A stretch of 64,000 nucleotides of DNA, from contig OZ240248.1 of NCBI GenBank assembly GCA_965198235.1, forward strand, positions 2,816,001 through 2,880,000. Direction: 5' to 3'. The position numbers and the translations under genes are program-made. The DNA comes from Candidatus Poribacteria bacterium. GTDB lineage: Bacteria; Poribacteria; WGA-4E; WGA-3G. The notes beneath the pieces are model-generated. The model saw only the letters and a list, made by a program, of their open reading frames with translations, was not told where the DNA came from and did no database searches. This document shows positions 1 through 64,000 of this stretch, piece after piece; position 1 is the stretch's first letter, and every line of letters starts with the position of its first letter.

Positions 1-624
1 CGAAACTTCGCTGTACTACTGATTATCTCCTTCGTTGTTGCTATTGAACTCCCCTTCTATTACAACTTGACATACCTGTTTCTAACCGAGGCAGAACACG
101 GTGTTGGTTTAGCAGGAAGTAGTGCCAATTTAGCGATGAGTCTCGGTCAAGTCGCCGAGGTTCTTTTGATGCTCCTCCTATTTCCGTGTTTGCGGCGGTT
201 TGGCATGCGGTTTACTATCTTTTTGGGTATCCTTGCGTGGCCCGTTCGTTATGCCATCTTCGCCATCGGTCAACCCGTATGGTTGGTTGTCGGTGCACAA
301 ACATTACACGGCATCTGCTATTCGTTCTTTTTCGTCGGTGGAATGATCGCTGTGGAACGGCTGAGTTCGCAAGATATTCGAGCGAGTTCTCAATCCTTGC
401 TCCTCTTTGTTACGAATGGGTTCGGGATGTTAGTAGGACATATTGTCAGCGGTCGTGTGCATGACTTCTTCGCTTACGCAGAAGGTGGGCACGCGTGGGC
501 GAAAATCTTTATGGTGCCGATTGTCGTAACAGTCTTTGCTGCAATCGCCTTCATCCTGTTATTCAACGAACAGAAATATCAGGCGGATGCAGAGGCAATC
601 GAACAAGACACCGCGAGCACATAA
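1..624 (+). CDS. MFS transporter, nucleoside:H+ symporter (NupG/XapB-like), 5' partial
   Basis: Frame is open from base 1; hydrophobic helices; motifs MSLGQVAEV, LHGICYSFFF and IRASSQ typical of the C-terminal half of nucleoside symporters. Confidence 0.75.
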   Translation, partial: RNFAVLLIISFVVAIELPFYYNLTYLFLTEAEHGVGLAGSSANLAMSLGQVAEVLLMLLLFPCLRRFGMRFTIFLGILAWPVRYAIFAIGQPVWLVVGAQTLHGICYSFFFVGGMIAVERLSSQDIRASSQSLLLFVTNGFGMLVGHIVSGRVHDFFAYAEGGHAWAKIFMVPIVVTVFAAIAFILLFNEQKYQADAEAIEQDTAST

Positions 625-638
625 TTGAGGTTAAAGTT

Positions 639-938
639 ATGTCAACTCACAAAACCCTCGTGCTTCACCCCTCTGGTGAGAATTTATCAATTTCAGCAAT
701 GCAGGATTGGCACATCATTGTTTCTGATGATGCTACCGCTGCTGAGCGTTACGCTGCCGAAGAGTTCAAAAAATGGTTTAGCCAAGCAACCGGGCTGACG
801 TTACCACTGAATACATCACGTTATGCGAACGCTACAACATGTCGCACGCCGCAGAAACGCAAACAGCAGAAGCGTATTTCGAGGAGCTCCGCAGCCAATA
901 GCAGACAATTCTCAACCCACTACATTTCTCTTTTTTAA
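639..938 (+). pseudogene. Truncated N-terminal fragment of a glycoside hydrolase/DUF4838-like protein
   Basis: RBS GAGG then ATG 639; IIVSDDATAAERYAAEEFKKWFSQATGLTLP resembles the N-terminal domain of GH20/GH67/DUF4838 proteins, then the sequence degenerates. Confidence 0.5.
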
Positions 939-1042
939 CTATTGACACTTGGGCATCGTTCCATTACATTCCACGATGGTTTCTGGTAAAGTTAGTAACC
1001 TCTCATAACCTAACGTAGGTTCTCTACTTAGACGGAAACCAC

Positions 1043-1086
1043 TGCGAAGCAAAATTATGCCTTAAGTGGCATAATTTTGCTTCGCA
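1043..1086. repeat. Perfect 19-bp inverted repeat (hairpin)
   Basis: TGCGAAGCAAAATTATGCC-ttaagt-GGCATAATTTTGCTTCGCA. Confidence 0.9.
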
Positions 1087-1183
1087 TTGTCCCGCAGGTT
1101 TCCTATAGAGGCTTGCGCAGAATGCTTTACATTTGGAGCAGTTTAACCATCAACTCGACTCCGTTATAAATGTTAAAGCACGA

Positions 1184-1262
1184 GTGTTTTTGCTTGGGGT
1201 TTTTGCTTGGGGTTTTTGATAGGGTGTTTCTGCGGATTTCTGTGGATTTCTGCGGATTTCTT
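1184..1262. repeat. Short tandem repeats
   Basis: GTTTTTGCTTGGG x2 followed by TTTCTGYGGA x3. Confidence 0.75.
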
Positions 1263-1293
1263 CGATGGTTAACAGATTTCCATAATTAAAAAA

Positions 1294-4041
1294 ATGTTTG
1301 ATTTCCGAACCCCACTTTTCCTGATCCTACTCATCGCGATTCCTGTGCTAATCTTTGTGCAATGGAGAGCACACCTCAGCACAGCGAAGTGGCGAAAGCG
1401 CGTAACCTTCTGCCTCAGAGGTACCGCGCTTCTGTGTGCAATTCTCGCCTTAGCCAACCTGCACCGGACGCATAAGGAACAACGACTCGCTGTCGTTTTC
1501 TTAATCGACACTTCCGAAAGCATCCAGCCCACACAATACGTAGAAGTATCCAAACAGATAAATGCCACTGTCACAAAATTGAAACCAGCTGACCAATTCG
1601 GCATTATCAGTTTTGCGAGGGAAGCCGTGGTCCGGCTGAAAATCCGTCAGAAGCAAGATCAACCAACGGAAATCGCGCCTATAGTGTCCTTGGAAACACT
1701 GGCAGAACAAACGATCCGGCGAGATGGCACCGATGTACTTACCGCACTCAAGCGTGCAATCGCCTTATTACCAGACAATTACCACCGACGGATAGTCCTA
1801 TTGAGCGATGGAGTGCACAACGCTGGTGGAACATCCCTCAAAGACTATCTGCCGTTGCTCTCGGCAAGCAACGTTGAGATATTAACGGTCCCTCTCGGTA
1901 CTGTTAACGATGCAGTTCGGGTAGTGCAGCTGCGGATGCCGTCTCAGGTTCGCAAAGGACAAAGTTTTGAGATTGGTGCAGTGATCGAAACTGATGGTAG
2001 TATCCCCACAATAACCGCCACCCTCTATCACAAAAACAGGTCGATCGACGAGTTTGAATGGACATTGCCAAGAGGTATACACCCTCTCTCCTTAACCTCT
2101 GAACGGTTTTTAGAAGAGGGAAATCATAGGTACACGCTGAAGCTGAACGTAACCGATGAAATTCCCGAAAATAATCAGGGACACGGGGTTGTGACAATTC
2201 AGGATAAACCACACGCCCTATACGTGGAAGAAGATCTGGCACACGCTGCGGCATTGGAAACCGTCCTTGAAGAGAACGGCTTCGTTATTGAGGCAATATC
2301 CCCCACAGAGATGCCAGCGGAATTGGTGGAACTCCAACGCAGCCATGTCTTGATTCTGAGCAACGTTTCTGCAGAGACATTCTCATCTGAGCAGCTGCAG
2401 AGCATCGAAAATTACGTCCGCGACCTCGGGCACGGATTAGTGGTTATCGGTGGCGAACGCGCGTACGGACCCGGAGGCTATACCGATACGGCGTTGGAAC
2501 GCACATTACCCGTGGAAATGACACCGCGTGAACGCAAGGACGCTGTCGCAATTGTTTTCGTGCTCGATACATCGGGGAGTATGGCAAACTACGTTGAGGC
2601 GCGGCAGAAAATCGGACTCGCCATTGAAGGGGTTCGTACTGGCATCCGCAATCTCGATGAGGAAGATGTAGCGGGAATTCTCGGCTTTAACGTAGATGTT
2701 CACACTATCTCCGATCTTACATCTGATCACGATGCGCTCCGCCAAACCGTGAGTCGGCTTAGGCCCACAGGCGGCACCACGAAGATGAAAGATGCTACTA
2801 AACGGGCTTACGAGATGCTCAAAGCAAACGACGCAAAACGGCAGCACATCGTTCTCTTATCAGATGGTAAATCTGATGATGATATGTCTGCTTTCCTTGA
2901 CTTAGCCGAACAGATTGCTGAAGCACGCATCAGTGTCACGACGATCGCGATAGGTGATGCAAACAGAGAACTCCTCACGCAGTTCGCAGAGAAGGGTAGC
3001 GGACGTGCTGTCTTTGTGGAAAATATTCAACAATTGCCAGCGATTTTAACGGAAGCTGTCCGAGAAACGCAGCGTTACATCGTTCAAGAACCCTTTCAAC
3101 CCGTTATTGCTACGACAACTGAATCCATTGTGGCAGGTATCGTTGCACCACCACCGCTCCATGGGTATGTTGCCACGACTGAAAAAGAGACTGCACAGGT
3201 GTTCATCCATTCGCATAAAGACGAACCGATCCTCGCAGGTTGGAATTTCGGTTTAGGGAAAGCGATCGCGTGGACATCAGATGTTAAACCGGCATGGGCA
3301 AAAGAGTGGATTCTCTGGCACAACTTCGGAAAATTTTGGGGACAAGTTATCAATTGGACGCTCCCCGCGGCAGACGCAGGCTCCGACTTCGATCTCAGAG
3401 TATCCATGCACCACAGCGTGGCGGAGGTCAATATTGATACACGAACACCATCAGAAGCGTCTTACAAAGTCCACGTCGTAGGTCCAGATCGCGCAAGTGA
3501 GATCGTTGAAATCCAACAGGTTACACCGACACGTTACAGCGGCACGTTCCAGATGCAGGACCGTGGATCCTATATCGTCACTGCCGAGCGTGAAGGTGAT
3601 ACACGTAGAAGTATCGAAACCCTGTCGCTCCCTTATCCGGCAGAATACGCGGAGTTTAGGGTCGATACCACTTCGCTGAAAATGCTCGCGACTGGCACTG
3701 CTGGTATTTATGAACCTACACCCACACAGATAGCAGCACCGGCTGGGGTGCCAATTGAAAGGCAGACTTCGCTTGCCCAAGTACTATTGGTTGTCGCCGC
3801 CATCCTGTTTGTGTTAGAGATGATCCTCCGGCGTTTCAGCATAACAAATAGGTATCTCGCAGAGTTTCTCGCTCGATTCCGTGGAAAATCTGCGATTAGC
3901 CCGGTAGAGGCTCAAGCCATACACGCACCGACGGAGGACACTATGCCATCGGATAGACGCAACACAGAAGACACAACGCCTCCGCAGTCATCAGAAGTTT
4001 CGATGACTCGATTATTAGCCGCCAAAAGGCGCGCACGTTGA
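1294..4041 (+). CDS. Membrane-anchored protein with two VWA domains and a glutamine-amidotransferase-like domain
   Basis: BatA-like N-terminus; MIDAS motifs DTSES and DTSGS; LLSDG twice; GLVVIGGERAYGPGGY; C-terminal TM helix. Confidence 0.85.
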   Translation: MFDFRTPLFLILLIAIPVLIFVQWRAHLSTAKWRKRVTFCLRGTALLCAILALANLHRTHKEQRLAVVFLIDTSESIQPTQYVEVSKQINATVTKLKPADQFGIISFAREAVVRLKIRQKQDQPTEIAPIVSLETLAEQTIRRDGTDVLTALKRAIALLPDNYHRRIVLLSDGVHNAGGTSLKDYLPLLSASNVEILTVPLGTVNDAVRVVQLRMPSQVRKGQSFEIGAVIETDGSIPTITATLYHKNRSIDEFEWTLPRGIHPLSLTSERFLEEGNHRYTLKLNVTDEIPENNQGHGVVTIQDKPHALYVEEDLAHAAALETVLEENGFVIEAISPTEMPAELVELQRSHVLILSNVSAETFSSEQLQSIENYVRDLGHGLVVIGGERAYGPGGYTDTALERTLPVEMTPRERKDAVAIVFVLDTSGSMANYVEARQKIGLAIEGVRTGIRNLDEEDVAGILGFNVDVHTISDLTSDHDALRQTVSRLRPTGGTTKMKDATKRAYEMLKANDAKRQHIVLLSDGKSDDDMSAFLDLAEQIAEARISVTTIAIGDANRELLTQFAEKGSGRAVFVENIQQLPAILTEAVRETQRYIVQEPFQPVIATTTESIVAGIVAPPPLHGYVATTEKETAQVFIHSHKDEPILAGWNFGLGKAIAWTSDVKPAWAKEWILWHNFGKFWGQVINWTLPAADAGSDFDLRVSMHHSVAEVNIDTRTPSEASYKVHVVGPDRASEIVEIQQVTPTRYSGTFQMQDRGSYIVTAEREGDTRRSIETLSLPYPAEYAEFRVDTTSLKMLATGTAGIYEPTPTQIAAPAGVPIERQTSLAQVLLVVAAILFVLEMILRRFSITNRYLAEFLARFRGKSAISPVEAQAIHAPTEDTMPSDRRNTEDTTPPQSSEVSMTRLLAAKRRAR

Positions 4042-4179
4042 TGCTGCGCGGTCAGCATGTACGATTTTTGCTAAAGGATTAAACTATTGGGAGTAGGTTG
4101 GTGTGAATTGAATTGAGTCTGAAGTGAGTTTTCAAGATATGGTCTCTGCTTCGGGTTATTTCGTTTTCGCGGAAACTTT

Positions 4180-4330
4180 AGTCCCGTGGGGACAATATCT
4201 GTGTAGAAAGTCATTAGGGGTCAGCAATCGGTGATCAGGGGTTAGCCAATGCCTCTTGAGTCCCGTAGGGGCGATATCTGTGTAGAAAAGGGGTTCCCCG
4301 GCTCCAAAAGCCCCGTAGGGGCGGCATTTG
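4180..4330. repeat. Cluster of REP-like repeats
   Basis: GTCCCGTGGGGACAATATCTGTGTAGAAA, GTCCCGTAGGGGCGATATCTGTGTAGAAA and GCCCCGTAGGGGCG. Confidence 0.7.
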
Positions 4331-4343
4331 TCAGCATTTCGTC

Positions 4344-5204
4344 TCAAACTTCGTCAGGAACCATCGCTCCTACCGGAAAGCTGAATGAACCTGGTCTCTG
4401 CTGAATATTTTCCTGTGCCAATTGATAATACTGAGGTAAAATTTCAATGCCAACAGAATTTCTTAATAACGTTTGAGCGACCTGACACGTCGTACCGGCA
4501 CCTGCAAACGGATCAAGCACCCAATCATTTTCTTTCGTAAACAACTTGATAAACCATTCGGGCAGTGCCTTAGGAAAAACGGCACTGTGTTTCCGATTTC
4601 CCGTTTCCGTCGCCAAGTGTAAAACATTCGTTGGATACGCCATTTTTCGATCTAACCAATTTGAGACATTCTTACCAAACCCACTCCCGACTTTTGATGT
4701 ATCCCGATTTTGATCTGTTTCGCTGAGATTCTTTAACCTTTTCTCCGCCCAATCTCCCATCGGCACCATGACTGCCTCTTGGTACATATTGAACTTTTTG
4801 CTTTTATTAAACTGCAGACATCTTTCCCAAGCGTCCCTGAATCGGTTCGGCCACTTGCCCGGATAGCAGTTTTTCTTGTGCCAGACAAATTCCTCTGTCC
4901 ACAACCACCCCTGCTTTCTCATTTCAAGTATCAACTCAATGACATAAGTATGCCGTTCCCCATCAATAGCCTGCTCTTTGATGTTCAGAATGAACGTGCC
5001 AGACGGCTTGAGGACTCTCAAAAATTCTTCAGCACGGGGCATAAACCAATTGACATATTCATCAGGGCTGATTCCGCCATACGTTTTGGATCGGCGATCC
5101 GCATACGGCGGAGAAGTCATAATCAGGTCGAATGAATCGGTGTCAAAATCGGAGAGTACCTCCACGCAATCTCCAAGATAAAGGTCTGTTTTTATTCGTG
5201 TCAT
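4344..5204 (-). CDS. Site-specific DNA methyltransferase (N4-C/N6-A, beta class), apparently orphan
   Basis: Catalytic TSPPY precedes the SAM-binding motif VLDPFAGAGTT; HSAVFP. Confidence 0.9.
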   Translation of the reverse strand: MTRIKTDLYLGDCVEVLSDFDTDSFDLIMTSPPYADRRSKTYGGISPDEYVNWFMPRAEEFLRVLKPSGTFILNIKEQAIDGERHTYVIELILEMRKQGWLWTEEFVWHKKNCYPGKWPNRFRDAWERCLQFNKSKKFNMYQEAVMVPMGDWAEKRLKNLSETDQNRDTSKVGSGFGKNVSNWLDRKMAYPTNVLHLATETGNRKHSAVFPKALPEWFIKLFTKENDWVLDPFAGAGTTCQVAQTLLRNSVGIEILPQYYQLAQENIQQRPGSFSFPVGAMVPDEV

Positions 5205-5412
5205 CCAATAATCTGCCTTTACGTGAGTAATTACCAAGATAATACCATACCTGCACCAAAAAATCGAGCAAAAGGTTAGCACTTACGCATCACTTTACGC
5301 GGAAACGTCAACGCTCCGATAGGTGTATAGGTCGTAGGTGTGAAGGAAAAAGGGATGGCTATTGATGCAGATAGAAGACCTCTGCAATGAGATCATCGTA
5401 TAGATACTATAT

Positions 5413-5543
5413 AGGACTTACGCATTTCCTCTTAAAGTCCCCCTGATAAGGGGGATTTAGGGGGTTAAATCACTGAAATACTCTCACTGCGAGGCATTTT
5501 TTGGTGAGATATATTGCCGCTTTACGCAATTTGCGTAAGTCCT
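5413..5543 (+). mobile_element. MITE copy 1 (shares TIRs with the IS at 8243)
   Basis: Ends AGGACTTACGCA...TGCGTAAGTCCT; internal CCCCCTGATAAGGGGG hairpin. Confidence 0.85.
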
Positions 5544-5661
5544 GCTATAGTGAAACCCAACACCTCAGTCCAAGTTACGTTCGTATGTATGAAGTGTTGG
5601 GTTCATTCATTTTGGAAGGCTTCAAATAAAATGAAACAACCAAAAGGCGCGCACGTTAAGG

Positions 5662-7119
5662 TTATGCCAACGGGCGCTGTCGAATCTCATGCCAAGGACC
5701 CGTGATCGCCAGCGTAATCCCGTGACTCTGAATGTTCACAAAAAGAGTCGTACCATCAGGTGAGAACGTCGCGCCCGCGAGTTCAGACATATTACCTGCA
5801 TTTCGAGCGAATCGATAGAGATGTCCGTCAGGTGTCACCCCAATCAGAAACTCCTCTTCTGGACCGTCTTCGCAGATAATCAGATCCCCCCACGGTGTGA
5901 CAGTCAGGTTATCGGCGTTTTCCATGAGATTCCTGTCGTTTGGCTCAATGAAAAGTTGAAGTGTGCCGGGTTGTTTTGCTTCCCGGCTTGTGCCTTCATA
6001 AGGACTCGGTATGTATTTCCAGATCTGCCCTTTGTACGCAATACCACCATTCGTGCAGGCGATATAAAATTCTCCATTGTCGGAGTCACCACCGTACCAA
6101 ATCCCTTCACCTCGTGCGAACTTCGCCGCGTCTTTACCTTCAGTTCCTTGTATGCGGAGATCGTCGTCCGGTGATTCTACGTTCTCAATATCTACCCATT
6201 CAACTGTGAGGGTTTCTCCGATCGGAAGCGGGTTGTACGTCCATGGGAAAATCTTTTGCATCCGGCTTCGCCAGTTTCGGGTGTCTGCGCGCTTCAGATC
6301 CCGAATCTTCAGTGCCTGAAGTTTGCCACCTGCCGCGAGTTCACCCGGCGTGTCTGGGATAAACCGATAGATTAAACTATCGCCCCTGTCTTCGGTTTGA
6401 TAGACAATCCCGGTTCTCGGATCAACAGCGACTGCCTCATGGTTGAAACGTCCCATTGCCTTCAACGGGATAGGCGAGGCTAATCCTATATCAGCAGAAA
6501 CCGGCACCTCAAAATTATACCCATGGTCCACTTCGTACGTTTCCTCTGCCTTCTGCATGGTTTCTTCACAGGTTATCCATGTGTTCCAAGGCGTGAGACC
6601 ACCGGCACAATTCCGGATCGTCCCCGTCAGACTCAAGAAATGTTTCTCCAGCGTCTGGGTCCGCGTGTCATAGACGAGCGTCGTGGTCCCACCGAGGCAA
6701 GGCAATTCACCGGATCCAGCATCATATAAATTGTCGATAGCAGCGCGTTCCAGTTTCTCGTTATTCCATCCAAAGGGTCCGACGTTTTTGGCTGTGGCGA
6801 TCAATTCGTGATTTCGGACGAGAATAGTTTTGCCGTTGGGACCGGGGAAAGCTGCCATACCATCGTGTCCGCCCGGCACCCAAAGTCCATCGTCCATCTT
6901 TTCACCTGTTCTCGAAAAAGCGTGGGCGGTGAATCCTTCGGGGAGGTCAAGAAGGCGATTTGGAGTCGGCGTGTATTCGTAAGGCGGATCAGGTCTGAAG
7001 CCCGGCACTGTTTGAATCAACGCTCGGCTACACCCCAAAAATCCGAGGCTGACTGCTGTAGATGTGACCGAGAGTGTGCCATAACGTAGAAATTGCCGTC
7101 GAGATAGTTTATTCTTCAT
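5662..7119 (-). CDS. phoX: PhoX-family (DUF839) alkaline phosphatase, Tat-exported
   Basis: SRRQFL twin-arginine signal; LVRNHE, NCAGGLTPWNTWITCEE, MGRFNHEA, ICEDG, TLFVNIQ. Confidence 0.85.
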   Translation of the reverse strand: MKNKLSRRQFLRYGTLSVTSTAVSLGFLGCSRALIQTVPGFRPDPPYEYTPTPNRLLDLPEGFTAHAFSRTGEKMDDGLWVPGGHDGMAAFPGPNGKTILVRNHELIATAKNVGPFGWNNEKLERAAIDNLYDAGSGELPCLGGTTTLVYDTRTQTLEKHFLSLTGTIRNCAGGLTPWNTWITCEETMQKAEETYEVDHGYNFEVPVSADIGLASPIPLKAMGRFNHEAVAVDPRTGIVYQTEDRGDSLIYRFIPDTPGELAAGGKLQALKIRDLKRADTRNWRSRMQKIFPWTYNPLPIGETLTVEWVDIENVESPDDDLRIQGTEGKDAAKFARGEGIWYGGDSDNGEFYIACTNGGIAYKGQIWKYIPSPYEGTSREAKQPGTLQLFIEPNDRNLMENADNLTVTPWGDLIICEDGPEEEFLIGVTPDGHLYRFARNAGNMSELAGATFSPDGTTLFVNIQSHGITLAITGPWHEIRQRPLA

Positions 7120-7151
7120 AAAGTTCCCTCACCAAGCGTTAAAGCAGTAAT

Positions 7152-7271
7152 AGGACTTACGCAAATTGAGCAAATATAGGGCATTCCCACGCAAAAAGTG
7201 GCAATTTCAGTGTTTTTACCCCCCTAAATCCCCCTTATCAGGGGGACTTTAAGAGGAAATGCGTAAGTCCT
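7152..7271 (-). mobile_element. MITE copy 2 (inverted relative to copy 1)
   Basis: Same TIRs; the right about 50 bp is the reverse complement of the left about 50 bp of copy 1. Confidence 0.85.
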
Positions 7272-7276
7272 GTGTT

Positions 7277-8065
7277 TTATGGATTGATTTTGAGTTGCGC
7301 CCATGTCACAGCAAGTTTGTGGTGCGGTTCAACAGCGAGAATTTTATCCTGAAGGGTAGCGGTGTAGAATAACAGGTTTTCAATAAACGGAAGATTCAGA
7401 TCGACCTGCGCCTGATTTTCATTTTGCATCGATGTGACGATATATGCACCATCACCATGATATAGGAGTGCCACAATGAGATGCTTACCGAGTGTCGCGA
7501 GTGGAATAAAGGCGCGATCGGGGTTGTGCCATTTATCGTTCGTCACAATCACTTTTATCTTGTTTGGCTCGGTGAAAAGCGTTCCGACCTCCGGTGCCTT
7601 TGTCGGTTCAAAATTCTCTGTGCCACCGGTTTCATCACCGTTTAGTGGTTTAGGGAGCCAAGGTGTTGGACATCCCACAGCATCATCGTGGTCCTGCTCA
7701 ACGACAATGCAAACCCCACCCTCCTCAACAAACTCTAAAACGGCATCTGATTCCTCGTCAGTGAAACGCCATCCACCTTCACAAATCTCACCTTGCCCAA
7801 GCCAGAGAATATCAAAGTCTGTGGCATCCGCTTTCGCGAGTTTCGAATCTTGCGTAATCTCGTAATCGAAGGTATAATTCTTAACTTTTTTCACACCTTT
7901 ACTAATCGTTGGTGCTTCAATCTTGCTTACGTTGTTCCCCAATATCAATACCTTTTTTGTTGTCGCAGCTATTGATGTAACAGGGAACGTCACTACAGTA
8001 AGGAGCAAACACAAAAAACATACCGAAACGGTATGAAATTGACTCGTTATTGTTCTTCTTTCCAT
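7277..8065 (-). CDS. Secreted hypothetical protein with conserved C-terminal motif
   Basis: RBS GGAGG; signal peptide; ends AVEPHHKLAVTWAQLKINP. Confidence 0.75.
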   Translation of the reverse strand: MERRTITSQFHTVSVCFLCLLLTVVTFPVTSIAATTKKVLILGNNVSKIEAPTISKGVKKVKNYTFDYEITQDSKLAKADATDFDILWLGQGEICEGGWRFTDEESDAVLEFVEEGGVCIVVEQDHDDAVGCPTPWLPKPLNGDETGGTENFEPTKAPEVGTLFTEPNKIKVIVTNDKWHNPDRAFIPLATLGKHLIVALLYHGDGAYIVTSMQNENQAQVDLNLPFIENLLFYTATLQDKILAVEPHHKLAVTWAQLKINP

Positions 8066-8242
8066 TTCTTGAATACCTCCTTTTGATGCAATGGAAACTG
8101 TGTGCGTTTCAGGACATAAGAACTCACTGTCCTTTTTGCTACGGAACTTATATCACGTTATAAAATGCTGCCGACCTCATTTGGCAAAATGTTAACATAT
8201 TTGTCAAAAAATGTCAAGAAAAAATCAAATAATCCTTTTCCT

Positions 8243-9335
8243 TTAGGACTTACGCAATAGTTTAGAAAAGTGTTATACTTAGAGATTATGAAAACCTTAT
8301 CCCTCTCAGAAAAGAAGCAGCCGTTATTTTCGGATTACTGTCAGTTTCTGTTAGCAAGTTTCGACAACTTCACACAGACGTATTTTGCGGATCACACCGA
8401 GAAGTGGAGTCATGACCCACTCAATCGTCTGCTGCGTGAAGAACGTATCTCTGCTGGCGACTTGTGGCGATCGGTGAAAAACGATATAGAGTTTCATCCA
8501 GACGGCTACCTCCTCTTTGACGATACCGTTGTGTCAAAACCCTACGGAAACCAAGCGATTCAACCGGTTCGCAGACAATGGAGCGGTTCTGAGAAGCGCG
8601 TCGTTGAAGGTATCGGTATTGTCACATGCGTCTATGTCCATCCAAAGACGCATGCCTATTGGATCATTGATTATCGTATTTATGACGTTGACCGAGATGC
8701 TAAAACCAAGTTGGAGCATCTTCTGGATATGTTGCGGAATGCTCATTTCGTCAAACGTCTACCTTTTCGGACGGTGTTGATAGATGCCTGGTATGCTTCA
8801 ATGAACGTCATGAAAGCGATTGAAGCACTTTCTAAAGTCTACTATGCGCCCCTGAAACGTAATCGTCTTGTCAGCACTTCGGTAGAAACGCCTTACCCAC
8901 GCATTGAGGCACTGACATGGACACCTGCTGAAGCGTCTGAAGGCACACTCGTGCATATCAATAAGTTTCCCAAAGGTCATCAAGTGAAGGTGTTTCGGCT
9001 CGTGTCCGACTCCGGGCGCACGGAATATATTGCCACCAACGATTTATCTCAATCCGATACCGAGGCGACGCAACAGAAATGTCGTCTCCGCTGGAAGATT
9101 GAGCAACTTCACCGGGAACTGAAACAGACGACAGGGATTGGCGAGTGTCAGTGTCGTCAGCATCGTGCCCAACGCAATCACATCGCCTGTTGTCTATGGG
9201 TCTGGGTCTCTCTGACGCGTGCTGCTCGGGCAGCCGGTCAAACCATTTATCAACTCAAGGAAAGTTTACGCCATGACTACATGCGACAACAACTTCAAAA
9301 ACCTACTATTTCTGTCAATATTGCGTAAGTCCTAA
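8243..9335 (+). mobile_element. Insertion sequence, IS701-like
   Basis: 17-bp perfect TIRs TTAGGACTTACGCAATA / TATTGCGTAAGTCCTAA enclosing one DDE transposase. Confidence 0.9.
8288..9328 (+). CDS. DDE transposase, IS701 family
   Basis: LLFDDT, VLIDAWY, RWKIEQLHRELKQTTG; the stop codon lies within the right TIR. Confidence 0.85.
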   Translation: MKTLSLSEKKQPLFSDYCQFLLASFDNFTQTYFADHTEKWSHDPLNRLLREERISAGDLWRSVKNDIEFHPDGYLLFDDTVVSKPYGNQAIQPVRRQWSGSEKRVVEGIGIVTCVYVHPKTHAYWIIDYRIYDVDRDAKTKLEHLLDMLRNAHFVKRLPFRTVLIDAWYASMNVMKAIEALSKVYYAPLKRNRLVSTSVETPYPRIEALTWTPAEASEGTLVHINKFPKGHQVKVFRLVSDSGRTEYIATNDLSQSDTEATQQKCRLRWKIEQLHRELKQTTGIGECQCRQHRAQRNHIACCLWVWVSLTRAARAAGQTIYQLKESLRHDYMRQQLQKPTISVNIA

Positions 9336-9384
9336 GTAATTGTGTATTTTGCCATAAATGACCCGATGCCTGAGAAATGCCATC

Positions 9385-9413
9385 TTGACAATACAGCGAG
9401 ATTATGTTAAAAT
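9385..9413 (+). promoter_or_regulatory. sigma70 promoter of leuS
   Basis: TTGACA-17 nt-TAAAAT with extended -10 TG. Confidence 0.75.
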
Positions 9414-9464
9414 TTATTCTTGTAAAACCACTATGAACAGGATGAAAAAGGAGACGAACGCGAA

Positions 9465-12017
9465 ATGGAGAACCATCCTTACGCTCCGGCAGAAATAGAA
9501 CCCTATTGGCAAGCCGCGTGGCAAGAAAAAGAAGTATTCAAAGTTCCAAACGATATTGAGACCTTGGCAAAAAAACCGAAGTTCTACGTGCTTGGAATGT
9601 TCCCCTATACCTCAGGTGCTGGACTTCACGTGGGGCACTCGAAAAACTACTTACCTACCGATGTGTACGCAAACTTCCGGCGGATGCAGGGTTATCACGT
9701 GATGCACCCAATGGGGTGGGACGCCTTCGGGCTCCCGACAGAACGGACAGCCGTACGCGAAAACGAACATCCGGCACACATCACACAACGAAACACTGCC
9801 ACTTTTCGCCAGCAGATGCAAAGATTCGGTTTTTCTTACGATTGGTCCCGTGAAATTGACACCTCCCTCCCCGACTATTACAGATGGACGCAATGGATTT
9901 TTCTCCGTCTTTATGAACAAGGTCTGGCATATCTCGCCAACGTACCCGTCAATTGGTGTCCCGCGTTAGGCACTGTTCTCTCAAATGAAGAGGTAAAGGA
10001 TGGAAAATATGTCGAAACGGGCGATCCAGTTGAGCGCCGCCTCATGCGGCAATGGATGCTCAAAATTACCGCCTATGCAGACCGGCTACTGGAAGACCTC
10101 GACTTATTGGATTGGCCCGATGGTCTCAAAGAGATGCAAAGGCACTGGATCGGTAAATCAGAGGGGGCGGACATCACCTTCAATATTAAAGATAGCGATA
10201 ACACGTTCACTGTTTTCACGACGCGCCCAGATACACTCTTTGGCGCAACCTACTGTGTCCTTGCACCCGAACATCCGCTCGTCTCCGAGATAACACACCC
10301 CGAGGCAGCATCCGCAGTTAACGCTTATGTTAAGGAAGCCGTCAACAAATCCGATCTCCAACGGACAGACCTCGCCACAGAAAAGACAGGTGTTTTCACG
10401 GGTGCCTATGCTATCAACCTGTGCAACAACGCGCCTATCCCGATCTGGGTTGCAGACTACGTCCTGATGACATACGGCACGGGTGCCATTATGGCTGTAC
10501 CGGGGCACGATGAACGCGACCATGAATTCGCTTCAGCTTTCGGTATTTCCATTGTTGAGGTTATCGGTGGAGGTGAAAAACCAATCGAAGAGGAGGCTTT
10601 TGAAGGAGACGGTGTCTGCGTCAATTCCGATTTTCTCAACGGCTTACGGGTTGCTGAGGCAAAGAAAAAGATGATCGCCTGGCTTGAAAGTGAGAAGAGG
10701 GGAACGCGCCAAGTTCAATATCGTTTACGAGATTGGCTCTTTTCGCGCCAACGGTATTGGGGCGAACCCTTCCCACTCGCTCACCTTGACGACGGAACTA
10801 TAGTTCAGCTGCCAGACAAGGAACTGCCTTTGGAGCTTCCACCCATTGATGCGTACAAGCCAACAGACGATGGTAAACCGCCACTCGCCCGCGCAGACGC
10901 GGACTGGTTGAAAGTGACGCTACCCGATGGACAAACAGCGACACGCGAAACGAACATCATGCCGCAATGGGCTGGTTCCTGTTGGTATTATCTCCGCTTC
11001 CTTGACGCACACAACGCTGATGCTGCCTTTGATCCGGCACTTGAACGCTACTGGATGCCTGTCGATCTTTACTTAGGTGGTGCGGAACACGCTGTGTTAC
11101 ATCTTCTCTACGCCCGGTTTTGGCATAAGGTTCTGTACGACTGCAATTTGGTATCAACCAAAGAACCGTTCCAAGGCTTGGTGAACCAGGGGACAATCCT
11201 TGCGGAATCGTATCAAGACGATGCAGGCAAATACTATTATCCACACGAAATCGAACAACGCGATGGAAAATCGGTTGCTAAAACTTCTGGCGTGCCACTC
11301 AATGTGCAAATGGAAAAGATGTCCAAATCTCGCTTTAACGTCATCAACTCGGATGATGTCATTGATAAATATGGCGCGGATGCAATTCGTCTCTACCTCC
11401 TGTTTATCGGACCCGTCACAGCCAGCACACCATGGCAAGATGCCGGTGTAGAGGGAGTCTACCGATTCCTCCAACGCGTCTGGAGACTCGTTATTGATGA
11501 AGACAGTGGCGAACTCAGCGAGAAGTTAACCGACGCTGCTGGCACAACAGAGTCTGAACTCTGGCGGGAACTCCATAAAACCATCAAACAGGTAACAGAA
11601 GACACGGAGTCCATCGACAAGATGAATACGGCAATTAGTCAGATGATGATTTTCGTTAACACCGCCACACAAGCGAAATCGTTGCCGAAAGAGATGCTGA
11701 AGGTGTTCCTACATCTGCTCGCGCCTTATGCACCGCATGTTGCCCAAGAATTGTGGCATCGTCTCGGTGAAGCGGGATTCATCGCACATTCACAATGGCC
11801 CACACACGACGAATCAGTCCTGACGAGTGCCACTGTAACGATAATTGCTCAAGTCAACGGGAAACTCCGCAACCGGCTCCAACTTCCTGCCGATGCAACT
11901 GATAAAGAAATCGAGGAAGCTGCACTCGCAGATGAGCGGGTCCAGCGATTTATTGAAGGAAAACCGATTCGGAAGGTGATTGTCGTGCCGAACCGTCTGA
12001 TTAACATCGTTGTTTAG
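9465..12017 (+). CDS. leuS: Leucine--tRNA ligase
   Basis: GLHVGH (HIGH), KMSKS, editing domain [21 protein letters not shown]. Confidence 0.98.
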
Positions 12018-12075
12018 AGATCCTCTTGCAATAGGTGAAGCACCACAACAAAAACACCCTAAGAAGGATGGGCTT

Positions 12076-13101
12076 ATGCGCATCAAATGTGTGATTAGTG
12101 TGTTCATATTAGTTGTCACGGCAGGTGGGGGCGTGTTTGCAGAGGGTCGTGCGGGGAAATTCGCCTTTGCCATCCGTGAGCCGTTTCTGCATGAAGACGG
12201 TTTCCGAGCTGCAACACGAATGCTGGAGAAAGGCCGAGATACAAAAAAGTGGTGGGAGTTCTATCAGTATAACATCTGTACGATGAACCCGGACGGCACA
12301 AATTTCCGCCGACTCACCAATGATGGGCTTTCGCGCAACCCGCGATGGTCACCCGATAGAGAACGAATTGCTTACCTATCCGGGGTAGACGGGGCAAAAT
12401 CGCTATATGTGATGTGGGCAGATGGTACCGAGAAAAAGCGACTAATCAAGAAACAGTATGGCATTCACGATTTCTGGTGGTCTCCGTTAAGTCACGCCGT
12501 TCTGGTTGTGGTCGAGATCGACCGTCCGAAAGATCGGCTGGAAAATTGGGAGGTAACGGTTGATGGAAAAATAAAACGGTGGCGGAGCCAGCAGTGGGCA
12601 GAAGGATGGCTACATTGGGATGCGAAAGGCAAAACGGTTAAAGAACCGAAAAGAAGATTGCTTGAAGTGTTGCCCAATGGAACAAGCTGGCCCGAGTGGT
12701 CGCCAGACCGTAGATGGATCGCGTTTAAGACCGATGGCCTCCTCGTGCTTGCAGAACCGGAGGTCGTCAGTATAAATAGAAAATGGTTTTTGCAACGCGA
12801 CGAGCCACCGTGTGCAAACATTGAAGAGTGGTCGCCAGATGGCAAACAGCTTCTGTTTTATACGTCAGGCGAGATCTGCGTTGCCACCGTAGAGCGGGGA
12901 CGATTTAAGAACTATCTGAATCTGAGCCTTTACCCAGGACGCGACGCAACATGGAGTCCGAACGGAAACCAGGTAGCATTTGTTGGAGCCAATTTGGACG
13001 GGCGACGCACCAGCGAAATCTTCACCTTAGATGTTGAAACCTCCAAAATGCAGCAGATTACCTCAACCGCTTACGATTACTTTGATCTGCATTGGCGATG
13101 A
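12076..13101 (+). CDS. Secreted TolB-like (PD40 repeat) beta-propeller protein
   Basis: Signal peptide; repeated PxWSPDG-type motifs. Confidence 0.75.
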   Translation: MRIKCVISVFILVVTAGGGVFAEGRAGKFAFAIREPFLHEDGFRAATRMLEKGRDTKKWWEFYQYNICTMNPDGTNFRRLTNDGLSRNPRWSPDRERIAYLSGVDGAKSLYVMWADGTEKKRLIKKQYGIHDFWWSPLSHAVLVVVEIDRPKDRLENWEVTVDGKIKRWRSQQWAEGWLHWDAKGKTVKEPKRRLLEVLPNGTSWPEWSPDRRWIAFKTDGLLVLAEPEVVSINRKWFLQRDEPPCANIEEWSPDGKQLLFYTSGEICVATVERGRFKNYLNLSLYPGRDATWSPNGNQVAFVGANLDGRRTSEIFTLDVETSKMQQITSTAYDYFDLHWR

Positions 13102-13225
13102 AGGAACCATTAACTATAGGGACTAAGGTTTGGACAATTCAGACATATATTTGGATTAATCGCAATAATTGCCGAAGATATTGTTAAACCTAAATGGCAG
13201 TCAGGAGTCGGTTGAATAACTTTTT

Positions 13226-15031
13226 ATGACAAATTCCACGCTTGTTAATAGTGAACAAATAACTGAGAAAAACGTTTCGATTATCCCATTAGGAGGTTTA
13301 GGCGAATTTGGGCTCAACATGATGGTGTATGAGACCGAAGATGACATTATCGTCATTGACACAGGTTTCATGCTGCCGAATGCAGACATGCCCGGTGTCG
13401 ATCTGATATTCCCGGATATCCACTATCTGGTTGAACGCAAAGAAAAGATTCGCGGAATCCTTCTAACCCACGGACATGAGGATCATATTGGTGCCTTATT
13501 CTACGTGCTACGGCAGTTGAATGTGCCGGTCTATGGCACGCAGCTCACGCTCGCGATTGCAAGCGGGAGATTACGCGAATACGATGTTCTCAGCAAGGCA
13601 CAACTCAATACGATCGCCCCCGGCGATACGGTCGAATTGGGTGATTTTTCAGCCGAATTCATCCATGTTACACATAGTATCCCAGATGCCGTAACAATCG
13701 CATTACGCACACCGGTCGGTGTTATCGTCCATACAGGTGATTTCAAGTTCGACATGACCCCTGTCGATGGCAAGTTGAGTGATATTCAGACGCTCGCGCG
13801 TTTGGGGTCAGAAGGTGTCCATCTGCTCATCTCCGATAGTACAAATGCAGAGCGACCCGGGCAGACTCCGTCCGAGCGGAGCATCTATGGGACGATAGAC
13901 AATATCTTTCAGAAGACCGAGCAGAAGTTGTTTCTCTGCACCTTCTCTTCGAGTCTGCACCGTATCCAGCAATTCATCGACTTGGCGAATGTCCATCGGC
14001 GACTCGTTGCTGTCACTGGACGCTCCCTCATCAACAACGTCCGCATCGCTTCTGAACTCGGTTACCTTAACCTGAACCCAGACTATCTCATTGATGCCCG
14101 TGATGCGTTCATGTTCAAACCACACGAAGTCGTAATTTTGAGTACCGGCAGCCAAGGTGAGCCGCGCTCCGCCATGTCATTGATGGCACTTGACAATCAC
14201 CCGTTTTTAAAGGTAGAACAAGGTGATACCGTCGTTATCTCCGCAAGGATCATTCCCGGCAACGAAAAGGCTATCGGGAATGTGGTGAACCATCTGCTCA
14301 GACGCGGCGCGAAGATATATCATGAGCGGAATGCAAATGTCCATGTATCGGGGCACGGCGCGAGTGAAGATCTGAAGTTGATGCTCAACCTCTTGCAGCC
14401 CAAGTTTTTTATGCCGATGCACGGCGAGTATCAAAATCTTATGACGCATGCCGAACTCGCCGAGTCTGTGGGTATACCGAGTGACAACATTAAAGTCGCT
14501 GAAGATGGCGAACTCATTCAGCTTACCTCGGAGACGTGCGAGGTCCTTGGACGCGAGGGACGTTCCGGACGTGTCCTTGTTGATGGCAAGCCAGAATTTG
14601 AACTTGAGGATATCGTCCTACGCGACCGTATCCAACTCGCCGAAGACGGTATTGTCGTCCCTATTGTTGTCCTGCACAGTGATACGGGCGCAAGCACAAA
14701 CGCTGCTAATAACGACGGAGAAACACTGGAACGGCTATCTACTGGAATCAAGGATGTTGACGAAATTCTGCAGACAGATGTCCCGTCCAAAACAGGACTG
14801 AACGCCGGACAGATAGAAATTATCTCGCGTGGGTTTGTCTACATGGACAAATCGGAAGAACTGATAGAAGAAGCGAAAGAAATTACTCGGAACGTCATTG
14901 AGAGCCTGAGCGATGAACAAAAGCAGGAAACCGAGACAGTCCAAGACGAGATCCGAGGCGCGCTTCGTCGGTTTTTCTCGAAACAGATGCAACGGAGCCC
15001 GCTCATCTTCCCCGTCGTTATGCGGGTTTAG
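13226..15031 (+). CDS. rnj: Ribonuclease J
   Basis: PLGGLGEFGLNM, THGHEDHIGA, HTGDFK, HVSGH, PMHGE. Confidence 0.97.
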   Translation: MTNSTLVNSEQITEKNVSIIPLGGLGEFGLNMMVYETEDDIIVIDTGFMLPNADMPGVDLIFPDIHYLVERKEKIRGILLTHGHEDHIGALFYVLRQLNVPVYGTQLTLAIASGRLREYDVLSKAQLNTIAPGDTVELGDFSAEFIHVTHSIPDAVTIALRTPVGVIVHTGDFKFDMTPVDGKLSDIQTLARLGSEGVHLLISDSTNAERPGQTPSERSIYGTIDNIFQKTEQKLFLCTFSSSLHRIQQFIDLANVHRRLVAVTGRSLINNVRIASELGYLNLNPDYLIDARDAFMFKPHEVVILSTGSQGEPRSAMSLMALDNHPFLKVEQGDTVVISARIIPGNEKAIGNVVNHLLRRGAKIYHERNANVHVSGHGASEDLKLMLNLLQPKFFMPMHGEYQNLMTHAELAESVGIPSDNIKVAEDGELIQLTSETCEVLGREGRSGRVLVDGKPEFELEDIVLRDRIQLAEDGIVVPIVVLHSDTGASTNAANNDGETLERLSTGIKDVDEILQTDVPSKTGLNAGQIEIISRGFVYMDKSEELIEEAKEITRNVIESLSDEQKQETETVQDEIRGALRRFFSKQMQRSPLIFPVVMRV

Positions 15032-15119
15032 AATACAGCCTTATCATTTTTCTGCGAACCTTATCGAGCGAAAATGTGAACGCTCAAAAGATGCGTAACT
15101 AGGAAAGGAACAGATTGGA

Positions 15120-16278
15120 TTGAAATCATTTGCATTTATCGTAGCAATCGCCGCGTTGATGATAGGCTTCCCTGCCTGCGATCGAATATCGCAGATCATC
15201 CAACCCGTTACACCTCAGATAGAAGATACGAGTGGCGAGATTTCCATCGGAGTCGTTTTACCTTTGACAGGACACTTGGCTTCTACCGGCAAACTCATGA
15301 AACAAGGCTTTAGCCTGGCTCTCAAGGAAATTAACAACGCACAACTCAGTAACACAAAACTCAAGTTCATCATTGAGGATGATACCAGTACCCCAGAGGG
15401 CGCGGTTAATGCTTTCAATAGACTGATTCACCAAGAGGGTGTGTCTGTTATTCTCGGTCCCACGATCTCAAGTGCGACGCAGGCAGCATTTCCGATCGCT
15501 CAAGAAAATCAGATTGTCGCAATTAGTCCGACATCGGGTGCCCGCGGTCTTAGTGCAATCGGTGATTTTGTCTTTACGTATTCCTCTCGCGACAAATATT
15601 GTGACACTTAAAGGTGTCAAGGCAACGCAGGCAAAACTCGGCTATCAACGGGTCGCTACGATGTATGACGGAACCGATCTCTTCTCTACGGATCGGGACA
15701 CAGCATTGCGAGAGGCATTCACGGTGAACGGTGTTGAAGTGCTAACTACGGAAGTCTTCCAAAGCGGTGATACTGACTTCTCTGCGCAGCTAACTCGGAT
15801 GAAGGCGTTAAATCCGGATGCTATCTTTGTCTCGGCGTTGCCACCTGAAAAACCGGGGATACTGATTCAAGGACACGAACTCGGTATAACCGTTCCTTTT
15901 ATTGTGAGTTCATTAACCAGTGTTGAAGTAGAAGCCGCGGGTGCCGCCGCCGAAGGCGCGATAACTTTCATCGGTTGGCTCACCACAGATGACACACCCG
16001 GAAATCAAGCCTTCGTTCGGAATTACAACGCGACTTTCGGCGTGACACCAAACATCTTTGCTACGGTGTCGTATACCTCTGTCTATATTTTAGCAGAGGC
16101 GATTAAGAACGCCCAATCAACTGACGCAATCTCAATTCGAGACGCGCTGGCGAATATCAGCGACTTTGACACAGTTCTGGGTAAATTCTCTTTTAACGCC
16201 GATGGGGACGCTGTTTATGACCTGAAGGCACTCATAGTAAAAGACGGTGCATTGCAACCTTTTGAGGAACCTTTTTGA
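15120..16278 (+). pseudogene. Branched-chain amino acid ABC substrate-binding lipoprotein (LivJ-like), frameshifted
   Basis: Two overlapping ORFs give the N- and C-terminal halves; removing one A at 15576 (GTCTTT-A-CGTATT) restores VFRIPLAT. Confidence 0.8.
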
Positions 16279-16373
16279 TTGCCTTTCAGAGGTACCACGG
16301 AATAACTCCGAAAAGTCTTTAAACTGCAGGTTCTGGAAATTTTCAAATCTAATTCATTAGAAGAGTATAAAAT

Positions 16374-17777
16374 ATGAAAACGCAAACGATGTATGAAAAA
16401 ATATGGGAGGCGCATCTTGTGCGCGCTTCTGCAGACGATGTCCCGATTCTCTATATCGACACGCACCTCGTCCATGAAGTCACATCCCCACAAGCGTTTG
16501 AGGGGTTAAGACTCAGCAACCGAAAGGTACGCCGCCCTGAACTGACGTTCGCCACGATGGATCACAACGTACCAACAACGGATAGATCGCTACCTGTCAC
16601 TGACCTGATTGCCGCGAAGCAGATGGAAACGCTCGCGCAAAACTGCGCTGAGTTTGACATCCCGCTCTACGACATCGACAGTCCTGAACAAGGCATCGTG
16701 CATGTCATTGGACCCGAACTCGGCATCACACAACCCGGTAAAACCCTTGTTTGTGGGGATAGCCACACTTCCACACACGGCGCGTTGGGTGCACTCGCTT
16801 TCGGCATTGGCACAAGCGAGATTGAGCATGTACTCGCCACGCAATGCCTCCTGCAACAGAAATCAGAGACCTTTGAGATTCGGATTGATGGCACACTCCC
16901 TTACGGCGTGACCGCAAAAGATATTATCCTCTCCATTATCGGGCACGTCGGTATTGATGGTGGTAACGGTGCCGTGGTCGAGTTTACAGGCTCGGCTATC
17001 CGCGCCCTCAGTATCGAGGAACGGATGACCGTTTGTAATATGTCCATTGAGGCAGGTGCTCGCGCCGGTATGATTGCTCCCGATGACACCACCTATGAAT
17101 ACATCGCTGGCAAACGTTTTGCACCGAAAGGTGAAGCCTTTGATGTAGCAGTTGAACACTGGAAGCAACTCCCGACTGACGAAGGCGCAGTCTACGATCG
17201 AACGTTGCAACTCGATGCCGCAGAAATCGCACCGCAGGTAACATGGGGCACGAATCCCGGCATGGTCACCAATGTAACGGGACGCGTCCCCGATCCAGCG
17301 GACATGGCGACAGCCGACGAAAAAACCGCTACCGAACACGCTTTAGCATATATGGATCTCAAACCCGGTACGCCAATCACAGATATTGCCGTAGATAGAG
17401 TTTTCATCGGCAGCTGCACCAACTCCCGTATCAGCGATCTACGAGTTGCCGCGGAAGTCGCAAAGGGTAGGAAGGTCTCAGGCACTGTCAGTGCGATGGT
17501 TGTCCCCGGTTCACAGGCGGTTAAACGCCAAGCGGAGGCAGAAGGGCTTGACGAGATTTTCCGTGCCGCGGGCTTCGAGTGGCGTGAAGCCGGTTGTAGT
17601 ATGTGCCTCGGTATGAATCCCGATATCCTGATGCCGGGACAACGCTGCGCCAGCACATCGAACCGAAATTTTGAAGGCAGACAAGGCAAAGGCGGACGCA
17701 CACACTTGGTGAGTCCACAGATGGCGGCTGCAACCGCAGTCACAGGTCACTTTGTAGACATCCGGACGTTTGGATAG
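16374..17777 (+). CDS. leuC: 3-isopropylmalate dehydratase large subunit
   Basis: [40 protein letters not shown]. Confidence 0.98.
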
Positions 17778-17855
17778 GTCAAATACGGGCTTGCACGAAA
17801 TGGTAAAGAGCATACCAACAACGTCCCCGCTACCAAGGAAAATACGGAGGTAACA

Positions 17856-18062
17856 ATGGAATCTACCATCATTGAAAAAATCAGGCAGCTTCCTCCGGAG
17901 CTCCAAGAAGAAGTCATTCATTTCATTGATTTTCTACGAACGAAAAAAAGTTCAAAACGGAAAAAAAGCCCGAATTTGGAGTGGATTGGCGGATTAAAAG
18001 CGTATCGTGACCAGTTTACAGCCCTCGAACTTCAGAAAAAAGCGTCAAATTGGAGGGATTAG
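17856..18062 (+). CDS. DUF2281-like antitoxin
   Basis: RBS GGAGG; IRQLPPELQEEVIHFIDFL; overlaps the downstream PIN gene start. Confidence 0.75.
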   Translation: MESTIIEKIRQLPPELQEEVIHFIDFLRTKKSSKRKKSPNLEWIGGLKAYRDQFTALELQKKASNWRD

Positions 18063-18262
18063 TGTACCTCGCGGATACCAATATTTTTCTTGAAGCCTTG
18101 TTGGGACAAGACAAAAAGGACGATGTTCAATCATTCTTACAGACTATTGACGATGCATACCAATACGCTGTCGCCGCGAAATATGAGATGCAACTCATCA
18201 GTTTCGATACGGATTTTGATCGAACTGAAAGGAAACGAAAGGAACCCATTGAGGTGTTATAA
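18062..18262 (+). pseudogene. PIN/VapC toxin with in-frame internal deletion
   Basis: YLADTNIFLE N-terminus joined directly to the DDAYQY...ISFDTDFD C-terminus; 66 aa, about half a PIN domain. Confidence 0.75.
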
Positions 18263-18337
18263 TGAAATTCTTGGGTAGTATGAAACCCAAATTCACCAGA
18301 AAATACCAAAAACACCCAGAAGGAGAAAACGGAAAAG

Positions 18338-18928
18338 ATGGAAGCATTCAAAGAGCACGTTGGACGTGTTGTCCCACTCGACCGGATTAATGTTGACACC
18401 GACCAGATTATCCCGAAACAATTCCTCAAACGCATTGAGCGGACCGGTTTCGGTGAATTTCTCTTTAACGACTGGCGTTACCTTGAGAATGGTGAGCCGA
18501 ACCCAGAGTTCGTGCTGAACCTTCCGCGCTATGCAGATGCGAGTATCCTCATCGCTGGCGTGAATTTCGGATGCGGGAGCTCCCGTGAGCACGCGCCGTG
18601 GGCACTCCAGCAGTACGGCTTCAAGGCGATTCTCGCACCTTCGTTTGCGGACATCTTCCGAAACAACTGCTATAAGAACGGTATTCTTCCGATAGCACTG
18701 TCCGCGGATATTATCACTTCACTCAGCGAAGCAGCACATGATACCGAGGGGTATCGGTTGATGGTGGATTTAGAGGAACAATCGGTCGTCTGTCCTGATG
18801 GGACTGCACATACATTTGACATCGGTGTTTTTGAGAAGTACTGTCTGCTGAACGGACTTGACGAAATCGGTTGGACTTTGCAGTATGAGGCAGACATTGC
18901 TGCCTACGAGAACCAGAATCCCTCATAG
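18338..18928 (+). CDS. leuD: 3-isopropylmalate dehydratase small subunit
   Basis: [28 protein letters not shown]. Confidence 0.98.
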
Positions 18929-19250
18929 TTCCCCAACCTTCCTGTCTATAGGCATCAATTGAGTATGCCCAGTAGGATTTCTTAACCCCATCGTCCCGCA
19001 ATTAGGTAGGTGCGGTTTTGCGGCGTACTCGCCCAAATGTGATCTGCATTCCTAACCGCACCCGACCTTCATTACAGTCTGGGGTGTGAGCAAGTTGGAT
19101 TCCACTATGTCCAGCCCAACCTACGAACTTTCTAACCTCTTTCTGAGCACACCTGAAAAAAGATTTGAAAAAGTTTGACGTTTATGGGTTAACCATAATA
19201 CGCTCACTGCTACCTTAAACTAACTGCCCAAACCTTGATAGGAGAGAAAA

Positions 19251-19358
19251 ATGCCATATAAGGCTATTGTATTCGATTTATTTGGAACTTTAGTCGAAAA
19301 TTTCAGCAGCCAAGCTTACGACCAAGTTCAAATTCAAATGGCAAAAGCCCTTTTTTGA
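19251..19358 (+). pseudogene. HAD hydrolase N-terminal remnant (35 aa)
   Basis: RBS GGAG; MPYKAIVFDLFGTLVEN carries HAD motif I; stops 15 nt before guaB. Confidence 0.65.
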
Positions 19359-19373
19359 CAGGAGGAATGAACA

Positions 19374-20873
19374 ATGGCTCATTTTTTTTCTGAAGCAAGC
19401 CGGACTTTCAGTGAATACTTGCTTTTACCTAACTTAACGACGAAGGATTGTATTCCTGAAAACGTTGTCCTGAGAACCCCCCTGGCGAAGTTTAAAGTGG
19501 GGCAACAACCATCTCTGGAAGTGAATATCCCGTTTGCTTCTGCAATCATGCAAGCTGTTTCGGATCACAATTTGGCAATTGCACTCGCAAGACAGGGCGG
19601 GATATCCTTTGTTTATGGGTCCCAAAGTATTGAAGAGCAGGCAGCAATGGTCCGAGCAGTTAAAAACCACAAAGCGGGTTTCGTCGTCAGCGACTCAAAT
19701 TTAAAGTGCGATAGCACCATAGCAGATGTCGTGAAACTAACCGAAGAAACAGGACACTCGACTATTGCTGTAACCGAAGAGGGTTCGTCTTCAGGAGAAC
19801 TACTCGGACTGATAACGGATAAGGATTATAGATTGAGTCGAGTGGATTTAAACGCTAAAGTAAGCGAATTGATGACTCCGTTTTCCCAACTGATTGTTGG
19901 TCGAAAAGGAATTACGATTGAAGATGCCAACGACCTCATTTGGAAACACAAGATAAATTGTTTACCGATTGTTGATGAAAACCGTAAACTGGTACATTTG
20001 GTCTTCAGAAAAGATTACGATGACCATAAGAAGAATCCCCTTGAATCAGTAGATTCCCATAAAAGACTTGTCGTCGGTGCCGGAATTAATACAAGAGATT
20101 ATAAAGAAAGAGTACCAGCACTGGTAGCAGCAGGTGTCGATATTATTTGCGTTGATTCTTCTGAAGGATATACAGAATGGCAATCAGACACCATTCGATT
20201 TATTAAAAATACGTACGATGATACTGTGAAAGTGGGCGGCGGGAATGTAGTTCACGGAGATGCATTTATGTATTTGGTAGAAGCCGGTGCTGATTTTATA
20301 AAAGTAGGTATCGGTGGAGGTGCTATTTGTATAACAAGGGAACAGAAAGGCATTGGTTGTGGGCAAGCGACTGCCGTCATTGAAGTCGCTCGGCAAAGGG
20401 ATTTGTATTTGAAGGAAACCGGTGTTTACGTGCCAATTTGCTCAGATGGCGGTATATTCCAAGATTATCATATTGGTTTGGCTCTTGCCATGGGTGCTGA
20501 TTTCGTGATGATGGGCAGATATTTTGCAAGATTTGATGAAAGTCCAAGTAAAGTAAGAAAATTGGGTATGAATACGGTGAAAGAATATTGGGGAGAAGGA
20601 ACAAAGCGAGCCTCCAATTGGCAACGCTATCACGAGGGCGGCGGTTCAGAATTACTGTTCGAGGAGGGTGCTGATGCATACGTACCATACGCAGGAAAGA
20701 TGGACGATAATTTGAAAACGACCCTCGCAAAAATCCGATCCCTCATGTGTAATTGTGGGGCGATATCCCTACCGGAATTTCGTCAAAAAGCGAGATTCGT
20801 ATTAGTCTCTTCAGCCAGTATTCGTGAAGGCGGTGTTCACGATATTATCCCAAGAACGACGCAAGATGGGTAA
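19374..20873 (+). CDS. guaB: IMP dehydrogenase
   Basis: [11 protein letters not shown] pair, [24 protein letters not shown]. Confidence 0.95.
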
Positions 20874-20946
20874 AAAGTCAATCATGAAATGCCGAAAACT
20901 TCTCCTGTTTCTTTTTCATGGCATTTTTTTTCTAAAGGGAGAACAA

Positions 20947-22539
20947 ATGAAAACTTTCGACAACAAAATTGCACTTAATCTTGACGATGAGGCAGAAGTC
21001 TCCGTCAAAGGTTTCATCGCGCCGATTGAATACACCCAATACAATTTCCACGTGGAGTGGGACGAGTTGGCAAACTTTCGAGCTGCTGAACCAGAAAAAC
21101 AGTATCCCACATCCGTTTTTCAAGCGTTTTTCCCATCGGAACCGGTTTCGATCGGTGAATGTTGGGAGATTCAAGAAGAGGACACGCTAACGTTACTGAA
21201 GCAACTTCATCCCAACCCACGCCTGAAGCTGACCATTGACTCAGGAGATTCGTATGGTTTGTGGGCATGTCTGCGCGCTTACAATGACGGACTTACTGAA
21301 ATTGTGTTCCGTATCCATGCGGAATTCGTCATGGAAAGCGGTAAGTTTACCCCGTCACAATTTGCTGGACATCTGGTTATTGACCGGGTCGAAGAGAAGG
21401 TCGTCTCTTTCAAAATGTACGTACCTCCAACGACACTGAATTTCGATGCCGGTTGGACGCAAGAAGATGGTGGAACTTTTGTGGAAATCGGCTTTTGTCC
21501 GCAGATGGAACTTGCTGTTGGCACACAACCGCATGATGTCGAATTCACAGCGTCAATCACGCAAGAAGAAGCCGAACGCGCCCTGATATCGCGTTCCTAC
21601 AAGTTTCAGCAAATCAACTGGGTATCGCTGGAGGAAGCATTGGAAATGGCACCCGCAGAACAGAAACCGATTCATGTCATCTCAGTAGATGGACCGCTCT
21701 TCGACGAGGCGTGCTGAGGGAGTGGCAAAGGCCTGAGGGCAGGTGAGCTCTCCGAAGATCGAATCATAGCGTTCTTGAACGAAAACTTTATCAACACGTG
21801 GGTCCCGAATGCGGAATTAGGACGAACACCGAGTTTGCGAGAACCGATTGCGAGGCGACGCGAGCGCGAAGGTAAGACGTTCGATACAACGCACGCCTTG
21901 GCGCAGGCAATTATAAAAAGTTGGAAAAAAGGGTCACCGGTGGACTGCTTGGTTATCTCGCATGAGTTTGAACCGATGGGCAGCGTAGACTACAATGAGT
22001 TCCCTGAGAACTTAGGGGAATTTGACGATGACACAGAGGCTTACCTATTCTTTCTTGAGTCATCCTTGGAAGGAAAACGTCCTGGACTGGGCGACCTTAT
22101 CCTTACCCGTGAACAGCCTTCACAGGAGGTGGTAGACACTTTTCGCACCCCGAAGGTAGCACACCAGGACTACACTGTTGTCGTAATTGATGCCACAACC
22201 TTTGAAAGAGGTGGCACGCTCACCATTAACATCCACGTCGGTAGAGACGATGCCATAGGAATATTCCATCTCCTCGACGGAGACAGTAAACTTCCAACAG
22301 AAAAAGCTCCTGATGGCATTGATCCCGCAGTATGGAACGATCAAGAAAGTGAGGAATATAAGAAGGCATTTGATGCACTTACCAAAGTATGGGGTATATT
22401 CCCCGATGAAACTGGGCGAATTACGTACCAGTTCGATCGCGGTCAACGCTTTAAATTGTGTGCGACTGGAGATCAATGGGGTGGAGTAGGGACCATAAAT
22501 GCTTTTCACGCAAGAATATCTGTAGAGCCAGCAGACTGA
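20947..22539 (+). CDS. Selenoprotein N-like protein; in-frame TGA at 21715-21717 proposed as Sec257 (530 aa read-through product)
   Basis: Frame continues past TGA as DEAC-U-GSGKGLRAGELSEDRIIAFLNENFINTW; SelN-like motifs on both sides of the TGA; hairpin downstream. Confidence 0.85.
21715..21753 (+). promoter_or_regulatory. Candidate bacterial SECIS element
   Basis: Stem GAGGGC (21735-40) / GCTCTC (21747-52) with loop AGGTGA starting 23 nt after the TGA; folded by eye. Confidence 0.55.
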
Positions 22540-22579
22540 GGATCAGTTACCAGTTTACAATGGAAGTGTGTCCCGATGC

Positions 22580-23266
22580 TCATCCAACATCCGATAACCG
22601 CACAAACTGGTATCCATCTCGTTTAAGTGCCGCGATGATTCGGTCTGTCGCTTCAACCGTCCCTGAACGGTCCGCCTTCTTATTCTCTGCTTTGCCATCA
22701 TGTAGAACGATAATCGAACCCGGCTTTGTCTTCTTCAATACCGTCTCAGTGATCTTGTCAGGATTCTGTGTTGTCCAATCCCAACTCCATACATTGCAGC
22801 TGATGTGCGTTCGATCCCCTTTCGCGAGTACCCACGCCACCGGCAGAAACCTTGTCAACACCGGTGCTCGAAACACGACTTCACCTGTAATGTTGAATTG
22901 TTGAAGCAGGTTGTCCGTGCGTTCAATCTCCCGTCGAACATAGGTCGGTGGCAAGAAACCCAGCAGCGGGTGGCTGTAGGAATGATTGCCGATCTGATGT
23001 CCCTCAGCGATAACCCGTTTCACTGTTTCAGGATACTTTTCAACCCGATTTCCAATCATGAAGAATGTGGCTTTGACGTTGTGCTTAGCAAGGACATCAA
23101 GCAACCGATCGGTATAAGGCGGATTCGGTCCATCGTCATAGGTGAGTGCGACAATCCGTTGGTCTGTGTTCAGGTGAACAACATTCTTTCCGAACGGCGG
23201 TCTAAGGAAAAGCCATAGTAATGTCGCCGTTGCAAATCCTACCACAGCGGTGATTATTAAACTCAT
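22580..23266 (-). CDS. Polysaccharide deacetylase (NodB/CE4)
   Basis: ALTYDDGP, GNHSYSH, IIVLHD; N-terminal anchor. Confidence 0.93.
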   Translation of the reverse strand: MSLIITAVVGFATATLLWLFLRPPFGKNVVHLNTDQRIVALTYDDGPNPPYTDRLLDVLAKHNVKATFFMIGNRVEKYPETVKRVIAEGHQIGNHSYSHPLLGFLPPTYVRREIERTDNLLQQFNITGEVVFRAPVLTRFLPVAWVLAKGDRTHISCNVWSWDWTTQNPDKITETVLKKTKPGSIIVLHDGKAENKKADRSGTVEATDRIIAALKRDGYQFVRLSDVG

Positions 23267-23852
23267 AGGGACTGTTTCTGCTTTAAAGGAACGAAACTTT
23301 TGGTGTGAACTGTTTGCTACTTAGCGTTTTCTAAATCTTTACATCTAACCCACGTTTTCTACATTATACGAGCAGCATCGCCGTTTGACAACACTTTTTC
23401 AAAAGCGAAAAAGACACCTAATTTCCCAAACCCGGTAGGAGTAGTTTGATGAAAAAAATAATTCGGTAATTGACGAGCGATGAATCGGCCTACTACAAAT
23501 GGAGCTGCTTGTAATCTTGCCATTTATAGCATGTTAGGAAATTACCTGATTAAAACGTGAGTTCGATTTAAGTGCGTAAGGGATCAACGCCGAATGCGTG
23601 TATGCCAGTTGGATTGTTGGGTTTCGCTGTGTCTATCACACGAAGGGTTCATTGAAAAGTGGAACTCCCGGTATAAATAAGATGGTCTTGGTGTTTCAAC
23701 GCTCAACCCAACCTACGTGTCTGAATGGCTATGTATCAGCCCGATTTTTTCTTGACGGTTTGTATCAAACGTGTTATTATTTTTCCAATTGATTGAAATA
23801 CAGCGCGGTTTAGGGTTTTCGCCTGCTGCAGTATCATTTGAAAGGGGCAATA

Positions 23853-24265
23853 ATGCAGAGCCACGAAGTAGATTACGAAAGGATGCCTTCCTCTGCGCCG
23901 CCTTGGGTACCGCACTGGACATTGCCTTCTCACGCAGATTGGGCGCAGGGTTTTTTGGTGGTGAGGGCTTTATTCTCCAGCGCCTACGCGGCGATGGCAT
24001 GGCGTTTGTACATGCTGGCGGGACAGTCGTCAAAAAGGAGCTCGTCAATGAGACGCTCCGCGTTGATACGGGTTGTCTTGTCGCTCTTTCATCCGGTGTT
24101 GACTACGACATTGAAATGGTCAAGGGTTTAAAGTCAATGTTCTTCGGTGGTGAGGGACTTTTTCTCGCGACCCTAAGTGGTACTGGCACCGTTTACCTCC
24201 AGAGTTTACCTTTTTCAAAACTGGCTGACCGTATCATTGAACAAGTCCCATCTTCAAGCAGCTGA
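23853..24265 (+). pseudogene. AIM24/TIGR00266 family gene with internal deletion
   Basis: MQSHEVDYE start fused out of frame to KDAFLCAA...[11 protein letters not shown]...[13 protein letters not shown]. Confidence 0.75.
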
Positions 24266-24428
24266 TACTAAAAAGCCTCGCTGCGTCGGAAGTATTTCCC
24301 TTCGCTGTCTTAATTTTCAAAAAACTAATACGATGCTGTGAGCAAGCAACAATGGTCGCTTGCGGACTTTAAGCATAACCGCCAAGTTACCAACCCCGTT
24401 ATTTCACGCTTGGCGCATAGTTAAAAAT

Positions 24429-25532
24429 ATGAAAATTCGCTGTATTAAAGCCTATCAAGTTGACCTCCCGCTCTATGAAGGCAGCTATAACTGGTCCGGC
24501 GGGAAATCTGTATCCGTTTTTGACAGTACTATTGTCTCGGTTGAGATGGATGAAGGCATTACCGGTTATGGTGAGGTTTGTCCGTTGGGACCGTTCTATC
24601 TCCCCGCTTATGCTGAAGGCACCCGCACTGGCATTGCTGAACTTGCACCACACCTCATCGGTGAAGACCCGACGCAGCTGCTTCCGCTCAATCAACGTAT
24701 GGATACCGCGCTCAAGGGACATCCGTACGTGAAATCAGGGATTGACATCGCGTGTTGGGATATTCTCGGCAAGGTTTCAAACCAATCCGTCTGCACGCTT
24801 CTCGGCGGTAGGTATGGTGAGGATTTCATGCTCTATCGTGCGATTTCTCAACAATCCGCCGACGAGATGGCGGCGAAGGTTGCTACCTATCGTGCGGAAG
24901 GATATCGCAAATTCCAATTGAAGGTCGGTGGCGACCCAAATACAGATATTGAACGTATCCGAGCGGTTGCCGAACTGATGCAATCGGGGGATGTACTCAT
25001 TGCGGATGCGAATACCGGTTGGTTGATGCACCAAGCCGCCCGCGTCGTCCGTGGTGTGCGCGATGTGGATGTCTACATTGAGCAGCCCTGTCTCTCATAT
25101 CAGGAATGCCTCGCGATCCGTCAGCGTACAGATCACCCGTTTGTTCTCGACGAGACGATTGACAGCATCGAAGCATTGTTACGCGGTCATGCCGACCGAG
25201 CCATGGATGTCGTCAATATTAAGATAAGCAAATTCGGTGGGTTGACCAAAGCGAAACTCGCGAGAGATCTATGTGTTGAACTCGGAGTCGCGATGACAAT
25301 TGAAGATAGTTGGGGCGGTGATATTACAACCGCCGCGATTGCCCACCTCGCCCACAGCACACCGCCAGAATTTCTCTTCACAGCGACCGATTTCAACAGT
25401 TACGTCACCGTCAGTACAGCGGAAGGTGCCCCGCAACGCGCCAACGGCAGAATGGCAGCTTCAACACAACCCGGTTTGGGGATCACTCCGAATATGGCTG
25501 TGTTGGGAGAGGCGTTAGTTCACGTGGAGTAA
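24429..25532 (+). CDS. Enolase-superfamily enzyme, cis-3-hydroxy-L-proline dehydratase-like
   Basis: [44 protein letters not shown] metal ligands, EDSWGGDI. Confidence 0.75.
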
Positions 25533-25536
25533 TTGT

Positions 25537-26553
25537 ATGCCTATCAGAATCCTCTCCGCGTCCGATGTCCGAGAAGCCCTACCGATGTCCAAAGCAATTG
25601 ATGCGATGCGGCACGCCTACAGCCAACTTTCGGCAGGCAAGGTGACCGCTCCGCCACGCCAACATCTCTCCACTGACAAAGGCGTTACGCTCATAATGCC
25701 TGCCTATCTACCTGAGTGCAGCGAGTTCGGCATCAAAGTCGTCTCGGTCTATGACGATAACCCGAACCTCAACCTACCTCGCATCACAGCGACAGTCTTA
25801 GTGCTTGATCCAGAGACAGGATCCCCAAAAGCATTCATGGACGGTGCCAGCGTCACTGCTATCCGAACAGGTGCCGGTGGTGGCGTGGCGGCAGATTTAC
25901 TTGCGCGGAACGACGCAAAAACGGTTGGGTTATTTGGTGCAGGTGTACAGGCGAGGGCACAGTTACGGGCGGTGATAGCGGTTAGGGACATCGCGCGCGT
26001 TAACCTCATCAGTCGCACACACGCCTCTGCACAACAGTTTGCCACTGAGATTTCAGAGTGGTCAGATGCGCCAGAAGTCAACCTTGTATCTACGCCACAA
26101 GAGGTGGTGCAGGACGCTGATATTGTTTTATGTGCAACGACATCGGCAACCCCGCTTTTTGATGGAAACGCTCTGAAACCCGGTACGCACATCACAGCTG
26201 TTGGCACGTTCGTTCCAGAAAAACGGGAAGTCGATACAACGACAATAAGAAGGGCACATCGGATTGTGGTCGATTCACGGGAAGCCTGCTTAGAGGAGGC
26301 GGGAGACCTGATTATTCCGAACGCTGAGATTGAAAGTCTGTTGCGGACTCAAAAACAAGCAAGCAAAGCACCGCAACAGACTTTCGCTGAAATCGGAGAA
26401 ATCGTCAACGGCGATAAACTCGGACGGCAGTCAGACGACGAAATCACGTTTTTCAAATCGGTAGGCGTGGCGGTGCAAGATGCAGTCGCAGGCGCAGCGG
26501 TACTTGCAGAAGCGGAAGCAAAAGAGTTAGGTATTGTCGTTGAAATGGCATGA
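25537..26553 (+). CDS. Ornithine cyclodeaminase/mu-crystallin family; likely pyrroline-2-carboxylate reductase
   Basis: TAIRTGA, GAGVQA, EEAGDL, FFKSVGVAVQD; 4 nt downstream of the dehydratase. Confidence 0.8.
   Translation: MPIRILSASDVREALPMSKAIDAMRHAYSQLSAGKVTAPPRQHLSTDKGVTLIMPAYLPECSEFGIKVVSVYDDNPNLNLPRITATVLVLDPETGSPKAFMDGASVTAIRTGAGGGVAADLLARNDAKTVGLFGAGVQARAQLRAVIAVRDIARVNLISRTHASAQQFATEISEWSDAPEVNLVSTPQEVVQDADIVLCATTSATPLFDGNALKPGTHITAVGTFVPEKREVDTTTIRRAHRIVVDSREACLEEAGDLIIPNAEIESLLRTQKQASKAPQQTFAEIGEIVNGDKLGRQSDDEITFFKSVGVAVQDAVAGAAVLAEAEAKELGIVVEMA
26332..26385. repeat. Palindromic 54-bp in-frame insertion within the OCD-family gene
   Basis: 15-bp perfect IR GAAAGTCTGTTGCGG / CCGCAACAGACTTTC spanning exactly 18 codons. 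Confidence 0.8.
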
Positions 26554-26559
26554 GGAGCG

Positions 26560-26983
26560 GAGTGGCATTGTTCAGCGGTGCTTCCTTGAGTCGTGCGAAC
26601 TTAACCATTCGTCCAATGGTCGGCTGCCAAAATCGAACGGTCCGGTCATCACCTGCGGAAACAATCATGGAAAGCCCCGACACATCAGGACGCAGTGCCA
26701 AGTCGTGTACAGGTAGCGTATGATTGTTCAGACTTCGGATCAACTCACCGGATGTCAGGTCCCAGACACGCAGACTCTGATCAACTCCTGTGCTCACGAG
26801 TGTCTTTTTATCATTGAGAAAACAGAGAGACGATACACCGCGTGAATGACCTTCCAACTGCTGGATAGCGGTGCCAGTGTGCAAGTCCCAAAGGATGATG
26901 CGCCGATCCAGACTTGCAGATGCAAGTGATGACACATCCCGCTCCCCATAGTCTGCTCCTTGCTCAATCCACAACCTAATCAA
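26560..26983 (-). pseudogene. WD40-repeat protein fragment
   Basis: LASASLDRRIILWD, LEGHSRGV, STGVDQSLRVWD, SAGDDRTVRFW; only about 3 repeats, no credible start. Confidence 0.7.
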
Positions 26984-27098
26984 GATGTCAATGACTTACA
27001 CAATGTAAACACTATCTAAACACTACCTACAAAAAAAATGCACAATTTCACGGAAATTTGTGAAATTATGCATAATTTTTTACAATTTCTTTATTTTT

Positions 27099-29051
27099 TT
27101 AGAATTTTCCAAAGACACGCACAAAAATTTCCATGTAGTTCTGATCATTAACATCTCCGATTGCGCGCTGATCTATGTAACGTGCGCCGATATGCAGAAA
27201 AAGCCGCTTCTCATAAGCAACAAAACTCTTTTCCATTTCAGCCAACAGGGCTTGACGGACAAAGTCGTTATCGTTCTTAAGCATATCGTTGAACAGGAGA
27301 ATTTGCCCACCACCGGTGAGCTTGATAGTTTTCGTAAACTGATAGACGACCTTGAGGATAAGTGCCGAAGCCATATCCCGTACATTGGCACGTTCAATTT
27401 CGCGCAATCGGAATCGACGGGAGACATCCCTACCGTCGATTTCCCCGGCTAAGGACAGGTATTCAAGCCGGTCATCCGCCATCCGGAAACCATTACGGAT
27501 GGTGGATTTGAACATTGGGCTGATCTCCAGCGATTTAGAAGGACGGAGACGGTACAGGGTTTTGAAAATGCCGACTTCGTAATGTTGGTTGTCCTTCTCG
27601 AAATCGTAGTCGTATTGAATTTTGGCGCGAGCTGTCGTGACCATCCGGTCAATTCCTAAGTATTCATACGTGAGTTTGGCAGTGTTAATCAGGTCGTTCT
27701 GCATAAGCAATGGATCTCTGCGCCGTTTTTCAACTTCGGTGCCACCATCAATGTAAAAAAACTGCACTCCCCCGTCCCTCTCCAGTTTCCGGACTTCCGG
27801 CTGCGCCCGATACAATCCTTCCTCCGTTCCGCTCAGAAATCCAGCATAATACCATGTTTCATCAGGAATCCTGTCTTTCACCAATTTCAGTTCATTCTCA
27901 AAAACAACTGAAGAAGCACGTGCGAGTTCTTTCCGGTAAACGAGATTCGCGAATGCTTTCGTTGAGGATGGCGTATTTCTGAGTCTGAGGTTTTCTTCGA
28001 TCTGCAATCCAAGATCTAAATCAACGACACTCGACTGATGAGTCAGCTTACGGTTCATGAAAAGTCGTATCCCTTGCAGTCCAACATCGAATTCGTAATT
28101 CGGATCCTGATCGTTCTCCTCCTCATCCCGGATGCCGTTGTTGTTTAGATCGCTTTCGTCTAAGAAATCCTCATCGACATCGAAAAGCAGAATATCATCC
28201 TCGTAGTCGAAGATGCCGTTGTTATTTTTATCAAGGTCTCCGGGAATAATCAAGGAGGGTGGGTCAAGCGGTGTGTTATCGGAGTAGCGGTCCTGGTCAT
28301 CGTTGTCGCCGACGGATCGGGAGGCATCAAACCGCGGACCGACGCGATACGCTTCCGCCTGAAAAATCGTATCTCCAACGGTTTGGAATGCTTTGAAAAC
28401 TGTTGTCGTCGCATCGAAACGTGAACTTAAGTTTTTCTGCAACGCACTCTTCGGTGTGACAGCCACCTCTGCTTTTACACCGTAGTTGGTGAAATTAGTT
28501 TCCATATCTACCGCCCATACGGGTGTCTCGCGGAAGTACCAAGAGAGCCCTAATTGGGATCTACCGAACTTTGTGACTTCACGCAAGCCGATACCAGATT
28601 TCTCTCCTCTTCCCTCACGTCCATTCAGTCGATTGAGCAAACCGGGCACCATTAGGATTGTCCAATCGGTGCGATTAGAGCGGACTTCCCAACGGACACC
28701 GCTTAGGTCGATCTGATCGAAGGTGAATTTCGTGAAGGTCGTCGGGACCTCTCCGAGACTCAAAATATTTTTGACACTGCCTGCAGTTTCCTCAATCACC
28801 ATGACACTGTGGAAGCCGCGCCGAAAGAGACGGTCAAAATCGAAACTGTCTTGTCTAACACGCTCCTCCTCTGTATCCGCGAGGAAATTCCGCCTATTTG
28901 TGAAATCGTATTCGACACGTCCGGATAGGAACAACTTACCAAATAGGCTGTACGCATCCTCTGCCTCAGCAGAGAACATCAGAGAACAGTTTAACAGTAA
29001 GAAGAGAAAGCCAGGAATCAAGCACTTTCGGATACCTATTTTTGTGTTCAT
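27099..29051 (-). CDS. Putative outer-membrane beta-barrel protein with acidic DxNxNG calcium-binding loops
   Basis: Signal peptide; amphipathic strands; DLDKNNNGIFD and DLNNNGIRD; ends VRVFGKF. Confidence 0.65.
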   Translation of the reverse strand: MNTKIGIRKCLIPGFLFLLLNCSLMFSAEAEDAYSLFGKLFLSGRVEYDFTNRRNFLADTEEERVRQDSFDFDRLFRRGFHSVMVIEETAGSVKNILSLGEVPTTFTKFTFDQIDLSGVRWEVRSNRTDWTILMVPGLLNRLNGREGRGEKSGIGLREVTKFGRSQLGLSWYFRETPVWAVDMETNFTNYGVKAEVAVTPKSALQKNLSSRFDATTTVFKAFQTVGDTIFQAEAYRVGPRFDASRSVGDNDDQDRYSDNTPLDPPSLIIPGDLDKNNNGIFDYEDDILLFDVDEDFLDESDLNNNGIRDEEENDQDPNYEFDVGLQGIRLFMNRKLTHQSSVVDLDLGLQIEENLRLRNTPSSTKAFANLVYRKELARASSVVFENELKLVKDRIPDETWYYAGFLSGTEEGLYRAQPEVRKLERDGGVQFFYIDGGTEVEKRRRDPLLMQNDLINTAKLTYEYLGIDRMVTTARAKIQYDYDFEKDNQHYEVGIFKTLYRLRPSKSLEISPMFKSTIRNGFRMADDRLEYLSLAGEIDGRDVSRRFRLREIERANVRDMASALILKVVYQFTKTIKLTGGGQILLFNDMLKNDNDFVRQALLAEMEKSFVAYEKRLFLHIGARYIDQRAIGDVNDQNYMEIFVRVFGKF

Positions 29052-29101
29052 ATCGTATTGGAAACCGTCAGGGCGTTCGCTGCGCTCACTCTCGGCGTAA
29101 T

Positions 29102-29188
29102 GGTTATCGGCTGTCGGTTTTCAGTTAAGAGGTTGTGGAAGGGGTTTGTAACCCCGATTTCACCCTCTTGCTGACTGCTGACGGCTAT
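29102..29188. repeat. Intergenic repeat/hairpin element
   Basis: GGCTGTCGGT...AAGAGG...CACCCTCTTGCTGACTGCTGACGGC; related copy inside the CDS at 32045..32101. Confidence 0.6.
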
Positions 29189-29191
29189 TCC

Positions 29192-32100
29192 TCATCTCAA
29201 AATATCCTCGGGTCCGTAAGACTCTGTGAAGGTTGTCCAGATTTCTGTGCGTTTATCGAAACGGTTCAATCCACGATAGGTACCAAACCAGACATAGGGA
29301 CTATCTACAGACATAGAGAGGATACCGTTATGTGCCAAACCGTCCTCTCGGGTGTAAGTCGTCCAACTATTCGTCAACTGATCAAACCGACTGACCCCCG
29401 CGTTGTAGGTGCCAATCCAAACTTCAGCTCCATCAACACCGATAATGGTAATTTTGTTGCTGGCAAGTCCGTCTTCTGTCGTATAGGCAGCCCAAACTTC
29501 TGTCTTTTCGTTATAGAGTGTCACACCGCGGTCGCTGCCAAACCAGACATTGTCACCATCGATAGCGATACAACTGACTTCATCGCTCGCGAGTCCATCT
29601 TCCATTGTGATTGTTTTCCAGATGTCCCGACCAATGTCGTATCGGCTGACACCTCGGCGTGTACCGACCCAGACATGTCTCTTGCTCGCCGTGATACACC
29701 AAATTTGATCGGTAACCAATGACTCCGCGAACTCCTTAGATACAGCAGAAGGTTGAATCTCGGTCCCCGATGTGTAAGTAATCCACGCATTGAGGTCATC
29801 TGCTGTGCGGGGGTACTTCCCTATCCCAGAATTAGTCCCAACCCAGATGCTATCGCCATCGCTGCTCACGGAAGTCACATTGTTGGCAGGCAACCCATGC
29901 TCAGTTTTGTACTGATCCCACTGCAGGGCTATCTTATCAAAACGATTCGCCCCGTCGCGTGTACCGACCCAAACGTATTGTTCATCGACTACAATAGAAC
30001 TCACAACGTCATCGGAAAGACAGTCTTTCTTTTTTCGTCGATGCCGGTGCCAATGACCGCCGTGGGTTTCTATGTTTTCGGATCCGCCCTCCTGCTGATA
30101 ATTCTTCCAGCTCCCCAAAACCTTGTCATAGCGGGACATACCCTCTTCAGTACCGACCCAGACGAAACGTTCATCCGTATCTACTGTCCGAACGGTGCGT
30201 CCAATAAGTGTTGGCAGTGCTGCCAAGGGGGTCCAAGATTCTTTCCGTTTGTCATAACGGGAAAGTCCACGCAAGGTCCCCACCCATACGTAGTCCTCAT
30301 CCACTGCAAGCCCATACTCGCCGACATGGTTATGGAGGAGCCCTTTGATATCTTTAAACGTTGCCCATGTGCCGGAGGCGAAATGAAACCGTCGAAGCCC
30401 TTCGTTGGGTGCAGCTAACCACAGATAGTCGTCATCGGCTGCGAGTTCGAGCGTTCCGCGTCCCGATCTGATTGTCGTCCACTCCTTGTTCCGCCTGTCG
30501 TATCGGGTAACACCTGCATCTTCCCAGGGTCTGTAGAGTATCCAAACATCGTTCTCTGTTGCGATAATGCGTCTAATGGTATTCGCAGCAAGTACGTCAT
30601 TCGTCGAAAACGTCGTCCACTTTTTTGTCTTCTTATCGTATCGTGACAAGGGACGGTTGCTGCCTCTATCCCATTCCGAACGCGCAACCCAGATGAAATC
30701 GTCATCCACAGTAATCCATTCCCCGCCTCTACCTGCCAATCCATCCCTTGGTCCAAAATCCTTCCATTCACGGGTGATTTCATTGTAACGCGTGAGTCCA
30801 CGCCCAGATGCGAACCAGACATTCGGTCCATCAACCCCAATTGCCTTTACACGTTCAACCTCGCGGTTATCTTCTTGTTCAACTATTTCCCATGTTCCAG
30901 TCGCCTTACTATAATGGTTTAATTCCAAACCTATCATCGGAATGACCCAGACGCTCTGCTCACTCACAGCAATTTTATTCACATCGTTTGTAGAGAGTCC
31001 ATTTTCTGTCGTAAAATGCTGCCACGTATCTGTCATTTTATCATAACGGAGAATACCGTAGTCCGTTGTGAACCAGACTGCATCGGTATCCACATAGGTC
31101 CAACGGATGAGTGTCATAGATCTTTTCTGAGTAGACTGCAGAATATCTAAGCGTGTGAAACGCCGCCATGTTGCTGTTGGACGATGAAACCGCACAAGAG
31201 CACCATTCGGCGAAGCCGCCCAACTATTGAGCCAGATGTAATCCCCATCAAATTTGATATTTGAGACTCTGGTTTCAAGGAACGGCTCCCGCACCGGACG
31301 GGATTGATGTAGCACCTCTCTTCCACTTTGGGTGTCATATTCAACGAGACCGTTGTCTGTCGCCATCCAAAGTGTTTCATCTGCATCACACAGAATGTCA
31401 CGAACATTGTATGGCACGTTTGAAAGCGAATTCCAAGAATCGGAAGCAATTGTGTAGCTCCCCAAACCCTGGGGTGTGCCAATCCAAAGGATACCCTTTT
31501 GAAAGGCGAGTGCGGTGACATTGGGCGACGGCAATTGGTCATTAAAGGACAGTGGGGTCCAACGCTGCTGGGTGCTATCATACCTCGCAAGACCTCGGCG
31601 TGTCCCTGCCCAAAGCGTTTCTTCTGTGGGAGAGGTGTTTTTACTTGGGTGTTCCCCCGAATCTGTAGAAAGCAGCACGTTAACATACGGATTCGGAAGA
31701 CCATTGGCAACACGGTGCATCTGCTTATCGGCGATCGAGTATTGCCAAACACCCTCCGCACCCCCAAACCAGACCCTTTCCTCATGAGCAAGCACGGATA
31801 ATATGAGTAGATTTTTGGGCGTATCTGGCAGAGCCAGTTGCATCCACGCTTGAGATGCTGTGTCATACACCGCGGGACCGGAACTCGTACCAATCCAGAC
31901 AAGGTGATCCTGCGATGCGGGGCCCGTATCAACAGATGTCACAAAAGCTTCGCCTTGTGTCTCTGTTCGAGGCGGGACCTGAAATGTCCACTCTTCACCT
32001 AAGTATGCTCGCGTGCCAAGCCCTCGATCACACCCAATCCAAATGGCTGTCGGTGAAGAGGTTTCCGATGAACCCACACCCTCTTGCTGATGGCTGATGG

Positions 32101-33436
32101 CTTCTTTGGCAAAATCTATGGATGTGATGTACGGAGTTGGCAGCCCATCTTTCCTGGAAATGATTTCCCAGTTACGCGTTTGAGGAGAGTAAATCGAAAT
32201 CCCTGCGACCGTTGCCATCCAAAGGTTCCCATCGGGATCACGCGTTAGATAGCGGACATCGTTATCTGCAAGAAAATCGGCTTGCTTGTAGATGGTCCAC
32301 TCGCCACTCACTTTATCAAATCGGCTCACCCCATCTTCCTTACTACCAAACCAAACATCGTTACCTTGTGTCGTAATCCAACTCACATGATTGCTGGACA
32401 ATCCATCTGCCTTGGTGTAGTGCACCCACGTATTGACGGGCTTAATGAATCGATGTACGCCCGCATTGGCAGTTCCAAACCAAACCTGAAACCCATCAGC
32501 GCGGATACAGGTGATCATATTACTTTTCAGCAGATCCGTTTTCGTATATGTTTTGATGAACGTCTGGTCAACTTGATTGTACTGACTGACACCCTCCTTC
32601 TGGGTGCCAAACCAAACGCTGTCATCGTCCACCGCAATCGTAGCAATCTCGCTGTCTATCAAACCATCTGATTTCGTATAGTTATTCCAAGAATCGGTAT
32701 CTCGATGGTAGCGACTTACCCCGCCTCTGCTGAACCTCGGATCTTCATCCCATCCATGCTCATCCGGATTTATTTCCCTGTCGGTGCCGACCCAGACGTA
32801 CTCTGGCTCGACCGCGATTGTTGTAATTACTTTACTGACTAAGCCGTCTTTCCGGGTACGCACCGCCCAACTGTCAATCGTTTTGTCATAACGGTTCAAC
32901 CCGTCGGATGTTCCAAACCAGACGTAATTCCCGTCCACCGCAATAGAGGAGACCTCGTCGCTCGCCAAACCATCAATGGTTCGGAAGGTTGCAAAGGTGT
33001 TTGTCTGCATATCGTAACGGCTCACACCTTCATCCGTGGCGAACCAGACCCATTGCCCATCAACTGCGACGGCATTTACCATATCGTTCGCTAATCCGTC
33101 TTCCATCGTATAGTGTAGCCACTTATCCTGGTGGCGGTCCCAACGAGAAACGCCCCGCGCTGTCGCAATCCATACATTGTCTAAATCCGCAGCAACACAG
33201 TTGACCTCGTTGCTGACGAGCGTCCGTTCCACGGGCCACATCTTTGCAGACCCCGCATCTGTTTGGGAACCTTCATAAGGAACTCCAGATTGTGGATCGG
33301 TGGTTATCAACGGTCCACACCCCACAATCATAAAAAAGGACAGCAGCAATAAGGCACATGCTATCGAAGCAGCGTACAAAGGTCGGCATTTGAGTCCGGC
33401 ATTCCAAGGCTTACTTTCATCTGTTCGCTTCATCAT
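29192..33436 (-). CDS. Giant multi-beta-propeller lipoprotein (two-component-regulator propeller repeats, no kinase)
   Basis: Lipobox-like FMIVGC; dozens of DGLxxxxVxxIxxDxxxVWxGTxxG repeats; ORF open to 33523, start at 33436 chosen from the RBS. Confidence 0.85.
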   Translation of the reverse strand: MMKRTDESKPWNAGLKCRPLYAASIACALLLLSFFMIVGCGPLITTDPQSGVPYEGSQTDAGSAKMWPVERTLVSNEVNCVAADLDNVWIATARGVSRWDRHQDKWLHYTMEDGLANDMVNAVAVDGQWVWFATDEGVSRYDMQTNTFATFRTIDGLASDEVSSIAVDGNYVWFGTSDGLNRYDKTIDSWAVRTRKDGLVSKVITTIAVEPEYVWVGTDREINPDEHGWDEDPRFSRGGVSRYHRDTDSWNNYTKSDGLIDSEIATIAVDDDSVWFGTQKEGVSQYNQVDQTFIKTYTKTDLLKSNMITCIRADGFQVWFGTANAGVHRFIKPVNTWVHYTKADGLSSNHVSWITTQGNDVWFGSKEDGVSRFDKVSGEWTIYKQADFLADNDVRYLTRDPDGNLWMATVAGISIYSPQTRNWEIISRKDGLPTPYITSIDFAKEAISHQQEGVGSSETSSPTAIWIGCDRGLGTRAYLGEEWTFQVPPRTETQGEAFVTSVDTGPASQDHLVWIGTSSGPAVYDTASQAWMQLALPDTPKNLLILSVLAHEERVWFGGAEGVWQYSIADKQMHRVANGLPNPYVNVLLSTDSGEHPSKNTSPTEETLWAGTRRGLARYDSTQQRWTPLSFNDQLPSPNVTALAFQKGILWIGTPQGLGSYTIASDSWNSLSNVPYNVRDILCDADETLWMATDNGLVEYDTQSGREVLHQSRPVREPFLETRVSNIKFDGDYIWLNSWAASPNGALVRFHRPTATWRRFTRLDILQSTQKRSMTLIRWTYVDTDAVWFTTDYGILRYDKMTDTWQHFTTENGLSTNDVNKIAVSEQSVWVIPMIGLELNHYSKATGTWEIVEQEDNREVERVKAIGVDGPNVWFASGRGLTRYNEITREWKDFGPRDGLAGRGGEWITVDDDFIWVARSEWDRGSNRPLSRYDKKTKKWTTFSTNDVLAANTIRRIIATENDVWILYRPWEDAGVTRYDRRNKEWTTIRSGRGTLELAADDDYLWLAAPNEGLRRFHFASGTWATFKDIKGLLHNHVGEYGLAVDEDYVWVGTLRGLSRYDKRKESWTPLAALPTLIGRTVRTVDTDERFVWVGTEEGMSRYDKVLGSWKNYQQEGGSENIETHGGHWHRHRRKKKDCLSDDVVSSIVVDEQYVWVGTRDGANRFDKIALQWDQYKTEHGLPANNVTSVSSDGDSIWVGTNSGIGKYPRTADDLNAWITYTSGTEIQPSAVSKEFAESLVTDQIWCITASKRHVWVGTRRGVSRYDIGRDIWKTITMEDGLASDEVSCIAIDGDNVWFGSDRGVTLYNEKTEVWAAYTTEDGLASNKITIIGVDGAEVWIGTYNAGVSRFDQLTNSWTTYTREDGLAHNGILSMSVDSPYVWFGTYRGLNRFDKRTEIWTTFTESYGPEDILR

Positions 33437-33744
33437 TTCCACCGTTTCCCTTTCACTTAAGTTTGCGTCTCGCAATCTTAAGACTGTTTTCACCATTTTG
33501 TTTCTATTATGCCATAAAAACACTGCATAAGCAAGAAAAGCGCAATTACGGACAGGTTCATTTAACCATCAACATCTCGATTCAGCGATCGCTCTTGCCG
33601 ATCGTCGCTGATTCTCTCACAAAAATCCATCACGGGCCCTTATAACTATGTGACGTATATCATCGGAGCATCCCTTAAAAAAAGTTACCACAAATGTGAT
33701 GTCACCTCTAAACAATTTTGAAGTGTGCACCCATTAAAAAGTAT

Positions 33745-33773
33745 TTGACAAAAATCCCTTGATGCCCTACAGT
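33745..33773 (+). promoter_or_regulatory. sigma70-like promoter
   Basis: TTGACA-17 nt-TACAGT upstream of the amidohydrolase. Confidence 0.5.
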
Positions 33774-33830
33774 AGACTCCAAGAGGCAGACCGAACGATT
33801 TGAATTGACGATAGAGATGGAGGTATTCCT

Positions 33831-34856
33831 ATGCCATTTGGAGACAATGACTGGCTCGCTTTAACCGAGGAGCCGACACTGGAACCGGAGATGCCGATCT
33901 GTGATCCGCACCACCATTTTTGGGATTTCCGAACCGAGCGTATCCCTTATCAACGGTATCTACTCCACGAGTTGATCGCGGACATTGACAGTGGGCACAA
34001 CGTGCGCTCTACCGTGTTTGTTGAGGCAAGAGCAATGTACCGAGCCGATGGACCGGAGGAGATGCGTCCTGTCGGTGAAGTCGAATTCGTGCAAGGATTG
34101 GCAGCTGCGAGCGCGAGTGGTTTATACGGCGAAAGTCGTGCTGCCGCGGCGATCGTCGGACACGCCAACCTGAACTTGGGTGAACGCGTCGAGCCGGTCT
34201 TAGAAGCCTTACAGGCAGCAAGCCCGAATCGGTTTCGGGGTATCCGCCATTCTGCCACCTGGGATCCCCATCCGGAGATAGAAGAAGCTTCCGTTTACAG
34301 AAAAGAGGGGCAACTGGCGCGTGAAGATTTCCGTGCCGGTGCACGGGTGCTGGCAGGCATGGGCATGTCTTTTGAGGCTTGGATGTATTTCCCACAACTC
34401 CCTGAACTCGCTGATTTCGCGAGAGCAGTGCCCGACTTGACAATTATCTCAAACCATATCGGCGGTTTGCTGCGGGTCGGTCCCTATGGTGGCAGAGATG
34501 ACGAAGTGTTGGCGAATTGGCGAAACGGTATCGCCGCAGTAGCGGCTTGTCCGAACGTTCACATGAAACTCGGAGGCATCGGAATGCCGCGCACCGGTTT
34601 CGATTGGCATGAACGGGAACAGCCGATCGGTTCTGAAGAGTTAGCCGAGTCTATGGCACCCTTTATGAATTACTGTATTGAGCAGTTCGGTCCAGAGCGG
34701 TGCATGTTTGAAAGCAACTTCCCAGTTGACAAGGTTTCGTTCTCCTACAACGTGATGTATAATGCGTTCAAACGGTTGTCATCTGGGTATTCGGACGATG
34801 AACGCGCCGCGCTGTTCCACGATACTGCTGCTCGTGTGTACCGGATAGAGGTTTGA
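33831..34856 (+). CDS. Amidohydrolase_2 family protein
   Basis: ICDPHHHFWD, FRGIRH, MFESNFPVD. Confidence 0.9.
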   Translation: MPFGDNDWLALTEEPTLEPEMPICDPHHHFWDFRTERIPYQRYLLHELIADIDSGHNVRSTVFVEARAMYRADGPEEMRPVGEVEFVQGLAAASASGLYGESRAAAAIVGHANLNLGERVEPVLEALQAASPNRFRGIRHSATWDPHPEIEEASVYRKEGQLAREDFRAGARVLAGMGMSFEAWMYFPQLPELADFARAVPDLTIISNHIGGLLRVGPYGGRDDEVLANWRNGIAAVAACPNVHMKLGGIGMPRTGFDWHEREQPIGSEELAESMAPFMNYCIEQFGPERCMFESNFPVDKVSFSYNVMYNAFKRLSSGYSDDERAALFHDTAARVYRIEV

Positions 34857-34905
34857 GAAAGCGTGAAAGCGTCTAATCCTGCACATCCGCAATTTGGAGA
34901 GATGA

Positions 34906-35163
34906 CTAATAGACATCGCTCCGGTGCCCAACTTCATGCACAAAAACCTCTTGGGTACTTGCCTTGAAAGAATATAGGACTCGGTAATCTTTGGCAACTG
35001 TTAGACTGAATTTGCCTCTGTGTATACCTTTCAGTGCCTTTTTGGGGTGTTCATCCCAATTTGCACATAACTTTTCCAGTTTTTCGAGGACTCGAGCCCG
35101 GATTGTGGGATGTAAACGCCGTATATCCGATCTCGCCCGGGATTTTAGCGTTAACGTGTACAT
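34906..35163 (-). CDS. RelE/ParE family toxin
   Basis: 85 aa, basic; KALKG...DYRVLY...VGHRSDVY. Confidence 0.85.
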   Translation of the reverse strand: MYTLTLKSRARSDIRRLHPTIRARVLEKLEKLCANWDEHPKKALKGIHRGKFSLTVAKDYRVLYSFKASTQEVFVHEVGHRSDVY

Positions 35164-35846
35164 TTCAATTTTATCCCGAACTCTTTGGCAACCTCTTCAA
35201 GTGGAATCAGTTTTGCTGTTCCTGCTTCGATCTCCGCTATGCTTTGATCAATCCTCTCAATAACTTCTGGGCGAAACTCCAATTCTTCGTCCGGATCGTA
35301 GTGGTAGTCCTCAAAGGCGACCTCCAAGAGTTCATAAGCGACGTAAAGTTCTCGAAATGCCAGATCCAACGCCTGATCTGTCGGATTCCGCTTAAGTAAC
35401 GCGACGAGCCGCTCCCGTACCGGGAAGAGCTCTTCGGTGACAAGGGAGTGGAGCAGCGTTCGGTATTCATCGGGTGGCAACTCGGCGATTTTCTTCTCTG
35501 GCATCGGATCGCTATTTAGGTAAATTCCCATCCGTCTGAAGTTACGCTCTTTGAGCGTTGTTTTCCGGTTGGCGAGAATATATTCACGTTGTCGTTTTAG
35601 TTTTTTGGCGAGCGGTGTATCTGGTGTAAGCCCTTTAAGTGGGTCTTCCTCGTAGTCCTCTAACCAATAGGCGAAATCCACGTAGTCACCCTGAAAATGA
35701 AAGAATTCTGCCTCCAATGCCTCTTGCGGGCTATTTTTTTTCAGCAATGCTGCAAGGCGTTCCCGCGATTTAAACAACTCTTCGTTGACGAGCGTGTGGA
35801 GCAACTCGCGGAGTTCGGTAGGGTTCATTTCGGTAATATTTTTCAT
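35151..35846 (-). CDS. Putative antitoxin with internal tandem duplication
   Basis: Overlaps the toxin start; acidic; ends LIPLEEVAKEFGI; two copies of a 60-aa unit. Confidence 0.7.
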   Translation of the reverse strand: MKNITEMNPTELRELLHTLVNEELFKSRERLAALLKKNSPQEALEAEFFHFQGDYVDFAYWLEDYEEDPLKGLTPDTPLAKKLKRQREYILANRKTTLKERNFRRMGIYLNSDPMPEKKIAELPPDEYRTLLHSLVTEELFPVRERLVALLKRNPTDQALDLAFRELYVAYELLEVAFEDYHYDPDEELEFRPEVIERIDQSIAEIEAGTAKLIPLEEVAKEFGIKLKCTR

Positions 35847-36038
35847 GATGTCCTCCGTATGCTTTACAACCTTAGCGTTAAGTATAACACAAAGCCTAAT
35901 TGATGTCCAATACAGAAGCGTTGAATTCGCGTGATCTTAGGCTGCGTAAGAGCGAAAGGCGTATGGTCTTACTATGAAATTCGGTTAATCCCTTTCACAA
36001 AACATGGTATCCTTATACACAAAGAAAGGAGTATCTCA

Positions 36039-36128
36039 ATGGCGAAAAAAGAATCTCGTCGCGTCAAAACATTGAGTGGATTTATGAAGTGGGTTGCCCA
36101 ATTCAACACTCATCTTGAATCAACTTGA
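36039..36128 (+). pseudogene. N-terminal gene remnant, possibly FRG-domain protein
   Basis: Strong RBS AAGGAG then ATG; MAKKESRRVKTLSGFMKWVAQFN runs into the convergent gene. Confidence 0.35.
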
Positions 36129-38586
36129 ACTTATGCGCCGCCTCTTCCACTCCAACGAAACGGCTATAAATCGCCACGCGACTGAGCTTACCTTCCCAAT
36201 TCCTGCCACCACTCGCTTCATCACCGAACAGCAACGGATAGAGTTCCCAATTGCTGAAATCCCCTTGCGTTCCATTGCTAACGTAGACGAGTTCACCATC
36301 AATATAGCAGTAGACGTTCCGGTCAAAATAACTAACGATGATGTGCATCGGTTTTCCCGATTCAATCTTACCGAAAGAAAACTCGCCACCTAACGCATTC
36401 GTCCCGGTCCTCGGTGTCCGGATTCTCATAGCAAAACGGTTGCCATCTTGTCCCAAAGTAAAGTTACGATGGGTCGCGTCGTTCGAGAACGAGATAATCC
36501 GCGCGGGACCACTCTGATCCAGGTTATCCGTCGTAACGAGACACTCAAGCGTCAATTGGTTGCTTGCCTGACATGCTTCCAGAAGTTTGTCATTCACGCT
36601 TTTGGTGAGGAATGCACCACCAGTGAGATCCATCTGTCCGTCCTCGCCGATTTTCGCATCGCCACGGGGTTCAATTTCCCCACTATCCTCAAGCGCGCCG
36701 TGCCAGAGAAAAACAAGTCCCTCGCGCGAACCGGGGAATTCCGTGTGCGTCCCGATGTCAGCCGGTGCCTCTGGTGATACATGGATCGCAAGGGATGTCG
36801 TTGACGTGTCACCCTCCGGATCCATCACCGTGAGCGTTACGATGTACTGTCCGAGGCTTTCGTAGACGTGCATTGGATTCGATTCGGTGGATGTTGTGCT
36901 GTCTCCAAAATTCCAGTGGTGTGCCAGGTCCCCTGCCGCTGAGAAATTCACTGTAAGCGGGGCACTGCCTTGCAACACATCAGCGGAGGCTTTTGCCTCT
37001 GGACGGAGTTTCTCACCCGGTGAGTATGGCGTAAAGCGATACGCAACCCCGTTATGCGGCGAAGCGAATGTATATACTCCGGGTTGTGCCGTGCCAACAG
37101 GGACAATCTTCATGTTCCACGTATCCACGCGATCGACTTTATAGGGCTGTTCCCCTTTCAAGTCCAGTGTCATCGTTTGTGGTTCGGTTGTGTAGGTAAG
37201 GTAGTATTCTCCATGTTTCGCGAGGATATACCGTCCCTTGTCATCACCGATCGGCTCAAGCGTATCAAAGGCTGGCGCGTTTGCCATAAAGCCCTTGAGG
37301 AACGCGATCCGCGATGGACTTTCACCCCGCAGTACGCCACCTTTCGCCCACCAGAGGAGATCTTCCGGGTGTTTGTATGTCTCTCCATGCCCGACATAGC
37401 ATCCAGAGACCGTTCCAGCCCAGAAGTGCTGGACCATCTCTTCAGCGGTGATATTTCCCCACCCCTGTGGAATATCGCCCTCATAGCGACACTCATCATA
37501 GATAACAGGTTTTCCGTATTGCGTGCGATAGCGGATGCCTTGCGCCATGTTGGACGTTTGGATACTGGTGTGTGTTACCCACGGCTTATTGTGGTCATAC
37601 CAACGTCTGCCGTTGTGAATTCCGCGCAACCGCTGATACGGGTCTTCGCTTTGGATAATCTGGAAAAACCGATCCCAGTCTAATTCCTCTTTCGCAGGCA
37701 TAAAATCGTATTCATTTGCGAGGGACCACCAGACGTTTCGGAACGCCGCCAGTCGCGCAACGGCGTAACGGATGTATCGATCATCGCTTTCAGCATCCAT
37801 ATTCTCGAAATCCCATCGGTCGTAGGTGTGAAAGAGGATGATGTCTGCCTCAATACCGAGGTCCAATAGGTCTTGCACCCGCTGCTCAAAATGATGCCAA
37901 AATTCAGGATTGAATCTGCTGAAATCCCAATTCGTCAGCGGTTTCCCTTCAAATGGATAGTAGATCGGCTCATTTTTATTATAAGCGTAGTCTTTTGGAA
38001 AGATGCACATCCGCATCTTGTTGAACGGTGCCTCGGCGAGAGTTTCGAGCGTCTGTTGCTCCATCGCTTCCCCTTGATGTGCCCAAGCATAACAGGTCGT
38101 TCCGAATTGATGGTAGGGTGTGCCATCGGTATATTGCAAGTAGAAATTTTTATAGACGCTGACAGGTCCGTGGTTTCCATCGGACGGCGCAACGCACATA
38201 AACTGCCCTGTCTTACCGTTGAGTTCAGTGGTGTTACTTTTTGTGGTATAAGTCCATTCACCGACTTCGTTGGGCATAAATCGGATTTTATAAATACCAT
38301 CTCCGTCGTAGAACCCGTGTGGCTCGAACGTCTGTTCCCCATTTGTATCACGGTGTTTAAATTCTGCTGTTAATTCAACCTCAGTGAACGGATTCCCTGT
38401 GCTCGGTCCATTCAAAGCTACTTCATACACTCCCCAGCATTCAACCATATTCACCTCCGATTTTGGCGCAGCTTGCAGGTTTCCAAAACTTGCTGTTAAA
38501 AAGTGCGTGTTTGCGAGCGAAAACGCAACCGCAAAAATCACTATAGGCAAAATGTCCCTCACCATTAAGTGCCTCCATAAGCGCAA
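36103..38586 (-). CDS. Secreted DUF5060/DUF4038 (apiosidase-like) glycoside hydrolase with PKD and LamG-like domains
   Basis: GNPFTEV, GFYDGDG, GTTCYAW, WWSLANEYD, YVGHGETY; WNFGD PKD motif; LamG-like C-terminus. Confidence 0.8.
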   Translation of the reverse strand: MRLWRHLMVRDILPIVIFAVAFSLANTHFLTASFGNLQAAPKSEVNMVECWGVYEVALNGPSTGNPFTEVELTAEFKHRDTNGEQTFEPHGFYDGDGIYKIRFMPNEVGEWTYTTKSNTTELNGKTGQFMCVAPSDGNHGPVSVYKNFYLQYTDGTPYHQFGTTCYAWAHQGEAMEQQTLETLAEAPFNKMRMCIFPKDYAYNKNEPIYYPFEGKPLTNWDFSRFNPEFWHHFEQRVQDLLDLGIEADIILFHTYDRWDFENMDAESDDRYIRYAVARLAAFRNVWWSLANEYDFMPAKEELDWDRFFQIIQSEDPYQRLRGIHNGRRWYDHNKPWVTHTSIQTSNMAQGIRYRTQYGKPVIYDECRYEGDIPQGWGNITAEEMVQHFWAGTVSGCYVGHGETYKHPEDLLWWAKGGVLRGESPSRIAFLKGFMANAPAFDTLEPIGDDKGRYILAKHGEYYLTYTTEPQTMTLDLKGEQPYKVDRVDTWNMKIVPVGTAQPGVYTFASPHNGVAYRFTPYSPGEKLRPEAKASADVLQGSAPLTVNFSAAGDLAHHWNFGDSTTSTESNPMHVYESLGQYIVTLTVMDPEGDTSTTSLAIHVSPEAPADIGTHTEFPGSREGLVFLWHGALEDSGEIEPRGDAKIGEDGQMDLTGGAFLTKSVNDKLLEACQASNQLTLECLVTTDNLDQSGPARIISFSNDATHRNFTLGQDGNRFAMRIRTPRTGTNALGGEFSFGKIESGKPMHIIVSYFDRNVYCYIDGELVYVSNGTQGDFSNWELYPLLFGDEASGGRNWEGKLSRVAIYSRFVGVEEAAHKFKLIQDEC

Positions 38587-38712
38587 AAAAAAGTTGTCAA
38601 TTTCACAGAAAAGTTATATGATATCCATAGAGAACCCCCTGTGTCAGGGTTTAGGTTGCCTCATTATACCAAAGAGGTGCTCTTTCTACCATATTTTTAT
38701 GGAACTCACGTT

Positions 38713-38836
38713 TTATAGTAAAGCCCGAAAATATGTAGACAGTTGCTCAGTTTCCAACGAACCCCGCACCACCGCTGGCAAGGTTTCCTAACCTCGCCTA
38801 CTGCCAATGTCCAAGTAATTATAGGCTTTACTATAA
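38713..38836. mobile_element. Second MITE-like element (different family)
   Basis: 13-bp TIRs TTATAGTAAAGCC / GGCTTTACTATAA; 124 bp; non-coding. Confidence 0.55.
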
Positions 38837-38951
38837 TGGAAAGATCCATTTCGTACTGTTGCGTGGCTCCGGTGAGCCATTTTCCAAAGCAGGTGTCGAA
38901 TTAGTGACCGTATATGATGCCCTATATGCTGAAGATAGAAAGGATATTCAA

Positions 38952-40097
38952 ATGATTTATCAATCTCTGGCTGAAGTGCGGAAAACGCTCTATGTAAAAT
39001 GGTACCGGAGCAAAGTAGACCCCACAACCTTACGGAATCTATCAAAACGAAGCGACTTGCAAGGCTGGTTTCAGGCAGGCGGACATCTTGCCCTCTGGCT
39101 ATTGACGGGTAGTTTGGTCTATCTCTTTTGGTCGCAAGCGATGTGGCTCGGCTTTTTCATTGCCCTATTTGTGCATGGCACGGTCGCCAGTTTTTTTAAA
39201 GGGACAGCCAATCACGAATTGGGACACGGCACCGTATTTCGTACCAAGTGGCTGAACAAATTTTTTCTTTACCTGCTTAGCCTCATAAGTTGGTGGGATC
39301 ATTTTGACTACGCCAGTAGCCATACCTATCATCATCGCTACACGTTATACCCAGAAGGGGATCGAGAAAACCTTCTCCCGCTTGAACCAAAGCTGGGTTC
39401 CCTGTTCGTTCTTCAACTGTTTACCATAAATTTGCTCACGCAACCCGGTCGCACCTTCAGCAAAGGCGGTCTTATTGCTGCGGTTATTTGCACCCTCCGT
39501 AGTGCCTTTGGCAAAGAAGGACCGCCAGACATTCCCAGTCAGGAGTGGCTGGCATCATTACATGTCGACCAACCCGAAGAGCATAAAAGTTCGATGTGGT
39601 GGTCTCGGATTCTACTCCTTTTTCACGGTACCCTGCTTGTCGTTTCACTCGCCACAGGTTATTGGGTTTTTCCGCTCATCATTACTGCCAGCGCATTTAT
39701 TGCAAACTGGGGATCCTACGCCGTTTCTATGCCCCAACATTGTGGTTTAAAAGAAAATGACCCTGACTTCCGCAAATGCGCACGGTCAATCCAGCTCAAT
39801 CCCGTGGCAGAGTTTTTGTATTGGCGTATGAATTGGCACATTGAGCATCATATGTTTGCAGGAGTGCCCTGCTACAATTTGAAAAAATTGCATCATCTAA
39901 TTGCCGAAGATATGCCCAAACCGCGCACGCTTTTAGGAGCTTGGCGAGAAATGCGCGAAACGTGGCAACGACAGAAAGCTGATCCTGACTACTTTTTTGA
40001 TACGCTGCTTCCGCCAACGGCTAAGCATATACCCCCCGAAGTATCCGATATTCTGGAAAGTTCCATTGGGGAATTGGCACCTAAAGGCTTAAAATAA
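38952..40097 (+). CDS. Fatty acid desaturase family membrane di-iron protein
   Basis: His boxes HELGH, HTYHH and HIEHH. Confidence 0.88.
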   Translation: MIYQSLAEVRKTLYVKWYRSKVDPTTLRNLSKRSDLQGWFQAGGHLALWLLTGSLVYLFWSQAMWLGFFIALFVHGTVASFFKGTANHELGHGTVFRTKWLNKFFLYLLSLISWWDHFDYASSHTYHHRYTLYPEGDRENLLPLEPKLGSLFVLQLFTINLLTQPGRTFSKGGLIAAVICTLRSAFGKEGPPDIPSQEWLASLHVDQPEEHKSSMWWSRILLLFHGTLLVVSLATGYWVFPLIITASAFIANWGSYAVSMPQHCGLKENDPDFRKCARSIQLNPVAEFLYWRMNWHIEHHMFAGVPCYNLKKLHHLIAEDMPKPRTLLGAWREMRETWQRQKADPDYFFDTLLPPTAKHIPPEVSDILESSIGELAPKGLK

Positions 40098-40140
40098 GGA
40101 GCCTATAAAAACGTGAGTTCGATAAAAAAATAGGAGAGTA

Positions 40141-41088
40141 TTATCTTCTCGGTGGTTTAATCATTAGATTTTCAATGATACGTACAAACTCGCTATCTGA
40201 TAACCGAACTTCCAAATAAGACCGGAAACCGGATTTCATCTCCCATTCATACCCATTCGATAATCTGCCTTTGCCTTCTGTAACCCCAGTGAAATAGTCC
40301 CCAAGCCCCCGCACACCGTATAAGACTGCAAGTTGGTCCCAACTGGAGCGTCCCTTGTACTGCCCGTTGAATCGCTGATAAAACGCCTCCCTCACAGGAT
40401 TTTCAGCAGGTGTCTCTGAGAGCCTCGCTCCAGTATGGACAGACTCTCCGTGCTGGCTGATAACAAGCGGTGTGGGCCAATTGTGGATAACATACTCCGA
40501 CTTATCAATCAGACCGTGACGAACCGTGTTGTAAGGATCGTCGATAAGCACCGCCATCACCACGAGTTGGGTAACCTTTTGGGCAACGAGGTCAGGATCG
40601 GCTTTCAGGAGATCGTAGAGATTGTTGAGAAACCCGACGCTGATAATCGTCACTGAGTTATCCGATTGTTCACTCAGCACTTGTAGATAAAGCTCCAAAG
40701 AACTGGGTGTTGGAATGGTCGGGAGATTATGTGGAAAATTAGCCGCGATGCCATCCAAATAACTCGATTCATCAGGATTGGCGAGATCGCCCTTATAAAC
40801 ACCAATGGGAATGTCACCCCGGTTGTACCATGTATTTATCGCACAAATGGTGCCAGCACCTCTCGGATGTACTTCATTGAAACTGATCGCGAGGATTTCA
40901 GCTTCTCCGTTATCTGCAAGCGCGTGCAGCACAGCCAATGCCCCGACATCATCTACGTCGGTACACATATCGGTCTCAAATATTATCTTTTTCGGATTCA
41001 TTTTCTCAGTACCTTCTGCGAGCAAATTGGATGGTGTCATTATCATAGTAAAAACCGTCAATAGTGTCACAAGATACGAAACTTTCAA
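40141..41088 (-). CDS. Nucleoside hydrolase (IU-NH) family protein, secreted
   Basis: IIFETDMCTDVDDVGAL, SSWDQ; signal peptide. Confidence 0.8.
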   Translation of the reverse strand: MKVSYLVTLLTVFTMIMTPSNLLAEGTEKMNPKKIIFETDMCTDVDDVGALAVLHALADNGEAEILAISFNEVHPRGAGTICAINTWYNRGDIPIGVYKGDLANPDESSYLDGIAANFPHNLPTIPTPSSLELYLQVLSEQSDNSVTIISVGFLNNLYDLLKADPDLVAQKVTQLVVMAVLIDDPYNTVRHGLIDKSEYVIHNWPTPLVISQHGESVHTGARLSETPAENPVREAFYQRFNGQYKGRSSWDQLAVLYGVRGLGDYFTGVTEGKGRLSNGYEWEMKSGFRSYLEVRLSDSEFVRIIENLMIKPPRR

Positions 41089-41585
41089 AGTTTGCTCCTA
41101 ATAAAGGAAGAATGAGTCCTGCATTTATGCCCTGGCACTGTCAGTCCCCTCGAAACACGTTCGTGTGCTTCCTCTAAAAGTCGCTCACACTTCGCTTTAT
41201 TGTAGGCATAGGGGAAAGATGGCAGAGGCTCCCACGCTGCGTCCTCACGAATAGGGTAGTGCCGCGCAGGTTTCGTATAAACATCGACTGTACTACAAAA
41301 AATGAATTGCCCAATACTGCCGCGAAACGCACGTATTGCACTCTCAATATCAGCGGGAACAAAACCGATCATGTCGATGACAGCGTCGAAATTCCCTGCT
41401 TCCGCCATCTGTGCTTCAAAAACCGCGTAGTCTTTCCGATTGCCAATAATGGTGTCATACCCCTCTGGAATATCAGCCTCAGTCTGTCCACGGTTGTAGA
41501 GTGTCACATCGTCCCCACGCACAATGAGGGCGCGAGTAATTACCGTGCTAATCAGTCCCGTGCCACCAATAATCAAAACCCGCAT
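41085..41585 (-). pseudogene. NAD-dependent epimerase/dehydratase, C-terminally truncated
   Basis: IIGGTGLIS, FCSTVDVY, YAYNK; similarity ends after about 145 aa. Confidence 0.75.
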
Positions 41586-41810
41586 GAATGTCTCCAATCT
41601 CCTTGAAAGATGAAAATTTCTTTCTACTGTTCAGTATACACGGTAGGTGCAGTTTGCAGCTGCATCAGGTTAAAATTCAGATTTATTTCAAATCATGCAC
41701 TTTTTCCAGTCCGAAATTGTGTCCTTAACGAACAATCAATTATATTGGAAAATTAACGAATGTCAAGAGATTCTGTGTTTTGCGATACTATTAATTAATC
41801 ATATTTGTTG

Positions 41811-41921
41811 GCAAATTCCGTGCCGATTTGAATGATACCACACTCGAAACCTTTGGCAAAGTCCTGAGAAAAACCGCACGAAATAGGGCATCCCTTATGT
41901 CCAATTGCACGAAATAGGGCA
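41811..41921 (-). promoter_or_regulatory. sigma54 promoter with paired enhancer-like sites (copy A)
   Basis: Minus strand GGCACGGAATTTGC at 41824-41811; GCACGAAATAGGGCA at 41876 and 41907. Confidence 0.65.
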
Positions 41922-42223
41922 GGTTTGATTCATCGTTGTACTTTATGGTGAATTATCAAATATATAGACAAATGGTAGGGACATCCCTTGTGGGTGTCCG
42001 TGAAAACGCCCATTCATAGTGTATCGTTAATTGTAAAATCTACTGTAGTTTTCAGGCATCATAAACATACTGCTCCCACAAGACTAAAGAATTACGAGGT
42101 TAAAGACCTCGGCATCGAAAAGAGGGATGCGACTTTTGAACAAAACTGTCCAGAAAAGGTGTCTAATTGGTTAGAATTGTGAGAATTTGTCGTTCAAACG
42201 CGATTTCGCACCTGAATTATCGT

Positions 42224-42239
42224 TGGCATGAAAATTGCT
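42224..42239 (+). promoter_or_regulatory. sigma54 -24/-12 promoter
   Basis: TGGCATGAAAATTGCT (GG-N10-GC). Confidence 0.6.
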
Positions 42240-42383
42240 CCCTATGCTTTAAATGCTACGAATCAATCTGGGAGAGCCTTCCTCCTTGGAAATATATGGA
42301 GCGATGCAATAGGCTTTCCCGCATCTCAATTGCTGCATCGCTCCAATTATAAATCCGAAACACCGTGTGTAAGGAGAACAATC

Positions 42384-42776
42384 ATGAACAGATGGAGATG
42401 CTTACTCTTTATGCTTGCTTGTTTGTCACAGATTGGTTGTGCCGCGCTTCTAACGGAGCAGGAGTATGTCCTAATCGATCGCGATGTAGAAGAAAAGATG
42501 ACTTTCCACGGAGAAATTTATTCGCTTCCAGAAAGCGCGGACATTCGGAAAATCGTGCTTCTTGGCTCTGGTAAAATCCGAAACATTGAAATTCACGTGC
42601 GTGATAAGAGAAACCGATGGACACCCGCCAAGAAAGTACCGGGGGGAATTCAGTTTCCATTTGAAATTCCGCTTATCGCTAAGACAGATGCTGTCAAAAT
42701 TATAAAACATTCGATGACTGGAGCCGGTCGCATTGAGACGATTCAATTTTACACGGTTACGGAGAAAGGAAATTAA
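42384..42776 (+). CDS. Hypothetical lipoprotein
   Basis: RBS AAGGAG; signal peptide ending SQIGC. Confidence 0.7.
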   Translation: MNRWRCLLFMLACLSQIGCAALLTEQEYVLIDRDVEEKMTFHGEIYSLPESADIRKIVLLGSGKIRNIEIHVRDKRNRWTPAKKVPGGIQFPFEIPLIAKTDAVKIIKHSMTGAGRIETIQFYTVTEKGN

Positions 42777-42778
42777 AA

Positions 42779-43570
42779 ATGATATACCGACAAGTTCTTG
42801 CATATCTCTATGTGCTGGCATTCATTCCATTGAGTGTCAAAGCACTACCGCCCCCTTCACCAGCAGGTGGTGGTATGTTGAAGTTAGATGAAAAACACGA
42901 TTTCGTCGCTACCCCCAACGCGTGGTTTCCCGATGAACAGTTTGAGGGATTGACCGCCGAAGCATGGATCTATTTTGAAAATCCACCTGACCCACTCACT
43001 TTCTGGTCAATCATCGGTCAGGAGGGACGATTCAATTTGGTTATTCATGGCAATAATGTTGTATTAGGTGCATGGGGTTATTCTGAAGGTGCGGCTGGAT
43101 CACTGACTTTCGGAGGTGCCCCTTTGCCCAAAAAGGAATGGATACACGTCACAGCGATTTACGATGCATCCGCAGGAATGGGATTTAACGGTAAGGGCGG
43201 CAACTGGTGCTGCCCGAGAGGTCATCTCATTAAATCAGGCAAACCACTTCGTATTGGCGGCATCATTTCACAAGATCCAGAGCGGAGCCGTTTCGTCGGG
43301 GACAACGTGAAATTTCAAGGATACATTGATGAAGTCCGGATATCCAATGTTGTACGATATGTGGGACCAGAGTGGGAGATCCCGAGAGGGAAGTTCGAGG
43401 TTGATAAACACACCATTTCGCTGTGGCACTTTGATGAACCACAGGAGTTAAGCCGTTTCAAAGATGCGTCCGGAAACGGACATCACCTCTGGAGAAGCGG
43501 TGTTATCAGTGGCTTAGCCGTCGAAGCACAACAAAAACTCACAACCACATGGGGACAGCTCAAGCGATGA
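42779..43570 (+). CDS. Secreted LamG/concanavalin-like protein with conserved C-terminal motif
   Basis: LTAEAWI, WIHVTAIYD, FQGYIDEVRIS, LWHFDE; ends AVEAQQKLTTTWGQLKR. Confidence 0.85.
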   Translation: MIYRQVLAYLYVLAFIPLSVKALPPPSPAGGGMLKLDEKHDFVATPNAWFPDEQFEGLTAEAWIYFENPPDPLTFWSIIGQEGRFNLVIHGNNVVLGAWGYSEGAAGSLTFGGAPLPKKEWIHVTAIYDASAGMGFNGKGGNWCCPRGHLIKSGKPLRIGGIISQDPERSRFVGDNVKFQGYIDEVRISNVVRYVGPEWEIPRGKFEVDKHTISLWHFDEPQELSRFKDASGNGHHLWRSGVISGLAVEAQQKLTTTWGQLKR

Positions 43571-43846
43571 AACCTCTAAAAAGACCTCTACCAACGGTCA
43601 TGTCCAATTGATAACGGTACCCCAATGTCCTATGTATCGGCACTCGCAGGATCAGAACACCGACTCTACGCGGCTACATCAGAGGGCATATTTTTCTCCG
43701 AAAACGATGGGAATACATGGTTCCTCACTGCATTCGATAATGAGGATAAGTTTATCACCACACTCACAACTCATGGAAATACCGTTTATGCGGGAACGTG
43801 GCGCCACGGCGTATTCCGATCAGACAAAATGCTTATTCAGAAATGA
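43567..43846 (+). pseudogene. BNR/Asp-box beta-propeller fragment
   Basis: LYAATSEGIFFSENDGNTW, VYAGTWRHGVFRSD; truncated. Confidence 0.6.
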
Positions 43847-43928
43847 GACGATTTGATAGAGTCGCAAACCTCTTGACTGATAAGCAAAAAATTGAGTTCC
43901 AAATAGGTTCCCTTCAGCATCACGCCTC

Positions 43929-44043
43929 TGCCCCACTTTGTGCTATTAGGTCTAAGGTCTGCCCTATTTTGTGCAGTGCTTTCTGGACATTTCGCTAAGA
44001 ATCCCACCAGTGTCGTATTGTTCAGATTGGCACGGAATTTGCA
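43929..44043 (+). promoter_or_regulatory. sigma54 promoter with paired enhancer-like sites (copy B)
   Basis: TGCCCCACTTTGTGC at 43929 and TGCCCTATTTTGTGC at 43960; TGGCACGGAATTTGCA at 44028. Confidence 0.75.
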
Positions 44044-44191
44044 ACTTCTTACGGTAACCTCTACCGAATCCATATTAGACAATGGTTGTAACTCCGTCTG
44101 TTTGATTGGCAGGAGATTAGCGATTGTGTTCAGAGAATGCACAAATTTGAACACTTTCAGTTAATGCGTCCCTAAGGAGGAACACAAACAA

Positions 44192-47100
44192 ATGAACAAG
44201 TTAAAACGAGCGATTAATTTTATGCTTGTAGTGGCTTGCGTCCTTAGTACGTCTGTGTTCTATAGTTGTGGCGCGGACAGTCTCGGACCACATAAACCGC
44301 TCCTACCGGCAATTGGGGGGGAAGCGAAATTCTCAAGCAGATTCCAATTGGAAGAAGAACCGCAGGTCTTCTATGATCTTTATGGTGCAGAAATCGTAGA
44401 AGGCAGCGAGCTCAATACATACACCGATCAGAAAGAATTTGATCAGAACGGTAAATTAATTGTTGGCTGGGGAGGTCAGCTGGATAGTCTTCGCTTCACG
44501 GCTCAACTCGACCGGACAATCTTGGCTGAAGAAACCTTTCTCGGTAGACATACTGAGTTTATTATTGGCGATCACTTACGACTCAAACCCGCTTCCCTGT
44601 TTCCAAATCGATATATTATATACAAAACTGAGTTTGATGGGCTTCGGTGGGATATCTCTTTTGCTCAGGAGCACCATCTTTTTACCCTCATCCACTCCCG
44701 TATTTCTAATCCTATTAAAATAACAGATGATGCGCCAGGGCAAAGACTCGGACAGGATCTTGGGCGCCGAAACGGGTTGAACGCATCGTCAGGGGTCAGG
44801 AACATTGAAAACGCACGACTCGTTGGTTTTCGAGGACAGGGACTTTTAGGCGAATTTCTCCGCGTCGGATTTACTTATGTAAATTTGCATAAAGAACATC
44901 CCGAACGCGTAATAAACTCATTCATGGGGACCGTTGCCAATACACCCCCTGAAACAATATCCATTGTTTTCCGTGATGACTCGCCTGAGGATAATCACAC
45001 GAGTACATTCACAGATTTTCGTTCTTATGATCCCGACTTACACAGCGATAACATCCAAGAGGGTGTCGGTGTTGCTTTCAAAAGCATGAAGATTACGATC
45101 GTTACACAAACACTTCACAAATTACCCCCCGCAGCTATAGCGGAAGGCATTGAACCCGAACTTCTACCAGAAGTGACGCACCAATTCAATGTCTTCGCTG
45201 ATGAGCTTGTTCCGGTTGATCACGCCGGGGGTCCTTCCGAAGTCCGAGATTCCGTTGACGGGAGGTGGAAAATTGTCACCGGTTTCAACAAAATGAAATA
45301 TGATCTGATGCTGACGGATGAGAGGATTAACATTGATCCGCGAACGGTCAAATCGGTTGTATTTGACATGGTTGTTGCAGGCGATTATAATATAGCTGTT
45401 ATCGGTTTTAGTGAAGCAAATAGAGCAGAGGAGAACCCCGACCTACAAGAATGGATTAAAACGACAGATGGTCGCATTCAGATGCCGTATCGCGACATAA
45501 TTGAGGCACCGGGGAATTACGGACAATCTCCGGATTACATCAGAAACAGGAAAAAACTTGTAGACAATCCCACGCAATGGAAAGGTGAAGGGAGACCTCG
45601 GAAAATCCGATACCGCTATGGTGCCGCACGTGCCGCAGCTCTCTATGGATTTGACCTTGAAGGGACTGTCGGCAATGTTTTCATCAGGGCACACTACTCT
45701 ATTAATGGTAAATACAAACAGTACCCTACTATCCCCAAAGATAAAGTAGGATTTAGTCGAACCAAAACCACTCTTCAGACACCCGATGGTGAGGAAGAAA
45801 CAGGTGTCACTATTGATTTCAGCAGCCGACTCCCGGTAGATGCAAACGGTATCCCCACATATTCGGAAACCGAAGGCGAACGTTTTGAAGCTTTTTTAGG
45901 CGGTGACGGAACGGATGAAGATGGCAACGGAAAACTCGGTAGAGAAACCGCTTGGTTCATCCAACTTAAGTCTCGTTTTAGCAAACTCCACTTAGAAGGG
46001 GTCTTGTATCATATTGACCCAGGCTACACAACGAACTATCTGAATTTTGGCGCACATCCGAACCGAGGCCAAATTTACACGCTTGAACGAGGCAGACCAG
46101 AGAGGCCCTTGGAAGATCAAATTGCGGAAGAACAAATGCCATGGGACACCGCCAATTATACACTGATTGAGGATGACGATGATGGCGATGACTGGCCCGA
46201 TGACAGTGACTTTGATGGGGTAATTCCACGTGCTGATGATCGAGACCAGAACGGGATATTAGACTTCCAAGAAGATTTTCTTATTTTTGAAGCCGACCCG
46301 CCTGTATTTACCAACATTATCGATCTGAATAATAACGGTATTGTTGATCCGATTGAGGATGACTTTGAACCAGAATACGAATACGGTATAGACCGTCAGG
46401 GGTATCACCTTAAAGCCAAATACAACCTACTTGATAATCTCGCTGTTCAAGTGGGTTGGTTAAACGAAAGCGAAATTTCAAGCCGGCGGAAAAATAACGC
46501 TAAATACATACATGTTACTTATAAACGCAGCATCCCCAATTTTGGCAGCTTTCACTTCCAAAATCGATTCGTCCGGGCGCAAGATGATATTCCGGATTAC
46601 GCACTTGCATTGCCTGTTGGAAAATTGGAGCCGATTCACATTAAGGACGAACTTGATTTTTACAACGCACGGGTGAATACAACAACGCTCCAATGCCTCT
46701 ATACGGCAGTGCGAAACTTGACACTTGAAGCCAAATTCCTGGTTCTCATGCAAAAACAGTTTGAACAGGACGAAGGGAAGGCACTTTTCAGGGATATGGA
46801 ATACGACCCGATATCAAAGAATTTTGAACCCGATGAGCGCGTTGACTTTATGGTGCCAATTGATCAGGTCCGGCTTGGCGCATTCTATCCTGATCATGGA
46901 ATTAACGCACTTGACCCGACTGACACCGGTTTAATCTATGACGCTGCGAACTGGAAAAAACGCCGTTACCCCGAACGAAACATCCGTAATCAGCTCACTA
47001 TTCTGAAGGCGAAATACGAGATTCCACTTGGGGATCTCCCTTATGTCAACAAAATTGTTGAAGATTTAACGCTAACGCCTATGGTTAAGTACGTCTGGGA

Positions 47101-47527
47101 CCGCGCTTTTGACCGGAGTGCCGATGAAATTCCAAAAACACTCAACCCAGACTTGTTTCTCCCAACCGACGATCAACCGGTTGAATATTTGCGATTCAAT
47201 CGTCGAAGTCGAGAGGATATTCTTGGTGTCCGCCTTGATTATCAGTTTACACAGAGAACCAAAATCCTTGGAGGATTCCAATACCGGAAGTTTTCCAACC
47301 GGGATAAAAACTTCAAGAACTACCTACAAACTTTCTCAGATGACGTTAGCGTTCCAAACCTATACCGCCCTGACCTGCGAACTCGTATTTTTGAAATCCA
47401 AGCCATAAACAGAGGCGAATGGCTTGGATTCTATATCATCATTCTTGCAGGTCACCGTAGAACCACTAATCTGTTTCAACATACGACGAGTAATACAATG
47501 TTTGTTCGAGCGATGATGGGTTTCTAA
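44192..47527 (+). CDS. Large putative outer-membrane protein with acidic Ca-binding loops; paralog of 27099..29051
   Basis: RBS AAGGAGG; signal peptide; DDRDQNGILD and DLNNNGIVD; ends FVRAMMGF. Confidence 0.7.
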   Translation: MNKLKRAINFMLVVACVLSTSVFYSCGADSLGPHKPLLPAIGGEAKFSSRFQLEEEPQVFYDLYGAEIVEGSELNTYTDQKEFDQNGKLIVGWGGQLDSLRFTAQLDRTILAEETFLGRHTEFIIGDHLRLKPASLFPNRYIIYKTEFDGLRWDISFAQEHHLFTLIHSRISNPIKITDDAPGQRLGQDLGRRNGLNASSGVRNIENARLVGFRGQGLLGEFLRVGFTYVNLHKEHPERVINSFMGTVANTPPETISIVFRDDSPEDNHTSTFTDFRSYDPDLHSDNIQEGVGVAFKSMKITIVTQTLHKLPPAAIAEGIEPELLPEVTHQFNVFADELVPVDHAGGPSEVRDSVDGRWKIVTGFNKMKYDLMLTDERINIDPRTVKSVVFDMVVAGDYNIAVIGFSEANRAEENPDLQEWIKTTDGRIQMPYRDIIEAPGNYGQSPDYIRNRKKLVDNPTQWKGEGRPRKIRYRYGAARAAALYGFDLEGTVGNVFIRAHYSINGKYKQYPTIPKDKVGFSRTKTTLQTPDGEEETGVTIDFSSRLPVDANGIPTYSETEGERFEAFLGGDGTDEDGNGKLGRETAWFIQLKSRFSKLHLEGVLYHIDPGYTTNYLNFGAHPNRGQIYTLERGRPERPLEDQIAEEQMPWDTANYTLIEDDDDGDDWPDDSDFDGVIPRADDRDQNGILDFQEDFLIFEADPPVFTNIIDLNNNGIVDPIEDDFEPEYEYGIDRQGYHLKAKYNLLDNLAVQVGWLNESEISSRRKNNAKYIHVTYKRSIPNFGSFHFQNRFVRAQDDIPDYALALPVGKLEPIHIKDELDFYNARVNTTTLQCLYTAVRNLTLEAKFLVLMQKQFEQDEGKALFRDMEYDPISKNFEPDERVDFMVPIDQVRLGAFYPDHGINALDPTDTGLIYDAANWKKRRYPERNIRNQLTILKAKYEIPLGDLPYVNKIVEDLTLTPMVKYVWDRAFDRSADEIPKTLNPDLFLPTDDQPVEYLRFNRRSREDILGVRLDYQFTQRTKILGGFQYRKFSNRDKNFKNYLQTFSDDVSVPNLYRPDLRTRIFEIQAINRGEWLGFYIIILAGHRRTTNLFQHTTSNTMFVRAMMGF

Positions 47528-47581
47528 ATATGTCAATCCTCAGCGAAACCGCTTGGGTCGCCTACAAGTTTCAACACCTAT

Positions 47582-47682
47582 AGGACTTACGCAGTTGCTT
47601 CATCAAGTCCCCCTGATAAGGGGGATTTAGGGGGTTTAAAAATCAGAAATTTCCTGTTACATGCTAAATTTGCGTAAGTCCT
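47582..47682 (+). mobile_element. MITE copy 3
   Basis: AGGACTTACGCA...TGCGTAAGTCCT with the internal CCCCCTGATAAGGGGG hairpin. Confidence 0.85.
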
Positions 47683-47685
47683 GAC

Positions 47686-48090
47686 CTAATTCATATAGCC
47701 TCCGACCCTACAGCACAATCGGTTTGGATCCCACTGCGCTGTTGCTATCGCTGGCGTGAAGGGAAAAGTGTTCCCAACAGACGTGTTACTGAACTGTTGA
47801 CTGTCGGCGCAATATGTAATTGATTCTGTAGATATGCTTCGTAGGGTGTGACGACCCCCAAAATTGTGGAACAATGTCCTGATGTAATCCTTGTCGCCAT
47901 CTCCTTCCGGCTCATAGCGAATCCGCTTATATTCACGTTTCACCAATTCGTTGTGTAAGGCACATAGCAGTGCAGCACCGATCTCCTCAAGGAAACCTTC
48001 TGGGTGCGTGGAACTTTCGGAGGGTTGTGGTTTAAGACAGAATTCGGTGATTGAGACATTCTTTTTCTTCTCAAAGCATTGTGCTTGCAC
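47686..48090 (-). pseudogene. Degenerate fragment, possibly GNAT-like
   Basis: IGAALLCALHNELVKREYKRI...YIRTLFHNFGG; ends at the MITE. Confidence 0.3.
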
Positions 48091-48255
48091 GTACCCAAGC
48101 AGCTCTCCATCCTTCTCTGCGAGATAATCGGTCCCTTCTTTTATTCAACTATATCTACAGCACTTTCTTCAACTTTTTTGTTGCACTCCAACACTGATGT
48201 TGCTATGATAGGTATAAACCAGCACATTTTTTCTTGGCAAACTTTGGAGATATGC

Positions 48256-49383
48256 ATGAACAGCTACCGTATTGCAATTATCGGCTTAGGGGGCATGGGC
48301 GGATCTCATGCCCAAGCAGTGCAGTTAGAGACGAACTGTGAACTCGTCGCTGGAGCGGAAATCAATCCAGAACGGGCAAAAGCCTGGGGAGAACGATTCG
48401 GAGTCAAAGCCATCTATGACGACTACGAAAAGATGCTTGACGAACAAAAACCCGACATTGTTATCATCCCGACGCAAGCACCGATGCACCACCCACCGAC
48501 GATCGCCGCGGCACAGCGCGGCATCCACGTCTTTTGTGAAAAGCCGACTGCACTCAACCTTATTGAAGCCGACGAAATGGTTGAAACCTGCGACCAGCAT
48601 CACGTCAAGTTTGCCATTAACCACATCAAACGCGCCAGCCCATACAATCGACACGTCCTTTCACTGATTGAGAAAGGCGAAATCGGCGATGTCGTGCTGA
48701 TGAAGGCGACCGATAAAGGTGGACGCAAGGTGGGAAACTCACTGATGGAGATGGGCACACATCTCTACGATTGGCTCCGTCTCTTCTGCGGCGATGTCGA
48801 ATGGACACACGCACACCTCGTGCAAATGGATGGGCGCGAATCAACCGTTAACGACATCAAACATACCCAAGAGGTCCACTCGTTTGACCGAGATGCAGGA
48901 CTTGTGCTTGGTGAGCGGGGACACGCCGCTTTTCGTTTCAAGAGCGGCATCCATGCCGACGTGCAGTTCATCGCGCAGCCCGAGACAAACGATAACGCTT
49001 ATGGTATTGACATTATCGGCACCGAAGGCAGAATTGCGATCCGAGAGAGCGTCGGCACGACGATGTTTATCCACAAAGGACAACACCAGACTCCGGCAGA
49101 AGCGTGGGAACCAGTGCATCTATCAGTCGAAGATTTGGACGAGCAAGGGAATCCACGAGACAAGGGGTCGATACGATTGCTACTGCAACGCCTCATGCTA
49201 CGCGATCTCATCGCAGCTATTGAAGAAGACCGGGATCCATTCGCGAGTGGCAGAGATGGTCGGGACTGTCTTGAAATGATTCATGCAACATGGGAATCAC
49301 ATCGGCAGGAGGCTCGGGTATATATGCCGCTCACGCCACGCGAACATCCGCTCGAACGGTGGCAGAGAGAAGCACGCGATTGA
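48256..49383 (+). CDS. Gfo/Idh/MocA oxidoreductase
   Basis: IAIIGLGGMG, HVFCEKP, MGTHLYD. Confidence 0.92.
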   Translation: MNSYRIAIIGLGGMGGSHAQAVQLETNCELVAGAEINPERAKAWGERFGVKAIYDDYEKMLDEQKPDIVIIPTQAPMHHPPTIAAAQRGIHVFCEKPTALNLIEADEMVETCDQHHVKFAINHIKRASPYNRHVLSLIEKGEIGDVVLMKATDKGGRKVGNSLMEMGTHLYDWLRLFCGDVEWTHAHLVQMDGRESTVNDIKHTQEVHSFDRDAGLVLGERGHAAFRFKSGIHADVQFIAQPETNDNAYGIDIIGTEGRIAIRESVGTTMFIHKGQHQTPAEAWEPVHLSVEDLDEQGNPRDKGSIRLLLQRLMLRDLIAAIEEDRDPFASGRDGRDCLEMIHATWESHRQEARVYMPLTPREHPLERWQREARD

Positions 49384-49398
49384 AAACAGGAGGCATTT

Positions 49399-50079
49399 AT
49401 GCAACGTTTGGATATTCTTCATCCGTCAATTGACGATTACCTACTCGACATCACACCTGAGCGCGATGAAGTTCTAACAGAGATGGAAGCGCATGCACGT
49501 GCCAACCGGTTTCCGATTGTGGGACCGCTCGTTGGGCGCGTCTTACATCAATTGGTGTTAATAACCAATCCGACGCGAATTTTTGAAATGGGGTCCGGCT
49601 TTGGTTATTCGGCCTATTGGATGGCGAAGGCATTGCAGGAACCGGAAGCGTCTCTCATCTGTACGGACGGTTCGCAGGAGAACGCCGATCGCGCAGCGGG
49701 TTATCTTGCACGCGGTGGCATCGCAGATCGCATCGACTATCGCGTCGGCAACGCACTCGAAATCATAGACGAAACCGAAGGCGAGTTTGACATCATCTAC
49801 AACGACATTGACAAAGACGGATATCCCGAAGCCTTCCGCAAGGCGATTCCACGACTCAGAAGCGGTGGATTATTTATTACAGATAACATGCTATGGATGG
49901 GACGCGTCGTTACGCAGGAACCCGGTAGTCCTTCAGCAGGACTTGATGAACGGGAGCAGTGGTTTCATGCTGCGACAATCGGAGTTAGAGAGTTGACCCG
50001 CCTTCTCTATAGTTCGCCTGATATATTCACGACGATCATTCCCCTCCGCGATGGGGTCTCAGTCGCTGTGAAACGTTAA
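49399..50079 (+). CDS. SAM-dependent O-methyltransferase
   Basis: IFEMGSGFGYSA, DIDKDGY, ITDNMLW, IPLRDGV. Confidence 0.9.
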   Translation: MQRLDILHPSIDDYLLDITPERDEVLTEMEAHARANRFPIVGPLVGRVLHQLVLITNPTRIFEMGSGFGYSAYWMAKALQEPEASLICTDGSQENADRAAGYLARGGIADRIDYRVGNALEIIDETEGEFDIIYNDIDKDGYPEAFRKAIPRLRSGGLFITDNMLWMGRVVTQEPGSPSAGLDEREQWFHAATIGVRELTRLLYSSPDIFTTIIPLRDGVSVAVKR

Positions 50080-50155
50080 TTCATGTTTTCATTGGTGTGG
50101 TTTTCTCCGCGCCACTTTGGATCTCATTTTCAAAAATCTCGTTATGAAGGAAAAG

Positions 50156-50770
50156 ATGAGTAAACGCAAATCTATTTTCGGTCCCTCCAAAGATGAAATC
50201 TGGGCACAAATTGCCACCGATATCGGCGGTGAGTTTATTCAGGGTGGCTTCTGGGGCAAGGATGTTCTCATTTATAAACACGGTGAGTGGCAAATCCTAC
50301 TTGATACTTACGTCGTCTCAACTGGAACATCATCTCATATACTCACTCGGATGCGGGCACCATTTGTGAACAAGGACAGACTTTACTTCAAGATTTCTCG
50401 CCAAGGGTTCTTCCGTTCAATAGGTAAAGTGTTCGGTATGCAGGACATAGAAATAGGGGATCCGTTCTTCGATAAGCAATTTGTAATCAAAGGCAACGAT
50501 CCAGAGAAAATCAAATTGCTATTTGCTGATGGGAACATAAAGGAGTTGTGTCAAAGACAGCCAAGGATCCATCTCAATATTAAAGATGATGAAGGTAGGT
50601 TTGGTACCGATTTCCCTGAAGGCGTTGATGAGTTGTACTTTGAGTGCATCGGCGTTATCAAAGAGACCGCATTACTAAAGTCTCTGTTCGCGTTGTTCTG
50701 TCTGATTTTAGAGCACCTCGTTCGATTAGATTCGGCGTATGCGGATGATCCGAAAGTTATATTGAAATAA
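50156..50770 (+). CDS. Conserved hypothetical protein (DUF3137-like)
   Basis: Long ORF; QDIEIGDPFFDKQFVIKG. Confidence 0.6.
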   Translation: MSKRKSIFGPSKDEIWAQIATDIGGEFIQGGFWGKDVLIYKHGEWQILLDTYVVSTGTSSHILTRMRAPFVNKDRLYFKISRQGFFRSIGKVFGMQDIEIGDPFFDKQFVIKGNDPEKIKLLFADGNIKELCQRQPRIHLNIKDDEGRFGTDFPEGVDELYFECIGVIKETALLKSLFALFCLILEHLVRLDSAYADDPKVILK

Positions 50771-51213
50771 CCTTTGCTGAAGGAATCTGTAGGCACAGTA
50801 TCCCTGGTCCTTTCCTCCGTCTTCGCTGGTTCCACGGAACAGAAATTACCCATAAGCCTTAGAAAAGGCTCAGAGGCATTCAGTTCTCCTGTCGCATTAA
50901 TGCTTGAATCTAACGACACCCGTGCAGGAGCGAACTCCAGCTCGCGACTTACTCCATAGAATCAACAGAAAGCCGAAAACTGAGTGGCACTTAAAAAACT
51001 TGACTTTTATTTTCATTTCCTGTAAATTCTATTTAGAAGCCATCCGTTAATTGGCAATCTAAGTACCCATAACCACAATCGAATGGAACTACCCTGTCCA
51101 TGAGTCTTGCCGATGTACCTATTGCTTGGGAATCTACACCCTAAGCATATTTCTACAAGAAAACAAACGCATCTTTGCTTTCTATAGCGAAGAGTATTGA
51201 TGGGAGGTTCACA

Positions 51214-52230
51214 ATGTTTTTTCGAAAAAAATCGTTCCCTGTAAAAGTCAATCTACTCACTATTGTTTGCTACGTTTTATTCACACTATCCACACTATCG
51301 GTGATGGCACATTCAGGCGGCGAGGTGACATCCAAAAAAACCGAAACGCCTATCACGATTGATGGAATGCTGGATGAGGCGGAGTGGAACGCAATATTTC
51401 AAGAATCTTCACCCTTGCAAGATATTGTCGTAGACCCACGCGATCCGAAACACGCCCAAGAGTGGTATCAAATTATTCCCGGCGGCGGTGCTGGTAGCGA
51501 CACAAATGACGGTGGACTCCGTGTCAGTCGTGGCAAATTCGATGGCGACGACGATTTTCTGGCACGCTGGGCAACGCTATGGGATGATGACTATCTCTAT
51601 TTCGCGTTTGATGTCACCGATGATACCACGCACGCTTACGCCAATGATTTAGCGACTCGCACTGGAGACATTGACGGGATCTGGTTGATATTCGACACTA
51701 AGCACGATGCCCCTGTCTTTGACTTCCCACACCATGAGTTTGATACGAAACACGTCGCCAATAACAGTTCCTATGAAGCAGACGACCATTATTGGATCTT
51801 CGCGCCTGTAACGACTAAAGACACAAGTGCTGCGTGGGCACAATCGTTGAGTGCGGGGAGTGATCCAGAGTTAGGCGAACCCGCTAACGGACACGTCGCA
51901 GGTCAGAAAACCAATAGTGGTTATTCCGCCGAAATGCGTCTGCCTTGGTCGATTTTTGAGCCGTTCTTCGGCGCAGCCATCTCCCCCACAGACGGCTTAG
52001 CCATCGGATTCGACATCACAATCACAGACATCGACGGGGACGCTCCCGGTACGTATGCCGCTCCCCTTGGCGGTGCTGTCGCTTGGTCGAGTGATTTTGA
52101 AAACGACAACAGTCCAGGTGTGCTCGGTGACCTATTCATTTCCACTGAGGTCATCGGCAGTGCAACGTCTGTTGATCCCGTAGGCAAATTGCCAGTGACA
52201 TGGGGTAAGATTAAGCGCGGCTATAAATAG
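51214..52230 (+). CDS. Secreted CBM9/DOMON-like sugar-binding protein with conserved C-terminal motif
   Basis: ITIDGMLDEAEW, LWDDDYLYFAFDVTDD, YSAEMRLPW, IGFDITITDID; ends SVDPVGKLPVTWGKIK. Confidence 0.85.
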   Translation: MFFRKKSFPVKVNLLTIVCYVLFTLSTLSVMAHSGGEVTSKKTETPITIDGMLDEAEWNAIFQESSPLQDIVVDPRDPKHAQEWYQIIPGGGAGSDTNDGGLRVSRGKFDGDDDFLARWATLWDDDYLYFAFDVTDDTTHAYANDLATRTGDIDGIWLIFDTKHDAPVFDFPHHEFDTKHVANNSSYEADDHYWIFAPVTTKDTSAAWAQSLSAGSDPELGEPANGHVAGQKTNSGYSAEMRLPWSIFEPFFGAAISPTDGLAIGFDITITDIDGDAPGTYAAPLGGAVAWSSDFENDNSPGVLGDLFISTEVIGSATSVDPVGKLPVTWGKIKRGYK

Positions 52231-52357
52231 TCCCAAATTAATCGCGATACCTCCTAATTTCCTATACAGAAGATGGGCGGAGATATTCTCCGCCCTCAAC
52301 ATTTCAAAGCAATTCGGTATAAATCTTCCCGATTTCAGCAAAGAATAAAGGGCAAAT

Positions 52358-53713
52358 TCATGAAATTCGCAGCTTTTGTATTTTCCAGCTACCGCGTCTG
52401 AACCAGTATCCTATAAGGAGACACTGCACAATATTTGATACAGCAATTCCCCACCAAATCCCTGTCAGTCCTATCAACTGGGAAAGAACAATCACTAACG
52501 TCAATCCGACCCCGAACTGCGACAGTCCTGTAATCGTCATCGGGGACTTCGTATCTCCCGCACCGTTGAGCGCACGGCCCAGAACACTGGCGACAACCAT
52601 GAACGCAAACGTCGCTGCGAGAAAACGCAAATAAACACTTCCAATTTCCGTGACTTCAGGTTCGTTCGTAAACCAGCCGACGAAGAACTGAGGAATTGTG
52701 AACAGGACAATACCGATGAACGTGACGATGACCGCAGCTAAGATACTACCTAACCGAACGGATTTTTCGGCGCGATCGATACGGTTGGCCCCAATATTTT
52801 GCCCAACCATTGGTGCTACAGCGTTTGAGAAAGCAGTACCAAAATGCATAACAAGACTACGCAGCCGCATACAGATAGCGTAGCCAGCGACGGGGTCGGT
52901 GCCAAAGATAGCGACGACTCGAATAAACAACACACGGGCACCATGCCTCAATAACGCCTGCATGGCACTAAAAATCCCCAAACTCATGATTTGACCCCAC
53001 ATTAAAAGGTTTGGGCGGCGCTCAACATGGCGCAGAGAAATCACACCCCGTCCTTTAAAACAGAGGTAGAGGAGTACAACGATGCCGAGTCCTCGACCAA
53101 TCACCGTCGCATACGCTGAACCAACCACTCCGAGTCGCGGAAATCTCCAGATCCCAAAGATTAACAGTGGATCTAAAACGATGTTAACAATCGACGAAAA
53201 GATCAGGACGATCATCGGTGTTATCGCATCCCCGGCACCGCGGAAAATTGCGGTGAGGGTGCGGGATAGAAACATCGTTACCGCTCCAAGCAGCATCACG
53301 CGAAGGTAGGGAACGCCGAGCGGAATCACCTCCGGCTCGACCCCCATTAACCACAATCCAAATTCAGCTAACGGATAGCCTAAACACCCAATGCCCAGCG
53401 CACATACCACATTAAGCATTAAGGCTTGCATCGCAATATTCTCGCTTTTCACACGCTCCTTGGCACCGAGAAACTGAGACACGAGAATAATTGTCCCCGT
53501 TGAGATGCCGTGGGCAAGAATGCTCACAAGTCGTAGTAAGTTGCCGCCCATAGCGACAGCAACGAGGGCTGCCGGTCCCAGCCGACCGACAAAAATCATA
53601 TCGACTATATTGAACATATCTTGAAGTAATTGGCTAACAAATGTGGGTATAGCCAGTCGTAAAAGGGCTTTTGAAATGCTCCCGCGCGTCAGGTCATGCT
53701 TGGACGTTCTCAT
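52358..53713 (-). CDS. MATE family efflux transporter
   Basis: DMIFVGRLG, RGAGDAITP, NIVLDPLLIFG, GAGDTKSP. Confidence 0.93.
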   Translation of the reverse strand: MRTSKHDLTRGSISKALLRLAIPTFVSQLLQDMFNIVDMIFVGRLGPAALVAVAMGGNLLRLVSILAHGISTGTIILVSQFLGAKERVKSENIAMQALMLNVVCALGIGCLGYPLAEFGLWLMGVEPEVIPLGVPYLRVMLLGAVTMFLSRTLTAIFRGAGDAITPMIVLIFSSIVNIVLDPLLIFGIWRFPRLGVVGSAYATVIGRGLGIVVLLYLCFKGRGVISLRHVERRPNLLMWGQIMSLGIFSAMQALLRHGARVLFIRVVAIFGTDPVAGYAICMRLRSLVMHFGTAFSNAVAPMVGQNIGANRIDRAEKSVRLGSILAAVIVTFIGIVLFTIPQFFVGWFTNEPEVTEIGSVYLRFLAATFAFMVVASVLGRALNGAGDTKSPMTITGLSQFGVGLTLVIVLSQLIGLTGIWWGIAVSNIVQCLLIGYWFRRGSWKIQKLRIS

Positions 53714-53847
53714 ATATTCACCACTAATCGACACTCACCAGGACCTGTTTATGCGGTTTTAAAGACAAACAAACCGGTCAGTAGAAGTCGTATGTTATTC
53801 GACGGATACCGTTAAATGTTAAGGCGAATTATGCGACGCGTGTTACA

Positions 53848-54759
53848 CTATGGCTTCAAATGTTGTTCAAGAAACGCCTTCGTTAATTCTGGGACCTTCG
53901 GATCTCTAAACCAGCCGTGACCGCCGCCTTCTACCTTGTAAAACGTAACCGGGACACCCGCTTCTTCCAAGGCATCCTTCAACAACACGCTCTGCTGGTA
54001 AGGCACAAGCGAATCCTTATCTCCATGGATAATCAGAAAAGGCGAATCATCTTTGGACACATAAGTGATTGGATTCGCTCTTGCTACGCGGTCCTTATGC
54101 TCCTGAATAGGTCCTCCTACCAATTGAGACTCTGGTGAGTCAGGAGCGTCATGCACCAATCCATCTGGAAGGCTTTGCGCGTCCATCTGAAGGAAGTCTG
54201 TAGGACCGAAGTAATCGACCACGGCTTGCACCCGACTGGATACCTTCAGATTCTCACCTACCTCAAATTCCTCCACGTCGCCTGCCGTGCCGAGCATGGC
54301 GACGAGGTGTCCACCAGCGGATGAACCCCACACCGCAAAACGGTTCGGATCAAGGCGGTAGGTTTCTGCATTCGCCCGCAGCCAACGCACAGCAGCTTTC
54401 ACATCCTCGATTTGGGCGGGAAAGATGGCATGCTGACTCAAGCGATAGTTGATGCTCGCTCCCGCATACCCGGCTTTGAGATATTCCTTTGGGATGTAAT
54501 GGGTCTTGTCTCCACCGCGCCAAGCACCGCCGTGTATCCAGATAATGAGTGGTAGGTTTTCTCCCGTCTCTGGAACATATAGGTCGAGTTTTTGTCGTTC
54601 GTGCCCCGTAACATAAGCCAAATCCGAATACACCGTTACACCTTCGGGGACGTTTATAGCCTCAGCGGAATCTCGACGTTGCGCCAGTACCGAAATCGCT
54701 GCTACAAAAAGCAGAATTAAGATAAGTGTGATTATGATCTGCATCATTGGCTTTCGCAT
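53848..54759 (-). CDS. Secreted alpha/beta hydrolase (esterase)
   Basis: HGGAW, GSSAGG, HGDKD, GGGH. Confidence 0.92.
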   Translation of the reverse strand: MRKPMMQIIITLILILLFVAAISVLAQRRDSAEAINVPEGVTVYSDLAYVTGHERQKLDLYVPETGENLPLIIWIHGGAWRGGDKTHYIPKEYLKAGYAGASINYRLSQHAIFPAQIEDVKAAVRWLRANAETYRLDPNRFAVWGSSAGGHLVAMLGTAGDVEEFEVGENLKVSSRVQAVVDYFGPTDFLQMDAQSLPDGLVHDAPDSPESQLVGGPIQEHKDRVARANPITYVSKDDSPFLIIHGDKDSLVPYQQSVLLKDALEEAGVPVTFYKVEGGGHGWFRDPKVPELTKAFLEQHLKP

Positions 54760-55124
54760 TGACTTTCTCCTCCGTTATTGGGGGTTTCGTCTGACCGTTG
54801 TCCGACCGATTCAGAGGACTTTGTGTCTTCGGCAATCATCGCCTCAAGTTCCGTTCTCAACTCTTGGATCTGCGAAATCTTTTCCGACATCTTATCGAAC
54901 ATCTGCTGTTTAGACTTGATACCTTCACCAATGAGAAATGCCGTCGCTTCGGAACGACTGTTAAATTGTCCGGAATCCACGAGTTCGTCGATCCGACTGA
55001 GATCTCCTTCATCAACCCTGACCATCACGACATTATCCCTTTTGCGTTCACCTCTCCCGGGTTTCTGTTTCCTCCGTTTTTCACGGTGACCTCTTCCTTG
55101 CTGTCTTGCCTCATGTTCTGACAT
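54744..55124 (-). CDS. Ribbon-helix-helix (CopG-like) DNA-binding protein with coiled coil
   Basis: VVMVRVDEGDLSRIDELVDSGQFNSRSEA; RBS AAGGAG. Confidence 0.75.
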   Translation of the reverse strand: MSEHEARQQGRGHREKRRKQKPGRGERKRDNVVMVRVDEGDLSRIDELVDSGQFNSRSEATAFLIGEGIKSKQQMFDKMSEKISQIQELRTELEAMIAEDTKSSESVGQRSDETPNNGGESQCESQ

Positions 55125-55511
55125 TGAAAAATCTCCTTTTTCCCTTTTAAATACATATAATTTAATTACGCGTAATTATTATACACTATTATACGTTGGT
55201 TTGTCAAATTAAATTTCTCGTGTAGATTATCTACTCTATAACGTGAGTTCGACATAAGGATTAGAGGAGCCTAATGCGATCTATCACATACTTATCACTG
55301 ATTCGATGGCAGACAGGTCCCCGCACTTTCTTCGGAAACCTGCTATTGCTTCGCAGTGAGAATAGAATATGTGAGGCTTGAAAACTGAAGAACATCCTTG
55401 GCATGTCCATTTCACTCGCGGTCCCATATACTGGTGCGAAACCCAACGTCCTCTCCTTAAATCAAGGTATACAACGTGCCTGCAGGTCACATCCATAATT
55501 CTGAAAACAAT

Positions 55512-55644
55512 AGGACTTACGCAAATTGAACAGAAAAGGGCATATTTCGTTGTATTTAACCCCCTAAAGAATCAACGGTATGAATGCCTTATGGCATTCC
55601 CCGCCCCTTATCAGGGGGACTTTAAGAGAGAATGCGTAAGTCCT
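55512..55644 (-). mobile_element. MITE copy 4
   Basis: Same TIRs; internal CCCCTTATCAGGGGGAC. Confidence 0.85.
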
Positions 55645-55659
55645 AAACAATTAGAAAAA

Positions 55660-55688
55660 TTGACATCGGCTGGAACTTAAGGTATAAT
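55660..55688 (+). promoter_or_regulatory. Perfect-consensus sigma70 promoter
   Basis: TTGACA-17 nt-TATAAT. Confidence 0.85.
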
Positions 55689-55863
55689 GGTTTGCGGTGA
55701 GTGTGGCAATGTTGGTCTCTCCGTCGAGAACCCAGAAGCATTATGGGAGATCTATACCCAACAAAAGAATTCGTAGAGTGGCTTCTACGCCGGTTTGATA
55801 ATTGATGTTTCGGCGCAGTTAAAAACGACACCCACCAATAAATGTCTACATATTTAGGGAGGA

Positions 55864-57360
55864 GTGATGGTAGCAACCGAATCGCATTTCAAACGGTTTA
55901 TCTTTATTTTAATCGACGGGGCACCTTATGAAATCTTTAAAACGTTGATTGAAAACGGTGATCTCCCGAACATCAAGAAATACGTGGTAGATCGTGGTAG
56001 TTTGAATAAAGCGGTCTCCGTCTTCCCGTCAACAACGGGACCCGCCTTTATCCCATTTTTTATGGGATTGTATCCCGGCACGGCAAATATTCCGGGCATC
56101 CGGTGGCTCTCCAAATCAAAATTTCATGCTCCACACCGCTTCAAACGTCCCGGCATCTGTAGTTATATGGGGCTTGACGGGTTGCATTTTGAAGCCGATT
56201 TGCCTCCAGATTTCCCCACTCTGTTTAACTTCTTCTCACCGGTAAGCAACATCTACAATCTTCTCGCTCGCGGGTGTCCACCCTCCAAAAATCTGACGAG
56301 TTGGATTAAACCCTTCATCTATACCTATGCCCACTTTTCGCATCGCTGGCGATTCGTCAATCAGATTGCAGTCCGTCAATTACACAAAGCCGTTGAGGCA
56401 GGCGACAAATTTGTGGTGTGCCTCTTCCCTGCAGTCGATACCTTTTCACATCTCACAGAAATACAATCTCCACAAGTGCTTCAGACTTACCGAGAGATAG
56501 ACACCGCGATTGGAAACCTCATTCATACTTTGCAAAGGGCGAACACCCTCCAAGAGACACTGATTCTGATTACCAGCGACCATGGAATGACCGACACACA
56601 TACACATATTGATGTCCCGCAGCATTTAGACGATGCGGGCTGGCGATGTTTGCATTATCCAAAGATTTGGCGGCAAGGCGCTGTATCCGCCAGCATCGTA
56701 TCAGGAAACGGAATGACACATCTCTATTTTAAAAATAATCCGGATGGGAAGGGATGGGGCGAACGGACACCTTTCGAGCAGCTTCATAAAATGGGGGTCA
56801 TTAGTTCCCTGATTGAATTGGAAGGATTGGGACTTGTCGCAGGGCAGAGCGAAACTGGTGACATTATCGTCCAAAACCGAGGTGGACAGGGAAGAATCTC
56901 CTGTCACCCAGAACACACAGACCGCGGAAATTCACAAAGCATAACGCCTACTTTGAAATGCGTAGACTCGCTGCGCTTCTCTTACGAGTTCACTGGAACG
57001 GACCCGCTTGGATACGGGGTTCACTATGAGAATCTGTCCTCACGGAAAACACTACGTGAAACCTACAACAGTCCGTATCCTGATGGGATCGTTCAATTGT
57101 GGCAGATTTTCAAGAGCGAACGAACGGGCGACCTCGTCCTAAGTGCCGAAAACGGTTATGACTTACGCGCTCGTTATGAAATACCGGAACATCATGCAAC
57201 ACACGGTGCATTAATCGCGGAACATTTGCACATCCCACTCGCAACGAATTACCCAATTGCCGAACAGTACATCCGATCCGTTGATGTCTTTCCAACGGTG
57301 CTAAGCCTATGCGGACATAACGTTGCCGTGCATCACATTGATGGTAGAATCGTCAAGTAA
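55864..57360 (+). CDS. Alkaline phosphatase superfamily nucleotide pyrophosphatase/phosphodiesterase
   Basis: ILIDGA, FPSTTGP, DTFSH, TSDHG, HATHG, DVFPT. Confidence 0.88.
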   Translation: MMVATESHFKRFIFILIDGAPYEIFKTLIENGDLPNIKKYVVDRGSLNKAVSVFPSTTGPAFIPFFMGLYPGTANIPGIRWLSKSKFHAPHRFKRPGICSYMGLDGLHFEADLPPDFPTLFNFFSPVSNIYNLLARGCPPSKNLTSWIKPFIYTYAHFSHRWRFVNQIAVRQLHKAVEAGDKFVVCLFPAVDTFSHLTEIQSPQVLQTYREIDTAIGNLIHTLQRANTLQETLILITSDHGMTDTHTHIDVPQHLDDAGWRCLHYPKIWRQGAVSASIVSGNGMTHLYFKNNPDGKGWGERTPFEQLHKMGVISSLIELEGLGLVAGQSETGDIIVQNRGGQGRISCHPEHTDRGNSQSITPTLKCVDSLRFSYEFTGTDPLGYGVHYENLSSRKTLRETYNSPYPDGIVQLWQIFKSERTGDLVLSAENGYDLRARYEIPEHHATHGALIAEHLHIPLATNYPIAEQYIRSVDVFPTVLSLCGHNVAVHHIDGRIVK

Positions 57361-57568
57361 ACCGAGGTCTCACCACACAAATTTTCAAACCGCGTCTCCA
57401 CCTCTGTAGGAGCGATCTCTGGTCGCGACTGAGGTTTCTATTTTCGCTGGCGAAGGTCTTTAGAAAAACCCACACGCGATTCTTCCTAACCTCGTCAATT
57501 GCAATCACCCTGTCTTAGGAGATTCCCCAACAGATATTTTCTTTCAAACCTACTTTTTTCCAGAATTA

Positions 57569-57596
57569 TGCACCTACTCTCCCTGAATTCGCGTCA
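57569..57596 (+). promoter_or_regulatory. Putative ECF-sigma autoregulatory promoter (second copy 59113..59140)
   Basis: TGCACC-17 nt-CGTCA conserved in both duplicated upstream regions while the spacer diverges. Confidence 0.55.
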
Positions 57597-57709
57597 TTAT
57601 ATAGTGAAGTGAACGGATAGGGTATTCTTGGCTCTTTGTAAGTGTCTCTACCCACGAAACGTGTAATTTGTTACGCTCCCTGATACAACCGTCTTTCTGG
57701 AGACATCAG

Positions 57710-58924
57710 ATGAAAAGCAACGATGTTGAGTTGATCCAACGCACCCTTGCCGGTGATGAGACTGCTTTTGCGAGTTTGATTGAAAAATACCAACGGCAGG
57801 TTCACACGCATGCCCTGCGGCAAATAGGGGACTTCCACATCGCCGAGGATATTACACAGGAGACCTTCCTGCGAGTCTATCAGAACTTGAAAACCCTGAA
57901 TGATCCGACACAGTTTTCAAGGTGGCTTCATGCGATTGTGAATCACCTCTGTATCGCATGGCACCGAAAAAATCGGATGCAGACCGAATCGCTAGAAGAA
58001 ACTCACATCTCGGAAACAGAAAGAGAGGCATATTCCCGATATGTCGCATCAGAACACGAGAAAACATCTGATGAGGCACAACGCGAACTCGTCAAAAAGC
58101 TGCTTGCGAAGTTGAAGGATAGTGACCGAGAGGTTATCACACTCCACTACTTTGAAGAGATGACATCTTCAGAGATAGGCGACTTTTTAGGTGTGTCTGA
58201 AAATACGATTAAGAGCCGACTACACCGGGCGCGACAGCGATTAAAGAAATATCAAGCCCTAATTCAAGAGGTGTTAGACCCTACAATCGAACGGAGACAC
58301 CGTTCCCAACATCCGTCGCAAGGAGAAATCAACATGGCAGAGGAAATGAGAGATGAAGCCAAAATCGAAGCAAGGCTGAAAGAACTACAGCGTCAGATTA
58401 CTGATTTGCAAGAAGAAATTAGGGGTATCGCTGCTGAATCAGACACTTTCCACCCTGATAACATGGAATTTCTTGACCCGGAAAAAAGTGTAGCTCTTAG
58501 GACGCTATGTCGTCTTCCCGATAGTGATGGAAGGGCGATCTCGTGGGGTTATGTCGGCGGCTATCGGACCTCTCCGGGTAAAACGACTGCCCGCGTTGCA
58601 TTCTGGGGCGATAACATCGATAGTTTCCTAACAAAAGCACCAGCCACTGAAATCGTGAACCTTGCAAGTCTCTTCACAAATCCCACTATAGTCGCTGTTT
58701 TAAGGCAATTAGTGGAAGGAAAGAGATCGGTCGCGGATCTGGCAAAAGGGTGTGGTATCTCAGAAAGTGAAATAGAGAAAGCCGTGCAGACATTAATGGA
58801 CGCAACGTTAGTGGCGCGCACGGAAAACGATCTCATCGAACCCAAAAACGATGTCGTCTCCTTTTTTCTGAACTTCGTGAGTATGACAATCGTGCATCTT
58901 GGGCATATCAAATCCGAGAATTAG
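57710..58924 (+). CDS. ECF sigma factor fused to coiled coil and winged-HTH domain (copy 1)
   Basis: AEDITQETFL, FSRWL, TIKSRLHRAR; C-terminal VLRQLVEGKRSVADLAKGCGIS. Confidence 0.9.
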   Translation: MKSNDVELIQRTLAGDETAFASLIEKYQRQVHTHALRQIGDFHIAEDITQETFLRVYQNLKTLNDPTQFSRWLHAIVNHLCIAWHRKNRMQTESLEETHISETEREAYSRYVASEHEKTSDEAQRELVKKLLAKLKDSDREVITLHYFEEMTSSEIGDFLGVSENTIKSRLHRARQRLKKYQALIQEVLDPTIERRHRSQHPSQGEINMAEEMRDEAKIEARLKELQRQITDLQEEIRGIAAESDTFHPDNMEFLDPEKSVALRTLCRLPDSDGRAISWGYVGGYRTSPGKTTARVAFWGDNIDSFLTKAPATEIVNLASLFTNPTIVAVLRQLVEGKRSVADLAKGCGISESEIEKAVQTLMDATLVARTENDLIEPKNDVVSFFLNFVSMTIVHLGHIKSEN

Positions 58925-59257
58925 ACTCGGTTCGGTACTTCAATGGAGTATCCAGAAATTACCGAATCTTAGGTAAATGGACTTCTGTTTTCGCTAACGA
59001 GGTTAGGAAGAACCCACACGCGGTTTTTCCTAACTTTGCCAACTACAACCACCTTGTCTTAGGAAATCCTCCGACAGATATTCCCTTTCAAACCTACTTT
59101 TCTCCAGAATTATGCACCTACTCCCACCTCATTCGCGTCACTATATAGTGAAGCAAATTGATAGGGTGTTTCTTCTGGTTTTGCAAGCGTGCTTAACCGA
59201 GAAACGTGCAAATTGCACACGCTTTCTTGCTGAAAATAGCCTTTCTGGAGATGTGAA

Positions 59258-60445
59258 ATGAAAAGCAACGATGTTGAGTTGATCCAACGCACCCTTGCCG
59301 GTGATGAGACTGCTTTTGCGAGTTTGATTGAAAAATACCAACGGCAGGTTCACACGCATGCCCTGCGGCAAATAGGGGACTTCCACATCGCCGAGGATAT
59401 TACACAGGAGACCTTCCTGCGAGTCTATCAGAACTTGAAAACCCTGAATGATCCGACACAGTTTTCAAGGTGGCTTCATGCGATTGTGAATCACCTCTGT
59501 ATCGCATGGCACCGAAAAAATCGGATGCAGACCGAATCGCTGGAAGAAACTCACATCTCGGAAACAGAAAGAGAGGCATATTCCCGATATGTCGCATCAG
59601 AACACGAGAAAACATCTGATGAGGCACAACGCGAACTCGTCAAAAAGCTGCTTGCGAAGTTGAAGGATAGTGACCGAGAGGTTATCACACTCCACTACTT
59701 TGAAGAGATGACATCTTCAGAGATAGGCGACTTTTTAGGTGTATCGGAAAATACGATTAAAAGTCGGCTACACCGGGCGCGGCAGCGGTTGAAGAAGTAC
59801 GAATTTATGATTCAAGAGGCATTAGACATTACAATAGAAGATAGCCATCGCTCCCAAGACCAGTTGGAAGGAGAAATTATCATGACAGAAGAAACGAGAA
59901 ATGAACCCAAGCACACAGCAAGCCTTGAAGAAATGCAGCGTCAGATTGTTGATTTGCAAGAGCAACTTCGGGTTATTGCAGATGAATCGGATGCTTTTCT
60001 GGACACCGAAAAAAAAGAAGCCATTTCAAAATTATGTCGACTCCCCCATAATGTTGAGAGTCCAATCGCTTGGAGTTACGGGGGTGCCTACCGGACCCCG
60101 TCCGGAAAGAGGTCAAGGCGTTTCTCACTCTGGACGGACAACATTGACAATTTCCTATCCAGAACCCCGGATGCCGCGATTGTAAATCTTGCGAGTATCT
60201 TCGCAAATCCGACGGTTGTCGCTGTTTTAAGACAGTTGGTAGATGAGAAGAAATCGGTTACGGATTTAGCAAACGATTGTGGCATCTCAGAAGGTGAGAT
60301 TGAGCAAGCTGTGGAGACGTTAGTAGACGCAAAATTAGCGGCTTGCACGGAAGATAATCTCATTGAACCCAAAAATGATGCCGTGTTCTACTTCCTGAAT
60401 TTCGTAGGTATGACAAGGGTCCATCTGGATCCAAAAGACCACTAA
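59258..60445 (+). CDS. ECF sigma factor fused to coiled coil and winged-HTH domain (copy 2)
   Basis: Same sigma domain as copy 1; diverged C-terminal wHTH. Confidence 0.9.
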   Translation: MKSNDVELIQRTLAGDETAFASLIEKYQRQVHTHALRQIGDFHIAEDITQETFLRVYQNLKTLNDPTQFSRWLHAIVNHLCIAWHRKNRMQTESLEETHISETEREAYSRYVASEHEKTSDEAQRELVKKLLAKLKDSDREVITLHYFEEMTSSEIGDFLGVSENTIKSRLHRARQRLKKYEFMIQEALDITIEDSHRSQDQLEGEIIMTEETRNEPKHTASLEEMQRQIVDLQEQLRVIADESDAFLDTEKKEAISKLCRLPHNVESPIAWSYGGAYRTPSGKRSRRFSLWTDNIDNFLSRTPDAAIVNLASIFANPTVVAVLRQLVDEKKSVTDLANDCGISEGEIEQAVETLVDAKLAACTEDNLIEPKNDAVFYFLNFVGMTRVHLDPKDH

Positions 60446-60539
60446 TCGCGGTTAATTACTTCGTAAGCGCGATTGCACAAAAGACTGTTACAGCATAACG
60501 GCTTATGTCTACTACTTGATTATCACAAAGGAGTGTTCA

Positions 60540-61124
60540 ATGTTTTTAGAAACCTTGAGACGCCGGCTTCTTGCCTATCTGATAAAATTTCGTTTTACAA
60601 TCACAGTTATTACCTGTCTGCTTTTCGTTATCACAACCACCCTTATTGGGGATGAACCTGACAATCTTTTTGATGAACGAAAAAAGGAGGCACTTAGCAC
60701 ATTGCGTCGGCTCCCCAATGATGCTGAAAGGCCGTTCTCGTGGGGTTATGTCGGTGGCTATCGAACCTCTCCAAACAACGCGCATAATGATACCGCATAC
60801 TGGTGGGGTGATAACACCGATAGTTTCCTAACAAAGGCATCAGATGCCGAAATCGCGGAGTTCTTAAGCCTTTTCACAATTCCTACCGTAATTTCTGTTT
60901 TAAGACAGCTGGTGGAAGGCGACAGATCGGTTGCAGATCTGGCTAAGGCGTGTGGCGTATCAGAAAAGGAAGTAGAGAAAGCTGTGGAGCTGCTAATGGA
61001 TGTGAAGTTAGTGGCACGCACGAAAGACAATCTCATCAAACCCCACAACGATGCCATCTCCTTTTTTCTCAACTTCGTGGGTATGACAATCATGCATCTT
61101 GAACACGTCAAACCTGATAATTAA
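60540..61124 (+). CDS. Chimeric protein: ABC-permease-like N-terminal TM segment plus wHTH domain
   Basis: N-terminus resembles the 61268 permease; the remainder is paralogous to the ECF C-terminal domains. Confidence 0.8.
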   Translation: MFLETLRRRLLAYLIKFRFTITVITCLLFVITTTLIGDEPDNLFDERKKEALSTLRRLPNDAERPFSWGYVGGYRTSPNNAHNDTAYWWGDNTDSFLTKASDAEIAEFLSLFTIPTVISVLRQLVEGDRSVADLAKACGVSEKEVEKAVELLMDVKLVARTKDNLIKPHNDAISFFLNFVGMTIMHLEHVKPDN

Positions 61125-61267
61125 CCTCGTTCCAACACTTGATAGACGCGCTTTGAAAGCGCGCTTATCAAATTTTGCGTCTATTCCGATCTATACAAGG
61201 TTCTTGGTTTGTGGACAATACGTTCAATCTGCAGGATTTTTCCTGCACCAAGTAAAGGAACCGTTCA

Positions 61268-62776
61268 ATGTTTTTGGTGCTATTGAGGCGTGAGATTCTC
61301 GCGCATCTAATAACATTTCGTTTTGCAGTCACAGTGATTGTTTGTCTGCTTCTCGTCGTCATAACCACGCTTATCAGAATTGATGATTACGAGAAACGAT
61401 TGGCGGGCTACAATACCGCCAGAAATGCCAATCGTGAAGAACTTTTGTCCACCCGAACTTATTCCTTTTTGATGCCGAAGGTCGATCGACCGCCTAATCC
61501 GCTGAGCATCTTTAATGCTGGTATGGACAACCGACTCGGTAATACGTTGCGGATCTATTACACGAACGTTCCTGTCCTTTGGGATGCTCAAGTCCACAGT
61601 TCAGGTAATCTCTTCATTGATTATTTCTATCGAATTGACCTCATCTTCATTTTTCAGTTTGTGCTTTCATTATTGGCACTGTTGTTCGCCTACGATGCGA
61701 TTGCAGGTGAACGTGAAACCGGCACAATGCGCCTGACAATGAGCCATCCCGTAAGACGTGGAAGCATCTTGGCAGCGAAGTACCTCGGTGCGATGACGTG
61801 TCTAATTCTACCGCTTATCATCAGTTTTATCATCGCTTTGATTTGGATAGTATCAACGGGTTCAATTGTCTTCAGTGGAGATGATTTTCTACGAATCGCA
61901 GGCATCCTGCTAACTTCGATGATCTATCTTTCTGCCATCTACTTGATCGGATTATTTATCTCTGCTTGGGTACACCGCACTACCACAGCACTCATGCTCT
62001 CTCTATTTGTCTGGGTGGTACTGGTGCTGGTTTATCCTTCTCTTAGTGTCTCCATGATTGATCAATTGACGAGCCCGGTAGACAGTAGGATATATTCTTG
62101 TGAAAAGGCGATCCGACAAACCCTAGACACAGTCACGAAAGAGGGACGGGAATATCTCATGAACGATGGGATTGACGGAGAGAGTGAGAACTTTAACATG
62201 CAAGGAAAATCGGATGGTTTACATGTTGGCATAGGTGACGGAAGCATAGCGATGCGTATAGAATTCAAAGCTTATGATTGGTACGCTATTCATCCCGAAT
62301 CTGAAAAATTCATTCCTCATGTTATCCGCTACCATCAATTCTTAACGCCCTTACGATTTCAGGCGGCAGAGAAAATCGGACTGTTGCGACTTCCGGCTTT
62401 AGAGCAAATTCGGTTTCGGAGAGCCAGAATCGCTCGGAATCTGCTTCGACTCTCACCAGCGGCGATGTATAATCTCGCAACACAGGCATGGGCAGGAACA
62501 GATCTCTATGGGGTCGAGGATTTTTTTCAGGCAGCACGGCAGTACCGACGTACGCTGGTTGATTACTTTTACGATAAAGATGCTTTTTCAAGTCGGCAGT
62601 GGTTCGCCAGCGATAAAGGGGCTATCAACTTAGACGATCTGCCAAGATTTGTATACCAGCGTGCTGATCTCTGGACAAACGCCTCACGGGCACTCCCTGA
62701 TCTGCAGCTACTACTGCTGCTCAACGTTGCGCTGTTCCTGGCGACATTCGCAATCTTCGTCAGGCAGGAGATTTAA
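61268..62776 (+). CDS. ABC-2 type transporter permease
   Basis: YDAIAGERETGTMRL, HPVRRGSILAAKYLG; multiple TM helices. Confidence 0.9.
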   Translation: MFLVLLRREILAHLITFRFAVTVIVCLLLVVITTLIRIDDYEKRLAGYNTARNANREELLSTRTYSFLMPKVDRPPNPLSIFNAGMDNRLGNTLRIYYTNVPVLWDAQVHSSGNLFIDYFYRIDLIFIFQFVLSLLALLFAYDAIAGERETGTMRLTMSHPVRRGSILAAKYLGAMTCLILPLIISFIIALIWIVSTGSIVFSGDDFLRIAGILLTSMIYLSAIYLIGLFISAWVHRTTTALMLSLFVWVVLVLVYPSLSVSMIDQLTSPVDSRIYSCEKAIRQTLDTVTKEGREYLMNDGIDGESENFNMQGKSDGLHVGIGDGSIAMRIEFKAYDWYAIHPESEKFIPHVIRYHQFLTPLRFQAAEKIGLLRLPALEQIRFRRARIARNLLRLSPAAMYNLATQAWAGTDLYGVEDFFQAARQYRRTLVDYFYDKDAFSSRQWFASDKGAINLDDLPRFVYQRADLWTNASRALPDLQLLLLLNVALFLATFAIFVRQEI

Positions 62777-62881
62777 AGACAGATCCGTTCGTAGTAGGGA
62801 AACCATTTATTGCCCGTCGTACACAGTCTTTTGGAAACGACGAATCAACTAATCCAAAAAAGCGACAACTGGAGATATGAG

Positions 62882-64000
62882 ATGATTTTCCACATCGTTA
62901 AACGCGAACTCTACGATCACCTAAGTAGTCTCCGTTTCGCACTGACAACCCTGTTAATCCTGATACTGATGATTGTCAACGCTATCGTGTACCTCGGAGA
63001 ATACAAGCAGCGAATGCGCAAATATCAAGGGCAGGTTGCTTGGTCACGTAACGAGTTGAAATCTCGATCTGCTACGTTGTATCGTCTGGTTCTAAAGGGT
63101 CCGGGATACCTCTACAAAAAACCGAGTCTTTTGGCTTTCTGTGCAGATGGTGGAGAAAAACTCCTGCCTGGCGAAGTCCGCGGCAATACTGCGGGGCGGA
63201 CGCATCGGTGGCGGGGTGGCGACACTTCGTATAAGTTCACAGAAATCTGGGGGTTAATATATCCACCCAATACCGATCTACTGTTTATTGCAGAGCAGAT
63301 ACCAAGGGAAAGAAGCATCATGCCGGCTTATATCAAAATCGATTGGGGATTTGTGACAGCCGTTCTATTGAGTTTCATGGGTATCCTGTTTACATTCGAT
63401 TCGATCTCCGGTGAGCAGGAACGAGGCACACTGCGGTTGATGCTGGCAAACAGCATTTCACGAAACACCGTAATTTGCGGCAAATTTCTTGGCGCATTTT
63501 TTACTATCGCTATTCCGTTTTTGATTGGAGTGATCGTCAGTACCTCTATCATCTACCTTTCCAAAGCCGTTCAATTCAACGATAGCCATTGGGTGAGGTT
63601 GGGAGCCATCCTCTGTGTCGCGTTGATTTATACCTCAATTTTTATTCTGTTGGGGCTCCTTGTTTCCAGCCGTGTTAAAGAGTCTTCAACGAGCCTCGCA
63701 ATTCTCTTGTTGATTTGGACGGTCTGGGTGGTGCTGATGCCAAACGCACTGGGTTCCCTCGGTAACCGTTTGCAGTCCCGTCCCACCCCCAAAGAATTCA
63801 TGGCGCAGGTTCAAGATTCGCGCGAAGATTTACAGGCACGCTATTTTGCCCGGATTAAAGAACCTCCCCGACGAGAAACCCCAGCCACAATCGCAACAGC
63901 GTTAGGCGCGGAATATATTAATAAAGACGCAGAATTGCGCGATCGTTTGCGAGCGGACTACCTTTTCGCGGAACTCCGTCAAATCCAAACCGCCCGGTCC
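62882..64000 (+). CDS. ABC-2 type transporter permease, 3' partial
   Basis: MIFHIVKRELYDHLSSLRF; FDSISGEQERGTLRLMLAN; runs off the window end. Confidence 0.85.
   Translation, partial: MIFHIVKRELYDHLSSLRFALTTLLILILMIVNAIVYLGEYKQRMRKYQGQVAWSRNELKSRSATLYRLVLKGPGYLYKKPSLLAFCADGGEKLLPGEVRGNTAGRTHRWRGGDTSYKFTEIWGLIYPPNTDLLFIAEQIPRERSIMPAYIKIDWGFVTAVLLSFMGILFTFDSISGEQERGTLRLMLANSISRNTVICGKFLGAFFTIAIPFLIGVIVSTSIIYLSKAVQFNDSHWVRLGAILCVALIYTSIFILLGLLVSSRVKESSTSLAILLLIWTVWVVLMPNALGSLGNRLQSRPTPKEFMAQVQDSREDLQARYFARIKEPPRRETPATIATALGAEYINKDAELRDRLRADYLFAELRQIQTARS

Follow-up and report, generated by a model that had tools for sequence, protein, structure and literature searches.

Does the TGA triplet at positions 21715-21717 of the 64-kb window (the whole stretch of DNA analyzed here, from a Poribacterial sponge symbiont) terminate a gene, or is it read as selenocysteine (Sec) within a longer protein that resembles animal selenoprotein N (SELENON)? 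As read from the sequence, a single plus-strand frame extends from the ATG at 20947 to the TGA at 22537-22539 and is interrupted solely by this triplet; reading through it gives 530 codons followed by the final TGA. The internal TGA sits inside the motif DEAC-U-GSGK, immediately after a Cys codon (TGC-TGA, 21712-21717), and the peptide across it is KPIHVISVDGPLFDEAC-U-GSGKGLRAGELSEDRIIAFLNENFINTW. The initial annotation, made from the sequence alone, had proposed one gene of 530 amino acids read through a UGA, with the same peptide around it; the length and the peptide were recovered on re-reading, and the frame proved to be open over 20947-22539, with the TGA kept in related loci. With a probability of about 0.85, this region represents one gene for a 530-residue, SelN-like redox selenoprotein in which UGA specifies Sec (Table 1).

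Table 1. Features of the predicted selenoprotein gene and its product (coordinates are those of the window)
Feature	Coordinates	Strand	Basis
In-frame upstream stretch MKCRKLLLFLFHGIFFLKGEQ, possible signal-peptide remnant	20884..20946	+	tblastn of P0010 aligns from there
Ribosome-binding site AAGGGAG	20935..20941	+	5 nt ahead of ATG 20947-20949
Predicted SelN-like selenoprotein gene, 530 codons + TGA	20947..22539	+	Frame, TGA-spanning homologues, one confident fold
N-terminal mainly beta domain, residues 1 to ~200	20947..21546	+	Secondary structure of the model
Thioredoxin-fold domain, residues ~205-375	21559..22071	+	Model; Foldseek
Cys256 codon TGC	21712..21714	+	TGC in 191/193 unique sequences, TGT in 2; C256 invariant in alignment A2
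TGA as predicted Sec257	21715..21717	+	TGA at 198/198 sites; Cys in 6/24 read-through homologues; Sec machinery in genome
Candidate bacterial SECIS hairpin GAGGGC-AGGUGA-GCUCUC	21735..21752	+	Local fold, -7.6 kcal/mol; family pairing
C-terminal beta-sandwich, residues ~385-530 (~146 aa)	22099..22536	+	Strands 392-528 in the model

The start codon is supported by the orthologues, which carry GAGGAGAA/GAGGAAAA at the position matching the ribosome-binding site and retain the ATG that matches the one at 20947. Of the 26 orthologues checked, 16 have a stop codon 0 to 21 nt upstream of this ATG, which makes a start at 20884, adding a signal-peptide-like stretch, unlikely.

Three of the checks suggested in the initial annotation were conservation of TGA or Cys at the Sec column, a search of the genome for the Sec genes, and structure prediction for the protein translated with U. 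As for the first, a Cys codon followed by TGA was found at all 198 motif sites in all 77 related Poribacteria loci, and five paralogues in the same genome have this pair as well. Matches in tblastn run across the stop (query residues 1-527 of 530), and both halves are conserved in the protein, with 57 to 81% identity in the best segment over the 77 loci. The idea that the TGA is a sequencing error or a nonsense mutation of the pseudogene type, suggested by nothing beyond the in-frame stop itself, is refuted in practice by the recurrence of the same TGA in 77 independent assemblies and in the five paralogues, as well as by the conservation of both halves.

Calling of ORFs with translation table 11 splits the locus into 20824..21717 and 21775..22539, and public gene calls likewise give two proteins, the split that the initial annotation had anticipated. 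Among the 268 homologues of the window protein compared at the Sec column, 85 stop exactly there in the public gene calls, 118 start just past it, and 24 read through it. Such calls would fit two separate genes, with the TGA as a true stop and a downstream part that has its own start, a reading that is scarcely tenable. The downstream ORF has only the TTG at 21775 and no ribosome-binding site, exactly as first described; the called starts of the downstream fragments are inconsistent among homologues (query residues 263, 277, 288, and 297); the frame continues across all 198 sites; fused Cys forms exist; and, judging from the predicted structure, the split would cut the thioredoxin fold between strand 1 and helix 1.

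Six of the 24 read-through homologues (P0131, P0132, P0152, P0157, P0162, and P0203), all from bacteria outside Poribacteria, have Cys-Cys at this column, and the remaining 18 have Gly, Trp, Ala, Thr, or Phe. In one Poribacterial clade, Gly (GGA or GGC) replaces Sec; Trp (codon TGG), Ala, Thr, and Phe are each found in single homologues. Thus, Sec, or any redox residue, is not indispensable in every member of the family.

All four genes of the Sec machinery were found in the genome above curated cut-offs: the tRNA-Sec gene selC (78.1 bits, anticodon TCA), the adjoining selB, selA, and selD, which itself holds one TGA. Elsewhere, TGA serves as an ordinary stop, ending 291 of the 1,341 open frames in the genome that have 400 codons or more and four of the eight local genes checked, the SelN-like gene included.

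Evidence of constraint at the RNA level comes from synonymous codon choice, which is frozen from codon -1 to codon +11 around the UGA (21712-21750) and relaxed at sites further downstream. Ser+2 is encoded only by AGY (162/162), Leu+6 only by YTG (188/188), and Arg+7 only by AGR (193/193); Ala+8 is GCA in 168 of 174 cases, Gly+9 is GGT in 138 of 139, and Leu+11 is CTC in 186 of 193. The frozen stretch overlaps a GGU-loop hairpin with covariation, a candidate bacterial SECIS element whose role is predicted from sequence. In the window, its stem begins 17 nt past the UGA, and the loop GGUG occupies positions 21742-21745. In register R1 (alignment columns 24-29 paired with columns 34-39), 92.8% of the cells are paired, versus 42 to 83% with the partners slid; both-sided changes are seen in 18 cells, and the covariation score is 0.143, versus 0.099 in shuffles. 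None of 500 shuffles attained the R1 value for pairing or for covariation, in a set of related sequences from one phylum, for which such counts can be inflated. Either R1 with 6/6 pairs or register R2, slipped by 2 nt, with at least 6/7 pairs can be formed by 164 of the 170 unique sequences, with AGGU, AGUU, or GGUN in the loop. The window's own sequence forms only 4/6 pairs in R1 and uses R2 (6/7 pairs), and in three divergent paralogues of the genome a stem of 6 to 7 bp is capped by the loop GGUC. Over the 64 nt that follow the UGA, folding stability does not exceed that of shuffled sequence (z = 0.44), RNAalifold on alignment A1 returned a weak partial structure only, and Rfam recognized no family at the UGA site or anywhere in the 64-kb window. 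In the downstream region of selD, a loop of the GGU type was not clearly seen. A hairpin of the global minimum free energy fold (columns 8-14/37-42 plus 20-24/29-33, loop AGGG) is 89% paired without covariation and was ranked below the GGU-loop hairpin. Similarly to bacterial SECIS elements such as that of E. coli fdhF, the candidate lies within the coding sequence just 3' of the UGA, and its apical loop contains G and U; compared with fdhF, this loop is presumably separated from the UGA by a few additional nucleotides.

A GGU loop is typical of SelB-binding SECIS elements, as exemplified by E. coli fdhF, and this argues against the UGA being read by an ordinary tRNA (a near-cognate for Trp, Cys, or Gly) with the hairpin as a general stimulator of read-through. 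So do the full Sec machinery in the genome, the location of the residue at the redox-active position of the predicted thioredoxin fold, and the six Cys-Cys forms: where distant homologues have retained the neighboring Cys, the column itself holds Cys, and not Trp or Gly. Decoding of this kind would agree with the Trp (TGG) and Gly (GGA/GGC) homologues and with the ability of hairpins 3' of UGA to boost plain read-through, described in passages of PMC8704476, and appears very unlikely overall.

The third check produced one confident fold: the AlphaFold model of the whole protein has a pLDDT of 92.7 and a pTM of 0.79, and its thioredoxin fold spans the TGA. This domain, modelled alone, has a pLDDT of 90.3. 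The order of elements in the model is strand 242-247, Cys256-Sec257, and helix 258-265, so that the predicted redox residues lie at the N terminus of helix 1; in the model, the Cys-Sec pair falls where a DsbH/AGR-like thioredoxin fold has its active site. Foldseek searches with residues 200-380 retrieved DsbH-type proteins, AGR2/3, ERp19, DsbD-gamma, and the UAS domain of UBXD7. The best PDB folds were 7tkv (E value, 3.9e-05), 3ira, 2ju5 (DsbH), 3ph9 (AGR3), 1sen, and 2dlx (UAS; E value, 0.039), with Foldseek probabilities of 0.99 to 1.00 for all six and 1.00 for the first four. Sequence searches of Pfam, NCBIfam, and PDB with the read-through protein gave no match, and alignment A2, used as a profile against PDB, returned only chance-level hits with E values above 0.6.

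The N-terminal domain contains the blocks FRIHAEF, TPSQFAGH, VPP..LNFD, and IGFCPQMEL, which are conserved in the family, and residues P160 and N165, which correspond to conserved columns in alignment A2. The C-terminal beta-sandwich is of a Poribacteria type, duplicated in some paralogues (two copies in P0003, P0004, and P0008) and missing from P0131 and P0152. It bears out the extra C-terminal region of about 150 amino acids noted initially, and the Cys-form homologues of other bacteria are devoid of it. Matches of the whole model were weak (jelly-roll, GOLD, and CBM-like) and were not tied to one domain. The absence of an N-terminal transmembrane anchor and of an EF-hand, claimed at the outset, also holds: the Pfam search of the read-through protein gave no EF-hand, no N-terminal hydrophobic segment is visible by eye in the translation, and the assigned start has the orthologue support described above. 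Such a segment is present in some other bacterial homologues (P0264 and P0270). The window copy has no signal peptide, other paralogue clades have one, and the window protein is probably cytoplasmic.

Sec insertion, redox chemistry, and substrates can be inferred along the following lines. The UGA at 21715 would be decoded as Sec by Sec-tRNA(Sec) and SelB, directed by the short GGU-loop hairpin 17 to 35 nt downstream, within the coding sequence, acting as a bacterial SECIS. The product would combine the N-terminal beta domain, the DsbH/AGR-like thioredoxin-fold domain, and the C-terminal beta-sandwich, and its redox center would be the adjacent Cys256-Sec257, positioned where the first helix of the thioredoxin fold begins. 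This pair most likely cycles between the selenolate/thiol and selenenylsulfide states and could be expected to reduce or rearrange oxidized cysteines on partner proteins, as has been proposed for animal selenoprotein N.

The relation to SELENON was assessed with the Atlas, where "Selenoprotein N" (98% Eukaryota) is the cluster that lies nearest to the Cys-form homologue P0131, with a score of 0.93 and 207 of 256 features shared; the query was a homologue rather than the window protein, and the Atlas gives the nearest cluster without an alignment or E value. P0131 itself matches the window protein over residues 8-342 with an E value of 1e-58. According to the Atlas's own notes, true family members usually share at least 170 features, and scores of at least 0.9 arise for 4 to 10 in 100 shuffled proteins. 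The N-terminal family consensus agrees with the blocks attributed to human SELENON in the initial annotation. The family also shares residues with SELENON beyond the CU pair itself, as described in passages of the literature cited below: Ser or Ala before it, Gly after it, and a basic residue at U+4. On the Atlas match and this motif agreement, homology of the family to SELENON is supported but not proven, and the large bacterial family is likely the prokaryotic counterpart of SELENON.

The protein could instead be a true bacterial selenoprotein on a thioredoxin fold that is unrelated to SELENON, the C-U-G motif and the similarities around it being convergent or confined to the common thioredoxin fold. 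This would be in line with the empty Pfam, NCBIfam, and PDB sequence searches, with the frequency of high Atlas scores among shuffled proteins, and with the Atlas query by the Poribacterial full-length protein P0010, which gave only a Poribacteria cluster (0.78) and not SELENON. The 207 shared features, the motif agreement, and the presumed fit of the N-terminal blocks all count against it and make it improbable. A search for longer proteins with the N-terminal ORF found 15 Poribacterial proteins, and a profile search with alignment A2 among proteins of 575 to 2,000 amino acids found one protein; neither returned a eukaryotic SELENON.

The bacterial family of SelN-like proteins comprises 438 representatives of 50%-identity clusters, and Planctomycetota clusters were among the Atlas results. 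In Poribacteria, it forms tandem arrays, a genome having from several to about ten copies. Since the family is so large and diverse in bacteria, a recent host-to-symbiont transfer, one form of the host-symbiont transfer raised in the initial annotation, looks unlikely. A more tentative reading, doubtful as a whole, is that SELENON is bacterial in origin, that its SRE hairpin is a remnant of a bacterial SECIS, and that the Poribacterial expansion is an independent adaptation. If so, the stem lineage of animals would have acquired a large and ancient bacterial Cys-Sec thioredoxin-fold family, the SRE of animal SELENON would be an evolutionary relic of the bacterial SECIS seen here, and the Poribacterial arrays would adapt sponge symbionts to a selenium-rich, oxidizing host matrix. 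The neighboring genes encode aconitase-family subunits, IMP dehydrogenase, a polysaccharide deacetylase, AIM24, an MR/MLE enzyme, and an OCD-family protein; no functional link emerged from the genes of the neighborhood in the window.

Mutations in SELENON cause human myopathies. The function of this protein and the role of its Sec are still called "enigmatic" in passages of a 2026 review (PMC12936836), and SELENON is treated as animal-specific in the relevant passage of PMC2375036 and as a metazoan accretion in that of PMC7016017. No bacterial SelN appeared among the matches listed in the literature searched; work in subscription journals could exist. Neither the PDB sequence search with the read-through protein nor the profile search with alignment A2 found a solved structure. 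A bacterial SelN family would offer soluble, single-polypeptide models for structural work and enzymology. It would also make the origin of the SELENON gene testable, perhaps along with that of its peculiar SRE hairpin, and would represent a selenoprotein family missing from Pfam and NCBIfam. In public proteomes of these genomes, its members now appear as truncated hypothetical proteins in pairs, and sponge symbionts are therefore credited with too few selenoproteins.

Among known systems, SELENON resembles the window protein in the Cys-Sec-Gly motif, which is SCUG in SELENON according to passages of PMC12839072, ACUG in the window protein, and SCUG in many of its paralogues. Both have a basic residue four positions past Sec (parts of PMC12839072, PMC8148124, and PMC12936836) as well as a "CU" domain that is thioredoxin-like, described for SELENON in a passage of PMC8148124. 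Both also have an RNA hairpin just 3' of the UGA, the candidate SECIS here and the SRE there, which the 2026 review (PMC12936836, in part) places directly 3' of the UGA and likens to a bacterial SECIS. SELENON differs in being an ER-luminal glycoprotein with a type II membrane anchor and an EF-hand, neither of which is found in the bacterial, probably cytoplasmic, window copy; in lacking the extra C-terminal beta-sandwich; and in relying on a 3'UTR SECIS in place of a candidate in-frame bacterial SECIS and bacterial Sec machinery. The C-terminal GCUG of thioredoxin reductase, compared with the SCUG of SELENON in a passage of PMC12839072, likewise has adjacent Cys and Sec followed by Gly, which makes a selenenylsulfide possible; however, that motif lies on the flexible C-terminal tail of a flavoenzyme, whereas in the model of the window protein it falls where a thioredoxin fold has its CxxC. 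The DsbH, AGR, and ERp18-19 proteins, together with the UAS domain, gave the best matches in structure and also have their redox residues at the start of helix 1, but their identity to the window protein is only 12 to 18%, they contain CxxC or CxxS in place of the vicinal C-U pair, and the two flanking beta domains are found only in the window protein.

The gene at positions 20947 to 22539 is, judging from its sequence, a genuine, mis-annotated selenoprotein gene in a large bacterial SelN-like family, with incorporation of selenocysteine (Sec) predicted; the probability that this is a single gene with Sec at the UGA is put at about 95%. As the initial annotation had proposed, one frame runs from the ATG at 20947 through TGC-TGA at 21712-21717 to the TGA at 22537-22539 with no further stop between, and a mechanical ORF listing yields 20824..21717 plus 21775..22539, the latter starting with TTG. 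Genome-wide reassignment of TGA is ruled out, since TGA serves this genome as a normal stop: among 1341 open frames 400 or more codons long it terminates 291, and it also terminates 4 of the 8 nearby genes checked, the selenoprotein gene itself being counted among the 4. A check for the Sec machinery recovered tRNA-Sec, selB, selA, and selD. The tRNA-Sec (78.1 bits, anticodon TCA) directly adjoins selB, and selD carries an in-frame TGA, so that the organism's selenophosphate synthetase is probably a selenoprotein as well.

Positions 20884-20946, upstream of the start and in frame with it, encode a hydrophobic stretch that looks like the signal peptides seen in other clades of paralogues and is possibly what remains of a lost one. 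Clear signal peptides are found in those clades and none in the window copy; in 16 of the 26 orthologues checked, a stop lies 0 to 21 nt upstream of the ATG equivalent to that at 20947. No redox or selenium operon context was found around the gene: the neighbours (16374-20873 and 22580-26553) are housekeeping or unrelated genes, coding for aconitase-family large and small subunits, IMP dehydrogenase, a convergently transcribed polysaccharide deacetylase, AIM24, an MR/MLE-family enzyme, and an ornithine cyclodeaminase-family protein.

A word-indexed database search returned 262 relatives, and a full HMMER scan returned 438 cluster representatives (50% identity) at E ≤0.001, 282 of them at E ≤1e-10. 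Among the 268 homologues stored from both searches, 85 have as their last residue the one that precedes the TGA, within the motif ...D[EQ][SA]C, 118 start just past the TGA column, with starts called at differing query residues (263, 277, 288, and 297), and 24 read through the Sec column. Ends and starts of this kind are expected where a selenoprotein has been split by gene callers, and the suspicion that annotation splits the gene is thereby borne out. One database "protein" (P0064) joins the tail of one copy with the head of the tandem copy behind it and terminates in DDESC. Conservation of the TGA was surveyed in 77 Poribacteria loci, retrieved by similarity, by looking for the upstream motif plus the next two residues, whatever these were; at each of the 198 motif instances they were encoded by a Cys codon and TGA, the Cys codon being TGC in 191 of 193 unique sequences. 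Strong matches were detected in 76 of 81 same-family genomes; among the matches listed, they reach 11 per genome and almost all contain exactly one internal TGA.

The window's own genome carries five paralogues with the Cys-TGA site, and two of the four further copies are only 6.5 kb apart (see the table). Tandem arrays of SelN-like selenoprotein genes occur in Poribacteria, with up to six Cys-TGA sites in a single 11-kb locus and five in each of several more loci.

Coordinates of the features discussed (window positions unless a residue, protein, locus, or contig is named; G000:C1, contig of the window's own genome; L, Poribacteria loci; P, homologous proteins)
Feature	Location	Strand	Details
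Start codon ATG	20947	+	Strong ribosome-binding site AAGGGAG ahead of it, 20935-20941
Hairpin, slipped register	21735-21752		Loop GGUG at 21742-21745; -7.6 kcal/mol
N-terminal domain	Residues 1 to about 200		Mainly beta; most conserved blocks of the family; AlphaFold model
Thioredoxin fold	Residues about 205-375		Strand 242-247, Cys256-Sec257, helix 258-265; AlphaFold model
C-terminal beta-sandwich	Residues about 385-530		AlphaFold model
Further SelN-like Cys-TGA paralogues	G000:C1:1266554, 1799320, 5038327, 5044898	-, +, +, +	Same genome as the window gene
tRNA-Sec/selB pair	G000:C1:3673008-3675162
selD	G000:C1:3115227-3116150
Tandem array	L078		Cys-TGA sites at 2305, 3941, 5571, 6780, 8528, 10500
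Other tandem arrays	L021, L023, L035, L037, L073, L090, L097
Gly-codon loci	L099-L103, L109-L111		Same orthologous clade as next row
TGA loci	L098, L105, L106, L108, L112
ECF sigma-factor fusions	P0215, P0132		Regions 2 and 4; hydrophobic stretch between them in P0215
Leucine-rich repeat fusion	P0267
Prolyl-oligopeptidase fusion	P0256

Cys, the residue suggested as a check on the Sec column, is found there in 6 of the 24 read-through homologues, as Cys-Cys. In the remaining 18, wherever the DNA was read, the first or third base of the codon departs from that of TGA. Thirteen of these, all from one Poribacterial clade, have Gly (of the 8 loci with DNA read, 5 use GGA and 3 use GGC), and Trp (two), Ala, Thr, and Phe are isolated cases. 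TGA alternates with GGA/GGC among close orthologues of that clade (70-86% identity to P0010, a full-length Poribacterial protein). In several Gly forms, the adjoining Cys codon and hairpin positions are changed too. A SELENON UGA-to-GGA construct is mentioned in PMC2248747 among mutations that give rise to rigid spine muscular dystrophy.

In sequences that all come from one phylum, synonymous sites are almost frozen from the Cys codon through codon +11 and relaxed further on. Ser+2 uses AGY only (TCN occurs in other Ser columns), Leu+6 YTG only, and Arg+7 AGR only (Arg+15 is CGN); Ala+8 is GCA in 168 of 174, Gly+9 is GGT in 138 of 139, and Leu+11 is CTC in 186 of 193. A hairpin model derived from the global fold of the window was 89% paired over 150 sequences, yet showed no covariation, and ranked below a 6-bp hairpin (consensus GAGGGC-AGGU-GUCCUC, alignment columns 24-29/34-39). 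This candidate recoding hairpin is paired in 92.8%, versus 42-83% with slid partners; both-side changes occur in 18 cells, at two of its pairs, and the observed covariation was reached by 0 of 500 shuffles. Because the 3' arm ends in CUCUC, a stem with a 2-nt slip (columns 24-30/35-41, loop GGUN) is also possible, and this is the register that the window adopts; in 164 of 170 unique sequences, one register is perfect or the other has at most one mismatch. Three divergent paralogues of the window's genome share, after the TGA, GAGAGCG/CGCUCUC arms around a GGUC loop, with 6 or 7 bp paired by RNAfold. In E. coli fdhF, SelB recognizes a GGU-bearing apical loop. The 64-nt fold in the window is no more stable than shuffles, and neither the site nor the whole window matched an Rfam family.

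AlphaFold gave a single confident model (pLDDT 92.7, pTM 0.79; alignment of 57 sequences). In this model, Cys256-Sec257 occupies the classical thioredoxin active-site position, with a strand before it and a helix after it, and the TGA therefore falls in the middle of a fold unit. Modelled on its own (pLDDT 90.3), the middle domain has as its best PDB matches DsbH-type thioredoxin domains (7tkv, 3ira, and 2ju5), AGR2/AGR3, ERp19, and DsbD-gamma, with a weaker match to the UBXD7 UAS domain. The extra C-terminal region pointed out earlier is modelled as a beta-sandwich, which Cys forms from other bacteria lack and which some paralogues carry in two copies. The adjacent Cys-Sec pair could be expected to cycle between selenolate/thiol and selenenylsulfide, which would suit reduction or isomerization of oxidized cysteines in partner proteins, which the two beta domains would bind; this exact chemistry is proposed from the model with less assurance than the homology to SELENON. 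Reviews ascribe a reductase role of this kind to SELENON (PMC8148124).

The architectures of the family vary, including ECF sigma-factor fusions, a leucine-rich repeat fusion, and anchored forms. Further modules are joined to the SelN-like domain, or to its C-terminal beta-sandwich, in proteins of other bacteria (P0215, P0132, P0232, P0267, and P0256). These fusions might be gene-calling artefacts; those with sigma-factor regions hint at an extracytoplasmic redox-sensing role.

The Atlas cluster nearest to P0131, a Cys-form homologue that matches the window protein at E 1e-58, is "Selenoprotein N" (score 0.93, 207 of 256 shared features), which is 98% eukaryotic, mostly chordate, and stands above two bacterial clusters in which Planctomycetota is the most frequent phylum; P0010 as the query retrieved a Poribacterial cluster only. 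The bacterial family has [S/A]CUG with K/R at U+4 and, around the motif, the same thioredoxin-like fold as SELENON; the human SELENON blocks quoted in the initial annotation agree with its consensus. As the initial annotation stated, the SELENON-defining membrane anchor and EF-hand are both absent from the window protein, although some other bacterial homologues do have an N-terminal hydrophobic anchor. On the strength of Atlas cluster, motif, and fold, homology with SELENON is likely, and the window protein, a probable member of the SELENON family, is called SelN-like. By analogy, it would work like the catalytic part of SELENON.

SelN has been called animal-specific (PMC2375036), reported in the sponge Amphimedon (PMC3473315), and counted within a metazoan accretion (PMC7016017). 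No bacterial SelN was found among the literature matches listed, whose coverage excludes most subscription journals and supplements, nor is one mentioned in the accessible parts of a prokaryotic selenoproteome review (PMC13188914) or of the deep-Sep and GOS studies. The size of the bacterial family and its varied architectures argue against recent host-to-symbiont transfer and make a bacterial origin of SelN plausible. The SRE hairpin that SELENON mRNA carries immediately 3' of its UGA resembles a bacterial SECIS, according to a 2026 review (PMC12936836). A bacterial relative with a candidate SECIS exactly where the SRE sits suggests that the SRE may be a relic of a bacterial SECIS.

Follow-up and report, generated by a model that had tools for sequence, protein, structure and literature searches.

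A covarying hairpin behind the in-frame UGA of a selenoprotein N-like gene of Poribacteria, a probable bacterial SECIS element

The hairpin at positions 21735-21752 of the window (the whole stretch of 64,000 nucleotides of Candidatus Poribacteria DNA, from contig OZ240248.1, that was analysed) is very probably an ordinary bacterial SECIS element of a selenoprotein N-like (SELENON-like) gene, predicted from comparative sequence evidence to be read by SelB. We take it to be more than a chance structure because of its conservation and covariation across homologues, and not because of its stability. Substitutions among these homologues point to purifying as well as compensatory selection on the hairpin, within a gene family that is large and intact. 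The element most likely works like known bacterial SECIS elements and does not represent a new mechanism. These observations provide strong comparative evidence that a SELENON-like family in Poribacteria consists of true selenoproteins, produced through the bacterial pathway.

The gene and its in-frame UGA

Similarity to animal selenoprotein N was present on either side of the UGA in the gene at 20947..22539 (Table 1). Among the proteins retrieved by a search of the whole library were some named selenoprotein N, from a bivalve and a hagfish, with 32-33% identity over 244-254 aligned positions (pairwise E values of 3e-30 and 4e-28), and the hagfish alignment passed through the region of the UGA, the C-U site. 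The similarity to the animal protein was limited to residues ~82-307, the C-terminal 220 aa being unrelated, and the Pfam and NCBIfam models run on the bacterial protein matched no family. In a midpoint-rooted tree of 109 protein sequences, most of whose tips are unnamed and from which no direction of transfer is claimed, the four animal-like sequences grouped together (support 1.0), and a long branch separates them from the window's protein (P0001).

The start at 20947 and the truncation at the UGA are backed by database relatives of 251-262 aa that span residues 1-256 of the query. The Cys that precedes the UGA is the last residue in 95 of the best 150 representatives, and some read on with Cys. 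The frame downstream of the UGA has a TTG start of its own. In other clades the residue aligned with the predicted selenocysteine (Sec) is Cys, and these Cys-type relatives are single open frames; the Cys-type profile yielded 18 proteins, and the viral collection one weak 44-residue match that was left out of account. Several relatives differ in architecture. The fused homologue P0129 carries PF04542 and PF08281, which we take to be sigma-70 regions, and the N-terminus of P0193 looks similar, while P0170 and P0236 have long unrelated N-terminal parts.

TGA occupied the Sec-codon position at 145 of 146 distinct homologous sites, the remaining one being TCA, and the other same-genome copies that span the site all have UGA at the identical place (4/4). 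These counts come from a discovery set in which 69 of 69 loci gave 150 sites, 146 of them distinct; the 150 UGA sites used below are the 145 TGA sites plus five genome copies, the single TCA site being left out. A larger set of 179 genes remained from 203 UGA site records once 24 that were duplicates or had short flanks had been dropped. At L137 and L160, which are fragments, the central match does not include the site. Most of the closest loci in the genome collection (67/69) are labelled Candidatus Poribacteria, with 63-84% identity, and the SELENON-like family was found in 45 of the 61 sampled genomes of the phylum, with 1-15 copies each and an open frame behind the UGA. Tandem arrays are common (L021-L089, G049:C38, G050:C1), with copies ~1.5-2 kb apart, up to 15 per genome and of varying C-terminal length. 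Unlike many relatives, the window's copy has no tandem SELENON-like neighbour; it is flanked by an IMP dehydrogenase-like ORF and a convergent polysaccharide deacetylase-like ORF, both named from their translations. A metatranscriptome contig from sponge run X5 spans 21647-22032 with 5 differences and bridges the UGA and the hairpin; such contigs show neither strand nor transcription, and it carries no weight as evidence here.

The codon before the UGA is fixed as TGC (178/179 homologues), although 55% of the Cys codons of the genome are TGT, and the one Cys-type homologue with DNA has TGT at this place. Silent constraint reaches both into the spacer and to codon -1, and the hairpin gives no explanation for either. 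A P-site codon effect is possibly behind the fixed TGC. Pairing of the C before the UGA with nt 10-13, present in a single fold, would be one way to account for the retained TGC; it was rejected, since copies of the f2 family often break one such pair (GGA at codon +3), yet TGC stays. After the terminal TGA of the same gene, no hairpin comparable to the SECIS-like one was found.

Table 1. Features of the SELENON-like gene and of its putative SECIS element in the window
Feature	Positions	Strand	Remarks
SELENON-like gene	20947..22539	+	530 aa if the internal UGA is Sec (U257); usual gene calling gives two ORFs
Cys codon TGC immediately 5' of the UGA	21712..21714	+	TGC in 178/179 homologues
In-frame UGA	21715..21717	+	Predicted selenocysteine codon, motif DEAC-U-GSG
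17-nt spacer	21718..21734	+	Silent sites moderately constrained; 5' part probably within the ribosome during decoding
Competing long fold	21719..21753	+	Lower stem 21719-21726 with 21747-21753; upper stem GCCUG/CAGGU 21731-21744, loop AGGG
5' arm GAGGGC	21735..21740	+	nt 21-26 of the SECIS-like hairpin
Apical loop AGGUGA	21741..21746	+	G28 and U30 near-invariant; predicted SelB contact
3' arm GCUCUC	21747..21752	+	Register 2, nt 33-38; register 1 (nt 31-36, 4-nt loop) is the commoner pairing among homologues
Terminal TGA stop of the same gene	22537..22539	+	Internal control; best hairpin candidate after the stop -1.3 kcal/mol

The hairpin, its conservation and its covariation

With nucleotides numbered from the U of the UGA (nt 1), the window reads TGC TGA GGG AGT GGC AAA GGC CTG AGG GCA GGT GAG CTC TCC at 21712-21753. 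The hairpin at 21735-21752 has six pairs, one of them G-U (21738-21749), a UGA-to-loop distance of 23 nt and G as the second loop base, in exact agreement with the original prediction of a GAGGGC-AGGTGA-GCTCTC stem. The overlapping stem GCCTG/CAGGT that had been named as an alternative is also present, at 21731-21744. Hairpin enumeration recovered both, at -7.6 kcal/mol for the reported stem versus -5.2 kcal/mol for the alternative. In the bacterial SECIS model of bSECISearch, as the Fig. 2 legend of PMC13188914 gives it, the loop has 3-9 nt and the upper stem 4-16 bp, a G stands in the first two loop positions and is usually followed by G or U, the UGA-to-loop distance is 16-37 nt and the energy is at most -7.5 kcal/mol. 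With its 6-bp stem, 6-nt loop, G at the second loop position with another G behind it, spacing of 23 nt and energy of -8.6 kcal/mol, the window's hairpin falls within all four constraints of that legend.

Thermodynamics alone was uninformative. The energy was -8.6 kcal/mol for 21730-21760, -8.8 kcal/mol with the first 14 nt blocked and -7.6 kcal/mol for the isolated hairpin. The reported pairs had a probability of only 0.02 in a 60-nt fold of free RNA, and the minimum-energy fold of the free 46-nt RNA was the alternative stem with its lower stem (-15.4 kcal/mol), the reported stem emerging only once the 5' part was omitted (31-mer, -8.6 kcal/mol). No stability beyond chance was seen, as 23 of 200 shuffles of the 46-mer and 104 of 200 of the 31-mer were as good, and folding z values ranged from -1.30 to +1.12 over five windows. 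Rfam gave no match at gathering score in the window and one unrelated match (E 4.3) in 21600-22800. When the same peptide was recoded synonymously (n = 3000), 29% of the sequences yielded some hairpin passing the bacterial consensus; the full 6-bp stem at the exact place arose in only 0.87%.

The comparison across homologues was far more informative than folding of the single sequence. Six pairs in one of two registers were found in 174 of the 179 UGA genes and five pairs in the other 5, the full six-pair stem was present at 149 of the 150 discovery sites versus 4.3 expected from synonymous recoding, and the bacterial consensus as coded here was passed by 134/150 sites versus 40.6 expected; percent-paired figures of this kind are inflated, because the registers were chosen on the discovery set and the homologues are related. 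Among held-out UGA sites from later-fetched loci (n = 39, with 29 from two other families), 35 had six pairs and 4 had five.

Silent sites told the same story of local constraint. For the entropy profile, 44 of the 179 genes were dropped as near-duplicates, leaving 135 genes with less than 90% identity. Codons +6 to +11 had the lowest synonymous entropy among 301 six-codon windows (0.22), versus 0.66 in the lowest-scoring window elsewhere in the gene and 0.77 for the median column. The entropy ratio was 0.28-0.66 in spacer codons +1 to +5, versus the gene median of 0.77, and about 1 at codons -4 and -3, where silent sites are saturated. The Arg codon at +7 is AGA or AGG in 150/150 sites, versus 18.5% genome-wide, the third position of codon +9 is T (U) in 150/150, and codon +11 is CTC in 147/150. 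Loop nt 27-30 read AGGT in 98 of the 179 genes, AGTT in 58, GGGT in 18, ACGT in 4 and CGTT in 1.

The 179 genes fall into 132 with register 1, where the 5' arm pairs with nt 31-36, the loop is AGKU and codon +10 encodes Val or Ala, and 47 with register 2, the window's own, where the 5' arm pairs with nt 33-38 and codon +10 is Glu, Pro or GTG-Val. In register 1 the silent pair 24-33 is GC in 92 genes, GU in 22, AU in 18 and AC in none. It ranked 1 of 741 by APC-corrected mutual information, and U33 is found in all 15 maximal A24 clades, a count that overstates the number of independent origins. Classes defined by amino acids gave the same result as groups defined by register, A24 being found in 0 of 84 C33 sites. 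In register 2 the top covarying pair, by a narrow margin, is 21-38, which changes from G-C to C-G at the cost of two amino-acid changes (Leu to Phe, Ser to Cys); the evidence here is thinner, with a single pair changed on both sides in one clade. The covariation score of this stem was reached by 0 of 500 shuffles in register 1 (110 rows) and by 4 of 500 in register 2 (37 distinct rows), these being counts of pair-counting scores in groups defined with the feature itself and not probabilities. The covariation across homologues that had been proposed as a check is thus found at silent pair 24-33, in a stem kept by 174 of the 179 TGA-containing genes, and the choice made between the two overlapping stems was borne out as well: GAGGGC/GCTCTC covaries and GCCTG/CAGGT shows no covariation.

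Parsimony placed five shifts from register 1 to register 2. The stem has likely slid repeatedly between registers, judging from the alternation of a 4-nt AGKU loop with a 6-nt loop or a 7-bp GGUC form. Such sliding would let codon +10 vary among Val, Ala, Glu and Pro without changing how far the loop G and U and the 5' arm lie from the UGA.

DNA of copies with another codon in place of the UGA was available for four sequences (n = 4 only): those with TGG, GGA and TCA have six pairs each and the one with TGC has five. The decay that would be expected in copies lacking the UGA is not seen, and this speaks against specificity if so small a sample is informative. At L134, L162 and L065 the UGA is now TGG (Trp), GGA (Gly) or TCA (Ser) and the hairpin is intact; these copies look like recent changes in UGA clades (Sec loss) or assembly errors. 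The Cys (TGC) copy has lost the AGR and CTC codons and kept the GGUC loop. A narrower alignment made for Cys-codon DNA gave 2 loci from 147 pattern matches, one with Cys and one with UGA.

Selenocysteine machinery and other selenoprotein genes

The genome encodes selB beside tRNA-Sec, selA and a UGA-containing selD, all above cut-offs. SelB carries both winged-helix families, and the sole tRNA found with a UCA anticodon is tRNA-Sec. Among the 61 sampled genomes of the phylum, 60 have selA, including all 45 with the SELENON-like family, and the genome lacking selA has no copy. The view that the gene is adapted to bacterial SelB decoding agrees with this full SelA/SelB/SelD/tRNA-Sec set and with the compensatory selection on the hairpin, binding by SelB being predicted.

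A ribosome stalled with the UGA in its A site would cover the next 7-11 nt, and this coverage would remove the competing long fold and allow the short hairpin to form. SelB-GTP-Sec-tRNA(Sec) would then bind the G and U bases of the loop, the UGA 23 nt upstream would be read as Sec, and the loop-bound SelB would deliver Sec at position 257 to yield the 530-aa protein. The proposed steps follow the bacterial Sec insertion pathway as set out in PMC13188914 and PMC8704476, and unwinding of a lower SECIS helix is described in the former.

A coding-potential scan of the genome yielded 23 candidate UGA sites. Other selenoprotein-type UGA sites numbered 17, namely 16 of these 23 with a Pfam domain across the UGA, and SelD. 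The Pfam-spanned sites are in HMA (three), AhpC/Prx (five), thioredoxin (three), FdhA, rhodanese, DUF3179, UGSC and Rdx domains. Comparison with the SECIS elements of the same genome was another of the checks proposed at the outset. Each of two G-loop hairpin filters was passed by 11 of the 17 sites, versus 40 and 73 of 480 ordinary TGA ends, the filters being imperfect as 6 of the 17 sites fail them. The hairpin loops at these sites include GGU, GGA, GUA, GUU and GGUCU, located 16-24 nt from the UGA. One thioredoxin site has an AGUU loop with 23-nt spacing, like register 1 of the SELENON-like genes, and in the genome's FdhA the spacing is 18 nt, as in E. coli fdhF.

The selenoproteome of this genome (G000:C1) is large, with 17 known-type UGA sites and 5 SELENON-like genes. 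Among its members are three U-x-x-C proteins with an HMA domain, and one gene in which each of two Prx domains has a UGA. A further candidate selenoprotein (L102:505-1347, minus strand, G000:C1:736156) carries, upstream of a DUF4159 match, the motif LDI-U-GSGIGHLRFG; 33 nt after its UGA comes a GGUC loop on a 6-bp stem. Matches to this candidate were present in 13 of 21 genomes, and 14 of the 15 have one TGA. The motif recovered 5 of 10 loci, in all of which the hairpin is identical, and this DUF4159-type candidate was not recognised in Table 1 of PMC13188914. In a Big_5-domain lipoprotein-like gene (L106:46-744, plus strand, G000:C1:3047932), the motif TSPD-U-CGP is followed by a 6-bp stem with a GGUC loop 22 nt after the UGA; as most relatives have neither a stop nor Cys there, this UGA may have been gained recently, may come from a nonsense change or may be due to chance.

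Alternative explanations and known systems

The long fold, with its AGGG loop 18 nt after the UGA, is very unlikely to be the true SECIS, even if it is the minimum-energy structure of the free RNA, has the loop spacing of E. coli fdhF, keeps three inner pairs at 85-100% and runs through moderately constrained spacer codons. Without blocking, it wins in 55 of the 150 homologous sites, the reported stem being favored in 95. Once the UGA and the following 7-11 nt, the bases a ribosome would cover, are blocked, the reported stem prevails in 149/150, and its probability in the window's copy rises from 0.02 to 0.83-0.88. All five upper pairs of the long fold are present in just 73 of the 179 genes, its lower stem is often broken (53-91% paired at variable positions), and its covariation does not exceed that of shuffles, with 109 of 500 as good in register 2 and 310 of 500 in register 1. 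The compensatory changes at 24-33 and 21-38 are compatible solely with the reported stem.

Other readings accept the short hairpin or the UGA and give them another meaning. The hairpin could have no function of its own and simply follow from shared ancestry and the conserved peptide L-R-A-G-x-L-S: the loose consensus is passed by 29% of synonymous recodings, and Cys-type homologues keep the same peptide, the one with DNA forming 5 of the 6 pairs with a GGUC loop. This is most improbable given that rare synonymous codons are fixed (AGR and the third U of codon +9, each 150/150), that constraint peaks exactly at the hairpin with nearby silent sites saturated, and that silent sites covary. We have equally little confidence in a SelB-independent stimulator of read-through, like the SRE of animal SELENON, that would lead to insertion of Trp or Cys or slow termination. 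The animal SRE does promote read-through without a SECIS, according to 10.1101/014928 and PMC6844570, and there are both a copy with TGG and a database protein that reads Trp. However, the loop keeps the G/U pattern described for SelB binding in PMC8704476, selA is present in all sampled carrier genomes, the aligned residue alternates with Cys elsewhere, and no UCA-anticodon tRNA was found in the genome besides tRNA-Sec. That the UGA is a true stop, separating two genes or marking a decayed fragment of eukaryotic origin, would fit the gene calls, in which the protein terminates at this place (for 95 among the best 150 representatives), and the TTG start downstream. It is the least credible reading, as the alignment with animal selenoprotein N runs through the UGA, the Cys-type relatives are single open frames, and 45 of 61 genomes keep the UGA with an open frame behind it, at 1-15 copies each. 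Moreover, in a tree of this broad family (midpoint root, mostly unnamed tips) a wide distance separates the window's protein from the animal clade. The original argument against a decayed eukaryotic fragment is therefore sustained by a large intact family that has retained the UGA and a frame open beyond it.

A bacterial SECIS of the ordinary kind remains the preferred reading. Gene callers split SELENON-like genes in two, and the family is missing from the 119 prokaryotic families of Table 1 in a 2026 review (PMC13188914). In a literature search with subscription papers mostly outside its scope, we found no paper on a bacterial SELENON homologue and no covariation analysis of the SELENON-like hairpin. 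Recombinant production of a Sec-containing relative of a human myopathy protein may become possible from a bacterial gene that brings an in-frame SECIS of its own. The 179 natural variants would also serve as a mutational map of a SECIS under protein-coding constraint, including its likely repeated sliding between registers.

Compared with known bacterial SECIS elements, the window's hairpin has the same location, inside the coding region directly 3' of a UGA aligned with Cys or Sec, and differs in that two alternative registers coexist in the family. It shares with the SECIS of E. coli fdhF the GCA-GGU top of the stem and the G/U loop, and register-2 copies of the Pro type carry the same GGUC loop. 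The fdhF loop, however, lies 18 nt after the UGA versus 23-24 nt here (5 nt farther in the window), the six-pair stem of the SELENON-like genes has no bulged U, and there is no further sequence match.

Selenoprotein N of animals has an ER membrane anchor and an EF-hand calcium sensor, together with a thioredoxin-like fold and redox activity. Its calcium sensing is treated in PMC12936836. Sequence homology between the animal and bacterial proteins holds through the C-U-G-S-G site; the ER anchor and EF-hand, by contrast, were not encountered in the window's protein, where there is no Pfam match and the alignment starts at residue 82-83, and the Poribacteria family has many paralogues per genome.

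The likeness to the SRE of animal SELENON (SEPN1), drawn in the original prediction, held in part. The SRE likewise lies just 3' of the homologous UGA and within a homologous peptide (UGSGKGLR in the bacterial protein, SGRTLR in the animal one, the latter aligned after a two-residue gap in the gene model), a resemblance to the SRE that is also noted in PMC12936836. The structural correspondence is probably no more than an analogy: the bacterial hairpin starts at nt 21, and the two animal peptides compared cannot encode G28, which argues at peptide level against a shared loop. From the peptides, animal codon +9 (Thr or Ile) would place A at nt 28, versus G28 in 175 of the 179 bacterial genes. 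The SRE mutations G463V, R466Q and R469W/Q, reported for animal SELENON, map in our own alignment to codons +1, +4 and +7, mostly the bacterial spacer, which gives the SRE more overlap with the spacer and the competing long fold than with the conserved hairpin. In animals the SRE also serves as an accessory element of a SECIS in the 3' UTR, which SBP2 and EEFSEC read, whereas the bacterial gene has no Rfam match downstream and its host has the bacterial machinery.

Descent of an SRE from a bacterial SECIS has been proposed for SPS genes in 10.1101/014928. That the bacterial hairpin and the disease-linked human SRE descend from one element is doubtful, though we regard it as less remote than any of the rival readings above. 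If they did, SELENON would have passed between bacteria and a eukaryotic lineage with its in-frame SECIS, and the SRE would be an in-frame SECIS that animals kept after decoding moved to the 3'-UTR SECIS. The long fold (nt 5-39), within which the codons hit by the human SRE mutations lie, would then be the shared ancestral shape and would act in bacteria as a switch triggered by the ribosome. With the SELENON-like family, the idea that a eukaryotic SRE is a relic of a bacterial SECIS becomes testable in the very gene where the SRE was defined.
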